From the NCBI GenBank assembly GCA_008080745.1, contig SHMX01000010.1, positions 1-32,000 of the forward strand: 32,000 nucleotides of DNA, read 5' to 3'. The position numbers were made by a program, and so were the translations under genes. This stretch comes from Candidatus Thorarchaeota archaeon (GTDB lineage: Archaea; Asgardarchaeota; Thorarchaeia; Thorarchaeales; Thorarchaeaceae). Below the pieces are notes generated by a model, which had not been told where the DNA came from, ran no database searches, and worked only from the letters and a program-made list of their open reading frames with translations. Shown one piece after another: positions 1-32,000 of the stretch. Position 1 is the stretch's first letter; every line of letters begins with the position of its first letter.

Positions 1-183
1 TTTATGGACAAACTTGGACATCAGAGCGGTGTCCTCCCAGGCAACGGTACTGGGTGAAACTCTGTCCTGGTCAGGGATGCTATGTCTGTAGACCAGACCT
101 TCATCCTGTATCTCCCTATATAAGCTGCTATCAGATCCTGTCCAACAATGTCCAAGTTTTAAACAGCTGTTTGCAACCCTCAG
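1..183. repeat. Partial repeat element (left end outside window) related to the 10371-10707 element; inverted pair of TGGACA-N3-TTGGACA tandem repeats
   Basis: TGGACA-AAC-TTGGACA at 5-20 (+) and TGGACA-TTG-TTGGACA at 139-154 (-). Positions 139-179 align without net gap to 10663-10703. Perfect 12-bp inverted match between 10-21 and 148-159. Confidence 0.55.
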
Positions 184-325
184 GTTTCTTTTTCTCCCCA
201 CCTAACAAAGCCCAATGGTGATTGGCACAATACTTCATCTTTTGCCCCTGTATACCCGGGACGGAAGAAAAGGATATTTCTTCTTACTATTAGATGTGAT
301 CTATAGTATTCTGAATAGGGATGGA

Positions 326-348
326 ATGACCTGTTATGCACAGGTCAT
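326..348 (-). terminator. Perfect 9-bp inverted repeat just 3' of korA (terminator or 3' stabiliser; an operator is not excluded)
   Basis: ATGACCTGT-tatgc-ACAGGTCAT, 9 nt past the korA stop codon. Confidence 0.5.
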
Positions 349-357
349 CATCTACGC

Positions 358-1497
358 CTATATCGAGTCGATCTCTCTTATTTTTGCGAGAATTTCATGT
401 GGTAATTGTGGCATTCCCGCTGGCTTAGCCATTAGATGAATGGGCGTCGGAGCTGCTGCAGATCGAACCATATGGTATACTTGTCCAAGGTTCTGCTCTG
501 GAACAATGATGTGTTTTACTTCGGTACCCAAATCTGCAACGATATCTTCTGGGAATGGCCAGACGGTCTTAAGACGAAGCAGACCCGCTTTGATGCCTTC
601 CGCTCTTGCATCTTTGATTGCTTTCTTGGCACTTCGAGATGGTGTTCCATAGGCAATAACCGCTATGTCAGCATCGTCAAGCATGAATTTTTCCAAGTCA
701 ATAATATCGTCTGCATTCTTGAGAATTTTATCTTGAAGTCTGGTGACAAGTTTGATTTGGATGTGTTCTTTGTCGCTTGGATAACCTCTCTCATCATGAG
801 TCAGACCCGTTGCATAGAACTGATATTTCGAGCCCAATAGCGCCATAGGTGGGACTAGGTCATCCTCATCTGCCTTGAATGGTAGGTATTCAGATGGATC
901 CACTGTTGGTTGTTTTCGACTTACCAGTTTCAAATCCTTTTCATCTGGAATGACAAGTTTTTCTCGCATATGACCTACAGTTTCATCCGCAAGCACGAAC
1001 ACTGGAGTTCGATACTTTTCCGAAAGGTTGAAGGCCTGAACAGTTTGATCAAACATTTCTTGTACGGACGCAGGTGTTAAAGCTATGATTTGATAGTCAC
1101 CATGACTACCCCATTTTGCCTGCATGATATCACCCTGTTGTCCTCGGGTCGGTTGACCTGTACTTGGTCCACCTCTCATGATATTAACCAGTACCAGTGG
1201 TGTTTCGGTCATAACTGCAAGACCGATGGCCTCAAGCATTAAACTCACACCAGGACCCGAAGTTGCTGTCATGGATTTTGTCCCAGTCCAGGATGCTCCG
1301 ATAACGCTGGTAATAGATGCGATCTCGTCCTCGTATTGGACGTACGCACCTCCATATTGGGGCATTTTTTGTGACATCCACTCTGCAATCTCCGTTGCAG
1401 GTGTAATTGGATATCCTCCAAAATATTTACAGCCAGCAGCAAGAGCACCTTCTGCACAGGCGATATCGCCCATAGTAAACATAACTTTCTCAGGCAT
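358..1497 (-). CDS. korA: 2-oxoacid:ferredoxin oxidoreductase alpha subunit (KorA/VorA-type, no fused gamma domain)
   Basis: Motifs GYPITPATEI, EDEIAS, TATSGPG, RGGPSTGQPT. The start overlaps the korD stop (TAATG). Substrate specificity cannot be determined from sequence. Confidence 0.92.
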   Translation of the reverse strand: MPEKVMFTMGDIACAEGALAAGCKYFGGYPITPATEIAEWMSQKMPQYGGAYVQYEDEIASITSVIGASWTGTKSMTATSGPGVSLMLEAIGLAVMTETPLVLVNIMRGGPSTGQPTRGQQGDIMQAKWGSHGDYQIIALTPASVQEMFDQTVQAFNLSEKYRTPVFVLADETVGHMREKLVIPDEKDLKLVSRKQPTVDPSEYLPFKADEDDLVPPMALLGSKYQFYATGLTHDERGYPSDKEHIQIKLVTRLQDKILKNADDIIDLEKFMLDDADIAVIAYGTPSRSAKKAIKDARAEGIKAGLLRLKTVWPFPEDIVADLGTEVKHIIVPEQNLGQVYHMVRSAAAPTPIHLMAKPAGMPQLPHEILAKIREIDSI

Positions 1498-1859
1498 TAT
1501 TTCTCCTCCTTTTCCTTCTCTTTCTCTTTTTCCTTTTCTAGTTCAAATTCGGGAATTACCGTACCCTCTTGGAGTGCGCCTTCCTCGTATGCCTCTCGTG
1601 CCTCCTCACGGTCCGCAAGAAAAATTGCCATATCTGGACAAATTCTCTCACAGAATTCGCAGTTGACACAGGCCTCTATGTCGCATGCTGTGACGGGATG
1701 GTATCCTTTGCGGTTATAGATGTCTGTGAGACAAAGAACATTCTTTGGACAGAACTCTATACATAGTCCGCATTGCTTACATTGTTCTTGCAGAATAACT
1801 AGCACTTTCTCTCGCTTTCTTGCCGGCTTAGGTGTTATTGGCTTACGTACAGCTGACAT
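1497..1859 (-). CDS. korD: 2x[4Fe-4S] ferredoxin, delta subunit of 2-oxoacid oxidoreductase, with acidic/EK C-terminal tail
   Basis: CKQCGLCIEFCP and CVNCEFCERICP. ATG at 1859 is preceded by AAGGAG; the ORF track starts at TTG 1886. Coupled to korA. Confidence 0.87.
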   Translation of the reverse strand: MSAVRKPITPKPARKREKVLVILQEQCKQCGLCIEFCPKNVLCLTDIYNRKGYHPVTACDIEACVNCEFCERICPDMAIFLADREEAREAYEEGALQEGTVIPEFELEKEKEKEKEKEEK

Positions 1860-1917
1860 CGATGGCTTCTCCTTTTCCGGATACAATGCTTTGTGTGCCT
1901 GATTGCATTGGGGGATT

Positions 1918-1934
1918 ACTGAGTCTTACTCAGT
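1918..1934. promoter_or_regulatory. Candidate palindromic operator in the korD / wHTH divergent region
   Basis: ACTGAGT-ctt-ACTCAGT, a perfect 7-bp inverted repeat about 60 bp upstream of korD. Confidence 0.3.
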
Positions 1935-2063
1935 TTGCCTGAACATGGGCGAACAAAGCACCTATTTTAGCCTTACCTTGGGGGACAACATTGGATATAC
2001 GAAAGAGTCACAGTTAAGAGCCTGTCCATCTATACATGATTCACAAGTGAGGGAGTCTATACT

Positions 2064-2528
2064 TTGCCGGATGAAAATCTTTCAGAAGATGAATTGGCAA
2101 AACAATTGAAAGGAAAGACTCTCCGTGTCTACTGGTACATGTTACGCCATCCAGAGCCGATGACTGCAAGAGAGATTCAACGAGGAACCGATCTGTCCAG
2201 TCCGTCGTTATCCATGCATCATCTGGAAAAATTGCGTGATATCGGACTTGTAGATAAAGACGTGCATGGGCAATACACAATCAAACGAGATGTGCGTGTT
2301 GGTGTATTGAAATTGTTTGTAGGTAGAGGTAGGATGATGGTACCTCGATATCTAACATATGCAACTTTCTATACATCGGTCACTGCAGCATTGTCAACTA
2401 TGCTATGGCGATTCTTTGATTGGTACTCCATAATTTTGCTCATATTGTTGATATCTATGAATCTTGTATTATGGTACGAAGCTCTGAGAGTATGGAATGA
2501 GCAACCATTCCCCGAAGAACAAGAATAA
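2064..2528 (+). CDS. Winged-helix (ArsR-like) transcriptional regulator with two C-terminal transmembrane helices
   Basis: MTAREIQRGTDLSSPSLSMHHLEKLRDIGLVDKD wHTH pattern, followed by two hydrophobic segments. TTG start. Confidence 0.85.
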   Translation: MPDENLSEDELAKQLKGKTLRVYWYMLRHPEPMTAREIQRGTDLSSPSLSMHHLEKLRDIGLVDKDVHGQYTIKRDVRVGVLKLFVGRGRMMVPRYLTYATFYTSVTAALSTMLWRFFDWYSIILLILLISMNLVLWYEALRVWNEQPFPEEQE

Positions 2529-2587
2529 GAAATGTGTACTATGAGTAGAACTATGTACTAAAACACACAATGGGATGATGAATTGAT

Positions 2588-3514
2588 ATGACTGAGAGGA
2601 CTGCTGGATTTGCACTACACATAAGATGTATCTCTATGCAATCTCTTGTTTCATTAGCACTACTTACCTATATCCTTATGATGCCATTGATTGCTAATAA
2701 TCCGGTCTCCATCACGTATCATAACAATCCAAATCTTTCTGCTGATGAGCCTCAGCTAACTTTGTCGTACTATTCTCTTTGGAATACTACTCCTACTCCC
2801 ATATCTTCTGGAGTTCGTATTTCTGGCGATCATGTGGTATTACTAGCAGAATGGTCTCCTGATGGTCTAGTTGATAATACAAGCATCAAAGTTCATGCAC
2901 CCGCGATTCCTATTACCATCTCAAACGAGTCTACAACTGATTCTGTTAGGATAAATACACGTATTCTGGGAAATAATGCTACATGTAGTGTCAATGTGAC
3001 CGCATGGTTATTCAATGGGTCAATCATATCTGAGGTTTTCACTGAAGTTTTCATTGGTAACTTTTTTGTTCCTGATATCTCAATTATTACCCCCACCTCC
3101 GACTCGGTATGGACTGGTGTAAACAATATCACTTGGATTGCATCCGACTTGAATAGTGGAGATGTGTTGACCTACGATGTTTTTCTATCATCAGATTCGG
3201 GGCAGACATATCAAGTACTCGCAAGCGATTTGACAAAAATGTGGTATGAATGGAATTGCACAGGATTGACTATGAATGATACTTATAGGGTCCGGGTACA
3301 GGTGAGTGATGGAATCTATTCTAGTTTTGATACATCAGAAACCTTTACTGCTGGAGATGTTATTATTACGTCAACAACCACTACTACAGTGACTTCTACC
3401 ACCACTACAACTACAGACCCTGACCTCATCACAGCCGCTTTTATCGCAGCTGCTATAGTTTCTAGTGGTATAATGGCAATAGTTGTCTATTATGTGGCAA
3501 GAAAGTGGCTCTAA
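2588..3514 (+). CDS. Secreted, C-terminally anchored surface protein with Ig/FN3-like beta domain and Thr-rich linker
   Basis: N-terminal hydrophobic segment, ITWIASD..YDVFLSSDSGQTY..YRVRVQVSDG beta-sandwich pattern, TTTTTTVTSTTTTTT linker, C-terminal TM helix, many NxS/T sequons. The start could be ATG 2636. Confidence 0.8.
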   Translation: MTERTAGFALHIRCISMQSLVSLALLTYILMMPLIANNPVSITYHNNPNLSADEPQLTLSYYSLWNTTPTPISSGVRISGDHVVLLAEWSPDGLVDNTSIKVHAPAIPITISNESTTDSVRINTRILGNNATCSVNVTAWLFNGSIISEVFTEVFIGNFFVPDISIITPTSDSVWTGVNNITWIASDLNSGDVLTYDVFLSSDSGQTYQVLASDLTKMWYEWNCTGLTMNDTYRVRVQVSDGIYSSFDTSETFTAGDVIITSTTTTTVTSTTTTTTDPDLITAAFIAAAIVSSGIMAIVVYYVARKWL

Positions 3515-3531
3515 GCCACTCTCTTCACCAA

Positions 3532-4428
3532 TTATTCAAGAATTCGGTCGAGGATATCCTGAGTACTTACAACATGCTTGTGGAGACCAAGTTCATCGGG
3601 ATCCAATCCCATTGCAAGTCCTAATAACTGGGTCACATAGATGACGGGAAGTTTGTATTTCGTCTCTCCCATTTCTTTGTTTAGCTGAGCCTGAGAAAAC
3701 TCGAACTGGAGGTGACAGAATGAACACGCGTTCAAAAGGACATCAGCTTCTGCATCCATCATGTTATCCAGTTTTTCTTTCGCAATGTCTACCGAAACTG
3801 GAGCGTTACTTCCTCTAACACCACCTCCAGCTCCACAACACATGTACTTGTCCTTGTACTTGACACTCTTTGCTCCTGTAAGTTCTACAAGATTATCCAA
3901 GAACGAGTGTCTCTGTGTCTTTTCCCACGGGCGAAGCTTGCTGGGTTTCAGCAAATGACACCCATAGTGAACGGCTACTTTAAGACCGTCAAGTGGCCTC
4001 TTGATTTTTTTCTTAAATTCCTCAGGTGGAACCTCTAAAATAAGCTCCAAAATGTGCTTAGCATCAGCCTCTCCCTTATACTTGATACCTGATTTTTTGA
4101 GTACCTTTTGAACCTCTTTTAGTCTCTCGGGGTTCTCATGAACAATATGAAGTGCCTCTTTGAATGTTCCATAGCAACCATTGCAGCCTGTGGTCAGGTC
4201 ATGTCCTGCCATCTCAGCTAACGCAATGTTTCTTGAAGCCAATGCAAGCCATGTGGGCTCATTGAAGGAACGTATGACTCCGGGTGCTGGACAACAACTT
4301 GCTCCTTGAAGGTCTTCTAGTTCGTATCCTAACTCAGGCATAACAGTTCGTATGGATTTCTCAGCGTTAGGAAATCGATTAGGCATTACACAGCCTAAGA
4401 AGAATGAATATGTCTTTGAACCGGTCAT
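3532..4428 (-). CDS. hdrB: Heterodisulfide reductase subunit B (copy 1)
   Basis: Two intact CCG domains: GC..SCCPAPG..GCNGC and HYGCH..CCGAGGG..CSFC. Confidence 0.95.
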   Translation of the reverse strand: MTGSKTYSFFLGCVMPNRFPNAEKSIRTVMPELGYELEDLQGASCCPAPGVIRSFNEPTWLALASRNIALAEMAGHDLTTGCNGCYGTFKEALHIVHENPERLKEVQKVLKKSGIKYKGEADAKHILELILEVPPEEFKKKIKRPLDGLKVAVHYGCHLLKPSKLRPWEKTQRHSFLDNLVELTGAKSVKYKDKYMCCGAGGGVRGSNAPVSVDIAKEKLDNMMDAEADVLLNACSFCHLQFEFSQAQLNKEMGETKYKLPVIYVTQLLGLAMGLDPDELGLHKHVVSTQDILDRILE

Positions 4429-4979
4429 TTGGAATCCTTCTCCATTTCAGCACCTTCAACGAGGTCATTGAACCCAGTTTCTTCCATTATTCGCTTGACG
4501 TCCTTCAGAGCATCCTTATGTGAATGAACGGTAGGTGGTATCTCTTGTAGACCAAGTTCTTTTCTCATTTCTTGATTCGCCTCATCAATGGGAACTGCGT
4601 GTCCCGTCTGAATGAGTTTCTGTGAAACCTTTCTATGCTGAGGTAGCATATACCCCTCTTTCACCGCCATATTTCGCATAATGACAATGGCGTCTGTAAC
4701 TTTGATCTGTCGTGGGCATCTTTCTAGACATGTAAGACAAGTGGCACAAAGCCAAAGATCAGGGCTACTTAGTACCTCATCCTTGAGACCAAGGAGCGCC
4801 TTTCTCATGAGTTCTCGAGTTCTAAATGCTGTACGTCTACCACTAGGGCAGACACTTGAACATGTACCGCATTGAATGCATGTACGTATTCTATCAGCAC
4901 CCGCTTCGACAATCTTGTCCACAAAATCTGGATCCATTTCGTCTGAATCGATTGTTTCTCTACTGATTGAATCAGTCAT
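4425..4979 (-). CDS. hdrC: Heterodisulfide reductase subunit C (copy 1)
   Basis: CIQCGTCSSVCP, WLCATCLTCLERCP and TGHAVP C-terminal region. 4-bp overlap with hdrB. Confidence 0.94.
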   Translation of the reverse strand: MTDSISRETIDSDEMDPDFVDKIVEAGADRIRTCIQCGTCSSVCPSGRRTAFRTRELMRKALLGLKDEVLSSPDLWLCATCLTCLERCPRQIKVTDAIVIMRNMAVKEGYMLPQHRKVSQKLIQTGHAVPIDEANQEMRKELGLQEIPPTVHSHKDALKDVKRIMEETGFNDLVEGAEMEKDSK

Positions 4980-5149
4980 TGGAAGACCTCTGAGTCCGTT
5001 GATATGAACACGAATATTTGGTTCATTTATATGTATAGTTTCAGTTATGGCATTACACGCTAGGTTATCTCCTTTCCCCTCTGAAGAATTGGTGTATTTG
5101 GCAACGGATTTAAGTGTTAGATTATTCGGGTCAAGTATCGGTGGTTACA
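4980..5149. promoter_or_regulatory. Divergent promoter region for the two hdrC-hdrB operons
   Basis: AT-rich TTTATATGTATAG near 5025-5037 and TTTAAG near 5109, at plausible TATA distances from the two starts. Not mapped experimentally. Confidence 0.4.
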
Positions 5150-5692
5150 TTGACCAGTACTGAGGAAAAACCTGCTGTTTTGATTTCCGAGCCCGATACA
5201 GAGTTCATCGAGCTGATTAAGAGGACCGGAGGTCCCAATATTCAATCCTGTTATCAATGTGGTACTTGTAGTGGAAGCTGTCCTGCTGGAGCTAGGACAA
5301 ACTATCTTGTTCGAGGAATTATTCGGAAAGCACTTCTTGGTCTTAAGGAAGAAGTAATTTCCGCACCTGAATTATGGTATTGTACAACATGCTATACCTG
5401 TACTGATCGATGTCCACAAGATGTCAAACCTACTGATGTCATTAAAGCAATTAGGAATATTGCTGTACAAGAAGGATACATGTTACCCCCTCACCAAAAG
5501 GTGGCTCAAAAGGTCTTGGAGACTGGACATGCAGTTCCTTTGGATAAGGAATCTTGGCAAAAGCTTCGAGAGAAAGTTGGACTTGAACCAGTTCCTCCCA
5601 ATGCCAGTAGGTATCCTGAAGCCATTGAAGAAATCATGAAGATATCAAAGAAGAGCGGCTTTGATAAACTTGTAGAGGAAAAGGAGGAGTAA
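5150..5692 (+). CDS. hdrC: Heterodisulfide reductase subunit C (copy 2)
   Basis: CYQCGTCSGSCP, WYCTTCYTCTDRCP and TGHAVP. Likely TTG start at 5150 after GGTGG; the ORF track starts at 5114. Confidence 0.93.
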   Translation: MTSTEEKPAVLISEPDTEFIELIKRTGGPNIQSCYQCGTCSGSCPAGARTNYLVRGIIRKALLGLKEEVISAPELWYCTTCYTCTDRCPQDVKPTDVIKAIRNIAVQEGYMLPPHQKVAQKVLETGHAVPLDKESWQKLREKVGLEPVPPNASRYPEAIEEIMKISKKSGFDKLVEEKEE

Positions 5693-5695
5693 TAA

Positions 5696-6619
5696 ATGGC
5701 AAAGAAACCTCAATTCATGCATTTTCTGGGCTGCATTATACCTCATAGATATCCAAGCATCGAAAGTGCAGTCAAACTAGTGTTCGAGGACCTTGGAATG
5801 GAACTATTGGACATGGAAGGTGCTAGTTGTTGTCCTGCTCCTGGTGTCTTTGGATCTTTTGATAGAGTTACTTGGGCAAGTGTATCTGCTCGGAATCTTA
5901 CGATTGCCGAGGCAGCTGGTGTACCTATCACCACAGGCTGCAATGGCTGTTTTGCTAGTCTTTGGGATGCTAATTACGAGCTCAAACATGATAAAGAATT
6001 AAGAAAATCTGTTAATGAAAACCTTGCCGAGATTGGTCGCGAGTTCAAGGGAACTATTGAAGTCACTCATTATGTTGATGCCCTATACTCTACAGCAGGT
6101 CTTGAAAAAATCAAAAAACATGTTGTTCGTCCGTTAAAAGGTGTGCGAATGGCTTTGCATCCTGGTTGCCACTGGATGCGTCCAAAGGCAATCAAGAAAA
6201 AGGATGACTCAGAAAATCCTCACATCTTTCGTGAGCTTTGTGAAGTTTCAGGGGCGGAATATGTCCCCTATAGGGATGAACTAATTTGTTGTGGTGCTGG
6301 AGGCGCTGTTCGAACTGCAGATGTGAAGGTTGCCCTAGAATTCACAAAACAGAAATTCGAGAGTATACTAGAAGCTGGTGGGGCAGATATTATCGTGACC
6401 CCTTGCCCATTCTGCGAATTGCAACTTGATTTGGGGCAGGTCGAGATTCAGAAGCATTTTGGTGATGAATTCAATTTTGATATCATGCATGTTGTAGAAT
6501 TACTTGCTCTGGCCTTTGGACACGAACCGGAGGAGTTTGGTCTTGATACCCATTTACAATACGCAATGCGAAAGAACCAGCCCAATTGGGAACGGCTCGG
6601 TATAAAGACCGAAGGATAA
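5696..6619 (+). CDS. hdrB: Heterodisulfide reductase subunit B (copy 2)
   Basis: GC..SCCPAPG..GCNGC and HPGCH..CCGAGG..CPFC. 3 bp after hdrC. Confidence 0.95.
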   Translation: MAKKPQFMHFLGCIIPHRYPSIESAVKLVFEDLGMELLDMEGASCCPAPGVFGSFDRVTWASVSARNLTIAEAAGVPITTGCNGCFASLWDANYELKHDKELRKSVNENLAEIGREFKGTIEVTHYVDALYSTAGLEKIKKHVVRPLKGVRMALHPGCHWMRPKAIKKKDDSENPHIFRELCEVSGAEYVPYRDELICCGAGGAVRTADVKVALEFTKQKFESILEAGGADIIVTPCPFCELQLDLGQVEIQKHFGDEFNFDIMHVVELLALAFGHEPEEFGLDTHLQYAMRKNQPNWERLGIKTEG

Positions 6620-6652
6620 ATCATCAATTCTTAGAATCCTTGGATATATCTT

Positions 6653-6689
6653 GAGGTTGGACTTCCAATTCGGTCAAGTCTTCAACCTC
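6653..6689 (+). terminator. Bulged stem-loop downstream of hdrB copy 2
   Basis: GAGGTTG/CAACCTC plus GACTT/AAGTC stems with a TT bulge and an 11-nt loop. Confidence 0.4.
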
Positions 6690-6907
6690 TCGATTTTTGT
6701 GGCTAGTTTTATTTCTGGAAATATATGCCCTAGTGAAAAGTCTAACTGCTTTCATCCTCTCTCACACTTGATACTATTGTGCTACTATTTAACTTCATCT
6801 GGTAAGTCTGCCGATGTTATGATGAACTCGTTAAATGAGATTGTCGAACAACAAACGTTTTATCGCTCGAATTGATTTCGCTCCATATCACCCGGAGTGA
6901 ATGGAAT

Positions 6908-9900
6908 ATGGCAGATGCCTCAGCAAAGCCCGTTGTCATAATCGGTGCTGGAATCGCTGGTATACGCGCAGCACTTGATCTAGCTGATATGGGCGTCAAA
7001 GTCTACATGGTTGAGAAAGAACCCAGTATCGGAGGCCATATGGCCCAATTGGATAAGACCTTTCCCACACTTGATTGTAGTATGTGTATCATGGGTCCGT
7101 GGATGGTTGACTGTTCTCGCCATCCAAATATTGAGATCCTCGCATACTCTGAAGTAACTGATGTTACTGGGAAACAAGGCGACTTCCAAGTCACAGTTCT
7201 TAAACACACTCGTCGTGTCGATCCGGAAAAATGCACTGGATGCGGTGATTGCGAACGTGTATGTCCAATTGAAGTGCCCAATGAATATGATATGGGTCTC
7301 AAGATGCGAAAGGCTACTTATATTCCCTTTCCGCAGGCGGTACCAAATATTGCAACGATAGATATTGAGAATTGCATTCAATGTATGACCTGTGTGAAAT
7401 CTTGTAAAGCAGAAGCAATCAATTTCGACCTGCCTGATGAAAGTATTGTGATAAACGCAGGATCCATTATTTTAGCAACTGGTTACAAGTTGCTTGATGC
7501 ATCCACAGTTCCAGAGTACGGGTATGGTCGCTATCCAAATGTCGTTTCTGCACTGGAATATGAGAGAATGGTTTCAGCAAGTGGTCCAACCAGTGGGATA
7601 GTTATGCGTCCTTCAGATGGACGGGAGCCACAACGAATAGCCTTCATTCAGTGTGTTGGCAGTCGTGATGTGAATCACTGTGCGTATTGTTCGCGGATAT
7701 GCTGTACCTATGCAACTAAAGAGGCGATCATTACAAAGGAACACACTCCCGATGTTCACATCGATATTCTCTATAATGATATGCGGGCATTTGGGAAAGG
7801 CTTTGAGGAATTTCTCGTTCGGGGTGAGAACGAATATGGCATTAATTATCTCAAAGGATTACCGAGTGAGATATTCGAGGACCCTGCAACCCGCGATTTG
7901 CTGATACGACACAGTGATGCTAAAGGCCATGATGTACTTGAAGATAGATATGATTTAGTAGTACTCTGCCCTGCAATGATTCCCAATGCTAACGATGAAC
8001 TATTAGAAACACTTGGAATAAAAGTTGATGATTATGGCTTTGTCCCAGGTCCTGATTCAATAGAGAGTGTAGCTACTACCGTTCCGGGTATTCATATGTG
8101 TGGTGCGGTAAATAGACCAAAAGATATTCCTGACTCTGTTGCTCAAGGAAGTGCAGCAGCAGCTCTAGCTACTTTAGATATTACCATTCCAAAGTCCGAA
8201 ACTGAAGCCCTTTCTGAGGGTGATCTAGAACTAATGGCTGCTGAACCGCGAGTCGGTGTCTTCATCTGCTCCTGTGGAATTAACATCGCAGGTACCGTAG
8301 ATGTGGATGAAGTCACAGAATATGCAGGCACCCTTCCAGATGTAGTATTTTCAGAAAATCTTCTTTACTCCTGTTCTTCTGACGCTCAAGTGGTCATCAA
8401 GGATGCAATCAAAGAACACAAACTCAATCGTGTTGTTGTTGCATCTTGCACTCCTAGGACTCATGAACCGCTATTTCGTGCAACGATTGAAGAAGCAGGA
8501 CTCAACAAGTATCTCTTTGCAATGGCAAACATCCGAGAACACTGTTCTTGGGTACATCAGCATGCAAAAGACGAGGCAACTGTAAAGGCAATGGATCTGG
8601 TTAGAATGGCAGTTGCACGTTCTCGATTATTAGAGCCTCAGGAAGAAGCTGTCACTGAGATTGAGCCCTCTGTTCTTGTCATCGGGGGTGGTTTATCTGG
8701 TATGGCAGCTGCAGACCTTATCGCTAACAAAGGTTACAAAGTTCATCTCGTTGAGAAGGAAGATCGTCTCGGGGGCCTCTTGAATGATCTCACAACTGTG
8801 AATTTTGATTTTCGCCCAACTTCTGAGCTAGTTTATCATTATGAGTCGCTAATGAAAAATAACGAGAACATAGAAATGTATCTCTCCTCTAAAGTTGTTC
8901 AGGCAAAGGGATCAATTGGTGATTTTGATATCGTTATACAATCTGGAAAAGAAAAGCTGGAATTGAAGGTCGGAGTGGTCATCATTGCTACAGGTGCTAT
9001 TCAGTTAGAAGAGAAGGGTCTCTATGGTCTGAAGAAGATCCCTGAGGTTATGACCGAACTCGAACTCAATAAGAGAATAGACACTGGAGAGGGCATTGAA
9101 GATGGTGATACCTTTGCAGTGATCCACTGTGCTGGGTCTCGTGAGGATGAATCACTTGAGGGGTCCCGTACATGGTGTTCGAGCATCTGCTGCACAATTG
9201 CTATTGAACATTCTCTAGATCTCTTAGAAAAATATCCCAATTCTAGAATTTTCCATCTCTATAGGGATCTTCGCGTCCCATATGAGGTTGAGGACAAATA
9301 CCGTGAGGCCCGGAAGAAAGGCATCGTATTTGTTCGATTTGATGGGGACAATCCCCCCATAGTGAAAAAAGGAAAAGACAAGGCTGTTCTTGTGGAAGTG
9401 CAAGATCAGATACTAGGAGCTCAATTGAATCTAGATGTTGACCATGTAGTCCTTGCTACTGCTATGATTCCCCGTGAAGAGAACAAGGAACTATCTGAAT
9501 TATTCAAAGTCCCTCTCAATATGTCCGGTTTCTTCATGGAGGCGCATCCCAAGTTACGTCCAGTAGATTTTCAAACTGATGGGGTATATGTTGCAGGTAC
9601 TGCTACAGCACCAAAGGGAATCGCTGAATCTATTGCACAGGGACGTGGTGCTGCCGCTCGTGCATTAATTCCGCTTGCTAGGGGTATAAGAAAAGCAGAG
9701 GCCATTGTTTCGGTTGTTGACCCTGAAGTCTGTGTGGGCTGTGGAACTTGTGAGATTAATTGTGCCTATAATGCTATAGAAGTGGTCCCAGGCGATGGTA
9801 GCCATGACTATGCTGTACCTAACCCCGTTCTCTGTCAAGGTTGTGGAAAATGTGCTGCAGGCTGTCCTGCTGGTGCAATCACTATGAAACATTTCACAGA

Positions 9901-10354
9901 TGATCAGATTCTTGCACAAATTAGAACTGCTCTGAAGGATATGCCCGCAAGTCAACCTCGTATTCTTACGATTCTTTGCAATTGGTGTAGTTATGCCGGT
10001 GCCGATAGTGCTGGAGTATCACGCTTCCAGCAACCTACAACCGTTCGAGATATCCGTGTGATGTGTACAGGTCGAGTCAGTGTGACCCATATTCTTGAGG
10101 CATTCCGATTGGGTGCTGATATGGTCTGGATTTCTGGTTGTCACTTTGGTGACTGTCATTATGTTGATGGCAATGTGTCCTTTGAAAGACGATATTCTAT
10201 CGCAAAGAAGATCATCGAAAAAGCTGGTCTTGAATCCGAGCGTCTTCAATTCACACAAATCAGTGCAAGTGAAGGCCCCATCTGGGCTGACACTGTCAAG
10301 AAACTTTCAGAGATTGCAGAGAAATTGGGTCCCAGCCCATTACGAGCCAAATAG
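6908..10354 (+). CDS. hdrA: Double-flavin-module HdrA fused to C-terminal MvhD
   Basis: Two GxGxxG FAD modules (IGAGIAG, IGGGLSG), ferredoxin motifs, GVFICSCG..CS..SCTP..NIREHCSW, CVGSR..CSRICC. C-terminal MvhD CNWCSY..MCTGR..GCHFGDCHY. ATG 6908 follows GGAGTGA; the ORF track starts at 6872. Confidence 0.95.
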   Translation: MADASAKPVVIIGAGIAGIRAALDLADMGVKVYMVEKEPSIGGHMAQLDKTFPTLDCSMCIMGPWMVDCSRHPNIEILAYSEVTDVTGKQGDFQVTVLKHTRRVDPEKCTGCGDCERVCPIEVPNEYDMGLKMRKATYIPFPQAVPNIATIDIENCIQCMTCVKSCKAEAINFDLPDESIVINAGSIILATGYKLLDASTVPEYGYGRYPNVVSALEYERMVSASGPTSGIVMRPSDGREPQRIAFIQCVGSRDVNHCAYCSRICCTYATKEAIITKEHTPDVHIDILYNDMRAFGKGFEEFLVRGENEYGINYLKGLPSEIFEDPATRDLLIRHSDAKGHDVLEDRYDLVVLCPAMIPNANDELLETLGIKVDDYGFVPGPDSIESVATTVPGIHMCGAVNRPKDIPDSVAQGSAAAALATLDITIPKSETEALSEGDLELMAAEPRVGVFICSCGINIAGTVDVDEVTEYAGTLPDVVFSENLLYSCSSDAQVVIKDAIKEHKLNRVVVASCTPRTHEPLFRATIEEAGLNKYLFAMANIREHCSWVHQHAKDEATVKAMDLVRMAVARSRLLEPQEEAVTEIEPSVLVIGGGLSGMAAADLIANKGYKVHLVEKEDRLGGLLNDLTTVNFDFRPTSELVYHYESLMKNNENIEMYLSSKVVQAKGSIGDFDIVIQSGKEKLELKVGVVIIATGAIQLEEKGLYGLKKIPEVMTELELNKRIDTGEGIEDGDTFAVIHCAGSREDESLEGSRTWCSSICCTIAIEHSLDLLEKYPNSRIFHLYRDLRVPYEVEDKYREARKKGIVFVRFDGDNPPIVKKGKDKAVLVEVQDQILGAQLNLDVDHVVLATAMIPREENKELSELFKVPLNMSGFFMEAHPKLRPVDFQTDGVYVAGTATAPKGIAESIAQGRGAAARALIPLARGIRKAEAIVSVVDPEVCVGCGTCEINCAYNAIEVVPGDGSHDYAVPNPVLCQGCGKCAAGCPAGAITMKHFTDDQILAQIRTALKDMPASQPRILTILCNWCSYAGADSAGVSRFQQPTTVRDIRVMCTGRVSVTHILEAFRLGADMVWISGCHFGDCHYVDGNVSFERRYSIAKKIIEKAGLESERLQFTQISASEGPIWADTVKKLSEIAEKLGPSPLRAK

Positions 10355-10370
10355 ACCCAAAAAGATCTAT

Positions 10371-10707
10371 GGATGGAGGGGCTCTTGCCGTTGCACAGAA
10401 CTTGGACAAAGTTGGACCGGAGTCCTCATCTGCTGTCTGTTTCCTGCTTCATCGAGGCTGCATCACTGGTCACAGAGGACTGGTGATGTCTTACTTCCTC
10501 TTCACAGGCGTTTTATGCCTCCGTGCAACTCACGGCGGCATACCTATCTTGGACATGATTCCTAATAAACCCCTCTTCAGATGGTCTAGGTATACACTCC
10601 CGGTGGTCGAGCTGCCGGTGCTACCGTATACAGGTCAATATATCAAAGAGTCAATTGATATATGTCCAAGATTGTCCACGTTTTGATCAGCTGTTGCATA
10701 CCCATCC
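10371..10707. mobile_element. 337-bp non-autonomous (MITE-like or recombinase-mobilised) insertion element
   Basis: Termini GGATGG...CCATCC. TCTAT direct repeat at 10366-10370 and 10708-10712. Subterminal inverted TGGACA-N3-TTGGAC repeats at 10403-10418 and 10663-10678. No recognisable enzyme ORF. Confidence 0.65.
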
Positions 10708-10734
10708 TCTATAATTTTTCATTACCTCAGTAAG

Positions 10735-10788
10735 TTATTTCTTTGGTTTTGGTTTCTTGTCCTTCTTTCCCTTCTTGTCCTTTGCCAT
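10735..10788 (-). CDS. Putative 17-aa Lys-rich small protein MAKDKKGKKDKKPKPKK
   Basis: ATG preceded by a strong GAGGTGA SD with 5-nt spacing, TAA stop. Lies in otherwise empty intergenic space, convergent on hdrA. Confidence 0.55.
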   Translation of the reverse strand: MAKDKKGKKDKKPKPKK

Positions 10789-11178
10789 TTGATTCACCTC
10801 TGTGGCTGTTATGAGATAACTATCCTGAGATATGTTTACAATCAATATACTTGAAGGCTGACTGTACACATGCCTCGCCACACTATTCAAATTTAGAATG
10901 TTATACGCTTTCCTATTCAAATTAAAGGTGCTATTTCGACTTTAGAAATGATTTTGAATCATCAATGATACACTGGTGAATATTTTGGTAATTTCAAAAT
11001 CCGTATTCGATGACAGAGGTTTATGATGACTCCAAAAGCACATCTAAGTACAATTGAAGAAGAATATGTGAGTCACTTAGGATGGAGAACTTTCCCGTCC
11101 TCTATATTTACTGCCGTGACGCTATTGATATAAGTGGTTCATTCATCATCAGAGCTTTGAAGGCTAGCGGTGAAAATC

Positions 11179-11697
11179 ATGACCGAAACTTGGGGTCAAT
11201 TCAAATCATTTGAAGGAAAGCAATTCAAAACCTTTGACGCTGAATTTACACAGAAGGTCTCAAATCTTCTGGGTGGACAAGATCTTACTGCTTGTTTTCA
11301 GTGTGCAAAATGTAGTGCTGGTTGCCCAGTAAGCGACAAGGTGAATATCCAAGTACACGAACTAATGAGGATGCTTCTCTTTGGCCTGGAAGAGGTCTTA
11401 GAAACTGATATGGTTTGGTTATGTACAACTTGTTATACCTGTCAAGAACGTTGTCCACAAGGCATTGATATCACAGACATAATTTTTGGACTGAAGAACA
11501 TGGCTTTTCAAAAAGGTATAACCCCTGCAGGCTACATCAGTGCTCGACAGTCATTATATGACAAGGGAAGACTATATGAACCAACTGACTGGGAACGTGA
11601 AGACTTGGAGCTTGATGATGTACCTGAGCTAGACGTCAACGAGATCAAAAAGATGTTAGAGTCCACGAAACTTATGAAATTACAGGAGACTGAATAG
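11179..11697 (+). CDS. hdrC: Heterodisulfide reductase subunit C-like (copy 3, more divergent)
   Basis: CFQCAKCSAGCP and WLCTTCYTCQERCP. ATG 11179 follows GGTGA; the ORF track starts at GTG 11170. Confidence 0.92.
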   Translation: MTETWGQFKSFEGKQFKTFDAEFTQKVSNLLGGQDLTACFQCAKCSAGCPVSDKVNIQVHELMRMLLFGLEEVLETDMVWLCTTCYTCQERCPQGIDITDIIFGLKNMAFQKGITPAGYISARQSLYDKGRLYEPTDWEREDLELDDVPELDVNEIKKMLESTKLMKLQETE

Positions 11698-12573
11698 ATG
11701 ACTCACAGTTATGAGGTATTTCTCGGTTGTGCTATTCCCAATCGATTCAATAATTATGAATCCTCGATGCGAACCGTTGCAAAAGAACTGGATATTGAGC
11801 TTATAGACTTTGAAGGGGCATCTTGTTGTGGTACTGTTGTACTCAAGTCGATAGACGAAACTAGCTGGCTGTCAATGTCAGGTAGAAATTTAGCTTTGGC
11901 AGAGAAACGAGGTCACAATATAGTCACACCATGTAATGGTTGTTTTGGATCACTGAAGGATACTGCTCATGTACTTCACGACAATAAAGCCGAATTAAAG
12001 AAGATTAATGAAGTTCTCAAAAAACTGGGCATCGAATATAATGGAACTACAGAAGTCCGCCATTTTGTGGAGGTCCTGTACGATTTACGGGACCAAATTA
12101 AAGAAAAGATTGTACATTCCTTAGAAGGTCTAAAAGTTGCATTTCATCCAGGTTGTCACTTAATTCGTCCTTCCAATGTTGCTGGTTTTGATGATCCTGA
12201 GTTACCCAGAAAAGTTGATGAACTAATCGAGCTCACAGGTGCAAAAAGCGTTTCCTGGGGATTCAAGTTACGTTGTTGTGGTTCCCCTCTCCTAATCGCG
12301 AGTGAAGATGTTGCGAATAAGATTCTAATTGAGAAAATGGAATCTGCAAAAGAGGCTGGAGCAAACTGCATCGTTACCAACTGCCCGGCTTGTCATACCC
12401 AATTTGATGTACAGGCTTATGGTCTGAAGAACGAAGATGGGGATGTATTGGAACTTCCTGCTTTATTCATTACTCAAATACTGGGTGCCGCAATGGGTTT
12501 GGACGAAGAAAGTCTGGGATTTGAGCTGAATAGGGTATCTCTTGATTCAATCTCGGATATTTTAGGCATTTGA
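11698..12573 (+). CDS. hdrB: Heterodisulfide reductase subunit B-like (copy 3, more divergent)
   Basis: GC..SCCG..PCNGC and HPGCH..CCGSP..CPACH. Abuts hdrC. Confidence 0.93.
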   Translation: MTHSYEVFLGCAIPNRFNNYESSMRTVAKELDIELIDFEGASCCGTVVLKSIDETSWLSMSGRNLALAEKRGHNIVTPCNGCFGSLKDTAHVLHDNKAELKKINEVLKKLGIEYNGTTEVRHFVEVLYDLRDQIKEKIVHSLEGLKVAFHPGCHLIRPSNVAGFDDPELPRKVDELIELTGAKSVSWGFKLRCCGSPLLIASEDVANKILIEKMESAKEAGANCIVTNCPACHTQFDVQAYGLKNEDGDVLELPALFITQILGAAMGLDEESLGFELNRVSLDSISDILGI

Positions 12574-12582
12574 TTTCTTTAT

Positions 12583-12605
12583 AACATGTGCACAATGCAC
12601 ATGTT
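12583..12605. terminator. Perfect 10-bp inverted repeat after hdrB copy 3 (terminator/stabiliser, or operator for the kinase gene)
   Basis: AACATGTGCA-caa-TGCACATGTT, 9 nt after the stop codon. Confidence 0.45.
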
Positions 12606-12737
12606 GGATATATTTTAATAGGTTATATTATATAATATTTTAAATGCTTTCAGGATTCAACTAGAGCATGGAATAATCAAAATCTGGATATGATTTTATA
12701 TTCCTTGAAAATATGCTAAACCCTCTGGTGGATTATA

Positions 12738-15700
12738 ATGCCACAAACTAGGACGAACGAACATCACTCCATATTAGGTCGTCTTACGCCAGAGGATATT
12801 CAGGAACTTATGGCTTCCAAGGGTACAATTATGGTTTTTCTTGATCCTTCTGGGGATATTTTGGATATCAGTCCTTCAGGATGTGAATTATTAGGCTACA
12901 CAAAGTCCGAACTAGTTGGAAAAAACTGGTTCGTTACTATTGTACCTAGCTCTGTTTCCGAAAAGCTGGTTGATTCTTATGATATTATGCTTGAGCGGCG
13001 AGAGGGATGTGTTAGTGACAAATATAATCCGAAGCAATATAACCCCGTTCTAACGAAAGATGGAGAAATACGTCTTATTACTTGGCGTACTAAAATTATA
13101 ACAGACTCTGATGAAACCGTTGTGGGTTCAGTTTCCTATGGTTATGATATTACTGAGATTCGCGAGATAGAAACTACACTTAGAGCAACTGAACAGGAAC
13201 TCTCTCTCAAGAATATGATTTCGGAAGCTTTCTTGAAAATTAGCGATGATGATATCTATTCAAAGGTACTAGATATCTTACTTGAAGCAACTGGGAGCGA
13301 ATTTGGAATCTTTGGATATATTCGCGAAGATGGAGCAATGGTGTCCACTTCTATGTCCTCTGAATCTTGTGATCAATGCACTCTACCTGAAAAAGACCTA
13401 ATTTTCCCCCCTAAAAAATGGACGGGTGTTTGGGGAGAGGTGATGCGAGAGAGAAAATCTCGTATTAAGAATGAACCTAATACTGTTCCTGGTGGCCATG
13501 TGCCTATTTCTAGGTCTTTGATTGTTCCTTTAATTCATAGCGACTCACTAATTGGCGTAATAATTGTGGCAAACAAACAATCAGCCTATATTGAAGATGA
13601 CCTTAATCTTATGGGGTCTTTGGCTGAATCTATTGCACCAATTCTACATACTCGATTAGAACGCGACCGCCAGCGTGCTGCACGGGAGGTAGCAGAGAAG
13701 GAGCTCCGCACAAGTGAACAGCGATACAAGGAGCTCTATAGTAAGGCACCGGCTGGTCTAGTTCGTAGCAAGGTCGAAAGCGGAAAGATTGTTGAATGTA
13801 ATGAGAAATTGGCATTAATGCTAGGCTATGCATCCAGGGAGGAATACATTGCAACAAGCACTGCATTCGATGCATATGTTAATCCTGAGGACCGTCATCG
13901 TTTTGCGGAAATCATTCAATCCGATGGTGAAGCCCATGATTACGAAGTTCTTCTAAAACGTCGGGATGGTAGCACTTTCTGGGCTTTGATGAATGCTCAC
14001 ATAGTACCTGATTCTGATATAATTGAAACTGTTGTTATCGATATTTCTGTAGAAAAATCTGCGAAGGACCTTATTGCCTATCAAAGAGACTTTTTCAAAG
14101 CTGTTATAGATTCGCTTGCTTTGCCTTTCTATGTTATCAAAACTGATGATTTCTGTCTTGGTGTTACAAACAAAGTCGCTAATCCTGATAACTCTGAAGA
14201 TTTGCATTGCTATCAAATACTTGGTGAAACCATACCCTGCTTTGAACGAGGATTTGCTTGTCCAATGGAAAAGGTGTCTGAAACGCGGAATCCCGTTACT
14301 GTGATTCAGGAACGTGTCGATGCTGATGGCCTTCTAAAGGTATTAGAAATACATGGTCATCCAATCATTTCAGATAACGGTGATATCAAGCGTATGATTG
14401 AATATGTTGTTGATGCTACTGAAAGACACCAGAGAGAAATATTATTTCGTATTCAGAAAGATTTAGGATTTGTTCTTAGTTCGGGAATTGCACTCTCAAG
14501 CGGATTTGATGAAATTCTTGAGGCTGTTCTTCAAATTCCTGGCGTAGATTATTCCATGCTTCATTTGCCTACAGAAAACAATCAATTCATGCTTCAAGCA
14601 CATAGAGGAGTACCTGATAAACTCCTCAGCCAAGTTGAGATATTGGGTCCAGACATGACAAAACTAATTTCGAAAAAAGAGCCATGTTATACTGAGTTGT
14701 TGGATGGCCGTTCCGATATTCATTCCTCTTTGGGAATACAAGCTTCCTGCATCATCCCCCTTCTACATGATGATGAAGTGATAGCATCTTTGACTCTAGC
14801 CTCAACAATGTTGAGAATGTTTTCAGACGCAATCAAGAATACACTGGAATCTCTAGCAACTATGATAAGTGGTTTTATTGCCCGTGCTCAGGCAGAATCT
14901 GCTTTACGGGAGTCAGAGGAACGATATAGAAGCCTCTTTGAGTCGAGTAGAGATGGAATTGCTATCACTGACTTGGAGGGATACGTAGTTGATGCGAATT
15001 CTTCTTTCTTAGCAATGACGGGTTACACTTTAGAAGAACTCCAGTCTATACCTTATGATGAATTTACTCCTGCTCGTTGGAGAAACATGGAAAATGCGAT
15101 AGTACAAAATCAGGTAATGAGACGAGGATATTCAGATCCATACGAAAAGGAATACATCTGCAAAGATGGGACAATCATTCCTATTCGGATACGTGTTTGG
15201 CTTGTACTGGATGAGAATGATGAGCCCATTCGAATGTTGGCTATTGTTCGAAATATCACAGAAGAGATAAAGATAGCAGAAGAAAGAGCACTTCAAAACA
15301 GAGAACTAGAGTTGTATGCCAGTCTTCTTCATCACGATTTGGGAAACGATTTGCAGGTATTAATGACCTCTATTCAGGCGCTTCAGATGCTAGAGATAAC
15401 AGAGTCTGAATCCATAACTTGTATGATGGATTCTGCAAAGGCATCTGCTGAGAGAATGGGTCATCTGCTCAAAATTCTTGGCCGACCTGTTGATGTGGAG
15501 AATCGAATTGTAACTTTACTAGAAGATGTTGCAGAAAATGCACAAGAAGTACATCCTGGTATGAAAGTGAAAGTAACATTTGGTAAGGGTGCTCGTGACC
15601 TACGTGTCTTTGGAAGCCGCCTCCTCCCTACGGTCTTTGAAAACCTTTTGAGAAATTCCGCTCAACATGCTGGTGAACATGCAAGTGTTGAGATTACCAT

Positions 15701-15923
15701 TACAAGAATTGGTGATTTAGTTGAGATTCAACTTACAGATGATGGACCTGGTGTACCCTCCGAGCTTATTCCCCGACTCTTCCAAAAAGGGGTATCTTCA
15801 AATGACGGTGGATTTGGACTCTACTTGGCAAGACAAGTATTAGCTGTATATGATGGATCAATCGAATATGTCGCCTCAGATATTGGAGCAACTTTTTTGA
15901 TTACTCTAAAGATTGCACAATAA
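12738..15923 (+). CDS. Cytoplasmic multi-PAS/GAF sensor histidine kinase
   Basis: Repeated PAS/PAC patterns (LLGYTKSELVGK, KDGEIRLI, RRDGSTFW, KDGTIIPI) and two GAF-like segments. H-box LLHHDLGN, N-box FENLLRNS, DDGPG, GGFGL. No obvious TM helix. Confidence 0.92.
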   Translation: MPQTRTNEHHSILGRLTPEDIQELMASKGTIMVFLDPSGDILDISPSGCELLGYTKSELVGKNWFVTIVPSSVSEKLVDSYDIMLERREGCVSDKYNPKQYNPVLTKDGEIRLITWRTKIITDSDETVVGSVSYGYDITEIREIETTLRATEQELSLKNMISEAFLKISDDDIYSKVLDILLEATGSEFGIFGYIREDGAMVSTSMSSESCDQCTLPEKDLIFPPKKWTGVWGEVMRERKSRIKNEPNTVPGGHVPISRSLIVPLIHSDSLIGVIIVANKQSAYIEDDLNLMGSLAESIAPILHTRLERDRQRAAREVAEKELRTSEQRYKELYSKAPAGLVRSKVESGKIVECNEKLALMLGYASREEYIATSTAFDAYVNPEDRHRFAEIIQSDGEAHDYEVLLKRRDGSTFWALMNAHIVPDSDIIETVVIDISVEKSAKDLIAYQRDFFKAVIDSLALPFYVIKTDDFCLGVTNKVANPDNSEDLHCYQILGETIPCFERGFACPMEKVSETRNPVTVIQERVDADGLLKVLEIHGHPIISDNGDIKRMIEYVVDATERHQREILFRIQKDLGFVLSSGIALSSGFDEILEAVLQIPGVDYSMLHLPTENNQFMLQAHRGVPDKLLSQVEILGPDMTKLISKKEPCYTELLDGRSDIHSSLGIQASCIIPLLHDDEVIASLTLASTMLRMFSDAIKNTLESLATMISGFIARAQAESALRESEERYRSLFESSRDGIAITDLEGYVVDANSSFLAMTGYTLEELQSIPYDEFTPARWRNMENAIVQNQVMRRGYSDPYEKEYICKDGTIIPIRIRVWLVLDENDEPIRMLAIVRNITEEIKIAEERALQNRELELYASLLHHDLGNDLQVLMTSIQALQMLEITESESITCMMDSAKASAERMGHLLKILGRPVDVENRIVTLLEDVAENAQEVHPGMKVKVTFGKGARDLRVFGSRLLPTVFENLLRNSAQHAGEHASVEITITRIGDLVEIQLTDDGPGVPSELIPRLFQKGVSSNDGGFGLYLARQVLAVYDGSIEYVASDIGATFLITLKIAQ

Positions 15924-15928
15924 ATGAA

Positions 15929-16495
15929 TTATTTCATTTTACTCTCACCATAGAATACTTGTCCAAGCCGTTTCATTGCATCTCTAACGCATTCTTTCTT
16001 GCCACTGACTTGGAGATGACGTTCACCATCCAGAGAAACTAATACTTCACAGTCTTCAGCTATTTCTGATACTATCTCTACCGGAATTTCATCAGGCAGC
16101 TTGATTCTAAAGAATCCAACATCTTTTTCTCTGGGAATATCTGATATTGGTGTTGGTCTTTCTATGGTTTCTATTGGTCCTTCTTCTCGAATGGCGTCCA
16201 TGAAACGCTTATCCCATTCTTCTCTAGCATTAACACCTTTCTCTTTCTCAATCCATATCATGAGAACATCTCGTAAGCCTTGTAGTTTCATCTCTGTTTC
16301 TTCTTGGAGATGTGAGTCCTGTGGATCTGCCTCTTTGATGTCTTCTTCATAGGAACTGAGATATTCAATAACCATTTTGGTGTTTCGCAAATCTGCATAG
16401 GTCAAGTCTGGGATAAAGACCCCAATCTTGCTTAGCTCACCAAGTAGGTCATTCAATACCATCCAACCTGCCCGTAAGCCTTTGATTGAAATCAT
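15929..16495 (-). CDS. DUF2096-family conserved archaeal protein
   Basis: N-terminal KGL..W.VL..L..EL...G..IP and C-terminal ..EDC.V......L.V.G....V..A.K pattern, recalled for DUF2096. 4 bp from the hdrA stop. Confidence 0.7.
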   Translation of the reverse strand: MISIKGLRAGWMVLNDLLGELSKIGVFIPDLTYADLRNTKMVIEYLSSYEEDIKEADPQDSHLQEETEMKLQGLRDVLMIWIEKEKGVNAREEWDKRFMDAIREEGPIETIERPTPISDIPREKDVGFFRIKLPDEIPVEIVSEIAEDCEVLVSLDGERHLQVSGKKECVRDAMKRLGQVFYGESKMK

Positions 16496-16499
16496 AATA

Positions 16500-19400
16500 T
16501 CACTCTCGAAGCATCTCTTCCACTTGATCTAGGAAGCTCTTCTCTCTCCACCATCGCAGATCACGAGCTCCGGTTGGACAAATGGCAGCACATGCACCAC
16601 ATCCTTCACATCGCATTTCGTCAGTTACACTTTTCTTAACACCTGGAGATACTTCCACCATTGAAACCGCATCATAGGGACATATCTCTGAGTAATGACA
16701 AAGGTCACATCCTACACAAAGTTCTTGGTCCACATCTGCAACCAGAAGCTCAATCTCAACCGTACCCAGATTAAGAGGAATTGTTGCTTCACTTGCAGCT
16801 CCTCTCCCTTGGGCTACAGAATCTGCAACATTCTTAGCATAGGTTGTACCAGTAAACACACCGGGAACTGTGGTTTCAACTGGTCGGAATTTCATGTGCA
16901 TTTCACGAAGGAATCCATCCTGACCAACAGTTATTCCCAATGCTTTAGTTAGTTCTCCAACGTCTTTTGGTGCTTCCAGACCCAAAGCCAGAACAACCAT
17001 GTCTGATTTTATCTTGAACTCCTGCTGAGATAGGGTGTCATAAATCGTGACGATAGATCCATCTCCATCTGGATCCTTCTCAACTGTGACTGGTCGTTCT
17101 CTAATCCACCTTAGATAAGAAATGCCGTTTTGACGGTTTTCTCGCCACAATTCCTCCATATTCATTGCAAAAGGTCGTATGTGTTCCTTATATGCCGAGA
17201 ATATCTTGATATCTGGGAACATTTCATTCAATTCGTGTTGCATAGTAATTATAGCTGAACAGCATACCCTTGAACAGTATTTATGCCCCTCACCTGGGTT
17301 CTGTCTTGATCCAACACAATGAATAAAGACTGGATTCTTAGGAGCCTTTTTTAGCTCTCCATTTCTCAACATTCGCTCCAAATCTAAGCTGGATATGACC
17401 CCTGGAGCTTCTCCCCAACCATACTCGCCTTGTTTGGGATCGTATGTATCAGATCCTATAGTGATGGTAATGGATCCAATATCATAAACTGTTTTCTCCT
17501 CTGTTTCTTGATTGGTCACCGTAATCTGATAGTTTCCATATGCACCATCACGATTGGTTACTTTGCTACTGAGAAGAACCTCTATGCGTTTTTCTTTCTC
17601 AACACGTTCAATAAGATCGGAAATAATGTCCTCCGCTGATTCCATCTTTGGAAAGATTCTGTGCAGGTCATTGAGTCTTCCACCTAGTTTGTTTTCCTTC
17701 TCAACCAGAATCACATCAAAGCCCTTCTTTGCAATATCAAGTGCCGCGGTCATTCCTGCGACACCACCTCCAATAACCATCGAAGTTCTTACAACCTCGA
17801 CTTGTTTTAGAGGTATATCTTCATTATTCACTGCTTTTGCGACAGCGCTTCTAATCAGGTCTTGGGCTTTTTCTTGTCGTTCTTCTGGGGGTGCTTTTGC
17901 GTTAACCAATGCTAGATGTTCTCGTAACCCGACTGGTCCAACCAAGTAGTATGGTGATAATCCAGCTCTAACAAGTGCACTTCGGAAGGTGGCTTCATGT
18001 TGTAATGGTGAACAAGAACCAACAACAACCCGATTGAGCTTGTGTTCTCGAATTGCATCGGTTACTAGTTGTTGGCCCGGATCACTACACATGAAGATGT
18101 AATCTGTAGAGTAAGCTACATTGGGAATGTCTTTCGCCCATTCGGCCAGTGCAGGAGAATCAATCACGTTACCAATAATTCCTCCACAATGACAGATGAA
18201 AACACCTACACGGGGCTCATCAGTTATCTCTGCAGGGGGAATCTCTTCTTCCTCACGTTTTGGAGGTAAAGGCATTAGTGAATGAACAGCTAAAGCTGCT
18301 CCTTTTCCCTCGTTAACTGTATCTGTACCATCACGAGGCCCATGGGCACAACCTGCAACAAAGACACCGGGTCGAGTGGTTTCTAGAGATCCAGTATTGG
18401 GGTGTGCCTCTTTCACCCAACCTTGTTCTGTTAGTTCGATATTTAGTGTCTTTGCGAGTTCTTCCATCTCGGGATGTGGTCTGAAGCTTGCATTAAGTAC
18501 TACCATCGATATTTTATCTAATTCGATAATCTCACCAGTTTCGGTATTCTCCATCTTGACAAAGAGGTCATGTGTATTGGGGTCCTCTTGAATCTCTGAA
18601 ACACGGCCACGAATGAAGTCGATTCCCTGATTATGTTGGCTGTCCCAGAGGAATTCTTCCAGAGCTTTTCCTGCAGTTCTCAAGTCCATGTAGGTGTAGA
18701 TTATCTCACAATGATCTTCTGGATAATGCATCCGTGTAACTTGGGCTAGTTTCAATCCAAATGAACAACAGACCTTGTTACAGTGATGACTATATCCCTC
18801 AATATGTTCTCTCACATCTCTGCTACCTACACAATTGACAAATAGGATTCTTTCTGGTTCTTTTCCATCGGATGGACGGACCATGTGCGCATCTGTTGGG
18901 CCTGTAGGATGAGTTTGTCTATCGTATTCTAGACTTGTTACAACATTTGGATAGATACCATAACCATACTCTCCGTAATCTATTGGCTGGTACTCATCAA
19001 ATCCCGTTGCAACAATAATTCCTCCCACATCCAAATCGTATACTTTATCCTCGTCTTCATAGTTGATACAGTCTTGTGGACAAACTGCCGCACATGTTCC
19101 ACAACCTATACAGGCTTCTCTATCAATACAAGAGATTAGAGGAATCTGTTGGGGGAAATTCATGTATGCTGCTTTTCGAAGTGAAAGTCCTCTATCATAT
19201 TCATTGGGGACTTCTACTGGACACGAACTGATACAGAGCCCGCAGCCTGTACATTTATCTTCGTCAACATAGCGAGCCTTCTTACGCAGGGTGACAGAAA
19301 AATCTCCTGCTCGTCCTTTGACCTTTTCTACCTGTGTCAGAGCGTGAATTTTGATATTTGGATGCTTGCCTACAAATGAAGTAAGCGGTGTCATAACACA

Positions 19401-19604
19401 TGCTGAACATTCAAGCATCGGGAATATCTTGTAAATTGCAACATAATTCCCGCCAATATTCACGGTCTTCTCAATAAGGTGTACTTGATAGCCCCCGTTT
19501 GCTAGATCGAGGGCGGCATTAATACCTGCCATACCCGATCCGATAACAAGGACATCTGTGGGTTTAGTCGTCGACTTGCCCTTTTTTGATGAGGATTTGC
19601 CCAT
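16500..19604 (-). CDS. hdrA: Double-flavin-module HdrA (copy 2, no MvhD fusion)
   Basis: IGSGMAG and IGGGVAG FAD modules, CTGCGLCISSCP, CIGCGTCAAVCP, GVFICHCG, CVGSR..CC, C-terminal 2x[4Fe-4S]. Confidence 0.95.
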   Translation of the reverse strand: MGKSSSKKGKSTTKPTDVLVIGSGMAGINAALDLANGGYQVHLIEKTVNIGGNYVAIYKIFPMLECSACVMTPLTSFVGKHPNIKIHALTQVEKVKGRAGDFSVTLRKKARYVDEDKCTGCGLCISSCPVEVPNEYDRGLSLRKAAYMNFPQQIPLISCIDREACIGCGTCAAVCPQDCINYEDEDKVYDLDVGGIIVATGFDEYQPIDYGEYGYGIYPNVVTSLEYDRQTHPTGPTDAHMVRPSDGKEPERILFVNCVGSRDVREHIEGYSHHCNKVCCSFGLKLAQVTRMHYPEDHCEIIYTYMDLRTAGKALEEFLWDSQHNQGIDFIRGRVSEIQEDPNTHDLFVKMENTETGEIIELDKISMVVLNASFRPHPEMEELAKTLNIELTEQGWVKEAHPNTGSLETTRPGVFVAGCAHGPRDGTDTVNEGKGAALAVHSLMPLPPKREEEEIPPAEITDEPRVGVFICHCGGIIGNVIDSPALAEWAKDIPNVAYSTDYIFMCSDPGQQLVTDAIREHKLNRVVVGSCSPLQHEATFRSALVRAGLSPYYLVGPVGLREHLALVNAKAPPEERQEKAQDLIRSAVAKAVNNEDIPLKQVEVVRTSMVIGGGVAGMTAALDIAKKGFDVILVEKENKLGGRLNDLHRIFPKMESAEDIISDLIERVEKEKRIEVLLSSKVTNRDGAYGNYQITVTNQETEEKTVYDIGSITITIGSDTYDPKQGEYGWGEAPGVISSLDLERMLRNGELKKAPKNPVFIHCVGSRQNPGEGHKYCSRVCCSAIITMQHELNEMFPDIKIFSAYKEHIRPFAMNMEELWRENRQNGISYLRWIRERPVTVEKDPDGDGSIVTIYDTLSQQEFKIKSDMVVLALGLEAPKDVGELTKALGITVGQDGFLREMHMKFRPVETTVPGVFTGTTYAKNVADSVAQGRGAASEATIPLNLGTVEIELLVADVDQELCVGCDLCHYSEICPYDAVSMVEVSPGVKKSVTDEMRCEGCGACAAICPTGARDLRWWREKSFLDQVEEMLRE

Positions 19605-19679
19605 AGACTTGAGTCTCCAGTCTAGTGATACAATTTGGACAAGTTCCTACCTCGCGATATAACAGTTGTGTCATGACCT

Positions 19680-20789
19680 TTAATTATGCGCCGTCTTCTG
19701 CAATTTTTTCTCTAACTCATGAGCAATCATCAGACCATAAAGAAATGGAATGCCTCCAATACACACAAGAATAATGGCAAATACTGGTTGTGGCTCAATT
19801 CTTGAAGTTGTGTAATAAATTTTCCAACTTAGTGAAACATTGATGTCCTGATTCACTCTCTCTATAGTAATATTAGAAAAATTAGTAAGATCGGTTACAT
19901 GAAATCCCCAGTTCTGCTTTTGGCTTAAATTGTAACTAAGAATCTGATATCTATACATGTCTCCAATATTTCCTAACTGGATAATGAAAAAGGCATTTTG
20001 TATGCTAGTTGCAGTTATTCTAGTATATTTATTTGTGACTTCCGTATCGGAAATGTCTTCGATGCATAATGATAATGATGGATGTGTTGAATTTAACGTG
20101 ATATCTAATACCCTCTCTTGTGACATCTCTTGGGTATTGACAATATTTTGTCCTTGATATGTGAAAATTGCTAGTGGGGCAGATAGCAGACCTGCTATTA
20201 TAATCAGGATAGCTACCAATAATGGCCTCTCTGGTTTTCTTGCACTGCTTACAGCTTTCTTTTTCCAAGATTTATCCGCAACAATAAAGAAATGAAGACT
20301 TATTCCTCCAATTATGAAACCAAATATCCCAAGATTTGGAATTGGTGCATAATCTATCAGTATTTGCATGAGATAGTATACTCTTGCTTGGACTGAAAGT
20401 GAAGCATTAGTGGTTAATCGAGAAATTGTGACGTTCCATCTGTACGATTCATACCAAATGTCTGACTGATATTCTACTATAACGGGATTTTCAGAAATCT
20501 TTGTTACATTTGTCATATGGAAAAACGTACGGCTTTGATTGAAAGCTCGAATCTCTATTTTAGAGTTATTTGTTTCAAGATATTGAATCTCGATTTTATA
20601 CGCTCCTTCTGGCATATCAAAATTGAATTCCGTATTTGATAAATCGAGAATCAACTTTTGTTGAACATCTTTGTACTCTTCTCTCTCGAAAGTAGGAATT
20701 TGTGTCATAACAGGTGTCAGAGAAGCGAGTAACACTGCAAAGAATAACATGATTGATAGCAGTTTGAAACGAGAAGGAGGTTTCTGCAA
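19680..20789 (-). CDS. Hypothetical 4-TM membrane protein with two similar extracellular domains
   Basis: Four hydrophobic segments, many NxS/T sequons, and an internally repeated motif (see findings). Start uncertain. Confidence 0.75.
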   Translation of the reverse strand: MQKPPSRFKLLSIMLFFAVLLASLTPVMTQIPTFEREEYKDVQQKLILDLSNTEFNFDMPEGAYKIEIQYLETNNSKIEIRAFNQSRTFFHMTNVTKISENPVIVEYQSDIWYESYRWNVTISRLTTNASLSVQARVYYLMQILIDYAPIPNLGIFGFIIGGISLHFFIVADKSWKKKAVSSARKPERPLLVAILIIIAGLLSAPLAIFTYQGQNIVNTQEMSQERVLDITLNSTHPSLSLCIEDISDTEVTNKYTRITATSIQNAFFIIQLGNIGDMYRYQILSYNLSQKQNWGFHVTDLTNFSNITIERVNQDINVSLSWKIYYTTSRIEPQPVFAIILVCIGGIPFLYGLMIAHELEKKLQKTAHN

Positions 20790-20933
20790 TAATATTTTCT
20801 CCTTTTTGACGAATGAACTTCTTTTGTTTATTATGACTTAAATCTTCAGTACAAAGGTACACATCTGTCATTTTATTAGAGTTCAGATTTCGTATACTCT
20901 CGACCGCAGATTTACCACACGAGGTGTCGAAAA

Positions 20934-21965
20934 ATGAGATATGTGAAAATCTCACCAGAGAACACATACGAGTTTCTGAGTCGGCTCAAGGGTATGGGAA
21001 CACTATATGCTCCCTCAAAGATATCGGAGCAGTTCTATGACTTTCAGGAAGTTGATGATGTAAAAGATGTGGAGTTCGACTATCACCGAACAATTCGCCC
21101 TCCAAGGCGATTCTTCTACCCCGTAGAGGAAACTATGTTTACATTTGATACCCATAAGGTCGAATTAAAGGAGAAACTTCCGCGGAAAGAGCGGGTAATT
21201 CTATTTGGTGTGCATAACTGTGATATTGTAGCATTACGGATTATGGACGCAGAATTCCTCGATGAACAACCGGACCCCTATTATCAAATACGTCGCCAGA
21301 ATGGAATCATCATAGGTCTCTCTTGTATGCCTGATGAATATTGCTTCTGTAATGTACGACGAATAGAATTTGTGGATGCGGGCTTTGACCTATTCTTCCA
21401 TGAACTTCCAGACGGTTTCCTTGTTAGAGTAGGAACTGTCACTGGTCACAAACTTATTGATCCAAATATGGATCTGTTTTCTGAGGTATCAAAGAAAGAC
21501 GTTGATAACATATCCGAATTTGAACGGAAGAAGGCAGATGCATTCAAAGTCAAGGGCAACTGGGATGATTTACGATACCTTCTCGAACTAAGAATGGATC
21601 ACCCGATGTATGAACGAGAGGCTGATAAATGCCTGGGATGTGGAAACTGCACTCTTACCTGTCCGACATGCCGATGCTATGATGTGAAGGACAAGCCAAG
21701 TATTGATGGTAGAACTGGTGAACGTATACGGTTCTGGGACTCGTGCCAATTCAGGACTCATGGACTGGTTGCTGGTGGTCACAACTTTCGAGAAACAAAA
21801 CAAGACCGCTTCTACAATCGCTATCAATGTAAGAATGCTTACTGTCCCGAAACTACCACCGCATATTGTGTTGGTTGTGGTAGATGCACCTATTTCTGTC
21901 CCGCTGATATCCAATTTAGAAGCAATTTGATGGAGATTGGCGGATATCAGGAGGTGAAGAAATGA
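20934..21965 (+). CDS. hydB: Group 3b [NiFe] sulfhydrogenase beta (Fe-S) subunit
   Basis: [41 protein letters not shown]. Confidence 0.92.
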
Positions 21966-22822
21966 GCAAAGAACAAGAACCAAGTATCTATGAAACTCAC
22001 AAGTGTAGACTACTCAGAAAATATCAGTTAACAGATCTCGAGTCCCTTTTCCTGTTTCGGTTTGAAGACCCAGGAGTTGCTCAAGATTGGAGATTTATGC
22101 CTGGTCAGTTTGTAGAAGTGTCACTTCTCGGACTTGGCGAAGTTCCTATCTCAATTTGCTCTTCAGCTAGAAGAGTGGGTTTCTTTGAATTATGTATTCG
22201 TAATGCTGGTCGGGTCACATCTGCTATTCATCAGCTCCAACCTGGCTCTCTTGTTGGAATACGTGGTCCATATGGCAATGGTTTTCCCATGGAGCAGTTT
22301 CATGGACGCGATTTACTCTGTGTAGCTGCAGGTCTGGGAATGGCACCACTTCGGTCAGTATTTCTCTATGCTCTCGATAATCGTTGGCTATTTGGAAATA
22401 TTACCATCATTAACAGTGCCAAATTCGGGAATGAACTCTTATTCCAAAAGGAACTTGAGGCAATGAAGGACATCGCCACTGCAGAAAACATCTCGATTGT
22501 TCAAACTGCAACGCGAGACCCTGATTTTGAAGGCCTCCATGGAAGAGCGACCGTACATATGGACAAGGCCAATGTGGATCCAAAGAATTGTGCTGTTGCA
22601 ATGTGTGGTCCTCCAGCTATGTATCGAGGTATGTTCGATTATCTTGTTGAGAAAGGATATGATCCAAGATACATTTTCGTAACACTAGAACGAAGAATGA
22701 AATGCGGGGTAGGTAAATGTGGACATTGTAACATTGGTACTGCAACCTCTTGGAAATATGCATGTAAGGATGGACCCGTGTTCGACTACTACGCAATTAC
22801 TAGTATTCCGGGGTTGATTTAA
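21962..22822 (+). CDS. hydG: Group 3b sulfhydrogenase gamma (FAD/NAD(P)-binding, [2Fe-2S]) subunit
   Basis: [49 protein letters not shown] overlap with hydB. Confidence 0.94.
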
Positions 22823-23637
22823 TGGTAACATTAGCTGAATGTCTAGGTGATTGTAAACCCAAGATTGGCGTATACGCTCTTACGTCATGTTATGGGTGTC
22901 AATTGATGCTCGCAACAGTACAAAAGATACTTGATATTGCAAAAAATGTCAGCTTCGAGAGTTTCTATATGCTCTCAAGTGAGAGTCGCATGCCAGCTGA
23001 TGTTGACATTGCATTTGTTGAAGGTTCAGTATCTACCGAGAAAGATTTGGAGGAGCTAATGGAGATCAGAAAACACTCTCGTATTGTGGTCGCTATGGGT
23101 GCCTGTGCTGTAAATGGGGGTGTCCAAAGTTGGTCTGAGGGTGAAAAGACATGTGATGAACTCCACAAAGCAGTCTATGGGGACGAGAAAATAGACATGA
23201 AACCCTTACAGGCAACTCCTATAGATAAACACGTGGAGGTCGATTACTACATTCATGGCTGTCCCCCAGAGGAAGATGAACTCATGTATTCGATTTCGAC
23301 GTTCTTGTTTGGGACTTTTCCTGAGCGTGTCGATTATCCAGTATGTGCTGAGTGCAGGCTGAAAGGCAATCCATGTATTCTCATCGAGCGTGGGGCCCCC
23401 TGTCTGGGCCCTGTCACAACTGCAGGTTGTGATGCTCGTTGCATTTCGTTTGATACTCCTTGTGTTGGTTGTCGTGGACCAGTTCCATTCGACACCGCAT
23501 GGTTCGATTCATTGGCAATGGTATTCAAGAAAAAGGGTCTTTCAAAGGACTATGTTCGTGATAGAATGCGGATTTTTGGAGCACATGAAGATAAACTCGA
23601 TGAGATGTTAGACAAAATATATGGAGGTAACGAATGA
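22822..23637 (+). CDS. hydD: Group 3b sulfhydrogenase delta (hydrogenase small) subunit
   Basis: CYGC, EGSV, GACAVNGGV, GCPP, CLGPVT.AGC.A.C..CVGCRG. TAATG overlap with hydG. Confidence 0.94.
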   Translation: MVTLAECLGDCKPKIGVYALTSCYGCQLMLATVQKILDIAKNVSFESFYMLSSESRMPADVDIAFVEGSVSTEKDLEELMEIRKHSRIVVAMGACAVNGGVQSWSEGEKTCDELHKAVYGDEKIDMKPLQATPIDKHVEVDYYIHGCPPEEDELMYSISTFLFGTFPERVDYPVCAECRLKGNPCILIERGAPCLGPVTTAGCDARCISFDTPCVGCRGPVPFDTAWFDSLAMVFKKKGLSKDYVRDRMRIFGAHEDKLDEMLDKIYGGNE

Positions 23638-24965
23638 TGGCAAAGTCAAAGAAGGCTGCAAAATCACTCAAACACCCCCTATCAATCGATCACATAGCTA
23701 GGATTGAAGGTAAGGCTGGAATCGAAGTAGAATATGATGGCTCAGAAGTCAAGGTTGTCAAGATGAATGTCTATGAAGGGCCAAGGTACTTCGAAGCAAT
23801 TACCATTGACAAACCGGTCGAAGAAGCAGTAGCTGTCTTTCCGCGTGTGTGTTCATTCTGTGCAGCAGCTCACAAAATCACTGCTGTACAAGCAGCAGAA
23901 AATGCAATTGGTCTAAAACCAACAGAACAGACCCATAAATTGCGGGAATTACTCTACATCGGAGATTTCATAGAGAGCCATGCATTGCATCTCTTTCTAC
24001 TTGCTTTGCCCGACTACCTTGGATATCCTGATGCATTTCAGATGGGCCAGGATCATAAAGATATCTTGACCGCGGGATTGCAGCTGAAAGATATTGGGGC
24101 TGACATTCAGACCACGATTGGCTCACGATACATTCACCAAGAGAATGTGCTCATTGGTGGATTTGGGAAACTTCCTACAAAGAAGAGTCTTGAAACTCTT
24201 GCTGCTAGGCTCAAGCGACTATATAATGCCTCTGAGGAAGCTCTTGAGAATCTGGTAAGCTATCGTAATTGGCCTGAGGTGGATGCCGACCGTATTCATC
24301 TTGCTCTAAAGCCCTATGACAATACATACACTATGCTTGGTGATACAGTTGTTGCCTCTGATGGTGATAAATTCAAAGCAGATGCATACAAAATACGTAT
24401 CAACGAATCTGTAGTAGGCCATTCTTTTGCAAAACATGGTAGTTACAATGACCAGTGTTTCATGACTGGAGCATTATCGAGATACACTCTCTTTGGCGAA
24501 GGCCTGAGCTCACGGGCAAAGGAACTTGCCAATATGTATGAGTCACATCTTGACCCCAATAATCCTATGTCAAACAACTTTGCACAGGCGGTAGAACTTG
24601 TGCATTTTGTCCATCGAGCTGAAGAGATTGCCAAGTCGCTGTCCACAGAGATAAAACCATACGAGAAGCGTATCAAGCCAAAAATCACAAAGGCGGGCAC
24701 TGGTGTTTCTATGTCTGAGGCACCTCGTGGTCTCTTGGCATATACTGTTGGAATAGACAAGGCGGGGAGAGTTGTTGAAAATGACATCATTACACCGACA
24801 GCCATGTTTATGCCAATCGTTGAGGCAGATTTGAAACGCATGGCATCTGCTCTCTCTGAGCAGGGCGTGTCCGACACAAAGATTATCGCACAGAAGCTTG
24901 AAACTGTGGTGCGTTCATACGATCCCTGTGTTTCTTGTAGCGTTCATGTTGCAGATATTCAATAA
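23634..24965 (+). CDS. hydA: Group 3b sulfhydrogenase alpha ([NiFe] large) subunit
   Basis: RIEGK, L1 RVCSFCAAAH, EAPRG, L2 DPCVSCSVH with a short C-terminal extension. Confidence 0.95.
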   Translation: MMAKSKKAAKSLKHPLSIDHIARIEGKAGIEVEYDGSEVKVVKMNVYEGPRYFEAITIDKPVEEAVAVFPRVCSFCAAAHKITAVQAAENAIGLKPTEQTHKLRELLYIGDFIESHALHLFLLALPDYLGYPDAFQMGQDHKDILTAGLQLKDIGADIQTTIGSRYIHQENVLIGGFGKLPTKKSLETLAARLKRLYNASEEALENLVSYRNWPEVDADRIHLALKPYDNTYTMLGDTVVASDGDKFKADAYKIRINESVVGHSFAKHGSYNDQCFMTGALSRYTLFGEGLSSRAKELANMYESHLDPNNPMSNNFAQAVELVHFVHRAEEIAKSLSTEIKPYEKRIKPKITKAGTGVSMSEAPRGLLAYTVGIDKAGRVVENDIITPTAMFMPIVEADLKRMASALSEQGVSDTKIIAQKLETVVRSYDPCVSCSVHVADIQ

Positions 24966-24974
24966 AAATAGAAT

Positions 24975-24994
24975 GAAGGGGAAGTATCCCCTTC
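24975..24994. terminator. Hairpin between convergent genes (bidirectional terminator candidate)
   Basis: GAAGGGGA-agta-TCCCCTTC, with T-rich tracts downstream on both strands. Confidence 0.55.
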
Positions 24995-25006
24995 TCATCC
25001 TCTTTT

Positions 25007-26098
25007 TCATTTCTTGTTTCTAATTCTAAGGTATAGAAATGCAAGGGCTGCTAACACAATTGATAGACCATATAGCACAATGGGGATCCAGAGAAATTCC
25101 AGCATCATGAGTTTCATGGGATCTCTTCCGAATCCAAACGGCAGTGGAAGATATAACCAAGCTAGAAATGCAAAGTACAACACCATAACAAGCCAGCGTA
25201 TCTCTCGTCTGACATCAAAGGCGTACATGTACGTAAAGACGAACATGAAAGTAAAGCCGCTGAAGAACATCGGCCACATCTCTGCACTGTTAAAGAATGC
25301 TGTATTGAAAACAGCCACAACTGCTCCATGAAATGCCACATTGTATTCCAGAAGCACAATCCATCTCTTATCTACATGTACTGTGGTGTAGGCTAATGAA
25401 ATCTGCGTGAATAGAAGAAACATGTAGAAGAAACCTGTTAGTAACTGAGGGTCGCTATCCATTGGATGAAACCAGAATGTATAGACCAGTGCCCAGGCGA
25501 ATATGTATGTGTGAGTTCTTCTAAAGAAACCAACCACTCGTGCAGTCATTGGTTTTCCTGCTTTCTTCCCTAAGAAGAATCCTCTACGTGGATTCTCGAT
25601 GATTAGAATCACTGAGAGCATAACAATAACCGAGCCTTGAGAGGTCCATATGGGAACATCCTGTGCTAATCCATCATACCATAGATGTGTCTGTACCAGG
25701 TGAAGAACAATAAAAACAACATTGATGATGATTGCCATGTAATTGTATTTTGTCAAATCCCTTGTGGGTGTAGCTCTAAATTCTTTGAGATTTTTCTGTG
25801 CCCAGTATATGGCACCCCAGATTGCAAATTGATGACTCAGATAGAATACCCACGTAACCAACATAAGTACGTCGTCACGTGCTGGTAATTGCCAATAGTA
25901 CCAGGTAGCTCCTTGGTCGGGCAAATGTGGATATACTTCGAGAAGAGGACCCAGCAGCCATATCAAAATGGTGAAACCCAGTGCAAAAATCAAACCTCCA
26001 ATCCATGCATAGAGTGCCTTTTGAGGTCCATCATGAGTTGACATGCTCTCGTCGGGTTTGTTCTCTCTTGTTTCTTGTACTTGACTGCTCTCCGACAT
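25007..26098 (-). CDS. Conserved uncharacterised polytopic membrane protein, His/Trp-rich
   Basis: About 9-10 hydrophobic segments. Motifs WYYWQLP, HLVQTHLWYDGLAQD, ENPRRG, FWFHPM. ATG 26098 follows GAGGAAAGG; the ORF track starts at 26128. Confidence 0.8.
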   Translation of the reverse strand: MSESSQVQETRENKPDESMSTHDGPQKALYAWIGGLIFALGFTILIWLLGPLLEVYPHLPDQGATWYYWQLPARDDVLMLVTWVFYLSHQFAIWGAIYWAQKNLKEFRATPTRDLTKYNYMAIIINVVFIVLHLVQTHLWYDGLAQDVPIWTSQGSVIVMLSVILIIENPRRGFFLGKKAGKPMTARVVGFFRRTHTYIFAWALVYTFWFHPMDSDPQLLTGFFYMFLLFTQISLAYTTVHVDKRWIVLLEYNVAFHGAVVAVFNTAFFNSAEMWPMFFSGFTFMFVFTYMYAFDVRREIRWLVMVLYFAFLAWLYLPLPFGFGRDPMKLMMLEFLWIPIVLYGLSIVLAALAFLYLRIRNKK

Positions 26099-26193
26099 TA
26101 TGTACCTTTCCTCAATATCAATGCACAATGAAAGGAAGTAATAAGTGGTAAGATTGGAACGAACTTAATAGTAAAGGTTACAAAGGATGAGTT

Positions 26194-27138
26194 TTGCGCC
26201 ATTTCCTGATTACCATGGCTGGCACGCTCATCAAGAGGAATCCGCTTAATTCCTATTTTGTGATTGCTATCACATTCACGGCACTATGTTGGATTCCCAC
26301 GTCGATTATTGCATATCTGAATGGATATACCCTCCTCAATAATAATACATTTGGAGAACTCATTCAGACTGGCTTTGTTGATACTCAACATGTAATTATA
26401 TCATTTATCTTCGCCTTAGGCGTATATGGTCCCCTGATTGCTTCGATACTAGTATTGCTAACAACTACTAGTAGGAGTGGAGTTGCTGATTTATTCAGTA
26501 GAATGAAGAAATGGAGAGTTGACAAAAAGTATTATTTGGCTATCTTTTTGATTCCCTTTATTCTTACAGTTCCTGCCATAGCTGTTGCTTTGGTCTTAGG
26601 CATACCACTTCCTAGCCCATTTGAATTGGTAGTTCCACTACAATTTATCCCGTTGTTCATAATTTATCAAATATTTACTAGCGGTCTTGAAGAGCCAGGG
26701 TGGAGGGGTTATGCATTACCGGAATTAATGAAAACTATGACTGCTGAAAAGGCTAGCTACAAATTAGGAGTGATATGGAGCATTTGGCATTGGCCTTTTT
26801 TGATCTTCGTTACAGTTAGCAATCTACCAATAGATATTGCAGAGGCAGGATATATGATGGTTGCAATGGTTTCTATCGTTCAGGTTCTTCTCTTTAATGT
26901 CTTAACAATGGTTGGAATGGCTGTGATTTACACTTGGTTATACAATAACACCGAGAGTGTATTCATATGCATCATCTTCCATGCACTTAGCAATATCATT
27001 AGTCTGTTTTTGATGAGTCTGATACCAGCTGCATTAGCTCTAATTGTAGGTATATTACCTTGGGTTATTGCTATGCCTTTACTTCACTTCTATGGAAGTG
27101 AAACTCTGACTGGTAAGGAAAACATCTTAGTCCAATGA
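26194..27138 (+). CDS. CPBP (Abi/CAAX type II) intramembrane glutamic protease
   Basis: EEPGWRG, WSIWH and HALSN motifs in a multi-TM protein. The start could be ATG near 26215. Confidence 0.92.
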   Translation: MRHFLITMAGTLIKRNPLNSYFVIAITFTALCWIPTSIIAYLNGYTLLNNNTFGELIQTGFVDTQHVIISFIFALGVYGPLIASILVLLTTTSRSGVADLFSRMKKWRVDKKYYLAIFLIPFILTVPAIAVALVLGIPLPSPFELVVPLQFIPLFIIYQIFTSGLEEPGWRGYALPELMKTMTAEKASYKLGVIWSIWHWPFLIFVTVSNLPIDIAEAGYMMVAMVSIVQVLLFNVLTMVGMAVIYTWLYNNTESVFICIIFHALSNIISLFLMSLIPAALALIVGILPWVIAMPLLHFYGSETLTGKENILVQ

Positions 27139-27153
27139 TGCAGCATGAAGCTA

Positions 27154-27198
27154 GGTCCTGAACTGCATTCAGGGCCGAGTTACTTTCTTTTGCTGTTT
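27154..27198 (+). terminator. Hairpin plus U-tract terminator after the CPBP gene
   Basis: GGTCCTGAA-ctgca-TTCAGGGCC (one G.U pair on the + strand), followed by TTACTTTCTTTTG. Confidence 0.55.
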
Positions 27199-27331
27199 AA
27201 TACTAACTATTCCGTTAGACAGAGTATGAAAGTGCAGATTAAGACATTGTATCAAAGAAAATATACAGAACCAAGTATACAATGAACTGGAATCTATTTT
27301 GCGCGGCAAAACAAGCAATGAGGCACCTATT

Positions 27332-29119
27332 ATGACCGGATTTAGAAACCGGATACTCCTCGTGAATCTTACTAAAAACTCTACTAGAGTAATCATTCCA
27401 AAAAAGGCGTTTCTCAAACAATTCCTAGGTGGCAGTGGACTGGCAGCTCGCATTTTGTATGATTATCCCTCAATGGGGTCAGATGTTCTATCCCCATCTA
27501 GTCCTTTAGTATTTATGACTGGTCCATTGACTGGAACTATCGCACCTTGCACAGGGAGACATGTTGTATGCGGAAGATCTCCATTAACAGGGCTATGGGC
27601 AGAATCTCATGCGGGTGGCAGATTTGGTGCAACTCTAAAGTTCGCCGGTTTAGATGGAATTCTTGTCACCGGTCAATCGAAGTTTCCGTGTTTTATTCAT
27701 ATAACCGATGAAGATGCGGAAATAAAGTCAGCAAAATCCGTCTGGGGGTTGACCACCAGTGAAACCCATACCCATCTTTCAGAATCTATTGGTCGTTGTG
27801 AGATAGCTACTATTGGCCCCGCTGGAGAGAATCTGGTACGATTTGCAGGAATCTATCATAATGGACGAGTAGCAGCTCGTTGTGGCCTCGGAGCGGTCAT
27901 GGGGTCGAAGCGACTAAAAGCAATAGTTGTTCAGGGAGAGCAAGCTGTACCTCTTTCGGACTCTCAGTCGTTTATATCTCTCGCTCGAGACATAAGCAAA
28001 TTATTTAGCAAGAAACATGAGATGTTATCTGAATCGGGCACCGTAATGTATGTTGATAGAGGTATGTTACATAACGACATGCCCGTCCGGTATTTCCAAG
28101 ATGCTGAATTCGATGTGAGTGGTCTTAATGCACAAGCCATGAAACGTATTCTTGTTGGGCGAAATGCTTGTTATTCCTGTCCTATAGGATGTGGTAGAAA
28201 GGTAACAGTTTCGGGTATTCCTGAATCTATTATGGGCCCAGAGTTCCAGACCATCGCTTCGTTTGGGACAAATCTTTTGATTCCCGATCTGACCGATGTC
28301 GCACGATTGAACTTCCTGTGTAATGAAATGGGACTTGATACAATAAGCACAGCGGGAGTTCTAGCTTACGTTATTTCAATGGCTGAAAGAGGGAACCTTT
28401 CTGACAATAGAACTGGTTATACATTAAAATGGGGAGATCCTCAACTTGTTTACGAGCTAATTCTGGATATTGTCAACCGTCAAGGGTATGGAAACATTCT
28501 TGCAAACGGAATCAAACATGTAGCAGAGTCTATTGGATGCCCTGAAGAAGCATTACATGTAAAGGGCTTAGATGTTCCCCATCATGACCCTCGTGCCTTT
28601 GTTGGAATGGCTGCAACTTACGCTATTGCAGCACGAGGGGCAGCACATACTGAGAGTGATGTTTTTGCAGTAGCAATGGATGTTGAATACCCCGAGATTG
28701 GAATTCTTTCTGGAGATCGGTTAGAAAATGCTGGCAAAGGCAAACTTGTAGCCCGTGTTCAGGATTTCAGAGCGTTCTGTGATTCAGTTATTGTCTGCCA
28801 TTTTCCGGTCTTTCCATTAGATGCCATGATTGATTTACTTAATCATGCCACAGGGTTTAATCTCTCTATCAAAGATATTCCCGATATTGGTGCTAGAGCA
28901 GTCACTATGAAACGGCTCATCAATCTTCGGCTTGGTTTTCATCCCTCTCAAGATACTTTGCCTGCCCCACTACTGAAGCCATTACAGGACAGTATAATTG
29001 AGGATAGTATTCCCGATTTGGAATCGCAACTACGTGAATACTATTCATATCGTGGATGGGATTTCGAGTCTGGTATCCCCTCCTTAGCCTCGCTTAAAAA
29101 ATTACAATTGGATGTTTAA
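27332..29119 (+). CDS. aor: Tungsten-dependent aldehyde:ferredoxin oxidoreductase family protein
   Basis: SPLTG, GAVMGSKRLKAI, CYSCPIGC, GLDTIS, RGAAH, DSVIVC. Likely ATG 27332; the ORF track starts at TTG 27299. Confidence 0.92.
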   Translation: MTGFRNRILLVNLTKNSTRVIIPKKAFLKQFLGGSGLAARILYDYPSMGSDVLSPSSPLVFMTGPLTGTIAPCTGRHVVCGRSPLTGLWAESHAGGRFGATLKFAGLDGILVTGQSKFPCFIHITDEDAEIKSAKSVWGLTTSETHTHLSESIGRCEIATIGPAGENLVRFAGIYHNGRVAARCGLGAVMGSKRLKAIVVQGEQAVPLSDSQSFISLARDISKLFSKKHEMLSESGTVMYVDRGMLHNDMPVRYFQDAEFDVSGLNAQAMKRILVGRNACYSCPIGCGRKVTVSGIPESIMGPEFQTIASFGTNLLIPDLTDVARLNFLCNEMGLDTISTAGVLAYVISMAERGNLSDNRTGYTLKWGDPQLVYELILDIVNRQGYGNILANGIKHVAESIGCPEEALHVKGLDVPHHDPRAFVGMAATYAIAARGAAHTESDVFAVAMDVEYPEIGILSGDRLENAGKGKLVARVQDFRAFCDSVIVCHFPVFPLDAMIDLLNHATGFNLSIKDIPDIGARAVTMKRLINLRLGFHPSQDTLPAPLLKPLQDSIIEDSIPDLESQLREYYSYRGWDFESGIPSLASLKKLQLDV

Positions 29120-29167
29120 TGTACATATCGCCTGCCTTTTTACCTGTCTAACTTTCGAACCATCTGG

Positions 29168-30103
29168 GTGTTTAAGATTCAGGCCATCACAGATTTTGCA
29201 TTCAAACTCGCATTATTCTATATTCCTATTCTCATTGGCTATCTCTTTGCAAAATACTATGAGCGATTTGAATCTGTTAACAAAGTTTTGACAAAATTGC
29301 TTCTCAATATCATGTTGCCCATTCTTGTTTTACAGACCTTGCTAAACGCCCCATCTAGCACTGTCCTAGAAGTACCTGCAATCATTATCATTACCATTCT
29401 AATTCACTTCTTTGGAATCGGGCTAATGCTTATTCGATTCAGGACAACAGATACTTCTCGCCCTAAGAAGGGGGCGCTTCTATTATGTGCTGGTTTTAAT
29501 AATGGTATCTTTCTTCCGGTTCCTCTCATTCTAATGTTTATTGGAGAGGTGGGTATCGCAGTGGTTGCCTTTTATTCAATTGCTCAAATGACCCTCATTA
29601 CCACTATCGGACCGATAATCGCAGCTCATTACAGTGGGACTGAAGTCGAATGGCAAAAACAAGTGAAAAAGGCAGTGACCTTTCCTCCTTTTCTCACTGT
29701 TATCCTTGGGATTATCCTTCTCTTCTTCAGTGTCAGTATTCCTATGGAATTGAATCCTTTTCTATTTTGGAATGGCCAAATCACAACGTATCTCTCGCTT
29801 TTTGTTGTCGGGATTGGTGTCGGTAGCAAATTCCTTCTGAGCGACTTACGAGCAGCAGTAGAAGCGATAGGCGTTAGACAACTGTTAGTACCTCTTCTGA
29901 TAGCTGCTATTCTTGTACTTGTAAACCTGTCAAATGTTACTACTCAGGTATTACTCCTTCAGGCGATGATGCCTCCAGCAGTTATTACAGTAATACTCTC
30001 CGCTGGGTTCGATCTGGATCATGAAACGGCAGCGACTGCTGTGACCATTGGGACCCTATTGCTGTTGCCCGTTATTCCCTTCTTTCCCCTCCTATTCTCC
30101 TGA
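29168..30103 (+). CDS. AEC (auxin efflux carrier / MleP-like) family transporter
   Basis: About 10 TM segments, FNNGIFLPVP, SNPP-like TFPPF, RQLLVP, QAMMPPAV...YD-like C-terminal motif. Confidence 0.88.
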   Translation: MFKIQAITDFAFKLALFYIPILIGYLFAKYYERFESVNKVLTKLLLNIMLPILVLQTLLNAPSSTVLEVPAIIIITILIHFFGIGLMLIRFRTTDTSRPKKGALLLCAGFNNGIFLPVPLILMFIGEVGIAVVAFYSIAQMTLITTIGPIIAAHYSGTEVEWQKQVKKAVTFPPFLTVILGIILLFFSVSIPMELNPFLFWNGQITTYLSLFVVGIGVGSKFLLSDLRAAVEAIGVRQLLVPLLIAAILVLVNLSNVTTQVLLLQAMMPPAVITVILSAGFDLDHETAATAVTIGTLLLLPVIPFFPLLFS

Positions 30104-30145
30104 CGTCTTATCTGAAGGCATATATCGTTCCCAAACCACATACTC

Positions 30146-30478
30146 GTGCAGGTGACTAGTTTGGTTGATACTGAAAAACAGAACGATCCAGAAACCATCA
30201 AAAAATCTCTGGATGATGTGGTAGAACAGCTTGAACAAGATCCCAAAGGAAGCAAATCTTGGGCATCATCCATGTCCTCTAATAGAGAACGTTGGGAGGA
30301 ACTAAAGAGGGAGATCCAGAAACGGCAGAAGGAACTAAAGCGGCTAGTACAAGAAAAGAAATCAGGTATTATTGGTCCAGAAGAGTTTGATGAAAAGTAT
30401 CGTGTACTTCAGGACGAGCTTACCGAACTAGAATTTCAAGTATACAACATGAGATTAGGCACCAAGGTTGATGCCTAA
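30146..30478 (+). CDS. Small coiled-coil hypothetical protein
   Basis: Two long amphipathic helices joined by GIIGPEEF. Start uncertain. Confidence 0.75.
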   Translation: MQVTSLVDTEKQNDPETIKKSLDDVVEQLEQDPKGSKSWASSMSSNRERWEELKREIQKRQKELKRLVQEKKSGIIGPEEFDEKYRVLQDELTELEFQVYNMRLGTKVDA

Positions 30479-30489
30479 TCTTCTATCGT

Positions 30490-31554
30490 TCAAAACGTTT
30501 CTTCGGATTTGGCTCTCTGAATCAGGACTATAGCTTCAAGAATAGCGATTACTGCTAAGATACCTGAAACTCCTATCAATACCAAGATTATAGTACCCTC
30601 ACCTGCTGAAGCCTCAGCTTGATTTAGGCTATTAACAATAGCACCAAGATTATAGGTCATTAGTGAAACATAGTCATTCATCTCTGCGAATGAGAGCGTT
30701 CTTACCCAAGATAATGGTGAGTTGGTATCCTGAGCTAACTGGGTGGCAAATTCTCCACCCGCTTGAAGCAATGCTACTTCAGACCCAATTATGATGTCAA
30801 TACTACCATTTCCAAGCCCATTCTGTATCTCTAGTAATTCTCCACCAGAGATAAACGTATTTTCCCCTTCTTGAAGGACTTGAACAACCTCAATTCCAAA
30901 TGTTTCTGCAACATATGCTTCGGCTGGAAAGACCACAACTGCTGTAAGTTCAGAGAAATCATACTCCGAGTCAAAAGCAATCACCAAGTCCTGAAAATCT
31001 TCTACGCGCTCAACGAAAGCATCGAAATTCTCTGACCATGTGTCGCTGTGAGTGGAATTCAATCCGGAAAGGGCCACTCGAGTAGCATTCGCAATTGCAA
31101 TTGCATTTCTGGGTAATAACCAGTATCCATGGGGGTTTCCTTCGTGATCATGTTCATCTTGTGCAACGGAGTGGTCATGCTCTTCGTCACCTGGAAACGG
31201 CGACAACTCTGCTCCATATCCTTCAAAATCCTCGAGCCCGATAAAGGGAGTATCTACAGTGGTCGCGAGACTTTCCTCCCATGGAAAGTGTCCAGTGAAG
31301 ACTAGCAAATCAGCTTCTTCTGCTGCATTAATAGCCTCTTGGGGAAGTTGAGCCACATGGGGTTCTATTCCTTCTGGAAGCAAAATTGTAGTGTCGATTA
31401 AATCTCCTCCCGCTGCCTCAACAAGACCTGCCAAGGGTGTGATGGATACCGCTACCTTTAGAATTGGACTTTCTTGTGCATGAACTGCTGGAAAAACCGA
31501 CACCATATTAATCGATAATAGCACAATAATCAAAATCGAGAACTTTTTTTTCAT
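30490..31554 (-). CDS. ZnuA/TroA-family metal ABC substrate-binding protein with C-terminal TM anchor
   Basis: Signal peptide, PEGIEPH, His/acid-rich loop EEHDHSVAQDEHDHE, NPHGYWL, C-terminal TM helix. ATG 31554; the ORF track starts at 31587. Confidence 0.9.
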   Translation of the reverse strand: MKKKFSILIIVLLSINMVSVFPAVHAQESPILKVAVSITPLAGLVEAAGGDLIDTTILLPEGIEPHVAQLPQEAINAAEEADLLVFTGHFPWEESLATTVDTPFIGLEDFEGYGAELSPFPGDEEHDHSVAQDEHDHEGNPHGYWLLPRNAIAIANATRVALSGLNSTHSDTWSENFDAFVERVEDFQDLVIAFDSEYDFSELTAVVVFPAEAYVAETFGIEVVQVLQEGENTFISGGELLEIQNGLGNGSIDIIIGSEVALLQAGGEFATQLAQDTNSPLSWVRTLSFAEMNDYVSLMTYNLGAIVNSLNQAEASAGEGTIILVLIGVSGILAVIAILEAIVLIQRAKSEETF

Positions 31555-31690
31555 CTTAGTAAAACCCCATGATTTCTTCATCCACACAAAAAAATGTTAC
31601 TTTGAATGGTTTTTCCATCAATGTTATTAAAGGTTATGCTCCTACTAATTCGCCTGAGTAAGTTACGAAACATAACAAAGAGATGATATT

Positions 31691-32000
31691 ATGCCGATAG
31701 TAGCTGTTTCAATGCCGGAATCTGATTTGAAAGAATTAGAATTCCTGAGAGAGGAAGGCGGCTTTAATAGCCGATCAGATGTTGTGCGACAAGCCATTCA
31801 GATATTACTATCTCGTCATCAAGACCTCGATAAAATAAAAGGTCATGTGACAGTTATTGCAACTGCAGTATATGATAAGAAACTGAAGGGATTCCAATCA
31901 AAATCTATTCTCGATAACTATAGTTCGCTTGTATCGACAGTGATCCATACAAAAGCGCACTCCGGAGAGAGTATCGAGATTATGATTGTGAAAGGTAATG
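31691..32000 (+). CDS. NikR/CopG-family ribbon-helix-helix regulator (runs off window; absent from the ORF track)
   Basis: Translated by hand: MPIVAVSMPESDLKELEFLREEGGFNSRSDVVRQAI..TVIHTKAHSGESIEIMIVKGN. RHH plus NikR-like C-terminal domain. Confidence 0.88.
   Translation, partial: MPIVAVSMPESDLKELEFLREEGGFNSRSDVVRQAIQILLSRHQDLDKIKGHVTVIATAVYDKKLKGFQSKSILDNYSSLVSTVIHTKAHSGESIEIMIVKGN

Follow-up and report, generated by a model that had tools for sequence, protein, structure and literature searches.

The locus and the limits of the repeated unit

The window, by which we mean the whole stretch of 32,000 nucleotides analysed here, carries an hdrA-mvhD fusion gene (assigned by Pfam) that faces a convergent small ORF, and the element described below has inserted between the two. 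The inserted segment is one copy of a repeat unit of 316 bp. Searching the genome, 3.16 Mb in 19 contigs from an assembly that is 98% complete, yielded 11 full-length copies with pairwise identities of 83-100%. About five partial or variant copies come in addition, one of them cut short near a contig end, one internally deleted and several reduced to end-only pieces. Two of the copies are identical over 316/316 positions, most are 92-96% identical, and the maximum difference is 17%. Read on the minus strand, the unit runs GG-GTATGCAACAGCTG ... TTCTGTGCAAC-GG, and its end on this strand is GTTCTGTGCAAC-GG. A search of 40 related genomes did not find the full unit, and yielded only diverged homologs of the ends and of the RNA scaffold discussed below. 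None of the copies examined, the 11 full-length ones and the internally deleted variant (C5), splits a long ORF. The features of the unit and its surroundings are collected in Table 1.

Table 1. Coordinates of the repeat unit, its parts and the flanking host features in the window
Feature	Position	Strand	Basis
Whole repeat unit, 316 bp including the GG at each junction	10388..10703	-	Limits of homology between copies; breaks in the contig graph; empty site in G001
Left-end junction GG (CC on the plus strand)	10702..10703	-	GG at both junctions in 11/11 copies; CC at the equivalent G001 position; GG rule of PMC6188088
Right-end junction GG (CC on the plus strand)	10388..10389	-	Omega-RNA scaffold ends ...CAACGG there
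Left-end TGGAC pair, 10 bp apart, putative binding sites of the TnpA HTH	10664..10678	-	At 26-30 and 36-40, counted from the left terminus
Right-end TGGAC pair, inverted orientation	10402..10417	-	At 16-20 and 26-30, counted from the right terminus; overlap with the omega-RNA 3' stems
AT-rich palindrome ATATATCAA/TTGATATAT, putative promoter-like region and decayed first ~28 tnpA codons	10570..10662	-	Resemblance to C1 and C16
Remnant of the last 47 tnpB codons	10429..10563	-	tblastn of C2 TnpB residues 366-412, 68% identity
Omega-RNA (reRNA) scaffold, seven helices	10388..10541	-	88% identical to the scaffold of the intact-tnpB element C2; RNAalifold and pair counts
Predicted 20-nt guide of the read-through omega-RNA	10368..10387	-	Host flank, antisense to the hdrA-mvhD 3' UTR; position rule for TnpB guides
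Host hairpin, 5' arm GGATGG	10371..10376	+	Downstream of the hdrA-mvhD stop codon, outside the element; hairpins in G001 and G022
Host hairpin, 3' arm CCATCC	10702..10707	+	First CC is the target dinucleotide of the insertion; hairpins in G001 and G022

The copies are homologous from 10388 to 10703, and beyond these limits their flanks differ from the very first base. Breaks at these places are also seen in Logan contigs from two DNA runs, both marine-sediment metagenomes of one study. The assembly paths diverge at 10386/10388 and again at 10703, and the summed depth is ~130 in the flanks compared to 800-5,700 inside the element. The only joint in these contigs connects 10508 to 10679 and matches the internally deleted variant, while population-level joints of an empty site or of a circle junction were found in the Logan contigs of neither run. 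As a separate observation on the flanks, non-adjacent direct repeats of 4-5 bp occur by chance within 25 nt of the ends of several copies.

A preliminary description of this DNA had drawn the limits further out. It proposed a 337-bp insertion element that ends in GGATGG and CCATCC and is flanked by a 5-bp TCTAT duplication. A mobile copy is indeed present at this place, but its termini, its length and the duplication have to be revised. The hexamers are there (Table 1), and so are the TCTAT sequences, at 10366-10370 and 10708-10712. However, the homology shared by the 11 full-length copies leaves out GGATGG and takes in just the first two bases of CCATCC, and the hexamers occur near none of the ten other copies. 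The TCTAT sequences lie 17 and 4 bp beyond the true ends, are unique to the window copy and are not repeated in the sister genome G001. A Tn3-, Tn7- or Mu-type element with a 5-bp target duplication was considered and rejected, the TCTAT pair lying outside the true ends. A 105-aa ORF at 10369-10686 (plus strand) was set aside as spurious; it is antisense to the omega-RNA, spans the element and has its start in the unique flank.

What the hexamers are can be seen from genomes that lack the element at this locus. G001, which belongs to the same genus, aligns to window positions 9701-10338 and 10714-11396, and the two matches are spaced by 66 bp in G001 versus 375 bp in the window. The empty allele that the preliminary description had suggested looking for therefore exists, yet it exposes the supposed termini as host sequence. 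In place of GGATGG...CCATCC the G001 spacer has GGGAAGG-N9-CCTTCCC, without an insertion and without a repeated TCTAT. G022, a third genome in which the convergent small ORF is present as well, has TGGCCAG-N6-CTGGCCA directly after the hdrA stop, again without the element. Since both element-free genomes have a hairpin here with different stem bases, the apparent termini are the two arms of a host hairpin. By its sequence this hairpin appears terminator-like, with the element inserted into its loop. The insertion took place at the CC with which the 3' arm opens (GG on the minus strand), and CC is also found at the equivalent position in G001. The G001 locus that is orthologous to the C4 copy is empty too, with 7 unaligned bases compared to 321 in the genome of the window (G000). 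This second site limits the host-derived junction sequence to about 2 nt; the site lies in diverged sequence and its junction is resolved only to this extent. The G001 flanks of two further copies, C2:279776 and C3:47436, are too diverged or non-syntenic to resolve empty sites.

Ends and internal make-up of an IS607-type derivative

The ends of IS607 elements are of a characteristic kind. The termini are unrelated, an imperfect inverted repeat lies at unequal distances from the two ends, and short, often helically phased direct repeats bind TnpA; GG is found at both ends and in the target, and insertion leaves no target duplication (Chen et al. 2018, PMC6188088). All of these end features were tested and found in the repeat unit. 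The left terminus (GGGTATGCAACAGCTG...) and the right terminus (...GTTCTGTGCAACGG) have no mutual inverted repetition in any copy, and a target-site duplication is missing, as no direct repeat abuts the ends in any of the 11 copies. GG stands at both junctions in all 11. One of the two junction GGs is host-derived and represents the crossover dinucleotide. The preliminary description had proposed to ask whether the flanking bases vary between copies, as in transposition, or are constant, as in site-specific recombination. They are constant, and the invariant GG junctions indicate conservative site-specific recombination. The two mechanisms offered at that time, a DDE enzyme acting with target-site duplication and a tyrosine recombinase with a 5-bp overlap, both fail. 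The enzyme family is that of the IS607 serine recombinases, which cross over at a 2-bp GG. The family is also not an undescribed archaeal one, since IS607 is already catalogued.

Next to each end lies a pair of short repeats, TTGGAC at 10402-10407 and 10412-10417 on the plus strand and GTCCA at 10664-10668 and 10674-10678. Taken together the pairs form a 22-nt inverted repeat (82%) that lies 18 nt from the left and 8 nt from the right end. The tandem TGGACA repeats with a 10-bp period had been noticed from the sequence at the outset, and they are real, non-random and conserved in every copy. A supposed fifth copy of the motif fared less well. The perfect 11-nt complement of 10546-10556 and 10662-10672 is present, but the family consensus at this place is GTCTAAG, and GTCCAAG occurs in only 3 of the 11 copies. 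The earlier suggestion that repeats with a 10-bp period are recombinase-binding sites is the most plausible one, and the TTGGAC pairs are likely binding sites of TnpA. Homologs from Thorarchaeota have TAGACA in its place, with the two ends of an element changed alike, and such co-variation would be expected if TnpA recognises the motif and evolves together with it. The two ends are also the least variable parts among the copies of this genome, with 1.8-3% variable sites per column compared to 6.9% in the tnpA stub. The same design, a GG followed by about 20 nt and a pair of TTGGACA units spaced by 10 bp, with its mirror image at the opposite end, is common to two coding elements of the genome, C2 and C1. 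It also occurs in a second miniature family of ~190 bp with ~15 copies and an unrelated interior, one copy of which makes up window positions 1-179.

The interior of the unit combines parts of two genes. On the left side, the tnpA stub is of the type of a serine recombinase with a MerR-HTH, and it resembles the starts of the C16 and C1 tnpA genes at the codon level. Window positions 10580-10707 share 73% nucleotide identity with the left end and 5' tnpA of the C1 element, and the ORFs homologous to the stub in C16 and C1 match the Pfam MerR and Resolvase domains. The C1 element encodes a protein with MerR-HTH and Resolvase domains followed by a TnpB-like ORF of 712 aa. It interrupts a gene of the TldD/PmbA type. 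Taking its 2,642 bp plus one GG out of the sequence restores an ORF of 355 aa, and shifts of +-1, +-2 or +5 bases break this restoration. Like the two empty sites in G001, this result speaks against a target-site duplication. On the right side, positions 10388-10540 are 88% identical to the right-end region of the C2 element, which is 1,396 bp long, has the same ends as the window unit and encodes an intact TnpB of 412 aa with HTH_OrfB_IS605, OrfB_IS605 and Cas12f1-like_TNB domains and a recognisable zinc ribbon. With a left side like tnpA and a right side like tnpB, the 316-bp unit is thus an internal-deletion derivative of a tnpA-tnpB element.

The parental recombinase expected for IS607, a serine recombinase with an N-terminal MerR-type HTH, is found in the tnpA remnant, in the Pfam matches of the related ORFs and in the neighbours of related tnpB genes. 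An active cognate TnpA was not found in the assembly, which is 98% complete and has repeats at contig ends. The serine-recombinase genes in it are all truncated, and the PF00239 matches amount to two (121 aa and 143-144 aa) plus one fragment. Only one intact cognate TnpB is encoded in the genome. We consider, with a probability of roughly 0.88, that positions 10388-10703 (minus strand) are a non-autonomous, MITE-like deletion derivative of an insertion sequence of the IS607 family. The earlier view of a non-autonomous mobile element that needs mobilisation in trans is supported, and the unit is multi-copy in the genome. The term MITE-like applies here only in the sense of a small, gene-less, multi-copy and IS-derived element, as the terminal inverted repeats and target-site duplication of a strict MITE are both absent.

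Guide RNA scaffold and possible present mobility

The last ~154 nt of the unit fold into a scaffold that is kept across the copies of the genome and in homologs from four other genera. It comprises 39 pairs, 95.9% of the cells are paired, and 13 pairs show compensatory changes, for example ACAGA/UCUGU versus CCGAA/UUCGG. None of 500 shuffled controls reached the observed values, and slid controls were 29-44% paired. The 3' end of the scaffold coincides with the right terminus and borders on the flank from which the guide would come. In other genera the right ends likewise finish in ...AACGG, including that of a tnpA-tnpB element from Chloroflexota. The nearest homologs of tnpB and omega-RNA come from Candidatus Thorarchaeota MAGs, followed by Hermod- and Promethearchaeota. 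Judged by this similarity of mobile elements, and with the matching runs coming from marine sediment, the host is likely an Asgard archaeon. Membership in RAGATH-18 (RF03064) was considered and rejected. The window copy has a match at 10441-10508 (minus strand) of 25.3 bits, below the Rfam cut-off of 44.9, and nothing was found on the tnpB-linked copy or the homologs. In 10 of the 11 copies a purine precedes the GG of the left junction, and at the equivalent position of the right end there is a C (ACGG). By analogy, this R-GG target bias seems to parallel the self/non-self rule of CboTnpB, TGGG versus TCGG.

We propose that a serine TnpA of the IS607 type, provided in trans, recognises the helically phased pairs of TTGGAC next to either end and brings the ends together. 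Strand exchange over the 2-bp GG would then release a double-stranded circle and leave the donor scarless. The circle would insert at another GG, which in the window is the junction of loop and stem of the terminator-like hairpin between hdrA-mvhD and the convergent small ORF. The putative promoter region retained from tnpA would drive transcription through the omega-RNA scaffold into the flank, and the resulting guide might arm the single intact 412-aa TnpB against the empty site, for retention or homing. Whether the element acts as a small guide-RNA gene in trans for this single TnpB is a tentative matter, and judging from its sequence we rate such a role as possible at somewhat below even odds. 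We are more doubtful of the wider version, in which at least 16 dispersed, promoter-equipped omega-RNA genes with distinct flank guides would program the single intact TnpB in trans. Such a set of guide genes would be the IS607-type counterpart of the PATEs that bear omega-RNA, in a probable Asgard archaeon. Some omega-RNA copies might also have been co-opted; the window copy is located within the terminator-like hairpin of hdrA-mvhD, and transcripts reading through from it are predicted to be antisense to the 3' end of this gene.

Other explanations of the segment have to be weighed against an IS607 origin. The model of the preliminary description called for an undescribed family, an element of 337 bp, terminal inverted repeats of GGATGG, a 5-bp TCTAT duplication and a DDE or tyrosine recombinase, and its motifs do exist in one copy. 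It can hardly be upheld when both motifs are missing from the other ten copies, when homology ends at 10388 and 10703, when G001 has its hairpin without element or TCTAT repeat and G022 yet another hairpin, and when a 5-bp shift breaks the ORF restored at the related C1 insertion. We give it practically no weight. The same holds for a housekeeping structured RNA gene, such as RNase P RNA or SRP RNA, whose terminal helix would mimic inverted repeats. The segment has a higher GC content than the spacer downstream of it and gives a better fold than its shuffled versions do (z = -3.7 for the plus and -2.5 for the minus strand), but no Rfam family matches at threshold, more than 11 copies with differing flanks exist, and the orthologous site of the sister genome G001 lacks the segment. 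More serious, though still very improbable, is a PATE of the IS200/IS605 type that moves as single-stranded DNA by a Y1 HUH transposase. The missing terminal inverted repeats and target-site duplication would agree with it, as would short palindromes near both ends and an omega-RNA that overlaps the 3' end of tnpB. The cognate TnpB is also most similar to that of ISDra2 (PDB 8H1J and 8EXA), its closest solved natural relative, with E = 2e-75 and 257 bits compared to 188 bits for 8IAZ. Because TnpB is closer to ISDra2 than to 8IAZ, the neighbours of related tnpB loci were checked for the type of transposase. The 80 nearest tnpB loci in public genomes gave 32 upstream ORFs on the same strand, of which 22 were of the Resolvase type, and none of 42 ORFs scanned beside related tnpB loci was a Y1 transposase. 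The genome itself has no match to the Y1 transposase domain (PF01797) either, and the element contains the remnant of a serine-recombinase tnpA. Furthermore, the left flanks are variable and share only the GG instead of a conserved 4-5-nt target 5' of the left end, and the same motif stands inverted at both ends rather than end-specific hairpins. The survey agrees with the observation that associations of TnpB and transposase are polyphyletic (PMC10691335).

The alternative with the most weight shares the IS607 origin and differs in what the element is today. The copies could be immobile fossils, decaying relics that have no working transposase and no present function, the guide RNA included. 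We regard this as rather unlikely, but clearly less so than any of the rivals above. It is favoured by the truncation of all tnpA genes in the assembly, by a search of 40 relatives that did not find the full unit, and by copies that differ by up to 17% or are partial and internally deleted. Against it stand the two identical copies and the 92-96% identity of most of the others, and repeats at contig ends could mean that an intact tnpA went unassembled. Moreover, the tnpA remnant is less well conserved among the copies than the ends and the stems of the omega-RNA, and the cognate TnpB ORF is intact with its Cas12f1-like TNB domain and zinc ribbon recognisable. The copies identical over their full length suggest recent movement of the IS607-type family, with gene conversion as an alternative.

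Implications and comparison with known systems

What had appeared as a new archaeal transposon family is corrected here to a well-understood one, and the mechanism itself is already known. A methodological point is that an insertion into a host hairpin can leave arms that look like terminal inverted repeats with a flanking duplication. The locus is a clean natural example of the IS607 rules, from the GG crossover and the scarless empty site to the phased subterminal repeats. In this genome the gene-less derivatives outnumber the coding elements, as two miniature families of ~11 and ~15 copies stand against one intact tnpB and no intact tnpA. A non-exhaustive search of the literature found no description of natural IS607-derived miniature elements that keep a guide-RNA scaffold. 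The case may therefore be of interest for work on trans-acting guide RNAs of TnpB and on the mobile DNA that shapes Asgard genomes. By analogy, its functional parallels seem to be the IS200/IS605 PATEs that bear omega-RNA and the mini-IS engineered for TnpA(S) assays.

The parental elements have their closest counterparts in IS607 from Helicobacter pylori and IS1535 from Mycobacterium tuberculosis, in which a tnpA with MerR-HTH and serine-recombinase domains is likewise followed by tnpB (PMC6188088). Unlike IS607, the window copy has lost both genes and measures 316 bp compared to about 1.4-2.6 kb. The left end of IS1535 has four motifs, whereas only two are clear at each end of the window element. 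The host also differs from those of IS607 and IS1535, being an uncultured, probably Asgard, archaeon.

With regard to the nuclease and its RNA, the closest comparison is ISDra2, in which the omega-RNA overlaps the 3' end of tnpB as in IS605-type elements. However, ISDra2 is moved by a Y1 transposase and targets TTGAT, while the neighbours in the clade of the cognate TnpB are serine recombinases. The entry 8IAZ, which scored lower, we take to be the TnpB of the IS607-type ISFba1, which is accordingly the more distant relative. In the window scaffold, the outer stem CCUG...CAGG, the inner stem GAGG...CCUC and the CGAUGAAGCAGGAA strand are similar to the consensus of RAGATH-18 (PMC11061315). The reRNA of ISFba1 is independent of coding sequence (PMC11061315), whereas the scaffold in the window overlaps it.

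PATEs of the IS200/IS605 type (Meers et al., bioRxiv 10.1101/2023.03.14.532601) are likewise gene-less and multi-copy and retain the ends and the omega-RNA, and in both cases TnpA and TnpB would be needed in trans. PATEs are moved by a Y1 transposase, have subterminal hairpins and carry a conserved TAM on the 5' side of the left end, in contrast to the serine-recombinase parentage and GG junctions of the window element. The mini-IS of CboIStron is also gene-less, consists of ends only and is excised by TnpA(S) in trans (Zedaveinyte et al., bioRxiv 10.1101/2023.11.20.567912). CboIStron resembles the window element in its strict requirement for GG, in an omega-RNA scaffold that ends in ...CGG at the right end (...UCGG for CboTnpB), and in a TAM whose last two bases are the core GG and which departs from the sequence of the right end at position -3. 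Unlike CboIStron, the window element has no group I intron, and its target bias is R-GG rather than TGGG. Finally, the CboIStron mini-IS was engineered, whereas the element described here is natural and amplified, and is known from its sequence.

The hdrA-mvhD end and its convergent neighbour

The 'hdrA' gene encodes a product of 1,160 aa in which two FAD/NAD-binding HdrA-like modules are combined with 4Fe-4S domains and a C-terminal MvhD (FlpD) domain. The small ORF that faces it ends in a Lys-rich C-terminal tail (MAKDKKGKKDKKPKPKK) and found no match in a Pfam search. It is conserved as DNA in the same-genus genome G001 and in part in two further compared genomes, G007 and G022; in most other family members it is missing, and there a co-directional gene directly follows hdrA.

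In three genomes where hdrA-mvhD faces a convergent small ORF, a GC-rich hairpin of 6-7 bp lies at most ~20 nt from the hdrA stop. The stems differ among them (GGATGG, GGGAAGG and TGGCCAG), and the hairpin looks like a conserved structural feature, possibly a terminator between the convergent genes. The gene-less, IS607-derived 316-bp element is inserted at its loop/stem junction.

Coordinates of the features (window, or contigs C and locus extracts L)
Feature	Location	Strand
'hdrA' fusion gene	window 6872-10354	+
Post-hdrA hairpin region	window 10355-10387 + 10704-10730; G001 locus L037 ~1440-1500; G022 locus L038	
Small convergent ORF	window 10735-10920	minus
Deleted 316-bp-element variant, ~146 bp	G000 C5:43641-43786	
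~190-bp family, window copy	window 1-179	minus
~190-bp family, further copies (examples)	C7:112451-112641; C4:186175-186369	
712-aa TnpB/Cas12-like ORF	L024 702-2840 = G000 C1:300704-302839	minus (L024)
Same protein, second copy, partial	C5:1-555	
Same protein, N-terminus again	C16:~9770-9938	

Shortened and miniature relatives

The 316-bp element also occurs in a form with an internal deletion, where the right-end/omega-RNA part runs straight into the left end's last 25 nt; this deletion joint recurs in a metagenome contig (10508->10679).

The window's own genome (G000) also harbors a second IS607-type miniature family of ~190 bp, with ~15 copies at 76-98% identity. Its ends carry GG and, on both sides, phased TTGGACA pairs, the same as the 316-bp element; its interior is unrelated to that element, and no omega-RNA core can be recognised there. 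The contig start truncates the copy in the window, whose remaining piece is found at C11:1-89.

An oversized TnpB/Cas12-like protein

Immediately 3' of truncated IS607 tnpA genes, we observed a TnpB/Cas12-like protein of 712 aa, borne on a 2,642-bp element that splits a TldD/PmbA-type gene. The N-terminal ~600 aa are without a Pfam family match, the only one in the protein being a C-terminal Cas12f1-like TNB domain.
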